Below are positions 1 to 64,000 of a stretch of DNA of 64,000 bases, piece by piece; position 1 is the first letter of the stretch, and every line of letters begins with the position of its first letter. The stretch covers positions 33,668-97,667 of the forward strand of contig JANWHD010000017.1 in assembly GCA_025450585.1 (NCBI GenBank), written 5' to 3'. The translations under genes and the position numbers were made by a program. The notes beneath the pieces are model-generated. The model searched no databases and was not told the DNA's origin. It saw only the letters and a list, made by a program, of their open reading frames with translations. This DNA comes from Solirubrobacterales bacterium (lineage in GTDB: Bacteria > Actinomycetota > Thermoleophilia > Solirubrobacterales > 70-9).

Positions 1-16126: not shown

Positions 16127-16139
16127 AACCCCAACAACC

Positions 16140-18038
16140 TCAGGCGTCCTCCCGAACCCCACCCATCTCCGTGAACACCGCCGTCGTCCCGCCGTCCTCG
16201 CGCTGCTCATCCGCGATCACGTGCGACACGGCGTTGATCAGGGCCAGGTGGGTGAAGGCCTGGGGGAAGTTGCCGAGATGCTGCCCGCTGCGGGCGTCGA
16301 GCTCCTCGGCGTAGAGGTCGAGCCAGCCAGAGGACTCCAGCAGGCGTTCGCAGAGCGTCCGGGCACGGGCCGGCTCGCCGATCTCCGATAGCGCCGAGAC
16401 GAGCCAGAACGAGCAGATCAGGAAGGTGCCCTCCTCGCCGCTGAGGCCGTCGTCGGTCTCCTGCACCTTGTAGCGCAGGACGAGGCCGTGCTCGGTCAGG
16501 TCCTCAGCGACGGCCTCGACCGTGGCGCGGACCCGCGGGTCGTCGGGCGGGAGGAAGCGGAGCAGCGGCAACAGCAGGATCGAGGCGTCGAGGGCGTCGG
16601 TGTCGTAGTGCTGGCGGAAGACCCCGTCGCGCACCCCCCGCTCGAGGATCTCCGCCTTGAACTCATCGGCGGTCCGTTCCCACTCCTCGGCGACCTCCTC
16701 GAAGCCGAGGCTGCGGGCGAGGCGGGCGCCGCGGTCGACCGCGACCCAGATCATCAGCTTCGAGGAGACGTAGTGCTGGGGCTCGCCGCGCGACTCCCAG
16801 ATCCCCTGGTCGGGGTTCGGCCAGGCCTCGATCGCCGCTTCGACCTGGTGGCGGATCAGCTGGCGGTCGGCCGGCGTCCCGGTTCCGCGCAGGGCCTTCT
16901 CGTGCAGGTAGATCGAGTCGAGCAGGGCGCCCCAGACGTCGTTCTGGCGCTGGTCGAAGGCCCCGTTGCCGATCCGCACCGGCTTCGCCCCGCCGTAGCC
17001 GCTGAGATGGTCGAGCGTGCTCTCGGTCAGGTCCTTCTCGCCGCCGATCCCATACATGATCTGCAGGTCGGGGCATTCGCGGCAGACGTTGACGATGAAG
17101 CGCATGAAGTCGCGCGCCTCCTGGTCGAAGCCGAGCGTGTGCAGGGCCCAGAGGCTGAAGGTCGAGTCGCGGATCCAGCTGTAGCGATAGTCCCAGTTGC
17201 GTTCGCCGCCAGGGGTCTCGGGCAGGGATGTCGTGGGCGCCGCGAGGATCGCGCCGGTGGGCGTATAGGTGAGACCCTTCAGGACCAGGGCCGAGCGCTG
17301 CAGATGGGTGCGCCAGGGATGGTCGGGGAAGTCGCCGTCGCGCAGCCACTCCCGCCAGAACTCTTCGGTCGAGTCGAGCCTCTCCAGCGCCTCCGGCGCG
17401 CTGCGCGGGCCGCCCAGGTCTTCGTTGCCCCAGGTCAGCGCGCAGAAGCCGGTCTCGTTCTCGCGCAGCTTCATGGTTCCCCGGGCGACACCGCCCTCGA
17501 GCGCGAGCTCCATGTCACTGGTCAGCAGGAGCTCCGTGCCGTCGCTCGCTTGCGCCACCGCTTCGCCCAGCTCACCGCCTCTCCAGCTCGCCGGCTCGGC
17601 CCCGTAGGCGAAGCTCGGCAGGCACTCCATCTCCATCTCGACCTCGCCGTCGACGCAGGTCATCGTTCGCAGCAGGGAGTGATCGGACTCGTGTTCGGTG
17701 TCGGGCCGGCCGCGCTCGCCCCCGGCGCTCGCCCACTCGGCGATCGTCAGCACGTCGTGGATCACAACCCAGCCGGTGTCGGTCACCCAGGTCGTCTCGA
17801 TCACCAGGGTCCCGGGCTTGTAGCGGCGGCTGAGCGGAACGACGACCCCACGGGGGGCGACCTTGAAGTGGCCGGCGTCGCGGTCGAGCAGGGCCGCGAA
17901 GGCGCTCGGCGAGTCGAAGCGGGGCAGGCAGAGCCACTCGACCGCGCCGTCGTAGGAGACCAGGGCGCTGGTGTGGCAGTCGGAGAGGAACCCGTAGCTG
18001 CCGATCGGCGGAAAGCGGTGATTCTCCTCAGCACTCAC
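16140..18038 (-). CDS. Glycoside hydrolase family 15 (glucoamylase/trehalase-like)
   Basis: 632-aa ORF with the GH15 signature GGERNWDYRYSWIRDSTFSLWAL and an (alpha/alpha)6-type C-terminal half. Confidence 0.85.
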   Translation of the reverse strand: MSAEENHRFPPIGSYGFLSDCHTSALVSYDGAVEWLCLPRFDSPSAFAALLDRDAGHFKVAPRGVVVPLSRRYKPGTLVIETTWVTDTGWVVIHDVLTIAEWASAGGERGRPDTEHESDHSLLRTMTCVDGEVEMEMECLPSFAYGAEPASWRGGELGEAVAQASDGTELLLTSDMELALEGGVARGTMKLRENETGFCALTWGNEDLGGPRSAPEALERLDSTEEFWREWLRDGDFPDHPWRTHLQRSALVLKGLTYTPTGAILAAPTTSLPETPGGERNWDYRYSWIRDSTFSLWALHTLGFDQEARDFMRFIVNVCRECPDLQIMYGIGGEKDLTESTLDHLSGYGGAKPVRIGNGAFDQRQNDVWGALLDSIYLHEKALRGTGTPADRQLIRHQVEAAIEAWPNPDQGIWESRGEPQHYVSSKLMIWVAVDRGARLARSLGFEEVAEEWERTADEFKAEILERGVRDGVFRQHYDTDALDASILLLPLLRFLPPDDPRVRATVEAVAEDLTEHGLVLRYKVQETDDGLSGEEGTFLICSFWLVSALSEIGEPARARTLCERLLESSGWLDLYAEELDARSGQHLGNFPQAFTHLALINAVSHVIADEQREDGGTTAVFTEMGGVREDA

Positions 18039-18103
18039 AGCGCCGCCAAGCTAGCAGTGGGCGCGGGCGGCGCCCTCGCAAACCGCGTCGCTACGCTGAA
18101 TCC

Positions 18104-19018
18104 GTGAGCCTGCCGTTCGCCCACTTTGCCGGGGCATTCGCCCCGATCGAGATCCTGCCGCTGACCGTCGCCGGGATCCTCTACTGGCACCGGGCGACCG
18201 TTCTCTCCTGGGACAACCGCCCGGTCCCGATCTGGCGCCAGGCCTGCTTTGGCTCCGGCCTGGCGATCATCGCGATCTCGCTTTTTTCGCCGATCGGCCA
18301 CATCGCCGAGGAGCTGGTGATCGGTCACATGGTCGAGCACCTGCTGATCGGCGACGTCGCCTCGCTGCTGCTGGTCCTCGGGCTGACCAAGTCGCTGCTG
18401 CAGCCGATCCTCGCGATCCGCGCCTTCAACCGGCTCCAGGTCCTCGCCCATCCGCTCGTCGCCTTCCCGCTCTGGGCGCTGAACTTCTACCTCTGGCACA
18501 TACCGGCGCTCTACGAAGCCGCCTATGGCGGCGCGCCCGTGCACGCGTTCGAGCACATGACCTTCCTCTTCTTCGGCTGCCTGATGTGGATGCCGGTCTT
18601 CGGCCCGTTGCCGAAGCCGGAGTGGTTCGGCGCCGCCTGGAAGGTCGGCTACGTGATCGGGGTCCGCTTCGCCGGCGCGATCCTCGGCAACGTGCTGATG
18701 TGGTCGGGAACGGTGCTCTACCCGATCTACGCGCCGGGGGAGCGCTACTGGGGCATCTCCGCGGTGGCCGACCAGAGCACCGCCGGGGTTGTGATGATGG
18801 TCGAGGGGACCCTTCTCGCCCTAGGCGTCCTCGCCTGGGTCTTCCTCGAGGTCGCCCGCGAAGGGGCGGAGAAGCAGCGACTGCTCGACCTCGCCCACGA
18901 CCGCGGCGTCCCCCTCGACGAGCGGCGGGCCCAGCGTGCGGTCGCGGCCGGTCACGGAGCGCGGCTCGAGCAGCGGATCGCCGGTGCCACCGATGAGCCC
19001 GAGCGCGACCCAGCCTGA
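18104..19018 (+). CDS. Cytochrome c oxidase assembly factor CtaG-like polytopic membrane protein
   Basis: 304-aa ORF with multiple TM helices and His-rich motifs (HMVEHLLIGD, FEHMTFLFFGCLMWMP). Confidence 0.65.
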   Translation: MSLPFAHFAGAFAPIEILPLTVAGILYWHRATVLSWDNRPVPIWRQACFGSGLAIIAISLFSPIGHIAEELVIGHMVEHLLIGDVASLLLVLGLTKSLLQPILAIRAFNRLQVLAHPLVAFPLWALNFYLWHIPALYEAAYGGAPVHAFEHMTFLFFGCLMWMPVFGPLPKPEWFGAAWKVGYVIGVRFAGAILGNVLMWSGTVLYPIYAPGERYWGISAVADQSTAGVVMMVEGTLLALGVLAWVFLEVAREGAEKQRLLDLAHDRGVPLDERRAQRAVAAGHGARLEQRIAGATDEPERDPA

Positions 19019-20501
19019 GTCGAGGCCGCTGCTGGCGGCGCTCGTCTTCGTGGTCGGGGCGGCCAGTCTCGGCGCCGAGATCGCCGCGGCACGCCTGCTG
19101 GCGCCCTACTTCGGTGCCTCGACGATCGTCTGGGCAAACACGATCGGCGTCGTCCTCGTCGCCCTCTCGGTCGGCTACTGGTTCGGCGGACGCTTCGCCG
19201 ACCGCCACCCGCACATTCGCGGCCTCTGCTTGCTGGTCCTCGCGGCGGCACTGCTGATCGCCGCCGTGCCCTTCGCCGCGCGGCCCTTCCTCGGCTTCTC
19301 GGTCGACGCCTTCGACAGCGTCTCGGTCGGCGGCTTCGCCGGATCGCTCTTCGGGGTGCTGGTGCTGGTCGCGGTGCCGGTCACTCTGCTCGGCGCCGCC
19401 GCGCCGTGGGCCGTGCGGCTCGCCGTGGCCGACGTCGAGGGCTCCGGCGAGGTGGTCGGACGGCTGTACGCGACCTCGACCGCCGGCTCACTGGTCGGCA
19501 CGATGCTGGCCGCCCTGCTGCTGATCCCTTTGCTGGGCACCCAGCGCACCTTCCTCGTCTTCGCCCTGGCGCTCGCCACCGTCGCCGCGCTGGGCCTCGG
19601 CTGGCGCTTCGCCGCCGTCCCCGTCGCCCTTGCCCTCGCCGTCTCGCTGCCGGTCGGCACGATCAAGGCCGCCGACACCGGCCGCGTCCTCTACGAGGCC
19701 GAGACCGTCCACGAGTACGCCCGCGTGGTGGAACGGCCCGACGGCGTTCGCGTCCTCGAGCTCAACGAGGGCCAGGCGGTTCACTCCCTGTACCGACCGG
19801 GCAGCTACCTGACCGGCGACTATTGGGACGGGCACCTTGTCCTGCCCTTCGCCGCCGGGGCAGGGCCGCCGAGGCGGATCGCGATTCTCGGCAACGGCGC
19901 CGGCACGGTGGCCCGCGCCTTCGGCCACTTCTTCCCGTCGACCGCGGTCGACGCGGTCGAGATCGACGCCGAGTTGACCGAGTTGGGCCGGCGCTTCTTC
20001 GACTTGCGCAACCCGCGCATGCGCACCTTCGCCGAGGACGCGCGACCATGGCTGCGCCGTTCGGCCGGAGGCTACGACGCGATCATGGTCGACGCCTACC
20101 GCCAGCCCTACATCCCCTTCTACCTGGCCACGCGCGAGTTCTTCGAGCTGGCCCGCGAGCGGCTGGTGCCGGGGGGCGTGACGATCGTCAACGTCGGCCA
20201 TCCGGATGGCAGCGCCGAGCTGGAGAGGGTGCTGGGGCGGACGATGGCAGCCGCCTTCCCGACCGTGCTGCGCTACCCGATCGAGGACACCAACACCCTG
20301 CTGCTTGCCGGCGAGGGCCTCTCGGCCACGCGCCTGCTTCAGGCCGCGCCGCACCTGGCGCAGCCGCTGCGTCCGCTTGCGCTCGCCGCGGCCGAGGGGC
20401 TGTCGCCGCGCCTCGTCGGCGGCGAGGTCTACACCGACGACCGCGCACCCGTCGAGTGGCTCGTCGACTCCTCCCTGCTGGAATACGCGAATGGCGAGTA
20501 G
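18993..20501 (+). CDS. Membrane-anchored spermidine synthase-like (class I methyltransferase fold) protein
   Basis: Internal Met at 18993 of ORF 18936..20501. The N-terminal half is polytopic. The C-terminal half has ILGNGAGTVARAF...VDAVEIDAEL...YDAIMVDAY. Confidence 0.75.
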   Translation: MSPSATQPESRPLLAALVFVVGAASLGAEIAAARLLAPYFGASTIVWANTIGVVLVALSVGYWFGGRFADRHPHIRGLCLLVLAAALLIAAVPFAARPFLGFSVDAFDSVSVGGFAGSLFGVLVLVAVPVTLLGAAAPWAVRLAVADVEGSGEVVGRLYATSTAGSLVGTMLAALLLIPLLGTQRTFLVFALALATVAALGLGWRFAAVPVALALAVSLPVGTIKAADTGRVLYEAETVHEYARVVERPDGVRVLELNEGQAVHSLYRPGSYLTGDYWDGHLVLPFAAGAGPPRRIAILGNGAGTVARAFGHFFPSTAVDAVEIDAELTELGRRFFDLRNPRMRTFAEDARPWLRRSAGGYDAIMVDAYRQPYIPFYLATREFFELARERLVPGGVTIVNVGHPDGSAELERVLGRTMAAAFPTVLRYPIEDTNTLLLAGEGLSATRLLQAAPHLAQPLRPLALAAAEGLSPRLVGGEVYTDDRAPVEWLVDSSLLEYANGE

Positions 20502-20624
20502 CCCTCTGACCGGAGTGCGAGCCTGGCTGGTCACCGGTCCGCTTGGCCGCGGCCTCGCTTTCGCGATCGACTTCGGTGTCGCCCTGCGCACCATGTTGGC
20601 CCAACGACTAGGGTCTCGCGCTCG

Positions 20625-22013
20625 ATGAAGACCGTGGTCAGATCGCTCCCCGACTCGCGCGTGCGGGTCGACGTCGAAGTCCCTGCCGAGGACGTCGACC
20701 GCGGCGTCTCCCGGGCCGCGCGCGGCCTGGCGCGGGAGATGCGGATGCCCGGCTTCCGCGCGGGCAAGGCGCCGCCCTCGCTGGTGGTCCAGCGTCTCGG
20801 CTACGGCAGCGTTCTGCAGGAGGCGATCCGCGAGTCGCTCCCGGAGTGGTACGAACGGGGCTTGTTGCACTCCGGGATCAGCCCGGTCGGGGACCCCGAT
20901 ATCGAGATCGTCACCGCCCCCGAGGCCGAGGGCGAGCCGCTCAGCTTCAAGTTCGAGATCGGCGTGCGGCCGAAGGCCGCTCTGGGCGAGTACAAGGGCC
21001 TGGAGGTGGGGCGTGCCGAGGCCGAGCCGTCCGAGGAGATCGTCGAGCGCGAGGTCGAGCGCATCCGCGAAGGCTTCGCCAAGCTCGAGCCAGTCGAGCG
21101 GGCGGCCGCCGACGGGGACGTGCTGCTGATCGACTACGAGGGCATGGTCGACGGCAAGGCCTTCGAAGGCGGCAAGGAGGCGGACCGCATGCTCGAGCTG
21201 GGCAGCGGCCGCTTCATCGAGGGCTTCGAGGCGCAGCTCAGCGGCGCCAGCGGGGGAGAGCAGCGCGAGGTGAAGGTCACCTTCCCGGAGGATTACCAGG
21301 CGGAGGACCTGGCGGGCAAGGACGCGGTCTTCGCGGTCGAGGTGAAGGAGGTGCGGGAGAAGGTCCTGCCCGAGCTCGACGACGAGTTCGCCGCCGAGGC
21401 TTCCGAGTTCGAGACCCTCGACGAGTTGCGCGCCGACATCGCCAAGCGCGTCGCCGAAGCGGTCGATGAGCGCGCCGAGCAGGACTTCCGCGTGGCCGCG
21501 ATCGACGCCGCCGTCGACGCGGCGACCGTCGAGCTGCCGGACGACCTCGTCGCGGCGCGGGCGGGGGAGCGCCTGGAGCGCTTCGAACGGCAGATTGCCG
21601 GCCAGGGGATGAGCCCCGAGGCCTTCCTGCAGATGCAGGGCAAGACCCGCGAGGAGTTGCTCGAGGAATCCAGGCCCGACGCGGAACGGGACCTGAAGCG
21701 CGAGGCCGTTCTCGCCGCGATCGCCGAAGCGGAGGAGATCGACGTCTCTGACGAGGAGATGATCGAGGCTCTCGCCCACAGCGCCGAGCACGAGCGCACG
21801 ACCCCCGAGAAGCTGCTGAAGCGCCTGCGTGAGAACGGCCGCGACGCGATGGTCCGCGAGGACATCCAGGTGCGCAAGGCGATCGACCTGATCGCCGGCG
21901 CGGCGAAGCCGATACCGCTCGAGCAGGCCGAGGCCCGCGAGAAGATCTGGACCCCGGAGAAGGAGAAAGAGGAGAAGGGCGAGCTCTGGACCCCGGGAGA
22001 GGGCAGCTCCTAG
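20625..22013 (+). CDS. tig: Trigger factor
   Basis: 462-aa ORF with an N-terminal ribosome-binding domain (GFRAGKAP), an FKBP-type PPIase core and an acidic C-terminus. It sits upstream of clpP. Confidence 0.9.
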   Translation: MKTVVRSLPDSRVRVDVEVPAEDVDRGVSRAARGLAREMRMPGFRAGKAPPSLVVQRLGYGSVLQEAIRESLPEWYERGLLHSGISPVGDPDIEIVTAPEAEGEPLSFKFEIGVRPKAALGEYKGLEVGRAEAEPSEEIVEREVERIREGFAKLEPVERAAADGDVLLIDYEGMVDGKAFEGGKEADRMLELGSGRFIEGFEAQLSGASGGEQREVKVTFPEDYQAEDLAGKDAVFAVEVKEVREKVLPELDDEFAAEASEFETLDELRADIAKRVAEAVDERAEQDFRVAAIDAAVDAATVELPDDLVAARAGERLERFERQIAGQGMSPEAFLQMQGKTREELLEESRPDAERDLKREAVLAAIAEAEEIDVSDEEMIEALAHSAEHERTTPEKLLKRLRENGRDAMVREDIQVRKAIDLIAGAAKPIPLEQAEAREKIWTPEKEKEEKGELWTPGEGSS

Positions 22014-22091
22014 CCGGAAGTACGATTTTTCGCGTGCGGATTTTCGTGCAGAGTTAAAAAAGCGATACCCAATACCGATTAGGTATCGCGA

Positions 22092-23297
22092 ATGAACCGC
22101 TTCGCTTCCAAGCCCAGGTTCACGGCCGCGCTTCTGTTCGGGGCGATCTTCGCCGTGCGGGCGACCGTTGGAACGGTCGGGGACGCGATCAGCTTCCTCT
22201 ACGTCATACCCGTGGTGATCGTCGCGGTCGGCGCCGGCTTTCGCGGTGGCCTGGCGGCCGGCACCGTGGCCTTCGCCCTCTCCTCGCTCGGTTCGGTCGT
22301 CGAGCAGCTGCCGATCAGCCCGGTCGGCTACGTCAACCGGGCGATCGTCTTCCTGTTCATCGGCGGGTTGGTCGGTCGCTTCGCCGATCGGCTGCGTGCC
22401 CTGGAGGCCGAGAGCGCCCGTCACTTCAACCTCTCCCTCGACATGATCAGCACCGCTGGCTTCGACGGCCGTTTCAAGAGCGTGAACCCGGCCTTCGAGC
22501 GGATCCTCGGCTACGCGAAGGAGGACATGGTCGGCCGCCCCTTCCTCGATTTCGTCCATCCCGACGATCGCGAGAGGACCGAAAGGGAGGCGGCGGCGCT
22601 CGGCGAGGGCCGCCACACGATCCAGTTCCAGAACCGTTACTTCGACAAGGACGGCGAGGTGCACTGGATCGAGTGGGCCTCGGTGCCGATCCCCGAGGAG
22701 GAGATCATCTACGGGGTCGCCCGCGACGTGACCGAGCGCAAGGCCCTCGAGCTGGAACTGGAGCAGCTTTCGCGTCGCGATCCGCTCACCGGCCTGCTCA
22801 ACCGGCGCAGCTTCGACGAGGTTCTGGAGAGCCAACTCGCCTACACGCGCCGCTACGGCGAGGGCGGGGCCCTGCTGGTGGTCGACCTCGACCGCTTCAA
22901 GCAGATCAACGACCAGCACGGCCACGCGGCCGGAGACGAGGCTCTCCGTCAGGTCGCGCGCGTGCTCGACGACAACGTGCGCCTGACCGACACCGTCGCC
23001 CGAGACCCCGATGGCTTGGCCGCCCGGCTCGGCGGCGACGAGTTCGCCCTGCTGCTCCCGGAGGCCGACGAGGCCGGGGCGGAGGCGGTCGCCGAGCGTC
23101 TCCTCGCCGCCCTGGCGGCGGCGCCGCTCGAGGTCGAGGGTCGGCGGGTCGAGCTTGGGATCAGCGTCGGCGTGGCGCTCTTCGACGAGTACGGATGCCC
23201 GCCCGCGAAGGACCTGCTCGCTGCCGCCGACCGGGCGATGTACGTGGTCAAGGCGGCTGGTGGGGGAGGGGCGGTGCTCGCCGCCTCCCAGGCGTGA
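22092..23297 (+). CDS. Membrane-anchored PAS-GGDEF diguanylate cyclase
   Basis: 401-aa ORF with N-terminal TM helices, a PAS-like region, then DPLTGLLNRR...DLDRFKQINDQHGHAAGD...RLGGDEFALLL. Confidence 0.85.
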   Translation: MNRFASKPRFTAALLFGAIFAVRATVGTVGDAISFLYVIPVVIVAVGAGFRGGLAAGTVAFALSSLGSVVEQLPISPVGYVNRAIVFLFIGGLVGRFADRLRALEAESARHFNLSLDMISTAGFDGRFKSVNPAFERILGYAKEDMVGRPFLDFVHPDDRERTEREAAALGEGRHTIQFQNRYFDKDGEVHWIEWASVPIPEEEIIYGVARDVTERKALELELEQLSRRDPLTGLLNRRSFDEVLESQLAYTRRYGEGGALLVVDLDRFKQINDQHGHAAGDEALRQVARVLDDNVRLTDTVARDPDGLAARLGGDEFALLLPEADEAGAEAVAERLLAALAAAPLEVEGRRVELGISVGVALFDEYGCPPAKDLLAAADRAMYVVKAAGGGGAVLAASQA

Positions 23298-23333
23298 GCC
23301 CCTGCCGCTGGTCCGTATTGCGGCTTCTATAGA

Positions 23334-23927
23334 GTGCCGGCCATGAGTCCCCTGGTTCCGATGGTGGTCGAGCAGACCTCGCGCGGCGAGCGCGCCTTCG
23401 ACATCTACTCGCGCCTGCTGGGCGAGCGGATCGTCTTCCTCGGCACGCCCGTCACCGAGGACATCGCCAACCTGATCGTGGCCCAGCTTCTGCACCTGGA
23501 GTCCGAGGACCCCGACAAGGACATCAGCCTCTACATCAACTCCCCCGGTGGCTCCGTCTACGCCGGCCTGGCGATCTACGACACGATGCAGTTCATCAAG
23601 CCGGAAGTACAGACGATCTGCGTCGGCATCGCGATGAGCATGGGCGCACTGCTCCTGGCCGCCGGCGCCGATGGCAAGCGGATGTCGCTGCCCAACTCGA
23701 AGATCCTCATCCACCAGGTCTCCTCCAGCTTCCAGGGCCAGGCGACCGACATCGAGATCCACGCCAAAGAGATCATCGACGTGCGCACGCGCCTCGACGA
23801 GATCCTCGCCAAGCACACCGGCCAGCCCTTCGAGAAGGTCGCCAAGGACACCGAGCGCGACTACTTTATGAGCGCGGAGGAGGCGAAGGAGTACAACCTC
23901 GTCGACCGCGTGATCGAGCACCACTGA
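23334..23927 (+). CDS. clpP: ATP-dependent Clp protease proteolytic subunit
   Basis: 197-aa ORF: [19 protein letters not shown]..., catalytic Ser context [11 protein letters not shown], ...ILIHQ.... Confidence 0.95.
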
Positions 23928-24436
23928 AGCGCCCGGCCCTCCTCGTCCTCCTACTCGCAGCTCTTACCGTTCCGGCAGTCGCTGGCGCCGCTGGCGATGA
24001 CGGTGGCCTGCTCTACCACGACCACGTCTTCCCGGTCCAGGGTCCGCACGGCATCCGTGGCGCTATCGGCGAATTCGGAGCTCCACGCAGCGGCGGACGG
24101 GTCCACGAGGGCTTCGACGTCGTCGCCGTCTGCGGCGCGCCGCTCGTTGCGGTGCGAGGCGGCCGCGTCCTGCGCGCCGGCTACGACCCGGTGCTCTACG
24201 GCAACTACCTGACGATCCACGGCGAAAGGGAGAGGCGCAGCTACTTCTACGCCCACCTGCCCAGGCCGTCCCCGTTCGGCCGCGGCGACCGCCTCTACAC
24301 CGGCGAGCGCATTGGCGCGGTTGGCAAGACCGGCAACGCCCGCACAGTCGGCTGCCACCTCCACTTCGAGATCCACACCCGAGGCAGGCCGATCGACCCG
24401 GAGCCCTTCCTAGACCGCTGGGACCGCTACCGCTAG
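23924..24436 (+). CDS. Secreted M23 family metallopeptidase; start inferred at CTG 23924
   Basis: Track ORF 24152..24436 covers only the C-terminal part (HLHFEIH motif). In-frame upstream translation gives a signal peptide [20 protein letters not shown] and the HxGxD motif (VHEGFDV). There is no ATG, GTG or TTG in that stretch. CTG at 23924 overlaps the clpP stop. Confidence 0.7.
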
Positions 24437-24568
24437 AGGACTGTTGCTCGTCGGGGCACAGCACTGCCGCTTCCACGCGATTGCACAAGCAGTAGCGGTG
24501 CGGCAGACGATTGTTCCGTCATTCAAGCGTCCTCACGGCAGGCCAAGCATTGATCCGTTGGGTTTGAC

Positions 24569-26044
24569 TCAAGTGCTCAACAGCTCGCTCGCCGCGCAGT
24601 AGGCGTCACCGGAATAGAAAGGCGCGGTACCGCGATACAAGTCGATGAGATCGTCATAGCTGTGGACGTTGCTGAAGAACGTCCCGAAATCGAGGCCGGG
24701 AGGAAACAATGCGGGCCAGTCGATGACACCGCTTCGCATGACCATCCAGGCGAAACTGGCGAGTGAGTACGACATCAAGGGCCGCAGTCGGGTCTCGACA
24801 TCGGTACCCCCTCGCTGCGTGCCCGACTCACGAACGAAGATCGGATAGTGCTCTTTCAGCAGCGGCAACAGGCGTTCGGGGTCAAACCAGGCGTCAACGA
24901 TCATCCGGTCGTCTGCGCCGAGCCGAAGGCGACAGGCGGCCGCGTGGCGGGCGAGGTCGTGGGTCGCCGGAGCGAGCCGGGCCCCGAGTTCCAGGAAGCG
25001 GTCTGGAGGTGGCCAGAGCAGGCGCATACTGAGCCGCGACTGCAGACGGCGCCCTTCGTCGTCACCCTCGAGCCAGTCGTCGGGTTGCAACGCATCCAAT
25101 ATCTGCTCCAGCCGCCAACCGGGATGAAAATCCGACCAGCTCATCGAGTCGTCACGAAGCCGCCCGTACACCCGTCCCACTGGCGTGAAGAGAGCGAGAT
25201 CGACGACGGCAATGAAAGTGGATACGACGGAACGGAAGTCGTCCTCGCTGTCAACGGTGCCGGGGTACCGTTTGAGAAACAAACCGAAAAGGGCCCAGTA
25301 CAGGTTCGCCAAGGACCGACTCGCACCCGCCCAAAAGGCCTCGTCGGCATGCTCGACCAGCTGCGCGGATGCCTCGAACAGGTGCTGACCGCCGAAGGGC
25401 CGAGCTTCCGTGGAGCCGATAACGGGGAACGCCGGGTGCTTGTTCTCGTCCAAGAACTTGGCCCAGGAGAGAACGAATCGCCTCTGGTAATCGGAAAAGG
25501 GAGGCGGAGCGTCGGCGAACAGATCTTCGTCGGATCTGATCGCGCGGCTGCGGTCCTCATAGTCGATGAGCCAGCGAAGAATCGTCGCGAGGTCCGCGTT
25601 CCGTACCGATCTGAGGTCCATTCCCTCGAACCAGTTCTCGAGTAGAACGTCATGCGTCCAAGGAACGACGTGGGTCCGTACGAGTGAGCGGATCAACGCC
25701 TGGGGAGGAATCGAAAGCGCTCCGTCTCGGTCCGCGCGGGCGACATCGATGGCCGGAATCGGTATTCGCTCGCCGGCTTTGTACAAGCTGACGCAGTACA
25801 TGATCGTCTGCCGACCCGCGAGCTCTCCCAGCTCATCGAGGACGGCTCCGTACGGAGTCGAGGAGTGTAGCCAGTAGTGGTTGAGCTCGTGGGCCGTGAC
25901 ATTGCCGACGGCGGCGCCCGATCCGCCTGCGTGGATGACCGGACCGTAGTGATTGAAGCTCCCGCCCTCCGCGTGGAAGCGAAGCGGGTTCGCCTCCGGC
26001 TCCAACTCGACCAGTTCATCGAGGCCCGGAGTCACCGAGTTCAA
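24569..26044 (-). CDS. Hypothetical 491-aa protein with an HExxH zinc-metallopeptidase-like motif
   Basis: ...GNVTAHELNHYWLHSSTPYG... near the N-terminus; I recognise no other family. Its start overlaps the stop of the upstream trypco2 gene by 4 nt. Confidence 0.6.
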   Translation of the reverse strand: MNSVTPGLDELVELEPEANPLRFHAEGGSFNHYGPVIHAGGSGAAVGNVTAHELNHYWLHSSTPYGAVLDELGELAGRQTIMYCVSLYKAGERIPIPAIDVARADRDGALSIPPQALIRSLVRTHVVPWTHDVLLENWFEGMDLRSVRNADLATILRWLIDYEDRSRAIRSDEDLFADAPPPFSDYQRRFVLSWAKFLDENKHPAFPVIGSTEARPFGGQHLFEASAQLVEHADEAFWAGASRSLANLYWALFGLFLKRYPGTVDSEDDFRSVVSTFIAVVDLALFTPVGRVYGRLRDDSMSWSDFHPGWRLEQILDALQPDDWLEGDDEGRRLQSRLSMRLLWPPPDRFLELGARLAPATHDLARHAAACRLRLGADDRMIVDAWFDPERLLPLLKEHYPIFVRESGTQRGGTDVETRLRPLMSYSLASFAWMVMRSGVIDWPALFPPGLDFGTFFSNVHSYDDLIDLYRGTAPFYSGDAYCAASELLST

Positions 26045-26427
26045 AGAGTCTCGGTGTCTTCGGACGTCTCCTCGTCGCGCTCGGACGAGTGCCCCCTTGT
26101 GCCGCGGACGTTTCGGCGGCGTGCCTTCTCGTCGAGCGCGAACCGCAAATTGATCTTCTGCACCGCGCCGGACTCGACCCCTTTCGAGCCACCCAGCGTG
26201 ATGACTTTCAGATCGATGCCGCCGTGTCCTTCACCCCGCTTAATGGCGGTGAACTGGAGCTCTAGCTCCAGCTCCTCGACGACGAACAGTGCGGGCTTGC
26301 CGGCCACGCGCCGGCTGGCGTCAAGCGCCTCAAGTTCTTCCCGAACCTTCGACACCAATTCCGCGACGCCGAGATCAGAGTTGTCAGTCGGATCATCGCT
26401 AGGCCGAGAAGAACCTTGACTTCCCAT
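26041..26427 (-). CDS. Trypco2-like (trypsin-co-occurring domain 2) small adaptor protein
   Basis: 128-aa ORF. The pattern matches trypco2 family proteins as I recall them: ...LVSKVREELEAL...ALFVVEELELELQFTAIKRGEGHGGIDLKVITLGGSKGVESGAVQKINLRFAL.... Confidence 0.6.
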   Translation of the reverse strand: MGSQGSSRPSDDPTDNSDLGVAELVSKVREELEALDASRRVAGKPALFVVEELELELQFTAIKRGEGHGGIDLKVITLGGSKGVESGAVQKINLRFALDEKARRRNVRGTRGHSSERDEETSEDTETL

Positions 26428-26633
26428 GGTTCACGAGTATCACTTAGTCAGAAGGTTTACGCAAGGGCTCGTCATCTCGATCGCCGTTAGCTCTTGAATC
26501 TGTTTCCCGCATCACCGCTCCCCCTATGCGCGAGAGGCAGCAATTCCGTTGCACGCGAGAGCGGATGACGGATGCTCGCCGGCGCGACATACACCCGCTC
26601 CGACAGCGGCGGCCTGATCGCACAGAGCGCACA

Positions 26634-27083
26634 TTACGCATTCTTGATCGACTGTGGCAGTGTGAGCATCATGTCGCCCCAAAAGTCAGGGGGGTAGCGA
26701 TAGCGGCCGTCGAACCTGACCTCAATGGCGTAGGCCCGGGAGTCGACGTCGCGAGCAACGACAGCGAGCTCGATCCGGTAGTGGTGGTCCTCAAACAACT
26801 GGTCGCTGACCGCGCTTCCGGACTTCGCGGAGGCACCTTCTTGCCTAACACAGAGAGAGCCAGTCGTGAGCAATTCGTCCTCTGGCGGAGCAGGCGAGTA
26901 GCCACCTTGGCCGTCACTTACGGTTGGGGCAGGAAACATCAGCAGGTCAACGTGTCGCGCAACCCCGGGGGGGATCTGGACGCGCGGATCTGGCGTGGCA
27001 CTCCATCGCAGCGGGTAGATGTCGAGCGGGGGTTGCCAGGCCTCCTCCTCATCCTCAAGCGCGTAGAAAGCGGTTACGAGCAC
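26634..27083 (-). CDS. Hypothetical protein
   Basis: 149-aa ORF with a coding-like codon pattern and no recognisable motif. Confidence 0.45.
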   Translation of the reverse strand: MLVTAFYALEDEEEAWQPPLDIYPLRWSATPDPRVQIPPGVARHVDLLMFPAPTVSDGQGGYSPAPPEDELLTTGSLCVRQEGASAKSGSAVSDQLFEDHHYRIELAVVARDVDSRAYAIEVRFDGRYRYPPDFWGDMMLTLPQSIKNA

Positions 27084-27114
27084 TTCGACGTCCTCCGCAG
27101 AGCGGCGCCTCTTC

Positions 27115-27381
27115 TCATTCTTGACCCTCGGACGAAGCCAGTAAGCTGGGGGACTGTCCTTGCTGCCAAAACAGGTCCCGATTGCTCTCGGTCCAGTTGG
27201 GGTCTAGGTGTAGCGACAGGCGTGGACGCGACCTCCACTCCCGCCAGGTGTCGCGATAGAGCGCGACCAAGACCGCTGAAAGCGTGCCGACGGCGGCGGC
27301 GACCGCCGCACCGGCCACAATCCACTCGCGGGTTTCATGGGCCTCGGTCATCTGTTGGATCGTGTCGTTTCGGGCGGACAT
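27115..27381 (-). CDS. Hypothetical single-pass membrane protein
   Basis: 88-aa ORF with TM helix WIVAGAAVAAAVGTLSAVLVALY. It may be one frameshifted gene together with 26634..27083. Confidence 0.4.
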   Translation of the reverse strand: MSARNDTIQQMTEAHETREWIVAGAAVAAAVGTLSAVLVALYRDTWREWRSRPRLSLHLDPNWTESNRDLFWQQGQSPSLLASSEGQE

Positions 27382-27570
27382 CCCGTTGCAGGTGCTCTCC
27401 GCCGGATCGTTGCCGGTCGCTTTCGGGTTCCAGCATCTGGGATTGGGCTTCGTGGTTAGTCCTGCTTTGCGCGATCAGCCATAGCCTGCGGGGTCAGTTG
27501 GGCGAGTTCAGATCAGTGTTATCGCGAGACTCCGAAGGGAAACGGGCTACGTTCCCCGAAAAGAGAAGCC

Positions 27571-28029
27571 GTGAGCGGAGGACAGGATTCGCCGGAGCGC
27601 ATAACGCTGAACCCGACCGACTACTTCCGGGTGATTGAGGAGCGCCGAAGGGCTGCCGAGGGCGTGCTCTGGCAACTGCCGAGCATAAGCCTGGTCGCGC
27701 AAGCGTTCCTGCTGACCGCGGGTCTCAACGCAGACGTCGAGCCGTGCTCGCAGATGGTTGTCGGGTCACTGGGGATTGCTGCCGTATTGGGCACGGGTGT
27801 GGTCATTCTCTACCAAGTTGTGCGTGCGACCGTCTTCGAGCGTTGGCTGAGCCAGGCGGTGAGTCAGCCCCTCGGGCCAGACGAGCTTGAAACCGAGCTC
27901 AAGGACAACTCCGGGAAGATCTCGGTCGAATGTGCGTTCAAGGCATTCTGCGTGGTCTGCGGGGGCGCTCTGCTTGCGTTTCTCGCGGCCGACGGGTACG
28001 TCTTCGGCCAAGGAGCTGGGTGGTGGTAA
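27571..28029 (+). CDS. Hypothetical multi-pass membrane protein
   Basis: 152-aa ORF with three or four hydrophobic helices. Confidence 0.5.
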   Translation: MSGGQDSPERITLNPTDYFRVIEERRRAAEGVLWQLPSISLVAQAFLLTAGLNADVEPCSQMVVGSLGIAAVLGTGVVILYQVVRATVFERWLSQAVSQPLGPDELETELKDNSGKISVECAFKAFCVVCGGALLAFLAADGYVFGQGAGWW

Positions 28030-28065
28030 CGAACGCCACGCTGCCCCTGCTTTGCGCGAGGAGCG

Positions 28066-28497
28066 TCAGGGGGCGCTGAGACCCGGGGTGGTCGCAGGGT
28101 CCCAGGAGATGGAGATATCCGCCCCCTGGTCCTCGGGACTATCTACTTCGTCCTTCTCGATGAGGAGTCGGAACACCCGCGTGTCGTTCACGTCGGGGAG
28201 AAGGACCCCGGTGAGTCTCCGGACGTTCTGCGAGGTGAAGAGTGTGTCGAGGACAGGCTTGACGAAGTTGTCGAGGTCGACGGCCGGCCTCGCCAGGTCC
28301 AAAGGAGTCATCCACAAGGTCACCTCGACGGTGAACCTGGCGGCCTTCAGGTGAGGCGAGGTGAACGGCGCCTGCGGATAGGCGGCTTCCACCGCGGCGC
28401 CTATGGCGTCCCTCCATTCGGAGCTATCGCGGCGCGCTGGGTGTTCACGCACCTGAATCCGCCAGGGGTTCGGGGTTGAGTCAATTCCTTCGCTCAT
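28066..28497 (-). CDS. RusA-like Holliday-junction resolvase (endodeoxyribonuclease)
   Basis: Internal Met at 28497 of ORF 28066..28572. RusA-type acidic motif ...RPAVDLDNFVKPVLDTLF...VNDTRVFRLLIEK.... Confidence 0.55.
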   Translation of the reverse strand: MSEGIDSTPNPWRIQVREHPARRDSSEWRDAIGAAVEAAYPQAPFTSPHLKAARFTVEVTLWMTPLDLARPAVDLDNFVKPVLDTLFTSQNVRRLTGVLLPDVNDTRVFRLLIEKDEVDSPEDQGADISISWDPATTPGLSAP

Positions 28498-28693
28498 GGC
28501 AGCATTCTCCCGCTTTGCGCGAGATGCGGGCGTGACGTTGAATGGGCTGGCGCTTCGCCCGATACTGGGCATCCTTGGTCTACCAGGGATTGCTTGGCCC
28601 GATCGTTTATCGGGTCGCCTCCCCAGAGGTCTCGATGGAAGGGCTCTGCCCCCCGACCATTCGCTACCGTCTCCGGCCTCGATTCCTTAGCGG

Positions 28694-29620
28694 CTACAGC
28701 CCTCCGGCGGGAGGTTCCGCAAGACGCCACACGTTCGCGACTACCTCTCGGCTCCGTCCGAAGATGAACCGCTCGGCGTCAGCGTAGGCCCGGAGGTTGA
28801 GCTCCGCCACCGCCTCGCTCGGCACCTTGATCCCCCTCAGCCCGTCGCCTTTCCCTGTCAGGACCAGGCAGGCGCCGGGAGCCAATGGAAGCGCCGTCTC
28901 AAGCCTACCGTCGCCTCTCCGCGTCACGTTGACGCCATTGTCGGAGGTGACGAACTCCCCTCCGCTTGGGCGCAGTAGGTACCACTCCATTTCCAGCGGA
29001 TGCCTGCCAGCCTCCAGCAGGTTGTCCACCATCGCCCGCCACGCCTCCTCGCGCACGTATTTGGCCCGCAACCGTCCCTCTGACTTCGCTCGCCTGAGGA
29101 ACCCGCGCATCTGCTCCAGCTCCTCGGCGGAGGACTCCACGCCGTGCCCCCGGGCCGCCCGGGCAAACGCATCTGGGTCTTCCAGGTGTTCAACCAGGAC
29201 GGCCTCGGCGGTCTCGCGGATCATCTCTTCAGCTCGCGCCAGCGCCTTTGGCGTCCGCTTCAACTGCAGCGCAATGAAGATCGAGATCGCAATCCGATCG
29301 TGATCGCCCATCTGCTCGGGGCACTCCAACAGCAGGTTGAGCGCCCCGGCAGCGTAATCCTCGATCAGGCTGATCAGCGACTCGATCCGGTTGTCTTTCT
29401 CGGCCTCCGTGGAGCGCACCGAGTAGAAGCGATGCCGGGTTGCGGCAGTCCTCACGGAGACGCGCGCGGTGGCCCCGCTGGTGGCGTCGAGCTGGAAGAT
29501 CCGGCCCTCGTTGTCGCCGGGTGGCTCGGCGAAACGTGCCAAAAGGAAGCGAGAAACGATGTGGTGGCGCTTTGCCTCCGACTCCGGCATCCGGCGCCGA
29601 CCGGCGCCGATCTCGCGCAT
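28694..29620 (-). CDS. DUF4238-like protein
   Basis: Internal Met at 29620 (or 29590) of ORF 28694..29791. The N-terminal ...KRHHIVSRFLLARFAE... resembles the H-x-V/I-P/S-x-F-x-L-x-x-F start of DUF4238. Confidence 0.5.
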   Translation of the reverse strand: MREIGAGRRRMPESEAKRHHIVSRFLLARFAEPPGDNEGRIFQLDATSGATARVSVRTAATRHRFYSVRSTEAEKDNRIESLISLIEDYAAGALNLLLECPEQMGDHDRIAISIFIALQLKRTPKALARAEEMIRETAEAVLVEHLEDPDAFARAARGHGVESSAEELEQMRGFLRRAKSEGRLRAKYVREEAWRAMVDNLLEAGRHPLEMEWYLLRPSGGEFVTSDNGVNVTRRGDGRLETALPLAPGACLVLTGKGDGLRGIKVPSEAVAELNLRAYADAERFIFGRSREVVANVWRLAEPPAGGL

Positions 29621-29694
29621 CGCGAATGCAAGCGACCCCTCGGGGTACGGATTGGACTCGGACGAAGTCACGCAGCTTTGGCGTCCTGCCGCGG

Positions 29695-30234
29695 TCAGCC
29701 GCCGTTGCCAAAGATCGCAACGAGGATGGCGCCCCCCGCGACGGTACCGACGACGGTCACGATCAGGACGGCCAGGTGTTCGCGCCACCACGGTGGCTTC
29801 GCGGGCGCGGGCGCCGGAGCGGGCTCAACACGAGTCGGAGTCGGGGGCACCTCGGTGCCGAAGGTTTTGAGGCCCATGTCGGGCACGGACCACCGCCGCT
29901 TCCCCTTCAGGGAGCCGATGTGCGTCGGCATTTCTTCGAGGATGTCCCACTGCTTCATGTCGTCGATCCCGTCGCCCTCGTCCACGAAACGGAGGATTCG
30001 CGCCGGGAGGTCGATACGCACCGGCCCTTCGTCCCAACGCTTGGCGCCCGCCACGACCATCGCCGCCTCGGCCTGCGGAGCGAGTTCCTTCAACGCCCGT
30101 TCGCGGTACGCCCACTCCTCATCCGCCCAGCCGTGGTCCGGGCTGCGGCGCTCCCCGAGGTATTCGCGGTACGTCCGCTCGAAGTCTTCGAGGACGGCGA
30201 TGTGGCGGTCGATCTGCTCAGCGGACGGCGACAT
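29695..30234 (-). CDS. Hypothetical C-terminally anchored membrane protein (paralog 1)
   Basis: 179-aa ORF with N-terminal SAEQIDRHIAVLEDFERTY and a C-terminal TM helix. It is a paralog of 30526..31125. Confidence 0.5.
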   Translation of the reverse strand: MSPSAEQIDRHIAVLEDFERTYREYLGERRSPDHGWADEEWAYRERALKELAPQAEAAMVVAGAKRWDEGPVRIDLPARILRFVDEGDGIDDMKQWDILEEMPTHIGSLKGKRRWSVPDMGLKTFGTEVPPTPTRVEPAPAPAPAKPPWWREHLAVLIVTVVGTVAGGAILVAIFGNGG

Positions 30235-30294
30235 CTTCGGATAAGACTAGTGCGCTCCCTGGCTCCAGATGCGCGGTTCGCTACCTTCGATCAG

Positions 30295-30522
30295 ATGGAC
30301 ACGCAAGAGAAAACCGCGGCGGCCATGAGCCGCATCGAAGACGAGTTGGACGGGATCGCGAGCGCCCACAGCGCGCGACTCGAAAGGGCCGTGATGGACG
30401 ACGGGCTGATCGTCAGGTCGATGGAGACCGACGAGAGGCTGATCGCCCGAGCCGAGGGGCACTCGGACCTCCAGGCGGCGAGCCGCCTGCTCAGCAACGC
30501 GAAGGCCGGGGGCAGAGCCTAG
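30295..30522 (+). CDS. Possible small hypothetical protein (75 aa)
   Basis: This is the C-terminal segment (MDTQEKTAAAMSRIEDELDG...) of the otherwise antisense track ORF 29440..30522. It lies in the gap between the two paralogs. Confidence 0.3.
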   Translation: MDTQEKTAAAMSRIEDELDGIASAHSARLERAVMDDGLIVRSMETDERLIARAEGHSDLQAASRLLSNAKAGGRA

Positions 30523-30525
30523 CCC

Positions 30526-31125
30526 TTATTGGCCGCCCAGTGCGAGATAGAGGATCACGCCCGCCACGACCGCGCCGCCGATAGTCAGCACCCAGGGGTT
30601 CGGTTCGTGCAGCCACCGCCAGTCGGGGTGGAATCTCGCGGCTGCCCGGCGCACTCGCCTGCCCCGGCTGTGCTCGCGGGCCTCCGCCTCCTCCAACCGC
30701 ATTTCCAGCCCGGCGATCTGCGTCGGCAGGCGGTCAGCGATGTCCTGCCGAAGGTCGTCGTCGGGGGCCTCGTCGCCGAACACGCTGGGTTTGACGTGGA
30801 AGATCAGGGACGCTAGGTCGTCGGCGATAAACGGGCTGCCGACCGCTGGCGGGCCGTAGAGGGCGAGCCCGCCGACGCCGGACGCCTCGATGGCGGCGTC
30901 GGCGCGAGGCGCGAGCTTCCGAATCTCCCGGTCTCGTTCCCTCCACTCGCGGCTCGAGTGGTGCAGCGACCCCCTCATCCGATTCTCCCGGTCGGCCGCG
31001 AGGTACGCGGTGTACTTCTGCTCGAACTCGGTCAGGGCGGCGATGTGCCGACGGATCTGCTCGGCGGATTCGGCCACGCCGGAAAGCGTAGACCGCCCCG
31101 AACAGGCGAGCAGCCCGCGTATCAC
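30526..31125 (-). CDS. Hypothetical C-terminally anchored membrane protein (paralog 2)
   Basis: 199-aa ORF with SAEQIRRHIAALTEFEQKY and a C-terminal TM helix LTIGGAVVAGVILYLALGG. The true start may be the internal GTG (VAESAEQ...). Confidence 0.5.
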   Translation of the reverse strand: MIRGLLACSGRSTLSGVAESAEQIRRHIAALTEFEQKYTAYLAADRENRMRGSLHHSSREWRERDREIRKLAPRADAAIEASGVGGLALYGPPAVGSPFIADDLASLIFHVKPSVFGDEAPDDDLRQDIADRLPTQIAGLEMRLEEAEAREHSRGRRVRRAAARFHPDWRWLHEPNPWVLTIGGAVVAGVILYLALGGQ

Positions 31126-31333
31126 ACCGCAGACTGCTCGGGTATCACGCGGGTATCACTAATCCGCCCGCACCACCCCGCGCAGGCTCGCGCGACCCGG
31201 CAAAAAGCCCGCCCCTGCGCTGCTTTGCGAAGCCATGCGAGGACGGACTTGCTATCGGGGAGGCTGGACTTGAGCCAGCGACGGCCGCAGCAGTCGCTCA
31301 GCGCTCGCTTCCGCCTTGCGCGAGGAAAGGAAC

Positions 31334-31799
31334 TCATCCGAGGTGCGCTCGGATTAGCCCGCTGAAGACCGCGGTTGTCAGCCCGCGCACAGCCTCGGGC
31401 GCCTTCGAGTGCACAGTCGTCGCGGCACTGCGCAGGTTGCCCTCTGCCTCGTCGGTAGGTGCCATCTCGGCGAATGCCTCCAGCAAGTGCCCCAGGCCTT
31501 CGGGCGTTTCCAGCATCTCAAACGCCGGCCACTCACCAATCGCTTGTAGCCCGGCGCCGCTGACCTGGAAATGGGCCCAGTAGACCCCACCGGACGACTC
31601 GGGGTTTTGCTTTGAGTAGTTCACGAGATCGGCGTCGGCGAGAGTTTCAAACACTGACGTGGACATCGCGCTCGCTGAGTCCAGGCAGGGCGGGATGGTC
31701 GCCATCGCTCATCCAGTTCGTCGACAGCATCCCCTGCTCGGGCGGACTGTCGTGAAGCCAACGCAGGACTCGGAGATCCCTCTCCGACCAGGCACTCAC
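31334..31799 (-). pseudogene. Winged-helix-like hypothetical gene, apparently frameshifted (paralog B)
   Basis: GTG at 31799 overlaps the stop of the upstream paralog (GTGA). The N-terminal part ...WSERDLRVLRWLHDSPPEQ...LSERDVHVSV stops, and the sense continues in another frame as ...SVFETLADADLVNY...GLQAIGEWP... (ORF 31334..31705). Confidence 0.4.
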
Positions 31800-32252
31800 G
31801 CCAGGTCCCCGCCAAGTCGCTTCGCCTCGCCAGCCGCGACGTCGAAGGCGACGTTGGTGGCCAGTTGCGCCACGGAACCCGCAGCGCGGCGAAGGGGTTT
31901 TCGGTCTGCCGGGTTGTCGGCGTCCTCGGCGAGGCTGCGCAAGATGGCGACTACGGCCGTTCCCAGTTGCGCGCGTTCGGCTGGGGGCCACTCACCCAGG
32001 ACCCGGAGTCCGCCCGGTGCCAAACGAAGGCGGGAGTAGATAGGCGCCGAACGTCTCCACATGCTCAGCCCACGTGATTAGACCGTGCTCGCCGAGGCGC
32101 CGCAGAGCGTCATCGAGTTCGGCGCCGTCCAGGTGAGGGACCTCTTCGGTGAAACCCTCGCGGTTGAAGCGGTACTGAGCGTTGTACTCCGCCTCCCGCA
32201 CGAAGTGAAGGACCGGCTCGTCAACCCGCTCCCAGGTGCTGTCACTAGTCAC
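31796..32252 (-). pseudogene. Winged-helix-like hypothetical gene, apparently frameshifted (paralog A)
   Basis: ORF 31992..32252 (...LDDALRRLGEHGLITWAEHVETFG...) and ORF 31796..32062 (...IYSRLRLAPGGLRVLGEWP...) overlap in different frames. Together they align with paralog B. Confidence 0.4.
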
Positions 32253-32528
32253 GTGCGCAGCGTCTCATACCCGCCGGCGCGCCCGCCGCTTGCCGGGTCG
32301 GGTCCGCTGGTCCATCTGAGACCGTGGACCCATGGTGAGTTAGGCCGGGTTTGACAGGGACCTTGATCTACCCTCGAAAACTGGGAGTCGGGATTCTGGA
32401 ATCAGCGTGGCTCAACTTCCTGGCCCGGCTCATCCATCTCCTCGAAGGCAAGAAGGGGACCGCTCTACTACCGTTGTGGCACTCAAGCGACCCAGACGAC
32501 GCGATCAGGGCCTAGATCAGGGGGCGAG

Positions 32529-34148
32529 ATGACTGAAGACGAACTTGTGCAGCGGGGCCGCGAGTGCGAGGCAAACGGCGACTTGCAGGGGGCCGAGGCC
32601 GCCTATCGAGAGGCTGACAGTCAAGGGGGCGCTGAGGGCGCAATTCTCCTCGGGCTGGTTCTGAAGAAGCGCGGGGACGCGTCGGGTGCCGCGGATGCGT
32701 TCCGCCGCTCCGAGTCCCGAGGCCACCCTGAGGCTGCTGGAGAACTGGGCAGCCTTCTTGACGATGCGGGCGATACGGAAGCGGCAAGGGCCGCCTACGA
32801 GCGTTCAATTGCCGCTGGTGGAAGGTTGGCGCGGCTGAACCTTGGACTGATGCTGGCCCAGCGCGGCGCTGCAGAGGAGGCTCTTTCGCACCTGCGTATC
32901 GCCGAGGAAGACGGCGACCCGACGGCCTCGTGGGCAATCGGCAAGATCATGGAGGATCGCGGAGATTTTCAGGCAGCCATCCCAGCATACGAGCGCGCGG
33001 CCGATGCCGGCGATCCGAACGCCGCATTCGGCCTGGGGGCTGTCTTCGAGGCGCAGGGCGATCGCGACCAGGCCCGGGCAGCCATGCAAAGAGCCAGCGA
33101 ACTCGGACATGAGGGCGCCACCGAGGTTCTCCAGAAGATGGCATTTGAGGCTGACGCGGCAACGCGGGTCAAGCCGCTTGCGGCCGAAGAGGAGCGTCTC
33201 CTCCAGACGGTGCACCGTGCAGACGGAAATCGCAACCGGATCCTTCTTACCCACCGCCGCCCAAGCGACGACGAGGTGATGGGCACCGGTTCGCCCGTCA
33301 ACTTCATCGCCATCATCCGCAGCACCGACCAGGACCCGAGTGAGCCACCATTTGCATGGCAGCGGGGGTCGACCGAGGCGAGCATCTACGAAGCGGTCGC
33401 GGAAGCGTTCGTAAACGCCGGATCCCTTCCGGGGAGCACCGTGTCGATGCAGCCAGACCTCGAGTGGTTTGTCGACCGCATCCGCGAGGCAAGAGGGTCG
33501 GCGGTGAGCCCCGCAGAGGCCACCAACAAGTTGGTGGAGCTCTACGCCGCCACATGCGGCGAGGTGATGGCGACCTTCAACGCCTGCCTGGAGGTCGCGA
33601 ACCAGGCGATCGGAGCTCGGGAAACGGCGGATATACGCCCGCAGCATGAGATCTCCATTCGGAACTTCACAACCATCGTTGAAAAGGCGGAACAGGAGCT
33701 CCCCCCGCTCTACGAGGCTTTCGACAAGGCTTGCTCGGGAGCCCGTGATGCAGCCGCTCAACTGCGACGGGCGGCTTCCGACCCCCTGCTCGCGGAGATG
33801 AAGCTCGCAATGGCCTACGAAGGGACCGATGTACTGGATCAGGTCGCAACCGCGAAGGGAATCCTGGGCGCAACCTTCGGACCCACCCCCGACGCTTTCA
33901 TCGAGGGCCTTGAGCGGGCCAATGCGCTGATACAGAATCCGCCAGACGAGGGCAACATCTACTGGGGTCCGACCGCACCTTCCGCCGCGTCTGAGCCCGC
34001 CACGAGCAGTACCGTACTTCCAGATCCCGTGTCTTCTTCCCAGGCGGACGAGAGAGCCTGCCCGTGGTGTGCTGAGACGATCAAGTCCGCTGCCGTCATC
34101 TGTCGCTTTTGCGGACGGGACGTGGATATGCAGACAAACGTCGGCTAA
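32529..34148 (+). CDS. TPR/Sel1-like repeat protein with a C-terminal zinc-ribbon
   Basis: 539-aa ORF. The N-terminus has repeated G(D/N)xxxAxxxYxxAAxxG units. The C-terminus has CPWCAETIKSAAVICRFCGRDV. Confidence 0.7.
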   Translation: MTEDELVQRGRECEANGDLQGAEAAYREADSQGGAEGAILLGLVLKKRGDASGAADAFRRSESRGHPEAAGELGSLLDDAGDTEAARAAYERSIAAGGRLARLNLGLMLAQRGAAEEALSHLRIAEEDGDPTASWAIGKIMEDRGDFQAAIPAYERAADAGDPNAAFGLGAVFEAQGDRDQARAAMQRASELGHEGATEVLQKMAFEADAATRVKPLAAEEERLLQTVHRADGNRNRILLTHRRPSDDEVMGTGSPVNFIAIIRSTDQDPSEPPFAWQRGSTEASIYEAVAEAFVNAGSLPGSTVSMQPDLEWFVDRIREARGSAVSPAEATNKLVELYAATCGEVMATFNACLEVANQAIGARETADIRPQHEISIRNFTTIVEKAEQELPPLYEAFDKACSGARDAAAQLRRAASDPLLAEMKLAMAYEGTDVLDQVATAKGILGATFGPTPDAFIEGLERANALIQNPPDEGNIYWGPTAPSAASEPATSSTVLPDPVSSSQADERACPWCAETIKSAAVICRFCGRDVDMQTNVG

Positions 34149-34458
34149 CGGGCAAGCGCCTCGGTTTCCGCAGACGCGAGCTCATATCCGCGGGCTCACA
34201 AGGCCGGAATCTGAACGGAAGGAACGAACAGAAGCCGACGGCTTTGCACGGGAGATCATCCCCCGGCAGGGACTTCTAGGGCAGAGCGACGACCATTGCG
34301 TGTGCTCCTGCTCTGCGCGAAAGCCAGCACTCCTTTCACCCAGAGAAGGGACCACCTGCCAGGACTTCACTGAGCAATGCTGACCATTTCCCAAGCGCCT
34401 ACTGCTTGACTGCGAAATACCCCGAGCTGTCCGCCAACGTCACCCATACTCAACGCGA

Positions 34459-36177
34459 TTAAGGCAGAAGATCGGCCGACTTCGAACCCTTTCTTGCCCT
34501 CCTGGTAAACGAACGTCCACGCACCGCCAGTCTCGCAACCTTCGTACTCGGTTCTCCGCCGGTCGGAGTGAACGTGGCCACTGCCTCAAACCTCAGCGGT
34601 CTCCCAGCCTTGAGTCGCAATCTCGCCTTTCTCGTCAGACGCAGAGGGACCCACACGGTTCCGGGGCCGCCCGAGGCGCTGGACGGCCTTATCGCTCTCT
34701 TGAAGCGGTCACGCGATGCTCGTCGTTTCGGGTGCCGAGACAGGCGGGCGACCACGCGCACCCTTCCCGCCGAGGACAGCGTGATCTTTAGCTTTTGCTT
34801 TTTCACCCGACCGATCCTGAATTCATTTGACGGCTTGGGCTGGGGTTCCGAGGACAGCGGTTCGGGGCGCGAGCAGAAGATCAGTTCGATGCGAGAAACC
34901 AACCCCGTTTCTCCGGCTTCTTCGTCTCGGACCACCAGGTTCCAGGTTCCGTTGATCTGCTGGCTGTTGAGCCAATTGCTTTCATCGCCAATAGGAGGCT
35001 GTACTATCACTGGATTCACCGACACCGTGCTCGAGTCGGCCGCGTAAGGATCGAAGCGCTCAACCATGTGGGGTTCGATTGAACCTCGACGAAGTCGCAA
35101 TGGTATTTCGGAGCGGCTAGGCGTCCAAAGCGAGATCGCCAAATCTTGCATTCGCGGATGGGTCAGTTCGAGCCCAACGGCCGCTCGGCTGATCGTGTCG
35201 CCATCCGTTACCGGGATCGGGAAGGCGACTCCTCCCCAATCAGGAATCGTTCCCGGAGACGGCGTGCTTGTGTATGTCCGGCATCTCGGTTCTTCGGCTG
35301 GCAGAATGGTGGCTGAGAGACGATAGGTCGCTTCCGGGCCGCCTTCTCCTCCTTCGGCTGTAGTGACGACGGCGTAATAGGTACCGCCCTTCAAGACCGT
35401 GAACTCATACGCGTCTGAAGGCACTCCGTACGGTTCCCTGTTGTGGACGGCAGAGATGTATCCGGGTTCGCCCAACAAGCCGAACCCTAGACTGCCATTG
35501 AAGCTCTTGCCATCACGCTCGAGATCAAGGTCCAGTGAGAGGAAAACGGTATCGCCGGCCTGTAGTTGCATGGCGAAGTAGTCGCGGTCTGGCGGATCTT
35601 GCCTGCCAGAGACGTAACCGCTGGCAAGAGAATCAGCGGTTTTGAGGGTGCTATTGGGCTCACTCTCCGGGACTGGACTCCCAGATCGCAACTGCAGATA
35701 GAGATCGTAGGGGACTACTTCGCCGCCAAGCGATGGATCGGTCACCTTCAGGTAATAAGTACCGCTTACCGGAATAGTCGCGCCGGCGATGCTTGAGGCA
35801 CTAAAGGCGCCATCGCCATTGTCAGTCTCGATCACCGATTTGCCGTCTGGCGCGACTAGAGTGAGCTGTGTTTCACCAAAGTTGCCCAACGCATTTGTCA
35901 CTGTCGCGGTGAAGACTCGGTCTCCGGCATTTGCACTGAAACTGTAAACATCAACGTCTCCGGCTGGGGAGACACTTCCCCGGATCCGCTCCCCACTCGT
36001 GATCGGAGTGGCGGTCGCAGGAGTGTCGTTTGGCTCTTGCTCAAAGGCCGGCATCGAGGGCAGGGTTGTGGGAGTGAGAGTCGCTTCTTCAGCCAGCGCA
36101 GGCGTTGACGAAGCCAGTAGTGATACCGCTACGAGCACGACTGCTAGCCCGATTACTCGCAATCCCCTCCGTGTCAC
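34459..36177 (-). CDS. Secreted protein with two PPC (pre-peptidase C-terminal)-like domains and a proprotein-convertase P-domain; no catalytic domain seen
   Basis: GTG at 36177 precedes the signal peptide (TRRGLRVIGLAVVLVAVSLLASSTPALA). PPC motifs EQEPNDTPATATPI...GDVDVYSF and ESEPNSTLKTAD...DRDYFAM. P-domain-like ...AAVGLELTHPRMQDLAISLWTPSRSE.... Confidence 0.65.
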   Translation of the reverse strand: MTRRGLRVIGLAVVLVAVSLLASSTPALAEEATLTPTTLPSMPAFEQEPNDTPATATPITSGERIRGSVSPAGDVDVYSFSANAGDRVFTATVTNALGNFGETQLTLVAPDGKSVIETDNGDGAFSASSIAGATIPVSGTYYLKVTDPSLGGEVVPYDLYLQLRSGSPVPESEPNSTLKTADSLASGYVSGRQDPPDRDYFAMQLQAGDTVFLSLDLDLERDGKSFNGSLGFGLLGEPGYISAVHNREPYGVPSDAYEFTVLKGGTYYAVVTTAEGGEGGPEATYRLSATILPAEEPRCRTYTSTPSPGTIPDWGGVAFPIPVTDGDTISRAAVGLELTHPRMQDLAISLWTPSRSEIPLRLRRGSIEPHMVERFDPYAADSSTVSVNPVIVQPPIGDESNWLNSQQINGTWNLVVRDEEAGETGLVSRIELIFCSRPEPLSSEPQPKPSNEFRIGRVKKQKLKITLSSAGRVRVVARLSRHPKRRASRDRFKRAIRPSSASGGPGTVWVPLRLTRKARLRLKAGRPLRFEAVATFTPTGGEPSTKVARLAVRGRSFTRRARKGSKSADLLP

Positions 36178-36440
36178 CTCGATGAGCTTACTCGGTCGGT
36201 GGCCAGCCGTCGGTCTAAGGGTGGCGATTCCTGTCGGCACCAGACGACCGTTCGGACGGAGAGCGCTTGAAGAACTCTTCCAAAGCTCCTCCCCACCCGT
36301 TGATATGGCCCGCCCACGTCTTCTTATGGCATGTAGCCAGCGTGGTTCCGCTTCGCGCGTTTTGCGAGCGCGTTGACGTGCGCAAGTCGCGCGCTCCCGC
36401 AACGGGACGAGAACCAACCGCCTCAGTCGGCAGGGTGCGT

Positions 36441-36719
36441 CTAGAACTCGACCTCGACCTCGAACTCCGTCGTCTTCGGTGGGCCCGGCAAAACGGACCC
36501 CCCTCCCTGGAAAGCGGGCAGCAGCGTCTCGTCGCGGAACTTCTCCCAGATCTCCTTCGACTCCCAGACCGCGACGACGACCCAGCCGTTCGCGCTCGGC
36601 CCGGCGTAGTGATGCGTCTGGCCGGCGGGCAGGCCACCAGCCGGGTGCACCACAGCGGTGGTGGCGTCGTACTGCTCCCTAGTACCACCCTCGAAATCGT
36701 TGACGATCACGTACGCCAT
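36441..36719 (-). CDS. Small hypothetical protein (possibly a ferredoxin-like/ABM fold)
   Basis: Internal Met at 36719 of ORF 36441..36995 (MAYVIVNDFEGGTREQYD...VWESKEIWEKF...). Confidence 0.45.
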   Translation of the reverse strand: MAYVIVNDFEGGTREQYDATTAVVHPAGGLPAGQTHHYAGPSANGWVVVAVWESKEIWEKFRDETLLPAFQGGGSVLPGPPKTTEFEVEVEF

Positions 36720-36928
36720 CTCATCCTCCAGTTCGTTGCGGGTTCGCCGGGCGGATTCCCCCGACTGAGCCACGGTAGTCCATGAATGGGGTTTGTGTGA
36801 GTCCGTGGACGAGGGGTCGACGGGCGGACTATGGGTCGCCTGAACAAGCTGTTGGCCGTGGTTTGCCCCTGGCACGTCACGTTGTTTGCACGGATGGCAA
36901 GCGGCCGGGGGGCAACTAGCCTCCGACA

Positions 36929-37405
36929 ATGTGTGCTCATCTTCGCTCGGTGCCGGATCTCGCCGGGAGCGATCCAAGCCGTCGGTCCGCCTCATCGATC
37001 ACCGTGGTACTGGCTGACGCTCATGCCTTGACGCGTCGTGGTCTACGGCAGCTACTCGAAGGCGCGGAGGGCATCGAGGTGATCGCCGAGGCAAACGACC
37101 TGGCGTCCACCATGCACCATGTTCGTGACAAGAAGCCCAACGTGCTCGCCCTCGACCTCCGCATGTCCGAGGACGCCCGCGAAGTGCTGATCGGTGCGCT
37201 CCGCGAGCTGACACTTGACACCCGGGTGGTGGTCCTGACGATGCAGGAGAGTCCCAAGTTCGCTCAGCGCGCCCTCGCAGACGGCGCGCTCGGCATCGTC
37301 CGAAAGGAGCACGCCGACTATGAGCTGCCGCAAGCGGTTCGCGCTGTCGCCGGAGGCGAAATCTACGTCAGCCCACAGATCGGCGGTGGAAGGGGCTTGC
37401 GCTAG
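36929..37405 (+). CDS. NarL/LuxR-type response-regulator receiver domain without an output domain (possibly truncated)
   Basis: ...VVLADAHALTRRGLRQLLE...VLALDLRM...VVVLTMQESP...ALADGALGIVRKE...GGEIYVSPQI then a stop. The start is uncertain (GTG at 37004 is possible). Confidence 0.6.
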   Translation: MCAHLRSVPDLAGSDPSRRSASSITVVLADAHALTRRGLRQLLEGAEGIEVIAEANDLASTMHHVRDKKPNVLALDLRMSEDAREVLIGALRELTLDTRVVVLTMQESPKFAQRALADGALGIVRKEHADYELPQAVRAVAGGEIYVSPQIGGGRGLR

Positions 37406-38541
37406 GACGTGGCCTGCTCGATCAGGACTTCGAGGGTGTCGTCGCTTCCATCCAAAGAAGAAGCCACCCCGATGCTGGTTGTGTCTTCGGGGTAGCGCTC
37501 GGCAATTTCAGAGCACGCTTCGGAGAGCCAGCGCCGCACCTCCTCGGAGTCGACCTCGGCGAGAGCGCAGACGAACTCACTCTCGCTCCAGCGAACAATC
37601 GGGTCAAAGGGACGGAGCCTCCCCCACAGGGCGAGGAAGAGATCGCGAGCCAAGGCGGCAAGAGCCGCGTCGTCCTGACGTTGCTCGGCCTGGGAGATCT
37701 TCTCGAACGTAACGACGGCGATCGCCAGCGTGCTGCCCATGCCTTGAGCACGCTCGAGCTCATGGTGCAAGAGCATCTCGCCGAGCCGCCGCCCGTAGGC
37801 GCCGGTCGACTCGTCCCTATGGGAGCGTTCGATCTCGGCCATCAACAGCTCGCGGTCGCCGGTGGCCTCCTGGCGGTCGAGTGCCGCTTCCTCGCGGTCG
37901 CGAGCGGCGCGCCGGCGGTCCTCGGCGGCCCGTGCCCTGGCGGCGGCGGCGCTGACCCTCGCCACTGCCGCCACCTTGGCGGCGGGGCTGCCCTTGCCGA
38001 GTTGGCCTGCCATCTCCTCGGCGGCCATGTCCACCTCCTCGGCCTCGCGGTCGCGAGCGGCGGCCACCTCGTCGCGGTGGTGGGCCATCTCGTCGCGGCG
38101 CCATGCCTGCTCGTGGCGTTCGGCTGCGACCTGGGCGCGAACCGCGGTCGTCGCCATCCGGGCCATCGTCCCCTCGCCCCGGCCGGCCTTGGCCAGCTCG
38201 TGTGCGCGTAGCTGGCCCGAACCGGCGGCGGGGTCGGCCCCCAGCTCGCGGTCGGCGATGACTTGGTCGCGGTCGGAGACGCGCTGGTCGGCGTCTGAAG
38301 CCGCCTGATCGCGCTCGGACATGCTCTGGTCGGCGTCAGATGCGGTCTGGTCGGCGTCGGAGGCCGTCTGGTCTCGATCCGATGCGGTCTGATCGGCTTC
38401 GAGTTGGCCGGAGCGCCGGCGCCACGGAACTCGTGATCTGATGTTGCTCCCTCTCTCGACCGACTGGGCTGCCCTGAGCCAGGCCTTACCGATCGGCCGT
38501 TCATCAACACTAACAGTGCTGACCGAACGGCATTCCTTCAA
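37402..38541 (-). CDS. Coiled-coil protein with heptad DQ(T/A)ASDA repeats and a degenerate GGDEF-like C-terminal domain
   Basis: 379-aa ORF. The C-terminus ...DESTGAYGRR...LAIAVVTFEKI...IVRWSESEFVCAL... has RWSESEF in place of RxGGDEF. Confidence 0.6.
   Translation of the reverse strand: MKECRSVSTVSVDERPIGKAWLRAAQSVERGSNIRSRVPWRRRSGQLEADQTASDRDQTASDADQTASDADQSMSERDQAASDADQRVSDRDQVIADRELGADPAAGSGQLRAHELAKAGRGEGTMARMATTAVRAQVAAERHEQAWRRDEMAHHRDEVAAARDREAEEVDMAAEEMAGQLGKGSPAAKVAAVARVSAAAARARAAEDRRRAARDREEAALDRQEATGDRELLMAEIERSHRDESTGAYGRRLGEMLLHHELERAQGMGSTLAIAVVTFEKISQAEQRQDDAALAALARDLFLALWGRLRPFDPIVRWSESEFVCALAEVDSEEVRRWLSEACSEIAERYPEDTTSIGVASSLDGSDDTLEVLIEQATS
38242..38409 (-). repeat. About 8 tandem copies of a 21-bp coding repeat
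   Basis: On the + strand the units are CTGGTCGGCGTCTGAAGCCGC, CTGATCGCGCTCGGACATGCT, CTGGTCGGCGTCAGATGCGGT, CTGGTCGGCGTCGGAGGCCGT, CTGGTCTCGATCCGATGCGGT, and so on. They encode the DQTASDA heptads. Confidence 0.85.
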
Positions 38542-38545
38542 TCAG

Positions 38546-39118
38546 TCATTTTCGGTCGCGTGGATCTCCCAGCTCCAGCTCGTACTCGACCCACTCGCTG
38601 CGCTGGGCGCCGGTTGAATCGTAGAGGCGCTGGGCCTCCTGGTTGTCCGGGCGGGTGGACCACTCGAGGTGATGGGCTCCACGTTCGCGGGCGACGTCGG
38701 CGCTGGCCTCGATCAGAGCCCGGCCAATTCCTTGGCCTCGCAGGCCCTCGTCGACGTAGAGGTCGTTCATGAGGACGGTTTCCATCGCCCTGGTTGAGGA
38801 GAAGTGCCAGTAGAGGCAGGCGTATCCGACGAGGTCGTCGCCTCGCCAGGCGCCGATCAGCATTCCGTCCTCGCTGGGGGCGATGAAGCGCCGAAAGAAA
38901 GCGCGGTTGCGAGCGGTCCGCGGGTTGTTTTCTCCGTAGAAAGCCTGGTAGGCAGCGATCATCGGCAGCAGCTGCTCGAACTGCCTTTCGAGGATCGGCT
39001 GGATTCGAAGCTCTCCCGGCACCCCCTCCAACCGTACCCGGCTACGCAAGGTCGCAGCCAGGGAAAGGGACGGGGGGATCGGCGACGTAAAGACCGGCAC
39101 CGACAGGCCGGCTTGCAC
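38546..39118 (-). CDS. GNAT family N-acetyltransferase
   Basis: ...[13 protein letters not shown]...[39 protein letters not shown]...AQRLYDSTG. The true start is probably internal. Confidence 0.75.
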
Positions 39119-39180
39119 CCACCTTTAAGCTTTGGACGCGAGCCGGAGGCAACCCACTGCCCCGCAAGGAGGGGATTCCG

Positions 39181-40467
<1,287 letters not shown>

Positions 40468-40478
40468 ACTCGGCGCTC

Positions 40479-43037
40479 GTGAGCGAGCGCCGCAAGACCC
40501 TCGAGGAGAAGACCCGCTTCGACCCGCACGAGGTCGAGGCGCGGATCTTCTCGGAATGGATGGAGGCGGGCTATTTCCATCCGCCGGCCGAGGGGGCGCC
40601 CGAGGAGAACTTCTCGGTGGCGATCCCGCCGCCGAACGTGACCGGCGCGCTGCACATGGGGCACGCCCTCAACGGCTCGATGCAGGACGCGCTGGTGCGG
40701 ATGAACCGGATGCGCGGTCGCAACGCGCTCTGGATTCTCGGCACCGACCACGCCGGGATCGCCACCCAGTCGGTGGTCGAGAAGATGCTGCGCTCCGAAG
40801 GCACGTCCCGCCACGACCTCGGCCGGGAGAAGTTCGTCGAGTGCGTCTGGGAGTGGCGCGAGGAGTACGGCTCGCGGATCGTCGAGCAGTACAAGCGGCT
40901 CGGCGCCTCCTGCGACTACGAGCGCGAGCGCTTCACCCTCGACGAGGGCTACGTGAAAGCGGTGTACAGGGTCTTCAAGCAGCTCTTCGACAAGGGCTAC
41001 ATCTACCGCGACAACTACATGGTCAACTGGGATCCGGGCTCGCACTCGGCGATCTCCGACCTCGAGGTCGAGAACCGCGAGGTCGAGGACACCCTCTACT
41101 CGGTCGCCTACCCCGTCGAGGGCTCCGACCGGGTTCTCACCGTCGCCACCGTGCGCCCGGAGACGATGCTCGCCGACACCGCCGTCGCCGTGAGCCCCGG
41201 CGACGAGCGCTACGCCGACCTCGTCGGCAAGCACTGCGTCCTTCCCCTGGTCGGCCGCCGGCTGCCGATCGTCGCCGACGAGCACGTCGATCCCGAGTTC
41301 GGCACCGGGGCGCTGAAGATCACCCCCGGGCACGACCCCAACGACTTCGAGATCGGCCGCAAGCACGGACTGGAGGAGATCGTTGCGATCGGCCCCGACG
41401 GCCGTCTCACTGAGGAGGCGGGGGAGAGGTTCGCCGGGATGACCGCGGCCGAGGCGCAGGAGGCCGTCGTCGCGGCGCTTCGCGAGGAGGGCGCGCTGCG
41501 CGCCGAAGAGGCCTACGTCCACTCCGTCCCCTTCTCGCACCGCTCGGGAGAGCGGATCGAGCCCTTGATCTCCCTGCAGTGGTTCTGCCGCATGGACGAG
41601 CTCGCGGCACCGGCAATCAAGGCAGTGGAAAGCGACCGGGTGAAGATCGCCCCGGCCCAGTGGAAGCGCGTCTACCTCGACTGGATGCGCGAGATCCGCC
41701 CCTGGTGCATCTCGCGCCAGCTCTGGTGGGGACACCGCATACCGGTCTGGTACTGCGACCCCTGCGAGGAAACGATCGTCGCCGAGCGGGCGCCAGAGCG
41801 CTGCGGTGCCTGCGGCGGCGAGCTGCGCCAGGAGGAGGACGTGCTGGACACCTGGTTCAGCTCGGCGATCTGGCCCTTCGCCACGCTCGGCTGGCCCGAC
41901 GACACCCCGGAGCTGCGCGCCTTCTACCCGACCAGCTTCCTCACGACCGCGCGCGAGATCCTCTTCCTCTGGGTGGCGCGGATGATCATGACCGGCATCG
42001 AGTTCGCCGGCGACGTGCCCTTCGACGACGTCTACGTGCACTCGGTGATCCAGGCGCGCGATGGGCGCCGCATGTCGAAGAGCCTCGGCACCGGGATCGA
42101 CCCGCTGGACGAGATCGACGTGCACGGGGCCGACGCGCTGCGCTTCGGCCTGCTGGCGATGTCCTCGACTCAGGACGTGCGCTACTCCGACGCCAAGGTC
42201 CAGCAGGGGCGCGATCTGGCGAACAAGCTCTGGAACGCCAGCCGCCTGATCCTGCTGAATGCGGCCGAGGTCGAGTCAAAGCCGCAACCGCTGCGAGTCG
42301 AGGACCGCTGGATCCTCTCGCGGATGGAGCGGACGATCGCCTCGGTGACCGGGAAGCTCGACACCTACGACTTCGCCCACGCGGCCACCGAGGCCTACGC
42401 CTTCTTCTGGTCTGAGCTCTGCGACTGGTACCTGGAGATCGCCAAGCCCCGCCTCTACGAGGGCGAGCCGGAGGTGTCGGCCAACCTGCTCTGGCTGCTG
42501 GAGCGAACGCTGACCCTGCTGCACCCGCTGATGCCGTTCGTCACCGAGGAGGTCTGGTCCTACCACCCCTCGCGCGAAGGGCACCTCGCGGTGCACCGGT
42601 TCCCCGAGGCGGACGGCTCGCTCTTCGACGAGGAGGCCGAAGCCGAGGTCGAGCGCGGGATCGAGCTGACCCGCCGGCTGCGCGCTTGGCGCGACATGGT
42701 CGAGGCGCCCGCCGCCAGCCAGCTCTCCGCCCGCGTCGAGGGGCCCCGCCCACAGGAGTTTGTCGGACGCCTCGCCCGCGTCGAGTTCACCGACGACGGT
42801 GGTGACCCGATCGCCTCCGTCGGTCCGGTCAGGGTGCTCGCCTCGGCCGAGATCGACGCCGGCGCGATCGCGGCGCGCCTGAAGAAGCGCCGTGCGGAGC
42901 TGCGCTCGGAGGTCTCCCGCGCAGAGGGCAAGCTGGCCAACGAGAAGTTCGTCGCCAAGGCCCCGGCCGAGCTGGTCGAGGAGGAGCGGGGCAAGCTGGA
43001 GCGCTACCGGGCCGAGCTCGAGGAGCTCAGCGAATAG
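40479..43037 (+). CDS. valS: Valine--tRNA ligase
   Basis: 852-aa ORF with a GTG start, HIGH-type motif (PNVTGALHMGH), KMSKS and a C-terminal coiled coil. Confidence 0.95.
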   Translation: MSERRKTLEEKTRFDPHEVEARIFSEWMEAGYFHPPAEGAPEENFSVAIPPPNVTGALHMGHALNGSMQDALVRMNRMRGRNALWILGTDHAGIATQSVVEKMLRSEGTSRHDLGREKFVECVWEWREEYGSRIVEQYKRLGASCDYERERFTLDEGYVKAVYRVFKQLFDKGYIYRDNYMVNWDPGSHSAISDLEVENREVEDTLYSVAYPVEGSDRVLTVATVRPETMLADTAVAVSPGDERYADLVGKHCVLPLVGRRLPIVADEHVDPEFGTGALKITPGHDPNDFEIGRKHGLEEIVAIGPDGRLTEEAGERFAGMTAAEAQEAVVAALREEGALRAEEAYVHSVPFSHRSGERIEPLISLQWFCRMDELAAPAIKAVESDRVKIAPAQWKRVYLDWMREIRPWCISRQLWWGHRIPVWYCDPCEETIVAERAPERCGACGGELRQEEDVLDTWFSSAIWPFATLGWPDDTPELRAFYPTSFLTTAREILFLWVARMIMTGIEFAGDVPFDDVYVHSVIQARDGRRMSKSLGTGIDPLDEIDVHGADALRFGLLAMSSTQDVRYSDAKVQQGRDLANKLWNASRLILLNAAEVESKPQPLRVEDRWILSRMERTIASVTGKLDTYDFAHAATEAYAFFWSELCDWYLEIAKPRLYEGEPEVSANLLWLLERTLTLLHPLMPFVTEEVWSYHPSREGHLAVHRFPEADGSLFDEEAEAEVERGIELTRRLRAWRDMVEAPAASQLSARVEGPRPQEFVGRLARVEFTDDGGDPIASVGPVRVLASAEIDAGAIAARLKKRRAELRSEVSRAEGKLANEKFVAKAPAELVEEERGKLERYRAELEELSE

Positions 43038-43096
43038 ATCCGCAGGCCTACCTCGACTCGCTGGAGCCGGTCGGCTGGAAGCTCGGCCTGGAGCGG

Positions 43097-44290
43097 ATGC
43101 ACCGGCTCAGCACCGCCCTCGGACTGCCCCAGCACCGTTTCGCCTCGATCCACGTCGTCGGCACCAACGGCAAGTCCTCGGTGGCGCGGATGATCGCGGC
43201 TCTGCTGGAGGCGCATGGCGTGCGCTGCGGCGCCTGCATCTCGCCCCACGCCTCGCGCTGGTCCGAACGGGTGCTGATCGGGGGAGCCGAGATCGGCGAG
43301 GCGGAGTTCGGCACGGCGGTCGAGCGGACGGCGCAGGCGGCCGAGACGGTCAACCGCAGCCTGGAGGAGGGCGAGGAGGTGACCCAGTTCGAGGTCGCCA
43401 CCGCGGCCGCCTTCGTTGCCTTCGCAGCCGCCAGGGTCGATGCCGCGGTCGTGGAGGCCGGCCTCGGGGGGAGGCTGGACGCGACCAACACGATTCCGTC
43501 GAAAGTCACGGTCCTGACCTCGATCGGGCTGGACCACACGGCCTGGCTGGGGGAGACCGAGCTCGAGATCGCCGCCGAGAAGCTCGCCGTGCTGCGCGAC
43601 TACACGATCCTGGTGCGAGGCCGGCTCAGCCCGGAGGTGGTGGGCCTGGCCGAGCGAACCGCCGGGGAACGCGGCGCCAGGCTGGTCGTCGCCCCTGAAG
43701 ACCCCGGCCAGGGCGTCGAGCTGCGCGCGGCGGGCGCCTTCCAGCGCCGCAACTTCGCCCTTGCCTGCGCCGCCGCCGAGGTCTTCCTGGGAGGACTCGA
43801 CGCCTCACTCGCCGCCGAGGTCGCGGCAACCCTGACCGTGCCGGGTCGCCTCGAGCGCGTCGCCGACGACCCACCGGTGCTGCTCGACGTCGCCCACAAC
43901 CCCGACGGCGCCACCGCGCTTGCCGAGGGACTGGGCGAAGTCGGCGCCGGCCGCCCGGTCGTCGCCTGCATCGCCGTCCTCGCCGAAAAGGACGCGGAGG
44001 CGATGATCGCCGCCCTCGCCCCCGCCGTAACCCACCTCGTCTGCACCGAACTCCCCGCCGACGGGCCGAAATCCGGAAGCATGTTCCGGATTTCGGCCCG
44101 TCGGCGGTCGTTGGGGGCGGGGGAGCTGGTCGCGGCCGCCAGGGGGACAGGGGTCGAGGTCGAGGCGATCGAGGACTTCGGGACCGCGGTGGCGCGAGCT
44201 CGCGACCTGGCTCGCGAACTCGGCGGGGTGCTGCTCGTCACCGGGTCGCACTACGTGCTGGCTCCCGCCCGTGCGGCGCTGGGCGTCTGA
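43097..44290 (+). CDS. folC: Bifunctional folylpolyglutamate synthase/dihydrofolate synthase
   Basis: HVVGTNGKSS P-loop and Mur-ligase-type domains. Homology-like sequence (AYLDSLEPVGWKLGLER) continues in frame upstream of the ATG, so the real start may be CTG 43061. Confidence 0.85.
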   Translation: MHRLSTALGLPQHRFASIHVVGTNGKSSVARMIAALLEAHGVRCGACISPHASRWSERVLIGGAEIGEAEFGTAVERTAQAAETVNRSLEEGEEVTQFEVATAAAFVAFAAARVDAAVVEAGLGGRLDATNTIPSKVTVLTSIGLDHTAWLGETELEIAAEKLAVLRDYTILVRGRLSPEVVGLAERTAGERGARLVVAPEDPGQGVELRAAGAFQRRNFALACAAAEVFLGGLDASLAAEVAATLTVPGRLERVADDPPVLLDVAHNPDGATALAEGLGEVGAGRPVVACIAVLAEKDAEAMIAALAPAVTHLVCTELPADGPKSGSMFRISARRRSLGAGELVAAARGTGVEVEAIEDFGTAVARARDLARELGGVLLVTGSHYVLAPARAALGV

Positions 44291-44314
44291 AGCCCTGTGC
44301 GAGGATTGGGGCCG

Positions 44315-44443
44315 ATGGAGACCAAGGGCAAGAGCGCGGGCACGGAACTGCTCTCGATGATGGCCCTGGTTGCCGGGGTCGTCGCGGCCGTGATCCTCGT
44401 CTTCTTCGGTCTCGGCTACCTGTTCGGCAGTCTCTTCCTCTAG
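44315..44443 (+). CDS. Possible 42-aa single-pass membrane peptide
   Basis: METKGKSAGTELLSMMALVAGVVAAVILVFFGLGYLFGSLFL. It is below the ORF-track length cutoff. Confidence 0.3.
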   Translation: METKGKSAGTELLSMMALVAGVVAAVILVFFGLGYLFGSLFL

Positions 44444-44507
44444 CCCGCGAGGGTTAGCCGGCCCGGCGGCGAAGTAGACTGCCCGGCCTCCCCCCGGGGT
44501 CCCAGCC

Positions 44508-45149
44508 ATGGCACTAGCGATCTTCGGCATCGACAACGACAGCCTCAACCTGGTCGCGACCTTCTTCGTCCTGGCGATCGTGGTCGTCTGGCTGGCGCTG
44601 ATCGTCTACACCTACTTCGACGCCAAGCGCCGTATCTCCGACCCCTTCCTCGTTGCCTGTGCCACGATCGGCTCCTTCTTCCCCTACATCGGCACCGCCG
44701 TCTACGCGATCGTGCGCCCGCCCGAGTTCCTCGAGGACGCCCACGAACGCGAGCTCGAGATCAGGGCTGCCGAGCTGCGCGTGCGCCAGCTGACCGAGAC
44801 CTCCTGCCCCAACTGCGAATACCCGGTGGAACGGAATTTCCTGCGCTGCCCAAAGTGCCAGAAACGTCTCAAGACCCCCTGCCCGAGCTGCCGCAAGCCC
44901 GTCGACCCCCGCTGGGCCCTCTGTCCCTACTGCGAGACGGCGCTGGAGGAGCGCCCGCGCCGCGCGAAGCGCCAGCCGCCGCCACGGAGGAAAGAGCAGG
45001 ACACGGAGAGCGCCGAGCCAGCGCGCGGGGAGCCGACCGCTTCTGCTGCCGAGGAGCCCGCGCGCCCGGCCGCCGATGAGCCCAAAGCCGCCAAACGAAC
45101 CAAAAGGAGCCCCGCACGTGAGCCGGACGCTGATCCTCGTAAAGCCTGA
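44508..45149 (+). CDS. Membrane protein with a double zinc-ribbon domain
   Basis: Two N-terminal TM helices, then CPNCEYPV...[19 protein letters not shown]...CPYCE, and a basic, low-complexity tail. Confidence 0.7.
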
Positions 45150-45525
45150 CGCCTTCGAGCGCGCCCTGACCGGCGAGGTGATCGCCCGCTTTGAGCGCAA
45201 GGGACTTCGGATCGCCGCGCTGAAGACGATGCGGGCCGACGAGTCGATTGCCAACGAGCACTACGAGGAGCACACGGAGAAGCCGTTCTTCGGCGAGCTG
45301 GTCTCCTTCATCACCGGCGGCACGCTGGTGGCCATGGTCCTCGAGGGGCCGGAGGCGGTGCCGGCGGCTCGTCAGGTGATCGGAGCGACCAATCCGGTCG
45401 AGGCCGCCCCCGGCTCGATTCGCGGCGATTTCGCGCTTGAGGTGACCTTCAACATGGTCCACGGATCCGACTCCGACGAGTCCGCGGAGCGGGAGATCGG
45501 CATCTGGTTTCCAGAGCTTTCTTGA
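45118..45525 (+). CDS. ndk: Nucleoside-diphosphate kinase
   Basis: GTG at 45118 is preceded by AAGGAG. Sequence [29 protein letters not shown]...NMVHGSDS. The upstream part of track ORF 45076..45525 overlaps the previous gene. Confidence 0.9.
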
Positions 45526-46076
45526 GCGTAGTTCTCGCATCCGGGTCGCCGCAGAGAGCTGAGATTTTGCGGAAGCTTGGGGTGGAGTTCGAGGTCGTCG
45601 TGTCCGGCGTGGACGAGCTCAGTGGGGGAGACCCCGAGTTCGAGGTCTTGGAGAACGCTCGACGGAAGGCTCGGGCGGTGGATCGCGATGGGATGGTGCT
45701 GGCTTGCGACACGGATGTGGTGCTTGACGGCAAGGCGCTGGGGAAGCCGGCCGATGCCGCCGAGTCGCGGGGCTATCTGGAGCGAATGTCGGGGCGGGCG
45801 CACACGGTAATGAGCGGGCTGGTGGTGCTCGTGGATGGAGCGGAGCGGAGTGGGCTCGAACGGACGACCGTCGTCTTCAGGCAGCTGAGCGCCGCCGATA
45901 AAGAACGTTATGTCGACTTCGGCGAGTGGGAGGGGCGCTCCGGGGGATATGCGATTCAGACGCTCGGCTCGACCCTGGTGGAGCGAGTCGAGGGAAGCGT
46001 CTCCAACGTGGTTGGGTTGCCGGTGGGGCTGCTGTTCGAGCTGGCGCCGGAGCTGTTCCCAGTCACGCACCTGTAA
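45522..46076 (+). CDS. maf: Maf-like nucleoside triphosphate pyrophosphatase
   Basis: [19 protein letters not shown]...DTDVVLDG...GGYAIQ. TTGA overlap with ndk. Confidence 0.85.
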
Positions 46077-46138
46077 GCCGATTTGTGCCGATTTTGCGGG
46101 TTTGGGACAATCCCAGCCGGAAAGTCTCCATTCCACAC

Positions 46139-47188
46139 ATGGGCGTGCTCGGATATCTCAGAGGTCTCGGCGGTCGCGACATGGCCGTCGACCTGGGCAC
46201 GGCCAACACACTCGTCTACGTTCGCGGGCGCGGCATCGTCCTCTCGGAGCCCTCGGTCGTGGCGATCGACTCCCACACCGGCCAGGTGCACGCAGTCGGG
46301 GTCGAGGCGAAGCGGATGCTGGGGCGCACCCCCGGCAACATCACCGCGATCCGGCCACTCAAGGACGGTGTGATCGCCGACTTCGACGTGACCGAGCAGA
46401 TGCTGCGCCACTTCATCAAGCAGGTGCACTCCAACCGCTTCGCCCACCCCCGAGTGGTCGTCTGCGTCCCTTCGGGCGTTACCGGGGTCGAGAAGCGGGC
46501 GGTCGAGGAGGCCTGCCTCTCGGCCGGCGCCCGCCAGGCCTACCTGATCGAGGAGCCGATGGCGGCGGCGATCGGGGCGGGCCTGCCGGTGGCGGAGCCG
46601 ACCGGCTCGATGGTCGTCGACGTCGGCGGCGGCACCACCGAGGTGGCGGTGATCTCGCTCGGCGGGATCGTCGTCTCGCAGTCGATCCGGATCGGCGGCG
46701 ACGAGCTCGACGAGGCGATCGTCAACCACTGCAAGCACGAGTACAAGCTGGCGGTCGGCACGCAGACGGCGGAGGAGGTAAAGCTCGAGGCGGGCTCGGC
46801 CTCGCCGCTGCCCGAGGAAGTGCGGGCCGAGATCCGCGGCCGCGACCTCGTCTCCGGCCTGCCGAAGACGATCGAGCTCGGCTCCGAAGAGATACGCGAG
46901 GCGCTCGACGAAACGGTCGGGCACATCGTCGAGGCGGTCAAGGACACGCTCGACCGCACGCCCCCGGAGCTCGCCGGTGACATCATGGATCGCGGAATCA
47001 CCCTCGCCGGCGGCGGCGCCCTCCTGCAAGGACTCGAACAGCGCCTCCGCGACGAGTGCCAGATGCCGTGTCAGCTGGCAGAGTCACCGCTTACGTGCGT
47101 GGCGGTGGGATCGGGCATCTCCCTGGAGGAGTTCGAGGCCATCCACCGCGCCAGCAAGCGAAATTCGGGAACGCGGCATTTTGCGTAG
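46139..47188 (+). CDS. mreB: Rod shape-determining protein MreB
   Basis: Internal ATG at 46139 of ORF 45926..47188. Sequence ...[15 protein letters not shown]...[18 protein letters not shown].... Confidence 0.95.
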
Positions 47189-47226
47189 GCCCCATTCATC
47201 TCAAGCCCCAAACTTAGGTCTTCACT

Positions 47227-48078
47227 GTGTATCGAAAGCAAGTACGCCGCCGTAGGGCGGTGCTCGCCCTGCTGATCGTCGGCTCGTTCGTCCTGCTCTC
47301 CGCTACCTACGGGCAGGGCTCGCGCGGCTTCCAGCGCGGCGTCAGCTCGGTCTTCAGCCCGGTTCAGTCGGCGGCCGACCGTGCCCTGAAGCCGGCTCGC
47401 GACCTTGTCGGCTGGTTCGACCAGACCTTCGACGCGCGCGGCGAGAACAGCCAGCTCGAGTCCGAACTGGTGATCGCGCGGGAGCAGGCCGTCGCTGGCC
47501 AGGAGGCCATGCACGAGAACGCGCAGCTGCGCAAGTTGCTCGAGCTGGACCGGAGCCCCGTGCTTGCCGCCTCGGCCTATGACGAGGTGACCGGCCGGGT
47601 GATCGCCCGCTCGCCGACGCAGTGGCGCTCGAGCGTGACGATCGACGTCGGCGACGGCGACGGCGTCCGGGTCGACGATCCGGTGATCAGCGGCGACGGC
47701 CTGGTTGGGCGCATCTCCTCGGTCGGGCCGGGTTCTTCGCAGGTAATGCTTCTCACCGACCACGCCAGCGCGATCACGGCAAAGGTCGTGCCCGTCGGCG
47801 CACAGGGCGTGATCAAGCCGGAAGTTGGCAATCCCGAAGACCTGATTCTCGACTTCATCGACTCGACCACGGAGGTGCACAGGGGCCAGACGGTCGTCAC
47901 CCTCGGCCAGCGCGCTCAGGGCCTCACCTCCCTCTTCCCACCCGGCCTGCCGTTGGGCGAAGTGACAAAGGCCCCGATCGTCGAACAGGAGGCCAACGAA
48001 CAGGTTGACGTGCGCCCCTTTGCCGACTTGAGGAACCTGGACCTCGTCCAGGTGCTGACCGGAGGCTCGCGCGGATGA
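47227..48078 (+). CDS. mreC: Rod shape-determining protein MreC
   Basis: 283-aa ORF with an N-terminal TM helix, a coiled coil (ENAQLRKLLEL) and beta-barrel domains. Its position after mreB supports the call. Confidence 0.85.
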   Translation: MYRKQVRRRRAVLALLIVGSFVLLSATYGQGSRGFQRGVSSVFSPVQSAADRALKPARDLVGWFDQTFDARGENSQLESELVIAREQAVAGQEAMHENAQLRKLLELDRSPVLAASAYDEVTGRVIARSPTQWRSSVTIDVGDGDGVRVDDPVISGDGLVGRISSVGPGSSQVMLLTDHASAITAKVVPVGAQGVIKPEVGNPEDLILDFIDSTTEVHRGQTVVTLGQRAQGLTSLFPPGLPLGEVTKAPIVEQEANEQVDVRPFADLRNLDLVQVLTGGSRG

Positions 48079-48623
48079 TCCTGACTCCGAAGATCGTCGC
48101 CCGCATCGCCGCGATCGGGTTCCTCGGCGTGCTCCTGCAGCTCTCCTTCTTCTCCCGGGTCGAGCTCTTCCACGTCAGCCCCGACGTGCTGCCGGCGCTG
48201 GTCGTCTGCCTCGCCCTGCTGGGCGGGAGCCTGACCGGGGCCGTCGCCGGGTTCGCTCTCGGCCTCTTCATCGACTGCCTACTCGTCGAGGCGCTGGGCA
48301 TCACCTCGCTGGTGCTGCTCGGGACGGGCTACCTGGCCGGCCTCTTCCGCGAGCGCTTCGAGTTCCACGGCTTGCTCGTGCCGGCTCTTCTCTGCATGGG
48401 CCTGACGCTGGTCGCCGAGCTGGGCTTCGCCGCGGCTCAGCTGCTGCTCGGCGTCGATGCCCCGATCAGCCTGCTAATCGTGCGCGACATGCTGCTCAAG
48501 AGCGTCTACGCGTTCTTCCTCGGCTGGCCGATCTACCTGCTGGTGCGCCGGGTGCTGCGCCCGGCCCTGGTCGAGGAGCCCAAGGTGCAGCGACGCAGGC
48601 AGCCGACCGTGCTGGGGGCGTAG
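48075..48623 (+). CDS. mreD: Rod shape-determining protein MreD
   Basis: 182-aa polytopic membrane ORF that overlaps the mreC stop. Confidence 0.75.
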   Translation: MILTPKIVARIAAIGFLGVLLQLSFFSRVELFHVSPDVLPALVVCLALLGGSLTGAVAGFALGLFIDCLLVEALGITSLVLLGTGYLAGLFRERFEFHGLLVPALLCMGLTLVAELGFAAAQLLLGVDAPISLLIVRDMLLKSVYAFFLGWPIYLLVRRVLRPALVEEPKVQRRRQPTVLGA

Positions 48624-48627
48624 GCAC

Positions 48628-50499
48628 ATGTACCTCCGGTCCGACGAGCGAGGCCCCGCGGTGAGCAACCGCCTGGCGCTGCGGATCGCGCTCTTCGGCG
48701 GCATCGCGGTGGTCCTCTTCGCCATCCTCTTCTTCCGTCTCTGGCGGCTGCAGGTGCTGGACGGCGAGCAGTACCTGGCCGAAGCGAAGAACAACCGCAC
48801 GCGCGAGTACCGGGTCAGCGCACCCCGCGGCGAGATCCTCGACCGCAACGGCGAGCTGCTGGTCGGAAACCGCACCAGCCTGGCGCTGCAGGTCAACCCG
48901 CGGAAACTTCCCGAGGATCCGGCCGAGCGCCGCGCCGAGCTTTCGCAGCTCGCGGACCTCACCCACAGCACCCTGCGCCGCGTGCGGCGGACGATGCGCG
49001 AAGAGCTGAAACTGGCGCCGGCCGCGCCGGTGACGCTGCGCCGCGACGTCGGCCACTTCCTCGTCTACTACCTGCAGGAGAACCAGGACCGCTTCCCCGG
49101 CGTCGAGGTCCAGCGAGTCTTCGTTCGCGACTACCCGAACGCGACCCTCGCCGCCCACATTCTCGGCAACGTGGGGGAGATCTCCCCGGAGGAGCTGAAG
49201 GATCCTCGCTACAAGGACCTCCAACCGGGCGACGAAGTCGGGCAGGACGGTGTCGAGGACACCTACGACGGCTTCCTGCGTGGAGACCCGGGCCTGACCA
49301 GGATCCAGGTCGACGCGCTCGGCCAGCCGACCCCCAACGGTCGCCTCGTCTCGAAGCCGCCGGCGCCGGGGGAGAGCCTCAAGCTCTCGATTGACGCCGA
49401 GGTGCAGGCAGCTGGGGAGGCGGGACTCGCGTCGTACGGATCGGGAGCCTTCGTGACGATGGACGTGCGGACGGGTGAAATCCTCGGTCTGGGCTCCTCT
49501 CCCACCTTCGAGCCGACACTCTTCACCCGGCCATTGACCCAGAAGCAGGTCGATGAGACATACCTCAACCCGGCGGCCCCGCTCGCCAACCGGGCGATCT
49601 CCGGCCTCTACCCGACCGGTTCCACCTTCAAGTTGATCACCGCCTTGGCGGCCCTCGAAGAGGGTGCGATCAGTCCCACGGACGTGATCGTCGACGGTGG
49701 CTCGATTACCGTCGGTGGCCAGCCCTTTCAGAACGCCGGCGGCGCCGCTCTCGGCGCGGTCGACATGGCACGTGCCCTGGAAGTCTCCTCCGACGTCTAC
49801 TTCTACTTGCTCGGGCAGGAGATGTGGAATACCGGCGGCCTGCAGCGCTGGGCGCACAAGCTGGGGATCGGCCGCCCCACCGGGATCGACCTGCCCGTCC
49901 CGGCTGGCGCCGAAGGGCTGCTGCCCTCCCAGCACTGGCGCAACCAGCTCTACGAGGAAGGCGGGACGGACCGGCCCTGGTCGGTCGGCGACAACATCCA
50001 GCTCGCCACCGGGCAGGGCGATCTGCAGGCCAACCCGCTGCAGATGGCGATCGCCTACGCCGCGCTCGGCAACGGCGGCACCGTGGTCACGCCGCACGTT
50101 GGCAAGGAAGTCACCGATGCCGCCGGGCGGGTGCTGAAGGAATTCGATCCGCCGGCACAGCGTCAGGTCAAGATCGACCCGGAGTCCCGTTCGGTCATCC
50201 TCGAGGGCCTGCACGACGCCGCGCAGAGCCCGGGTGGCACCTCCTATGAAGTCTTCGGCGGCTTCCCCGTGCCGGTAGCCGGCAAGACCGGCACCGCCCA
50301 GCGCGACGAGCAGGCCGACCAGTCCTGGTACGTGATCCTCGCTCCCTATCCCGACCCCAAAATCGTCACTGCCGTTACGATCGAGGAAGGAGGGTTCGGC
50401 GCCGAATCGGCCGCGCCGGCCGCTCTCGACATTCTCGAGGCCTACTTCAACAAGCACACGACGGGTCCCGCCGGGCCCAACGGCGGCAGTCCAGGCTGA
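48628..50499 (+). CDS. mrdA: Penicillin-binding protein 2 (elongasome transpeptidase)
   Basis: 623-aa ORF with transpeptidase motifs STFK and KTGT. It sits between mreD and rodA. Confidence 0.9.
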   Translation: MYLRSDERGPAVSNRLALRIALFGGIAVVLFAILFFRLWRLQVLDGEQYLAEAKNNRTREYRVSAPRGEILDRNGELLVGNRTSLALQVNPRKLPEDPAERRAELSQLADLTHSTLRRVRRTMREELKLAPAAPVTLRRDVGHFLVYYLQENQDRFPGVEVQRVFVRDYPNATLAAHILGNVGEISPEELKDPRYKDLQPGDEVGQDGVEDTYDGFLRGDPGLTRIQVDALGQPTPNGRLVSKPPAPGESLKLSIDAEVQAAGEAGLASYGSGAFVTMDVRTGEILGLGSSPTFEPTLFTRPLTQKQVDETYLNPAAPLANRAISGLYPTGSTFKLITALAALEEGAISPTDVIVDGGSITVGGQPFQNAGGAALGAVDMARALEVSSDVYFYLLGQEMWNTGGLQRWAHKLGIGRPTGIDLPVPAGAEGLLPSQHWRNQLYEEGGTDRPWSVGDNIQLATGQGDLQANPLQMAIAYAALGNGGTVVTPHVGKEVTDAAGRVLKEFDPPAQRQVKIDPESRSVILEGLHDAAQSPGGTSYEVFGGFPVPVAGKTGTAQRDEQADQSWYVILAPYPDPKIVTAVTIEEGGFGAESAAPAALDILEAYFNKHTTGPAGPNGGSPG

Positions 50500-51695
50500 T
50501 GTACGCGACTCGTGCACGCCAGGCAAAGCTGGAGCCCTTCGCGGTCCGTCCGGGCATCGCGGAGCGCCTCGGCCTGCCCTACATGGACGGCCCCCTGGCC
50601 CTCTTCGCCGGCGCCCTCGCCGCGTTCAGCGTCTTCACGCTGAGCCAGTCGACCCTGCACGACGTTCCCGGTAGCCCCAACTACTTCGTCGACCGCCAGG
50701 CCGTCTACTCTGTGCTCGGCATCGCTGGTATGTACCTCCTCGCCCGCATCGACTACTCGCGCTTTCGCGAGCTGCGGGTCGGCATCTACACCTTCCTCTG
50801 TGTGAGCATCTCCCTCGTCTTCGTCTTCGGCTTCGCGGCGCGCGGTTCACGGCGCGCCTTCGACCTTCCCTTCTTCAGCTTTCAGCCATCTGAGCTCGGC
50901 AAGCTCCTGCTCGTGCTTGCGCTTGCCGGGTTCGTCATCGATGGCGCCAGGAAAGGGTCAGACAGGCAGCGCACGGTGCGCTACCTCTGCCTCGGCCTGG
51001 CACCGGCTGCGCTCGTCTTCCTGCAGCCGGACCTCGGCACCTCTCTGGTGTACGGGGCAATCACCCTCGCCGTGATGTACGTGGGGGGCGTCCCCTGGAC
51101 GCACTTCGCGGTGATCGGCGCGGCCATCGTCGCGATGGCGGCGTTCGTCCTGGCGGTAGCACCCGCCATCGGGACGCCGCTGCTCAAGGATTACCAGACG
51201 CAGAGACTCACCTCGTTTCTGCACCCGAGCGAGGACCCAAGCGACGCTGGCTACCAGCAGAACCAGGCCAAGACCGCAATCGGATCCGGTGAGACGACCG
51301 GCCGAGGCGATCGGGCCACACAAACGCGGCTCGACTTCGTCCCTGAGCGGCACACCGACTTCATCTTTGCCGTGATCGGTGAGCGCTACGGATTCATGGG
51401 GGCCGCGCTAGTCCTATCCCTTTACGCCCTGCTGATCTGGCGGGCGCTGCGGATTGTGACGCTCTCGAAGAACTCCTACGGGACCCTCGTGGCGGCCGGC
51501 ATTGCCGCCATGCTGCTGTTCCAGGTTTTCGTAAACGTGGGGATGAACCTCGGGATCATGCCGATCACCGGGATTCCCCTGCCACTGATGAGCTACGGAG
51601 GGTCGGCGGTACTGGCGACCTTCCTGGCGATCGGGGTCCTTCAGAGCATCCACATGCAAGCGCGTCTCAGCCAGAGGGGCAGGTTCGCCTGGTGA
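50499..51695 (+). CDS. rodA: Rod shape-determining protein RodA (FtsW/RodA/SpoVE family)
   Basis: 398-aa polytopic ORF with ...FQPSELGKLLLVL... and ...PLPLMSYGGSAVL.... Confidence 0.9.
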   Translation: MYATRARQAKLEPFAVRPGIAERLGLPYMDGPLALFAGALAAFSVFTLSQSTLHDVPGSPNYFVDRQAVYSVLGIAGMYLLARIDYSRFRELRVGIYTFLCVSISLVFVFGFAARGSRRAFDLPFFSFQPSELGKLLLVLALAGFVIDGARKGSDRQRTVRYLCLGLAPAALVFLQPDLGTSLVYGAITLAVMYVGGVPWTHFAVIGAAIVAMAAFVLAVAPAIGTPLLKDYQTQRLTSFLHPSEDPSDAGYQQNQAKTAIGSGETTGRGDRATQTRLDFVPERHTDFIFAVIGERYGFMGAALVLSLYALLIWRALRIVTLSKNSYGTLVAAGIAAMLLFQVFVNVGMNLGIMPITGIPLPLMSYGGSAVLATFLAIGVLQSIHMQARLSQRGRFAW

Positions 51696-51713
51696 CCCCT
51701 AGAAGGGGTCACC
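51691..51713 (+). terminator. Hairpin overlapping the rodA stop (terminator-like, no U-tract)
   Basis: GGTGACCCC-TAGAA-GGGGTCACC. Confidence 0.35.
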
Positions 51714-51748
51714 GGCAAATGCGTACCTATCCGAACTGAGCTGAATTC

Positions 51749-53593
51749 ATGAAAAAGACAATCCTGGTGTCCGCCGATCGTGGCGAGACCCGCGTAGCCG
51801 TACTCGAGTCAAAAGCGAAAGGCGGCAAACGCGACGTGGCGGAGCTCTACATAGAGCGACGCGGCCGGCGTTCGATCGTCGGCAACATCTACAAGGGCAA
51901 GGTCGACAACGTCCTGCCCGGAATGGAGGCCGCATTCGTCGACATCGGCCTCGAGCGCAACGGCTTCCTGCACGTCGACGAGATCGTCCTGCCCAACGGC
52001 GAACAGGCGCCGAGGCGCGGCCGCGGCAAAGGCCGCCGCATCGACGAGCTGATCAAGCCCGGTCAGGAGATCGTCGTCCAAGTGGTCAAGGACCCGCTGA
52101 AGACGAAGGGCGCCCGGCTCTCGATGAACGTCTCGATCGCCGGCCGTTACCTCGTCTACGCGGCGCAGGGCAGCGGCGTCGGCGTCAGCCGGCGGCTCTC
52201 GGACTCCGAGCGCGACCGCCTGCGCAAGATGGTCGACCGCACCTATAAAGGCCCGGGCGGGCTGATCGTCCGCACCGCCGCCCACGGGGCGAAAAAAGCC
52301 GACTTCGTGCGCGAGATCGGCTACCTGCACAAGCTCAACGAGGTGCTCGAGCGTCGCACCGAGCAAACCGCCGCCCCCGATCTCGTCTTCCAGGAGGCCG
52401 ACCTGCCGGTGCGCGTCCTGCGCGACGTCTTCCTCAGCGACTTCGAGAAAGCGATCATCGACTCCCCCAAGCAGTTCGAAAGGGTGACCAGCTTTTTCCA
52501 GCGCACCGCGCCGGAGCTGGTCGACGGGGTCGAGCTCTACGAGGACCGCAAGCCGCTCTTCGAGAAATGGGGGATCGACAAGGAAATCGAGTCGACCCTG
52601 GGCCGCCGCGCCGACCTGCCCTCGGGCGGCTACCTGATCATCGACTACGCCGAGGCGCTGACCGTGATCGACGTCAACAGCGGCAGCTTCACCGGTCGCG
52701 GCAAAGGGGGCCTGGAGGAGACGATCACCCGGGTCAACACGGAGGCCGCCGAGGAGGCGGTGCGCCAGCTGCGCCTGCGCGACATCGGCGGCATCATCGT
52801 CATCGACTTCATCGACATGTCGCGGGCGCGCAACCGCGACAAAGTGCTGAAAACGCTGCGCAAAGCGCTCGACACCGACAAGTCGAAGAGCTACGTGGTC
52901 GAGGTCTCGCCGCTCGGTCTGGTCGAGATGACGAGGCAGAACGTCACCGACGGCGTGCGCGAGATCCTCACCGCGCCCTGCCCGACCTGCGAGGGGGAGG
53001 GGGTCGTCCTCTCCGCCGAGACGGTGGCGCTGGACGCGATGCGGCGGCTGCCGGACGTCGCCGCCGGCGCCAAGGACGCCGAGGCGCTGCTGGTCCGGGT
53101 CAACCCCAAGGTCGCCGCGGAGCTGATCGATCCCGAGAGCGGACTGGCCGAGCTCGAGGCTGAGACGGGCAAGCAGTTCCACTTCGAGGGCGGTGACGCC
53201 CTGTCGATCGACACCTTCGACGTGGTCGAGGCCGGGACGCGCGAGGAGATCGAGGAGCGGGCGCTTCCCTTCAAGGTCGGCGAGGAGGTGCTGGTCAAGA
53301 TCGACGAGCCGCACATGTACAACGCTGACGACGCCGTCGCCCGGGTCGACTCCTACATCGTCAGCGTCACGGGAGGCGGCCGCTTCGTCGGCGAGCGCAA
53401 GCTGGTGCGGATCGAGCGGGTCGAGCGGGCCGCCGCGGTGGCCACGCTGCCGGGGGTCGAGGTGACCAACGGGGCCGGTGGCGGCAGCGAGAACGGCTCC
53501 GAGCTAGAATCCTCCGCCTCGCGCAGTCGCCGTCGTGGCCGCAGGGGCGGTCGGGGTCGGTCAGGTTCAAGCCAAGGCAGCAAGGACGAATGA
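51749..53593 (+). CDS. Ribonuclease E/G family endoribonuclease
   Basis: 614-aa ORF with an S1 domain (GNIYKGKVDNVLPGMEAAFVDIG), a catalytic core (...IIDYAEALTVIDVNSG..., ...IVIDFIDM...) and an Arg-rich tail. ATGA overlap with rplU. Confidence 0.9.
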   Translation: MKKTILVSADRGETRVAVLESKAKGGKRDVAELYIERRGRRSIVGNIYKGKVDNVLPGMEAAFVDIGLERNGFLHVDEIVLPNGEQAPRRGRGKGRRIDELIKPGQEIVVQVVKDPLKTKGARLSMNVSIAGRYLVYAAQGSGVGVSRRLSDSERDRLRKMVDRTYKGPGGLIVRTAAHGAKKADFVREIGYLHKLNEVLERRTEQTAAPDLVFQEADLPVRVLRDVFLSDFEKAIIDSPKQFERVTSFFQRTAPELVDGVELYEDRKPLFEKWGIDKEIESTLGRRADLPSGGYLIIDYAEALTVIDVNSGSFTGRGKGGLEETITRVNTEAAEEAVRQLRLRDIGGIIVIDFIDMSRARNRDKVLKTLRKALDTDKSKSYVVEVSPLGLVEMTRQNVTDGVREILTAPCPTCEGEGVVLSAETVALDAMRRLPDVAAGAKDAEALLVRVNPKVAAELIDPESGLAELEAETGKQFHFEGGDALSIDTFDVVEAGTREEIEERALPFKVGEEVLVKIDEPHMYNADDAVARVDSYIVSVTGGGRFVGERKLVRIERVERAAAVATLPGVEVTNGAGGGSENGSELESSASRSRRRGRRGGRGRSGSSQGSKDE

Positions 53594-54165
53594 ACACGTA
53601 CGCAGTCATAGAGAGCGGCGGCAAGCAGTACAAGGTCGAGAAGGGCACGTCCCTCCTCGTCGATCGGCTCAGCGCCAAGCAGGGCGACAAGGTCGCCCTG
53701 CGGCCGGTGATGTTCCGCGACAAGGAGGTTGTTGCCGGGGCGAAGGAGTTGGAGAAGGTCAAGGTCGAGGCGACCGTGACCGAGCACCTGCGCGGCGAGA
53801 AGATCAAGGTCTTCAAATACAAGCCGAAGAAGGGTTACCGCCGGCGCGCCGGCCACCGCTCCGAGCTGACCAAGCTCGAGGTGACCGAGGTCAAGCTGCT
53901 GACGCGGAAACCGGCAGCGGCGAAAGAGGAGAAGCCGGCGGAGGCCAAGCCGGAGAAAGCGGCTGCGGAGAAAAAACCGGCAGCCGCTAAAAAACCGGCC
54001 GAGAAAAAACCAGCGGCGAAAAAAGAGACCGCTAAAAAACCAGCTGCCAAAAAAGCTCCCGCGAAAAAAGCCGCAGCCAAAGCATCATCAAAAAAACCTG
54101 CCGCGAAAGCGAAAGCGAAAAAAGCCAAACCGGCTGCTAAAAAGGATTCTGACGATGGCTCATAA
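53590..54165 (+). CDS. rplU: 50S ribosomal protein L21 with a ~90-aa Lys/Ala/Pro-rich C-terminal extension
   Basis: [19 protein letters not shown]...[18 protein letters not shown], then a (P)AAKK-type repeat tail. Confidence 0.95.
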
Positions 54166-54409
54166 GAAGGGACTCGGCTCAAGCCGCAACGGTCGCGAAT
54201 CCAACCCCAACATGCTTGGGGTCAAGGTCTTCGCGGGCCAGAAGGTCTCCGGCGGTGAGATCATCGTGCGCCAGCGGGGCACCCGCTTCTGGCCCGGCGA
54301 CGGGACCGGGCTTGGGCGGGATCACACGATTTTTGCGACGCGGCCTGGCACGGTTGACTTCAAGCCCTCTCGCAAGGGCCGGACCATCTCGGTCCTGCAG
54401 GACTCCTAG
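54155..54409 (+). CDS. rpmA: 50S ribosomal protein L27
   Basis: [24 protein letters not shown]...[10 protein letters not shown]. Confidence 0.95.
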
Positions 54410-54422
54410 GACTCAGCGGGGG

Positions 54423-54496
54423 GAGGGCCGGGCGCCCCACTCAAAACGCTCGGCAGGAGCCTCGCTGGAGTGTTTTGAGAGGGGCGCCCGGCCCTC
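54423..54496 (+). repeat. Palindromic intergenic element, copy C
   Basis: GAGGGCCGGGCGCCCCACTC-AAAACGCTCGGCAGGAGCCTCGCTGGAGTGTTTT-GAGAGGGGCGCCCGGCCCTC. It lies 13 nt after the rpmA stop. Confidence 0.85.
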
Positions 54497-54551
54497 TTCA
54501 CGCGCTCCGAGGGCGCTTGGAACTCGTGCGGCCGAATTACTCTCCTAGCTG

Positions 54552-55844
54552 ATGTATGACAAGGCGAAGATCTGGGTCGAGGGTGGGGCTGGTGGCAATG
54601 GCTGCATCAGCTTTCGGCGTGAGGCTCATGTGCCGAGAGGTGGGCCCGACGGGGGAGACGGTGGGCATGGCGGGGATGTGGTGCTTGTTTGTGCCGCTTC
54701 CAAGCGGGACCTCGCGGCGCTTAAGGGGAGCAAGCACTTCCGAGGGGGACGGGGTTCCCATGGGGAAGGCTCGAAGCGCCATGGCGCCAGGGGCGACGAG
54801 AGGGAGATCCTGGTGCCGGCGGGGACGCAGGCCGAAGCGGTCGATGGGAGCTTGGTTGACCTTGTGGAGGCTGGGCAGCGGGCGGTTGTGGCTCATGGGG
54901 GGCGTGGGGGGCACGGGAACAAGCGGTTTGCGAACTCGACGCGGCAGGCGCCCCGGTTTGCCGAGACGGGCACGAGCGGGGAGGAGGGGTGGATCGAGCT
55001 ACGGCTGAAGCTGCTCGCGGACGTGGGTCTGATCGGGCTGCCGAACGCGGGGAAGTCTTCTTTGCTCGGGCGGTTGACGCGGGCGGCCCCGAAGGTCGCC
55101 GACTACCCGTTCACGACGCTCTCGCCGGTGCTGGGGACGATCGAGAGCGACGAGCGGCAGGCGATCGTCGCCGACATCCCGGGCCTGATCGAAGGGGCGG
55201 CGGAGGGTGCAGGGCTGGGGCATGAGTTCCTCGCCCACGTCGAGCGCTGCGCGATGCTCGTCCATCTGGTCGAGCTGACGCCGCTGGAAGGCGATCCCGA
55301 GGCGAACTACGACGCGGTCCGGTCGGAGCTCTCTTCCTACGGGGCGGGACTGGACCGGCTGCCGGAGCTGGTCGTGCTCTCGAAGCGGGACCTGCTGCCT
55401 CAGGAGGAGGTCGAGGCGGCTCTGGCCGAGTGGCGATCGCGGCTCGGCGACGCAGCGATCGCCGTCATGGCCGTGTCGTCTGCAACCGGCGACGGCCTCG
55501 CCCCGCTGCGCGAGAAGATCCTCAGCACGCTGCCGGAGACCGCGCCAGCGCGACCAGAGAGTGGACCGCGGCAGCCGGCCGAATTCGAGGCCGAGCACCG
55601 CGTCTACCGGCCGGCGGGAGAGGGCGGGTACTCGGTGCAGCGCGAGGACGATGGCGCCTATCGCGTCACCGGCCGCGGCGTCGAGCTGCTCTTCGAGCGC
55701 CACGACATCAAGAACGAAGAGGCGCTCGCCTACCTCGAGCAGCGCCTCAACGAGATCGGGGTCATCGCCGCCCTGCGCGCCGCCGGCTTCGAGCCCGGCG
55801 ACGACGTCCGCGTCGGCGAGCACGAGTTCGAGCTGTATCCATAG
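54552..55844 (+). CDS. obg: GTPase Obg/CgtA
   Basis: MYDKAKIWVEGGAGGNGCISFRRE..., a Gly-rich Obg fold, the G1 motif GLPNAGKSS, and a C-terminal OCT domain. Confidence 0.95.
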   Translation: MYDKAKIWVEGGAGGNGCISFRREAHVPRGGPDGGDGGHGGDVVLVCAASKRDLAALKGSKHFRGGRGSHGEGSKRHGARGDEREILVPAGTQAEAVDGSLVDLVEAGQRAVVAHGGRGGHGNKRFANSTRQAPRFAETGTSGEEGWIELRLKLLADVGLIGLPNAGKSSLLGRLTRAAPKVADYPFTTLSPVLGTIESDERQAIVADIPGLIEGAAEGAGLGHEFLAHVERCAMLVHLVELTPLEGDPEANYDAVRSELSSYGAGLDRLPELVVLSKRDLLPQEEVEAALAEWRSRLGDAAIAVMAVSSATGDGLAPLREKILSTLPETAPARPESGPRQPAEFEAEHRVYRPAGEGGYSVQREDDGAYRVTGRGVELLFERHDIKNEEALAYLEQRLNEIGVIAALRAAGFEPGDDVRVGEHEFELYP

Positions 55845-55860
55845 GCATATTGATGCCTAT
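55841..55860. promoter_or_regulatory. AT-rich palindrome upstream of vapB (putative antitoxin operator)
   Basis: ATAGGCAT-ATTG-ATGCCTAT, followed by the TTGATATG/TTGACATATG direct repeat immediately before the vapB ATG. Confidence 0.4.
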
Positions 55861-55877
55861 TTGATATGTTTTGACAT

Positions 55878-56159
55878 ATGAGAACGACGGTACGACTCGA
55901 GAACGATCTGGCTCGGACCGCGAAGGCGCGGGCGGCGGAGCTCGGGATCACCTTCACCCAGTTGATCGACGAGTCGCTGCGTGAGCGGCTCGCGAGCCGG
56001 CCGTCACCAGCGGGGGGCGCGAGATTGCCCAAGCTTCCCACCTATGGCGAAGGGGGCCTGCGCGCCGGGGTGGACTTGACCGACAACCGCAGCCTGAGAG
56101 ACCTGATGGACGACGAGCTGCCCACCGCCAGCGGTCCAGGCGACGGATCAGCTGCGTGA
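55878..56159 (+). CDS. vapB: Ribbon-helix-helix antitoxin (VapB-like)
   Basis: MRTTVRLENDLARTAKARAAELGITFTQLIDESLRERL. Its stop overlaps the vapC start. Confidence 0.75.
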   Translation: MRTTVRLENDLARTAKARAAELGITFTQLIDESLRERLASRPSPAGGARLPKLPTYGEGGLRAGVDLTDNRSLRDLMDDELPTASGPGDGSAA

Positions 56160-56581
56160 TCCTCGCCGACGTCAATGTCCTTGTCTATGCCCATCGCAAG
56201 GATCTCTCCCAACACGAGAAATTCTCCGCTTGGCTGAAGGAGGAGATGGAATCGGGCCGCGGCTATGGGGTGTGCGACGCGAGCCTCACCGGATTTCTCC
56301 GAGTGGTCACCAACGGGCGCATTTTCTCCGATCCCACTCCATTTCCGGTCGCCCTCCGATTCGCCGAGGTCCTGCGCGACCATGCAGCCGCTATCCACGT
56401 GAACCCGGGAACCCGCCACTGGCAGCTCTTCACCGATCTGTGCGCCGCGATCGGCGCTCGTGGCAATGACATCCCCGATGCGTATCTCGCCGCTCTCGCT
56501 ATCGAGTCCGGCAGCGAGCTGGTGACGGCGGACCAGGGCTTTGGTCGCTTCCCGGGGCTACGCTGGTCGTCTCCCGCATGA
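56156..56581 (+). CDS. vapC: PIN-domain ribonuclease toxin (VapC family)
   Basis: MILADVNVLVYAH...NDIPDAYLAALAIESGSELVTADQGF, with conserved acidic residues of the PIN fold. Confidence 0.8.
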   Translation: MILADVNVLVYAHRKDLSQHEKFSAWLKEEMESGRGYGVCDASLTGFLRVVTNGRIFSDPTPFPVALRFAEVLRDHAAAIHVNPGTRHWQLFTDLCAAIGARGNDIPDAYLAALAIESGSELVTADQGFGRFPGLRWSSPA

Positions 56582-57666
56582 CGCTCATAGTCAAGCTCGG
56601 CTCCTCGATCGTCGCCGCGGACGACGGCTCCCTGCGCTCCGACGTCCTCGACTCGGTCTGCGAGCAGGTTTCGTCGCTCGAGAAGAGCGGGGAGCGGGTG
56701 GTACTGGTCACCTCCGGGGCGATCGCCCGTGGCATGCGGCTGATGGGGATGGAGGTGCGCCCGCGCTCGATGGATGAGCTGCAGGCTGCCTCGGCGGTGG
56801 GCCAGGGCGATCTCTTTCGTGCTTACGAGGGCCGGCTTGCCGAGCACGGGACCCGCGCCGCCCAGGTGTTGCTGACCGCAGCCGACATCGGGGCTCGCAC
56901 CAACTACCTAAATGCGCGCCAGACGCTGCGGCGGCTTATCGAGTGGGGCGTGGTGCCGGTCGTCAACGAGAACGACACCACCGCCACCGATGAGATCACC
57001 TTCGGCGACAACGACTTCCTCGCCGCCCAGGTGGCGATCCTGCTCGACGCCCGGCTGCTTGTGCTGCTGACGAATACGGACGGTGTCTTCATCGCCGACC
57101 CGGCGGCAGATCCAGAGGCCCAGCTGATCGCCGAGGTAGCTGATTTCGCCGAGCTGGAAGGTATGCAGATCGGCGACCGCACCTCGGTCTTCGGCTCGGG
57201 CGGCATGCGCAGCAAGGTCGCGGCAGCGGAGATGGCCAGCGAGTCGGGAGTCCCGGCAGTCATTTGCAACGGCACGAGCGGGGGCACGCTCGTCGCGGCG
57301 GCGGGTGGCGAGCCGGTCGGCACCCGCTTCGCGGCGAACGCCACACGCGCTTCGAGCTTCAAGTTGTGGCTCAAGTACGCGAAGCCCGCGCGTGGGACGC
57401 TCGTCGTGGACGAGGGCGCGGCTCGTGTGCTGCGCGAGAGCGGGTCGAGCCTGTTGCCGGTCGGGATCACCGCGGTGGAGGGCGACTTCAAGGCGGGTGA
57501 TGCGGTCGATGTCGCTGCGAACGGGTCGACCGTTGGCAAGGGGATCGTCGACTACTCGGCCGAGGAGCTTTCGCGGGTGATCGGGATGAAGAGCGCCGAG
57601 GTTCGCGAGCTGCTTCCACATGCGGCGGATGAGGTCATCCACCGAGACAGGTTCGTGTTGGTCTGA
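56578..57666 (+). CDS. proB: Glutamate 5-kinase
   Basis: IVKLGSSIV..., an amino-acid kinase fold and a C-terminal PUA domain. Confidence 0.95.
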   Translation: MTLIVKLGSSIVAADDGSLRSDVLDSVCEQVSSLEKSGERVVLVTSGAIARGMRLMGMEVRPRSMDELQAASAVGQGDLFRAYEGRLAEHGTRAAQVLLTAADIGARTNYLNARQTLRRLIEWGVVPVVNENDTTATDEITFGDNDFLAAQVAILLDARLLVLLTNTDGVFIADPAADPEAQLIAEVADFAELEGMQIGDRTSVFGSGGMRSKVAAAEMASESGVPAVICNGTSGGTLVAAAGGEPVGTRFAANATRASSFKLWLKYAKPARGTLVVDEGAARVLRESGSSLLPVGITAVEGDFKAGDAVDVAANGSTVGKGIVDYSAEELSRVIGMKSAEVRELLPHAADEVIHRDRFVLV

Positions 57667-57740
57667 GGGCCGGGAGGCCCCTCCCAAAACGCTCGGCAGG
57701 AGCCTCGCTGGAGTGTTTTGGGAGAGGCCTCCCGGCCCTC
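57665..57740 (+). repeat. Palindromic intergenic element, copy D
   Basis: GAGGGCCGGGAGGCCCCTCCC-AAAACGCTCGGCAGGAGCCTCGCTGGAGTGTTTT-GGGAGAGGCCTCCCGGCCCTC. It overlaps the proB stop codon. Confidence 0.85.
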
Positions 57741-57759
57741 ATGGCTACCCTTAGCGGTC

Positions 57760-59025
57760 ATGGCCGTCACGACGAAAACGGTTGAGGAAAGCTGTATTGC
57801 CGCTAGGCGAGCTGCGCGTGAGCTTGCGGCTGCACCGACTGCGACCAAGGACGCCGCGCTGGAGGCGGTTGCGCGATTGCTGCGCGAGCGAGCTGGGGAG
57901 ATCCTCGACGCCAATGCCGCCGATCTGGCTGACGAGCGGGCGGCTGGGCTTACTCAGGCGCTGCGGGACCGGCTGACGCTCACCGAGGAGCGGGTTGCCG
58001 CGATGGCCGAAGGGGTGAGGACGGTTGCGGCACTCGAAGACCCGGTTGGCGACGAGCTGGAGCGGAAGAGGCTGATCAGCGGGCTGGACCTGCGCAAGGT
58101 CCGGGTGCCGCTGGGCGTCGTCGCCGTGGTCTACGAGGCGCGGCCCAACGTGACGATCGACTGCGCTGCGCTGACGATCAAGAGCGGGAACGCGATCGTG
58201 CTGCGTGGCTCGAGCTACGCGGAGCGGTCCAACGGTGCGCTCGCTGCGGTCGTGCGCGAGGGTCTGGTCGAGGCTGGGCTGCCGGAGGACGCGGTTTTGC
58301 TGGTCGCCGGTGGTGGTCGCGAGGAGCTGGCGGAGCTGGCGACGCAGGACGGTCTCGTCGACTTGCTGATCCCCCGCGGAGGGGAAGGACTGAAGAACGC
58401 CCTCAAGGACGTGGCGACGGTGCCGGTGATCTACGCCGCCGCCGGCAACTGTCACGTCTACGTGCACTCCGAGGCCAATCTGGAGATGGCGCGCCGGATC
58501 GCCTACAACGCCAAGGTGCAGCGGCCGGGCGTCTGCAACGCCGCGGAGACATTGCTGGTGGATGCCGCCGTGGCCGCAGACTTCCTGCCGGACGCGCTGC
58601 GCGATCTGCACGGGGCTGGGGTCGCGCTGGTCGGCGACGAGCGGACGCGAGAGCTTGCGGGCGACGTCGAGGTCGGCGTCGCCTCCGATGAGGACTGGAG
58701 CACTGAGTATCTTGACCTGAAGATGGTGGTGGGCATCGTCGACTCCCTCGAGGAGGCGGTGGAGCACATCAACGATCACGGGACAAGTCACTCCGAGGCG
58801 ATTGTTACCTCGTCCCCGGAGGCTTCCGAGCGCTTCAGCTCCCTTGTCGACGCCGCCGTCGTTTACACCAACGCCTCGACCCGCTTCACCGACGGCTTCG
58901 AGTTCGGGATGGGTGCGGAGATCGGTAACTCAACCCAGAAGCTGCACGCGCGCGGGCCGATCGGGCTGCGCGAGCTGACGACCTACAAGTACGTCGTCCG
59001 CGGCGACGGCCAGGTACGTGAGTAG
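57760..59025 (+). CDS. proA: Gamma-glutamyl phosphate reductase
   Basis: I prefer the ATG at 57760 (MAVTTKTVEES...) because the track start at 57718 (TTG) lies inside repeat copy D. Active-site region VCNAAETLLVD. Confidence 0.9.
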   Translation: MAVTTKTVEESCIAARRAARELAAAPTATKDAALEAVARLLRERAGEILDANAADLADERAAGLTQALRDRLTLTEERVAAMAEGVRTVAALEDPVGDELERKRLISGLDLRKVRVPLGVVAVVYEARPNVTIDCAALTIKSGNAIVLRGSSYAERSNGALAAVVREGLVEAGLPEDAVLLVAGGGREELAELATQDGLVDLLIPRGGEGLKNALKDVATVPVIYAAAGNCHVYVHSEANLEMARRIAYNAKVQRPGVCNAAETLLVDAAVAADFLPDALRDLHGAGVALVGDERTRELAGDVEVGVASDEDWSTEYLDLKMVVGIVDSLEEAVEHINDHGTSHSEAIVTSSPEASERFSSLVDAAVVYTNASTRFTDGFEFGMGAEIGNSTQKLHARGPIGLRELTTYKYVVRGDGQVRE

Positions 59026-59629
59026 CTCCTCCGCCGGCGGAATCGGCGTTCTCGGATCGGCTTTCAACCCTCCGCATCTCGGCCATCTCGCCCTCGCCCA
59101 GGAGGCGCTCTGGCAGCTCGGCCTCGAGGAGGTCGTCCTGGTCCCGACCGGCGAGGCGCCGCACAAGCGGATCGCCGACGATCCCGGTCGCGAGCTGCGA
59201 TTGGCGATGACCCGCCTTGCCGCCGCCGACGATTCGCGTTTCTCGGTCTCCACCCTCGAGGTCGAGCGCGACGGGCCGTCCTACACGTATGAGACCTTGG
59301 AGCTGCTTGCAGAAGAACGTGGCGACAGGGAGCTGGTCTTCGTGATGGGGGCGGACGCCGCGGTCGGGCTGGAGAGCTGGCGCGAGCCTGGCCGGGTGAC
59401 CGAGCTGGCCCGTCTCGCGGTCGCCCGGCGCGCGGGTATCTCCGAGGCCGACGTCGCCGCCGTGATGCGCAGCCTCGGCGCCGAGGGCAGGGCGACGATG
59501 CTGGAGATGCCCCAGTTCGGCGTTTCCTCTTCCTCGGTTCGGGAGCGGGCCGCCGCCGGGAGGCCGCTGCGCTACCTGGTGCCCGAGTCGGTGGCGCGGT
59601 TCATCGAAGAGAAGGGGATGTACCGGTGA
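59018..59629 (+). CDS. nadD: Nicotinate-nucleotide adenylyltransferase
   Basis: GVLGSAFNPPHLGHLALA..., ...SSSVRE.... Confidence 0.9.
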   Translation: MSSSSAGGIGVLGSAFNPPHLGHLALAQEALWQLGLEEVVLVPTGEAPHKRIADDPGRELRLAMTRLAAADDSRFSVSTLEVERDGPSYTYETLELLAEERGDRELVFVMGADAAVGLESWREPGRVTELARLAVARRAGISEADVAAVMRSLGAEGRATMLEMPQFGVSSSSVRERAAAGRPLRYLVPESVARFIEEKGMYR

Positions 59630-60042
59630 GCCCGACCGAGGGCAAGTCCGGGGGCTCCGAGATGCTGGCACTGCGCCTGACCGGACTGGCAGATTCCAAA
59701 GCGGCGACCGAGATCGTCGCCCTCGACATGCGCAAGCTCGTCGCCTACACGGACTTCCTGGTCATCTGCACGGCGCGCAACGAACGCCAGGCACGAGCGA
59801 TCGCCGACGAGGTGAAGCTGCGCATGAAGCAGGAGGGCGGCCTGCTGCCGGCGGGTGCCGACGTGGCGGAAGCCGCCGGCTGGATCGTCCTCGATTACCT
59901 CGACTGCGTTCTGCACGTGTTCACCGAGGAGGCGCGGCAGCGCTACCAGCTCGAGGACCTCTGGCGCGAGGCGCCGCGGGTCGACCTGCAGGCTGCACAG
60001 GATGGCGTCCGGGGGCCCCTCTACGGTGCCGCGCATGGGTGA
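59626..60042 (+). CDS. rsfS: Ribosome silencing factor RsfS
   Basis: ...DMRKLVAYTDFLVICTARNERQARAIADEV...WIVLDYLDCVLHVF.... It follows nadD. Confidence 0.9.
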   Translation: MSPTEGKSGGSEMLALRLTGLADSKAATEIVALDMRKLVAYTDFLVICTARNERQARAIADEVKLRMKQEGGLLPAGADVAEAAGWIVLDYLDCVLHVFTEEARQRYQLEDLWREAPRVDLQAAQDGVRGPLYGAAHG

Positions 60043-60781
60043 CTTCAGGAGGGCGCTCTTCGGCTACCGCCGCGCCGACGTGGATGCGGCGTTGGCGGCG
60101 CGAGATGCACGGTGTTGGGCGCTCGAGCGCGACACCGAGGATGCGCTCGAGGGCTGGCGGGGCGCCGCGGATGCCGCCGCACGCGCCGAGGAGGAGCTCT
60201 CGTCGCTCTCGGCGATGGTGATCGAGCGCGAGCGCGAGATCCGTGGCCTGCGCGACCAGCTTGCCGAGGCAAGCGAGCAGCACGATCGGCGCCTCGCCTC
60301 GCTGGAGTCGGTCTCTTCGAAACTGGAGGAGATCCAGTCCCAGGCCCGCGGCCAGGCGACCCGGATCCGGATGAAGGCGCTCCACGAGGCGGTCGAAGTT
60401 GGCCGGCGGGCCCAGGAGCTGACCGAGGCCCAGGCGGGTGCCGCCGAGGGTCCGACCGTTGATACCGGCGACGCGGTGGAGCGCGCCGCCAAAGGCCTTT
60501 ACGAGGGCATCGTCAGGGTCGAGATCGGCCCTTTCGACGACTTCTCCCAGCTCGTCGGCTTCGAGGACGCGGCGGGTCAGATCGACGCGACTTCGGAGAT
60601 CTCGGTCGAGCGCTTCTCCGAGGGCCGGGCGACCATCTCGATGCACCTCGACGAACCGGTCGAGCTCCTGCGCGAGCTCGAGGAGCGTTCGCCTCTCGAC
60701 TTCCGGGTCCGCCGTACGGCAGAGGACAACCTGATCCTCGACGTGGACGACGACCCGGGCTCCGAGCAGCGCGCCGCCTAG
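60035..60781 (+). CDS. DivIVA-domain coiled-coil protein
   Basis: Internal ATG at 60035 of ORF 59855..60781. Sequence MGDFRRALFGYRRADVDAALAARD... followed by a coiled coil. Confidence 0.65.
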   Translation: MGDFRRALFGYRRADVDAALAARDARCWALERDTEDALEGWRGAADAAARAEEELSSLSAMVIEREREIRGLRDQLAEASEQHDRRLASLESVSSKLEEIQSQARGQATRIRMKALHEAVEVGRRAQELTEAQAGAAEGPTVDTGDAVERAAKGLYEGIVRVEIGPFDDFSQLVGFEDAAGQIDATSEISVERFSEGRATISMHLDEPVELLRELEERSPLDFRVRRTAEDNLILDVDDDPGSEQRAA

Positions 60782-60832
60782 GCTGCCCGGCGCGACGAGA
60801 CCAAACCCTTCGCCGCTACCCTTCGTCCCCCT

Positions 60833-60903
60833 GGCGCCCTGGCGGAGTGGTTACGCAGCGGCCTGCAAAGCCGTTTACACCGGTTCGATTCCGGTGGGCG
60901 CCT
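60833..60903 (+). tRNA. tRNA-Cys (GCA)
   Basis: Hand fold. Acceptor GGCGCCC/GGGCGCC. D-arm GCG(G)-AGTGGTT-(A)CGC. Anticodon stem GCGGC/GCCGT with loop CU-GCA-AA. T-arm ACCGG-TTCGATT-CCGGT. Discriminator U (a Cys identity element). No encoded CCA. Confidence 0.9.
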
Positions 60904-60925
60904 CTCGCTCTAGCGGCGGGAGTCC

Positions 60926-60961
60926 TTGACTTTTGACGTACGTTGTATGTACAGTCTCGAC
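60926..60961 (+). promoter_or_regulatory. Putative promoter giving a leaderless transcript of the TacA-like antitoxin gene
   Basis: TTGACT (60926-60931), an 18-nt spacer containing the palindrome ACGTACGT, then TACAGT (60950-60955). The ATG at 60962 is 6 nt downstream of the -10 element. Confidence 0.45.
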
Positions 60962-61228
60962 ATGGCAACTCCCAAGACCCAGAGGCTCAACCTTCGCATT
61001 GAGAAGGACGACGAGACTCTCTTCAAACAGGCCGCATTGGTCCATCGGGAGTCCCTGACGCAGTTTCTCGTCGAGAGCGGTCGCGAGCGAGCCGAGCGCC
61101 TGCTCGCCGACCGAACCAGCTTCAGCGTCGATTCGGACGCCTGGCAGGAGATCGCCGCCGCGATGGACCAGCCGGCAAAGGCCCGACCCGAGCTCTCTCG
61201 GCTTTTCTCGCGCCCCCGCCCTGAATAG
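60962..61228 (+). CDS. DUF1778/TacA-like antitoxin
   Basis: MATPKTQRLNLRIEKDDETLFKQAALVHRESLTQFLVESGRERAERLL.... The track start at 60926 lies in the promoter region. Confidence 0.75.
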   Translation: MATPKTQRLNLRIEKDDETLFKQAALVHRESLTQFLVESGRERAERLLADRTSFSVDSDAWQEIAAAMDQPAKARPELSRLFSRPRPE

Positions 61229-61233
61229 GCCGA

Positions 61234-61749
61234 GTGCCGCGCTTCCTCGATCCCCAGCCGCTCGGCAACGAGCATCGGATCGACGGATTCGATTGCGGGG
61301 TGGGCTCGCTGGGCATCTGGCTCGTCAAGCACGCTCGGGCGGCGGCGGGGGCAGGGTCCGCCCGTACCTACGTCGTCATGGGCACCGAGCAAGATCGGGT
61401 TGTCGGCTATCACGCGCTATCGCTTGCGTCTATCGAGCACGTCGACGCAACCGACCGGGGACGCAAGGGTACGCCGCAGCACCCGATCCCGGCCATGCTG
61501 CTGGTACGACTGGCGGTTGACAAAACGGTTCAGGGAAAGGGGATCGGAGCCTTCCTTCTGCGCGACGCGATGAGTCGCGCGCTCTCCGTGGCAGAGCAGG
61601 CGGGCATGCGTCTACTGCTCGTTCATGCTCTGAATGACCAGGCCCGTGCTTTCTACGAGCACTTCGGCTTCGAACCCTCGCCCAGCGATGCAATGAATTT
61701 GCAGCTCCTGGTCAAGGACATCAGGCTCGCGCTCGACAGTGTGGACTAG
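61234..61749 (+). CDS. GNAT toxin of the TacT/KacT type (aminoacyl-tRNA acetyltransferase family)
   Basis: ...HRIDGFDCGVGSLGIWLVKHA...RLAVDKTVQGKGIGAFLL...FYEHFGFE. It is paired with the DUF1778 gene. Confidence 0.75.
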   Translation: MPRFLDPQPLGNEHRIDGFDCGVGSLGIWLVKHARAAAGAGSARTYVVMGTEQDRVVGYHALSLASIEHVDATDRGRKGTPQHPIPAMLLVRLAVDKTVQGKGIGAFLLRDAMSRALSVAEQAGMRLLLVHALNDQARAFYEHFGFEPSPSDAMNLQLLVKDIRLALDSVD

Positions 61750-61790
61750 GCACGAGTGGCGCGGCTGCGCGCGAAACTGCTTGAGCACAG

Positions 61791-62813
61791 GTGTACATAA
61801 GTAGACTGCTCGGGGTGAGCGCATTTTGCCGGGGAATGCGTCGTCTGTCCATGGGGCTCGCGCTGGGAACGGCCGTTGCGTGTCTCTTCACGGGGACGTG
61901 GACCCCCAGGTCCGCCGACGCGGCGACCACAGTTCCGGCGAAAGCGCAGGATGCGGTCGCGTTTTGGACGGCCGACCGGATGAAACAGGCGAAGCCACTC
62001 GATGCCAGGGTGCCCGCCGGGTCTGCGATCGAGCCCCGGGAGAGGCCCGTGAGTGGGGAGGCGGGTACGCCGCACGTCTTCCCGCGGCTCGGTCCGAGCG
62101 ACGCGAGGGTGAGCTCCATGCCCGAAACGGTGCTCGATCCCACTGCCCCGGTGGCTCGTGAGCACGGCGTCGTCTTCATGGTCACCCCGTTCGGTCTCGG
62201 CCGCTGCTCGGGCACCTCGGTCAACGCGCCGAACTTCAGCGTCGTGGTGACCGCGGCGCACTGCATACACAGCGGTGGGCATCGCGGCCGCTGGATCGAC
62301 TTTCGCTGGGTTTTCGTCCCCGGCTACCGGTACGGACAGCGCCCCTTCGGGGTCTTTCCCGCGAGGTGGATCGACACGACTCGGCGCTGGCGCACGACGG
62401 GCAGCGAGAATTACGATGTCGGCGCGGCGGTCGTCTCCCGAAACGCAGGCGGTCAGCTCCTCGCCAAGGCGGTCGGCGGGGCCGGGATCGCCTGGGGCCT
62501 CGGGGCGAGGCAGGTCTTCGACATCCACGGATACCCGGCCGAATCGCCCTTCGACGGCGAAACGCAGAGCGTCTGCACCGACACCCCGTTTCTCGGCCAT
62601 GACGTGCTCTCGATCCTCTCGCCGGGCCCACTCAACCTAGCCGCCGAGTGCCGGGTCAACGGAGGCGCCTCCGGTGGCGGGTGGACGATCGGCGACGGGA
62701 TCCTCAACAGCGTCACCAATTACGGCTATACGGACGATCCGGAGACCAACTTCGGTGCTTATTTCGGCAAGGAAGTCGGGCGGCTGTTCACGCGCGCGAG
62801 GCGGGTCGAATGA
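61791..62813 (+). CDS. Secreted trypsin-like (S1 family, V8/Glu-endopeptidase-like) serine protease
   Basis: A signal peptide, the His motif VTAAHCIH, an Asp context NYDVGAAVV, and the Ser motif NGGASGGGW. Confidence 0.75.
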   Translation: MYISRLLGVSAFCRGMRRLSMGLALGTAVACLFTGTWTPRSADAATTVPAKAQDAVAFWTADRMKQAKPLDARVPAGSAIEPRERPVSGEAGTPHVFPRLGPSDARVSSMPETVLDPTAPVAREHGVVFMVTPFGLGRCSGTSVNAPNFSVVVTAAHCIHSGGHRGRWIDFRWVFVPGYRYGQRPFGVFPARWIDTTRRWRTTGSENYDVGAAVVSRNAGGQLLAKAVGGAGIAWGLGARQVFDIHGYPAESPFDGETQSVCTDTPFLGHDVLSILSPGPLNLAAECRVNGGASGGGWTIGDGILNSVTNYGYTDDPETNFGAYFGKEVGRLFTRARRVE

Positions 62814-63802
62814 CCGTGCGCGGTCGCTGGCTCTGTGCGCTTTGCCTGACGGCAGCCTTCTGCGTCACCCCGCCCACGGCCCCGGCCAACCCACTTGACA
62901 TACCGGCCGCTGTCCCGGCGAAGTTCCGGGCTCTCGTGAGGGCCCGTGTGCGCACGGCAAAGCCGCGGCACTCCTGGGAATCTCGTTTCGAGCTCGAGAC
63001 ACGGCAGGGCTACGACCTCTCCGTGGTTGCGGTCGATGACGTCGTTGGCATAGCAGTCACCAAGCACCGAGACTCGGGATCGGATCGAGGCGGGTTCTTC
63101 GAGCTCGGCGCGCCGGTCTCGACCTACATCGCACGCGGCACGGTGACGCCGCGGCGCATCGAGGCCTCATTCGGCAAGTTCGGCAGGATCGCGGTCCGGT
63201 TCCGCCCCTCCGGCCGGATAGTGCGATCGCCCCGCCGCAGTCAGTGCAAAGGGCCGGACCGGCTCACAAACCGTTTCGGCGTCTTCGCCGGCAGGGTTCG
63301 CTTCAGCGGCGAGCGGCACTACGTTGCCGTCCGTGCTCATCGCGTGAAAGGGTGGGTCCGTAGCTCGTTGCGTCTTCATTGCGGCGGGCGGCGGCTTCGC
63401 GCGCCCGGGGAGCGATACGCCCGGCCGGTCAGCGACGACCCGGCCTTCCCGTTCGACGTCCTGCAGGCCGGCTGGCGAGAGCCGCTCGCATCCACCGAGT
63501 TCCTCGCCTTCAAGATAGGCGACCGGACTCTCTACCTTGCGCTCACCGAAGAGAGCCTGGGATCGATGGCCGTGGTGCGCTACGCCCTGGCAGTTGGCCC
63601 CTCTCGGTCCTTCGCTCAGAACGAAGCCCTGACCTCGGCGACGCTGAGGCCGCCATGGCCTTTCAACCACGCCGGCTCCTATGCCGCCGCCGCCGATGGA
63701 ACGAGGACCTGGGCCGGCCATCTCTCGGTGTCGTTCCCCGGCTCGCCGCGCGTCCCGCTCGCCGGTCCGCGGTTCTGGGTCAACCTGGACTCCGGCCTGT
63801 AG
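62810..63802 (+). CDS. Hypothetical secreted protein
   Basis: The ATG at 62810 overlaps the protease stop (ATGA). Signal peptide MTVRGRWLCALCLTAAFCVTPPTAPA. Confidence 0.55.
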   Translation: MTVRGRWLCALCLTAAFCVTPPTAPANPLDIPAAVPAKFRALVRARVRTAKPRHSWESRFELETRQGYDLSVVAVDDVVGIAVTKHRDSGSDRGGFFELGAPVSTYIARGTVTPRRIEASFGKFGRIAVRFRPSGRIVRSPRRSQCKGPDRLTNRFGVFAGRVRFSGERHYVAVRAHRVKGWVRSSLRLHCGGRRLRAPGERYARPVSDDPAFPFDVLQAGWREPLASTEFLAFKIGDRTLYLALTEESLGSMAVVRYALAVGPSRSFAQNEALTSATLRPPWPFNHAGSYAAAADGTRTWAGHLSVSFPGSPRVPLAGPRFWVNLDSGL

Positions 63803-63819
63803 TCGGATAGCTTGGCCCG

Positions 63820-64000: not shown

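Follow-up and report, generated by a model that had tools for sequence, protein, structure and literature searches.

A Trypco2/Pepco-family gene paired with an HExxH protein of an apparently undescribed family: a putative two-gene module of the protease-effector type

What might a small Trypco2-family protein do when the overlapping gene encodes a large HExxH protein instead of a trypsin-like protease? This question is raised by a gene pair on the minus strand of the 64,000-nucleotide stretch of DNA analysed here (the window). An earlier note had read the pair as a possible two-gene conflict or defence module, in which a putative metalloprotease replaces the serine protease. It is laid out as follows:

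26428..26533, minus strand: upstream non-coding leader of ~106 nt, likely containing promoter and 5′ UTR, which travels with the module in 88%-identical DNA
26041..26427, minus strand: Trypco2/Pepco-family gene (128 aa, Pfam PF19631), encoding a putative latent β-barrel pore-forming effector
26041..26044, minus strand: gene junction (cTTTGA), with the TTG start of the HExxH gene over the TGA stop of Trypco2
24569..26044, minus strand: gene for a 491-aa HExxH-family protein, a putative metal-dependent processing enzyme, and possibly sensor, that may license Trypco2

Both open reading frames were confirmed from the sequence in the position, orientation and 4-nt overlap originally described, with the TTG start codon at 26044-26042 and the TGA stop codon, which is counted in the overlap, at 26043-26041. 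A GTG three codons downstream of the TTG offers an alternative start for the 491-aa frame; homolog N-termini align from TTG-proximal residues. Related loci elsewhere (given by our locus handles) show overlaps of 4 nt (L004 and L007), 14 nt (L001) and 26 nt (L008) or gaps of 8-15 nt (L013, the P0018 contig and L011), and in eight of the nine loci read the two genes overlap or are separated by at most 15 nt. Such tight spacing would be compatible with translational coupling. Since homologs are many and the pair is found again in numerous unrelated contigs, we take both genes to be real rather than chance reading frames. A simple scan for a sigma-70 consensus upstream of Trypco2 returned none, and scanning for promoters and terminators was altogether uninformative.

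The family assignment of the 128-aa protein was borne out. It matches PF19631 well above the curated threshold (E=1.4e-15; 57.7 bits, cutoff 24.2) over profile positions 2-76 of 78, and the strings that had given it away (ELELELQFTA, GGSKG and QKINLRF) are all present; a homolog search with the window Trypco2 as query returned only the same close clade. Kaur et al. (eLife 2020, PMC7159879) defined Trypco1 and Trypco2 solely by the company of trypsin-like peptidases, with which they co-occur in NTP-dependent conflict systems; a later paper terms Trypco2 an effector-associated domain. The adaptor role that the earlier note assigned to trypco2 is nevertheless outdated, as Pepco (= Trypco1/Trypco2) has been reported experimentally as a death effector, namely a pre-assembled β-barrel pore that is licensed by C-terminal cleavage (Evans et al., preprint, bioRxiv 10.1101/2025.11.14.688446). 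Specifically, SsPepco of Streptomyces subrutilus reportedly forms SDS-resistant β-barrels of 9-10 subunits and is cut after I97 by its partner protease SsAvs4; SsPepco is necessary for toxicity, and a version truncated exactly at this site is toxic on its own (bioRxiv 10.1101/2025.11.14.688446). With Pepco itself as the death effector, the 491-aa protein is more likely an activator than an effector. Of note, the Pepco mechanism is known from one preprint and from one protein that is ~23% identical to the window Trypco2.

How far do the features of SsPepco extend to the window protein? SsPepco scores 65.6 bits on PF19631, placing it in the same Pfam family, and hhalign aligns the two with E=3e-5 (E=1.3e-5 for the window Trypco2 against 42 Streptomyces Trypco2 proteins). 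The alignment also locates the following element:

26320..26373, minus strand: Trypco2 residues 19-36, LGVAELVSKVREELEALD, an N-terminal amphipathic helix placed by alignment with the SsPepco helix

The toxicity-essential SsPepco residues L10, E15 and L17 align to V25, E30 and L32 of the window Trypco2, of which L32 is the sole invariant column in the Trypco2 alignment; judged from the sequences, these positions appear conserved in kind. The hydrophobic moment of the helix (1.27 vs a shuffle mean of 0.75, reached by 9.7% of shuffles) is only suggestive of amphipathicity. In the strands, the sequence pattern alternates between polar and hydrophobic residues.

The second gene product is harder to place. 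Two elements stand out in it:

25865..25891, minus strand: codons of H52-E-L-N-H56-Y-W-L-H60, a putative metal-binding/catalytic helix
25373..25375, minus strand: codon of E224, an acidic residue that is invariant in the family alignment and might serve in catalysis or as third metal ligand

Searching a library of 1.84 billion proteins recovered 214 representatives of the family at E<=1e-3, and 14 homolog clusters lie at 36-90% identity to the 491-aa protein. In an alignment of 57 family sequences (19-63% identity to the window protein), H52, E53 and H56 of the HELNH motif (residues 52-56) are invariant in 57/57, as are G66, P97, E224 and R311; E163 and R22 are nearly so, and conservation of H60 reaches 90% or more. 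By conservation, H60, E224 and E163 are candidates for a third metal ligand. HELNH was the only recognisable feature that the earlier note saw in this protein, and Pfam, NCBIfam and PADLOC gave no family match. The motif would suggest a metalloprotease, but HExxH enzymes include non-hydrolases such as the αKG-HExxH hydroxylases. Peptidase_M78 matched 4/57 members below threshold (best E=0.008), and the matches to the YpfJ and SprT models and to projannalysin (4jix, E=1.3) were likewise non-significant; these hints all lean towards gluzincin-type peptidases. Membership in the αKG-HExxH family was also considered and rejected, with TIGR04267 negative, its positive control passing and an hhalign probability of 0.2%.

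An AF2 model of the 491-aa protein (pLDDT 83, pTM 0.89) is almost entirely α-helical and places the HExxH motif in a predicted helix (residues 44-62) that follows a short β-hairpin (29-38), as in zincins. With this whole-chain model, Foldseek found nothing significant in the PDB (best E 0.35 at a TM of about 0.1) or in BFVD (best E 0.15), and profile searches of PDB sequences with two family alignments and an N-terminal-only profile returned only non-significant or unrelated matches. A truncated model of residues 1-300 collapsed to a pLDDT of 45.7, suggesting that the protein probably cannot be split into independent domains and is apparently a single intertwined helical domain. On the best reading of these data, the 491-aa proteins represent a previously undescribed HExxH enzyme family, with a confident model that has no PDB match.

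The pairing of the two genes is a conserved two-gene unit and not a one-off. Among 30 assessable distinct loci with an HExxH-family member, about 19 have Trypco2 directly upstream on the same strand. This linkage reaches down to ~20% identity and includes a Rhizobium leguminosarum isolate (25%) as well as diverse metagenomes, always with the same order and strand. The pair resides in differing contexts (clpP/clpX; TMEM175/SHOCT; an AlpA-type mobile element; an MmeI restriction-modification system with ISL3), and in two genomes it lies between the housekeeping genes clpP and clpX, not in a recognised defence island. Besides, the pairwise identities of the two proteins correlate across 14 loci (Pearson 0.92, Spearman 0.85, Mantel p=1e-4), that is, the linked proteins diverge together. 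As an observation in its own right, such co-divergence could also come from simple co-inheritance. In a canonical locus that served as a control (L051), Trypco2 is followed by a trypsin-NB-ARC-TPR protein. The proposal of a two-gene module is thus supported by ~19 loci in differing contexts and by congruent divergence; the suggestion that the pair might be a remnant is not, as the pair is unbroken here and turns up elsewhere as a self-contained unit.

About a third of HExxH-family members are without Trypco2, which is therefore no obligate partner of the enzyme. In other clades of the family, the gene directly upstream encodes a different small protein without a family assignment, such as a ~120-aa protein with a hydrophobic tail (L033/L037/L039) or the partners in L014 and L024; this fits the logic of an enzyme with interchangeable small substrates. 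Many copies of the HExxH family derive from related Solirubrobacterales genomes; a profile search of GTDB genomes with an alignment of close homologs yielded two loci only, and in the wide family alignment no stretch proved conserved for such a search.

The surroundings of the pair offer no obvious sensor. The absence of a nearby NTPase sensor, noted from the outset, holds among the Pfam-scanned neighbours, where ClpX is the sole P-loop ATPase within about 13 kb. No MoxR-type AAA+ ATPase and no vWA/VMAP genes were found among the neighbours in the window, L001, L004, L006, L008 and L013, and a small P-loop gene upstream of the pair occurs in L007 only. PADLOC-DB v2, queried at E<=1 with the pair and seven neighbouring ORFs, had no match; tblastn against plasmid and phage collections detected no copy of the pair, and a motif scan of IMG/VR likewise gave none. 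The two small ORFs at 26634-27381, which had been considered as further parts of the module, have no counterpart beside six other copies of the pair (tblastn) and belong to a separate insertion of ~12.7 kb. The boundary is visible in an 88%-identical DNA segment that the window (25208-26533) shares with L048/L049 and that ends at ~26533. The L048/L049 copy has an intact Trypco2 gene and an HExxH gene cut short at residue ~280.

If Trypco2 is a substrate of its partner, its C-terminus should be informative. Two elements are relevant here:

26044..26139, minus strand: C-terminal tail of Trypco2, residues 97-128, ALDEKARRRNVRGTRGHSSERDEETSEDTETL, presumed to be inhibitory and to be removed or modified
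26083..26103, minus strand: conserved tail motif G109-T-R111-G-H-S-S115, which covers the projected position of the mapped SsPepco cleavage site

The 32-aa tail begins past the end of the Pfam domain (residue 96) and corresponds in position, and roughly in length, to the 20-aa tail cut from SsPepco by SsAvs4. Its last 18 residues include 7 acidic and 2 basic ones and are about 56% charged. G109 and R111 are invariant in 9/9 linked Trypco2 and present in 13-14/14. Where the SsPepco scissile bond falls on this tail is ambiguous: an ungapped register aligns the canonical bond I97|R98 to T110|R111, and a 106-sequence L-INS-i alignment aligns it to S114|S115. In 92 Trypco2 of the serine-protease type, the site reads [KR]-I|R-R (I in 82/92, the two R in 69/92 and 87/92). 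This Ile-Arg-Arg site is lost in the HExxH-linked clade, where Ile before the scissile bond is absent from all 14 sequences in both registers; the aligned column instead holds S/A/R/Q/P (L-INS-i) or T/S/A/G/L/V (ungapped). The motif L-G-x-R-A is common to the linked clade and to canonical Trypco2, and the linked clade has a C-terminal P-[LI] motif of its own (14/16 complete tails). Loss of the Ile, retention of L-G-x-R-A and a clade-specific P-[LI] motif together fit a substrate site that was re-tuned for a different enzyme. G-x-R itself, with Arg at P1′, had emerged as a scissile site from the SsPepco alignment alone and was discarded, since G-x-R-A proved to be family-wide in the 92 canonical sequences; SsPepco is atypical at R94 relative to these.

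We lean, with moderate confidence, towards a self-contained two-gene module of the protease-effector type, in which the HExxH enzyme would license a Trypco2 pore. By homology to SsPepco, Trypco2 would assemble into a β-barrel that is held harmless by its charged C-terminal tail. The HExxH gene would be expressed from the same transcript, probably with translational coupling, and its product would be a cytoplasmic, presumably metal-binding enzyme of the HExxH family. Upon a cue, which might be phage infection or another stress if the module serves in defence, this enzyme would process the Trypco2 tail, presumably by peptide-bond cleavage, within the conserved G-x-R-[AG]-H stretch or right behind it. 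The processed barrel would then become a membrane-permeabilising pore and the cell would be killed or arrested, with an HExxH enzyme in the role that canonical Pepco systems give to a trypsin-like or caspase-like protease. As there is no NTPase or other sensor, either fused or conserved in the vicinity, the large helical body of the enzyme is the likely site of sensing and regulation.

Other accounts of the pair must be weighed against this one. The HExxH protein might modify the Trypco2 tail oxidatively or otherwise, e.g. by Fe/αKG-type hydroxylation or oxidative cleavage of the backbone, and not act as a hydrolytic zinc protease. The αKG-HExxH enzymes ChlH, BpmH, PflC and PosC combine a zincin-like fold with peptide hydroxylation, some HExxH proteins with such modifying activities had once been annotated as peptidases, and PflC and PosC oxidatively remove a conserved C-terminal ARMD tetrapeptide, just as the linked Trypco2 possess conserved motifs near their C-termini. 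Further in line with such a chemistry, no hydrolase family could be matched to the 491-aa protein, whose invariant R311 and nearly invariant R22 could bind a co-substrate. However, TIGR04267 (IPR026337, αKG-HExxH) returned no match at E<=0.1-1, be it in the 57 family sequences or in the window protein, with the PflC control at 98.5 bits; hhalign of the family against PflC gave a probability of 0.2%; the motif is found at residue 52 of 491 in the window protein, compared with about 250 of 380 in PflC; and RiPP-type neighbours (radical SAM, MNIO, transporter genes) are absent from the pair loci examined. We thus consider oxidative modification unlikely; as PflC is also able to hydrolyse peptides when supplied with Zn, Co or Fe, either chemistry could end in removal of the tail. 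A different division of labour, in which Trypco2 is an adaptor or scaffold that recruits or regulates the HExxH protein, the latter being the real effector (a metalloprotease that is toxic through its action on cellular targets), would agree with the co-occurrence definition of Trypco2 (Kaur et al., PMC7159879) and with its later effector-associated-domain label, and conserved linkage and co-divergence fit any physical partnership. Yet the PF19631 member SsPepco is necessary for toxicity, forms barrels, is cut by its protease and is toxic alone when truncated, and the window Trypco2 retains SsPepco features, with tail motifs conserved as in a substrate, which makes a mere adaptor role quite improbable.

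The overlapping, co-diverging two-gene layout is also typical of toxin-antitoxin or immunity pairs, and the lack of a sensor would suit an arrangement in which the HExxH protein restrains Trypco2, by attaching to its tail or by degrading pores that have mis-assembled or become activated, until loss or inhibition of the protein, e.g. by phage, frees the pore. The intact Trypco2 beside a broken HExxH gene in L048/L049 speaks mildly against this, since a strict antitoxin could not be lost without killing the cell, whereas loss of an activator is tolerated more readily. In the characterised Pepco system, moreover, the partner protease is the activator, and strict conservation of a catalytic-type HExxH would be needless for a purely binding antitoxin; we give the antitoxin arrangement little credence. 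Finally, the genes could be unrelated neighbours within a lineage and the HExxH motif a product of chance, for which one might cite the Trypco2-free third of the family and its many copies from related Solirubrobacterales. Such chance adjacency is disfavoured, to the point of being barely credible, by a linkage that persists to ~20% identity, into Rhizobium and metagenomes, amid unrelated flanks and in unchanging order and strand, by the Mantel statistic (p=1e-4) and by the invariance of HExxH in 57/57 sequences.

To our knowledge, Pepco/Trypco2 pores have so far been linked solely to sensor-fused serine and cysteine proteases. If the licensing model is true, the HExxH family would add a third catalytic class of Pepco/Trypco2 activator, and the pair would be a minimal, NTPase-free, two-gene version in which sensing necessarily occurs within the enzyme, making it attractive for asking how such proteases stay latent. 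It would also introduce a new enzyme family whose fold is predicted with confidence yet has no match, and the alternative small partners of this family may be new toxins. A bolder claim, which we regard as doubtful at present, is that of a new metallopeptidase family lacking any Pfam, MEROPS-like, PDB or BFVD relative, whose one helical domain would unite sensing and site-specific proteolysis and would gate Trypco2 pores along with several unrelated small toxins (the L033/L037/L039, L014 and L024 partners), as a third, metalloprotease-based and NTPase-free branch of protease-licensed cell death. Protease-gated death effectors are an emerging dominant logic in prokaryotic immunity, with parallels to caspase-gasdermin pathways.

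Compared with known systems, the 491-aa protein resembles minimal gluzincin-type metallopeptidases (M78/ImmA-IrrE, minigluzincins such as projannalysin 4jix, SprT-like proteins) in its predicted β-strand followed by an HExxH helix and a downstream conserved acidic residue, but it is ~490 aa long, lacks a fold match, and all matches of its family to this group are below significance. An HExxH enzyme beside a small protein with a conserved C-terminal region as presumed substrate also recalls the peptide-processing systems of a zincin-like MPTase and a small precursor, FxSxx-COOH and related ones (Kaur et al. 2020, PMC7159879), and C-terminal processing, presumed for the window pair, is common to these and to the αKG-HExxH RiPP systems (PflC/PosC). 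Here, however, the substrate would be a folded Trypco2 domain and not a hypervariable precursor, and the loci lack radical-SAM, MNIO or AP-ATPase neighbours. With the NTP-dependent ternary (vWA-MoxR/VMAP) systems, the pair shares a Trypco2 domain encoded beside a predicted peptidase (PMC7159879), whereas the peptidase class is not the same and MoxR, vWA/VMAP and other NTPase genes are missing near the window pair and most other loci. Relative to the Pepco modules, the partner is an HExxH protein of unknown family instead of the trypsin-like or caspase-like protease and is devoid of a STAND NTPase, FGE or peptidoglycan-binding sensor domain; the tails are without [KR]-I|R-R and end in P-[LI]-[KE] in lieu of R-P-W-E. 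The likeness to SsPepco-SsAvs4 extends to the PF19631 small protein, the small gene immediately upstream of a large enzyme gene, the N-terminal amphipathic helix, the strands, the charged C-terminal tail and the L-G-(G)-x-R-A motif within it.

Within the high-GC, actinobacterial DNA of the window, the module sits in a housekeeping neighbourhood whose proteins share 68-94% identity with those of a Solirubrobacterales MAG:

20625-22013, tig, housekeeping neighbour
22092-23297, PAS-GGDEF gene, between tig and clpP
23334-23927, clpP, housekeeping neighbour
24569-26044, minus strand, HExxH ORF (491 aa; HELNH at residues 52-56)
26041-26427, minus strand, Trypco2 ORF (128 aa; Pfam PF19631, 57.7 bits, threshold 24.2)
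ending at 40467, clpX, housekeeping neighbour, followed by valS

The TTG start of the 491-aa ORF overlaps the TGA stop of Trypco2 (string cTTTGA). Given this overlap, the PF19631 match and the HELNH motif in a protein with zero matches across Pfam, PADLOC and NCBIfam, the earlier note was right to describe a Trypco2 ORF overlapping a 491-aa HELNH ORF. Besides, the PAS-GGDEF diguanylate cyclase gene is an unusual insertion into the otherwise classical tig-clpP-clpX cluster and is kept in both Solirubrobacterales genomes (the window and locus L001, 10175-11392; 68% identity). An M23 ORF (23924-24436, plus strand), listed as a 94-aa fragment, probably encodes a small secreted M23 peptidase in full, with a signal-peptide-like stretch, an HEGFD and an HLHFE motif; no stop interrupts its frame back to a CTG that overlaps the clpP TGA stop (cacCTGAag) and may be used as start. 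The gene is absent from the syntenic L001, where only 64 nt lie between the HExxH gene and clpP.

The 491-aa protein is part of a genuine family that is rare and unnamed. Among 5.8 billion proteins searched by word index, 14 clusters came up at 36-90% identity, all annotated 'hypothetical' and, where named, from Solirubrobacterales; searching 1.84 billion representatives with a profile gathered 214 members at E<=1e-3 (65 of them at E<=1e-30); members are mostly 450-530 aa long. In an alignment of 57 full-length members (19-63% identity to the window protein; consensus HELxHFxxHxSTPYG), the HExxH motif pointed out in the earlier note is conserved throughout, with H52, E53 and H56 invariant in 57/57, as are G66, P97, E224 and R311; H60, T63, P64 and Y65 are near-invariant. 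The AlphaFold2 model (15-sequence alignment as input; pLDDT 83, pTM 0.89) is nearly all α-helical, with a short β-hairpin (29-38) preceding the HExxH helix (44-62). Since residues 1-300 modelled alone fall to pLDDT 46, the prediction suggests a single intertwined domain. Foldseek returned no match to this model in the PDB (best E 0.35, TM about 0.1) or BFVD (best E 0.15). Sub-threshold sequence hints, namely Peptidase_M78 in 4/57 members (best E=0.008), one match each to the YpfJ and SprT models, and the minigluzincin projannalysin (E=1.3, spanning the strand and HELxHF), all lean towards gluzincin-type peptidases and are to be taken as leads, not tests.

We then compared neighbourhoods obtained by exact-protein look-ups and by scanning metagenome contigs with a degenerate-DNA version of the catalytic-helix motif, annotated with Pfam and with HMMs made in this analysis. 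In about 19 of some 30 distinct loci that could be assessed, the gene immediately upstream, on the same strand, is Trypco2 (the window, L001, L004, L006, L007, L008, L010, L011, L013, L015, L022, L026, L029, L030, L031, L035, L040, the P0018 contig and, as a truncated copy, L048; L034, a degraded near-duplicate of L022, was counted with it as one). Linkage extends to partners with only 19-25% identity to the window protein, among them the diverged pair of a Rhizobium leguminosarum isolate (L013). Flanking genes differ wholly from locus to locus: the pair lies between clpX and clpP in L001, the same site as in the window, beside TMEM175 and SHOCT genes in L004, beside an AlpA/HTH mobile element in L013 and, in L048, next to TraG-like genes and an MmeI-type restriction-modification gene apparently broken up by ISL3 transposases. 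At eight of the nine junctions read, the genes either overlap (by 4, 4, 14 or 26 nt) or stand 8-15 nt apart; at the ninth, in L006, they overlap by 61 nt as called. For the 14 loci in which neither gene is incomplete, the matrices of pairwise identities computed for the two proteins are correlated (Pearson 0.92, Spearman 0.85, Mantel p=1e-4), which shows that the genes travelled together without partner swapping; the correlation alone does not prove physical co-adaptation. Linkage, unrelated flanks and correlation together bear out a two-gene unit.

As to its extent, tblastn found no counterparts of the window's neighbouring ORFs beside six other copies of the pair (L001, L004, L006, L008, L010 and L013), and the DNA common to the window and L048, 88% identical, covers only 25208-26533. 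We therefore place the module at about 24569-26533, and the two small ORFs at 26634-27381, which the earlier note had considered as possible parts, fall outside it. They lie in a lower-GC insertion of ~12.7 kb (about 26.6-39.1 kb; GC 0.58-0.67), absent from L001, that parts Trypco2 from clpX; neither tRNA nor integrase was seen at its edges. It contains:

28694-29791, DUF4238 gene
29695-30234 and 30526-31125, a pair of small genes that look paralogous, their N-termini being similar (AEQI[DR]RHIA.L..FE)
32529-34148, TPR and zinc-ribbon protein
34459-36417, PPC/P-domain protein
further genes for a response regulator, a GGDEF protein and a GNAT

No third gene recurs beside the pair across loci, neither the overlapping upstream P-loop gene of L007 nor the downstream pentapeptide-repeat gene of L006. 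In L007, whose pair is a relative with 40% identity, a 253-aa P-loop protein (288-1049; AAA_18, 37.6 bits; weak P-loop-only matches to nSTAND5, NB-ARC and NACHT) overlaps the beginning of the Trypco2 ORF, which was called at 214 aa, and may represent a three-gene version with an NTPase, in this one instance only.

Other family members occur without Trypco2. A standalone clade (L017/L019, L025/L036, L041/L046; N-terminus MARFDLAPVDPDIEPFVRKSAGGSWY) has no small upstream partner; the gene before it, some 140 nt away, encodes a prolyl-aminopeptidase-like α/β-hydrolase, and the L025/L036 family gene appears truncated. In another clade, the gene directly before the family member encodes a different, conserved ~120-aa protein (L033, 1736-2119; L037/L047, in L037 at ~2318-2683 on the reverse strand; L039, 80-526) with the pattern …LAERYL…DLFSLIPQHLPEY…RWRYCERR…DPDLQD… and a C-terminal hydrophobic stretch followed by CGCK/CQCE. 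This protein had no Pfam match and could be another small effector or substrate of the enzyme family. L014 and L024 carry other upstream partners of no assigned family, in L014 (2247-4844, 5638-6988) two tightly packed genes (192 and 245 aa) with an 865-aa Prok-RING_4 protein further upstream, and members in L042, L043 and the P0059 contig have no upstream partner. Because clades thus carry Trypco2, the ~120-aa protein, other partners or none, the enzyme family seems to pair with interchangeable small proteins.

What the two proteins do can be weighed against several readings. An HExxH motif is no guarantee of hydrolysis, as αKG/Fe-dependent HExxH enzymes have a zincin-like fold and hydroxylate RiPP precursors, PflC/PosC oxidatively removing a conserved C-terminal tetrapeptide. 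PflC, run as positive control, scored 98.5 bits on TIGR04267, whereas the window protein and all 57 relatives gave no match; hhalign between the family and PflC reached 0.2% probability, and the motif lies at residue 52 of 491 as opposed to about 250 of 380 in PflC. On these three grounds, membership in the αKG-HExxH enzymes was rejected. Non-hydrolytic chemistry is an unlikely alternative. The name Trypco1/2 was given solely because these domains co-occur with trypsin-like peptidases in NTP-dependent conflict systems (Kaur et al. 2020, PMC7159879), and a subsequent paper took Trypco2 as an effector-associated domain or adaptor. The earlier note followed this view, which does not hold up well against the homolog SsPepco of Streptomyces subrutilus, reported as a cleavage-licensed toxin (Evans et al., bioRxiv 10.1101/2025.11.14.688446); that Trypco2 is an adaptor and the HExxH protein the effector now seems improbable. 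The same low probability attaches to a toxin-antitoxin-like arrangement in which the HExxH protein protects against Trypco2, as Trypco2 is intact in L048/L049 while the adjoining HExxH gene is truncated at residue ~280, a state easier to tolerate if the enzyme is an activator. This close copy (L048, 3057-10222, and L049; Trypco2 82% and HExxH 86% identical) lies in a stretch that has the look of decaying defence or mobile-element DNA, the MmeI-type gene there seemingly being split by two tandem ISL3 transposases near the TraG-like conjugation genes.

A defence role for the pair would be suggested by analogy, by its patchy and mobile distribution and by faster divergence than flanking genes (66-67% identity to the Solirubrobacterales MAG versus 85-94% for clpP, clpX and valS, with tig at 75% and the PAS-GGDEF gene at 68% diverging comparably to the pair). 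PADLOC gave no defence-database match for the pair, and an IMG/VR motif scan and tblastn against plasmids and phages found no phage or plasmid copies.

SsPepco forms 9-10-mer β-barrels stable to heat and SDS; the trypsin domain of the adjacent Avs4 cuts it behind Ile97 and so takes off a charged tail of 2 kDa (Evans et al., 10.1101/2025.11.14.688446). It is needed for toxicity, is toxic alone only if truncated exactly at Ile97, and relies on an N-terminal amphipathic helix (L10, E15, L17) (10.1101/2025.11.14.688446). Neither this study nor other literature mentioning Trypco2 includes a metalloprotease. The SsPepco sequence scores 65.6 bits on PF19631 and aligns with the window Trypco2 by hhalign (E=3e-5); in the window protein V25, E30 and L32 take the places of L10, E15 and L17, the strands alternate polar and hydrophobic residues as expected, and the tail past residue 96 is charged, its distal part comparable in length to the SsPepco tail.

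HExxH-linked tails are variable except for an invariant G-x-R (G109 and R111 in the window), usually as L-L-G-[STA]-R-[AG]-H. After sampling 92 canonical Streptomyces proteins (partner at the control locus, as expected, a trypsin-NB-ARC-TPR protein), we no longer read G-x-R as marking the cleavage site as such, and G-x-R-A is a tail motif of the whole Trypco2 family. The canonical consensus is DEALGG-x-R-A-[KR]-I/R-R, with the scissile bond at the slash (G92 88/92, R94 81/92, A95 78/92, I97 82/92, R98 69/92, R99 87/92), frequently with R-P-W-E-x at the end. Aligned with SsPepco alone, the I97-R98 bond falls between T110 and R111, a register also returned by ungapped extension of the profile-profile alignment, which stops short of the motif; a joint 106-sequence alignment, matching L-G-(G)-x-R-A between clades, puts it between S114 and S115. 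The site thus projects somewhere within T110-S115 on these alignments. In both registers, the HExxH-linked clade shows H-[SA]-x in place of the canonical Ile and following Arg-Arg, as would be expected if the tail were still a processing substrate, of an enzyme with different specificity. At the very end, many longer canonical proteins (P0186-P0266, alignment A7) carry R-P-W-E-x with a nearly invariant W, and the 117-aa SsPepco does not; the linked clade ends in [DE]-x-x-P-[LI]-[KE], and 14 of its 16 complete tails have P-[LI] at the C-terminus or close to it; the window tail ends TETL without the proline. P-[WLI]-[ED] at the terminus may be a feature of the family in general that has gone undescribed and serves as docking or plug element.

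Altogether, we somewhat favour the pair being a two-gene, NTPase-free variant of Pepco-protease death or defence systems. The results here establish that the small protein belongs to the Trypco2 family, that HExxH is invariant, that the two genes stay linked and diverge in step, and that the linked clade has lost the canonical cleavage motif. Upon a trigger, the putatively metal-binding HExxH enzyme would cleave Trypco2 and thereby license it to form pores. Such a Pepco module is directly testable; compared with SsPepco-SsAvs4, an undescribed HExxH family would replace the Ser/Cys protease as licensing factor.
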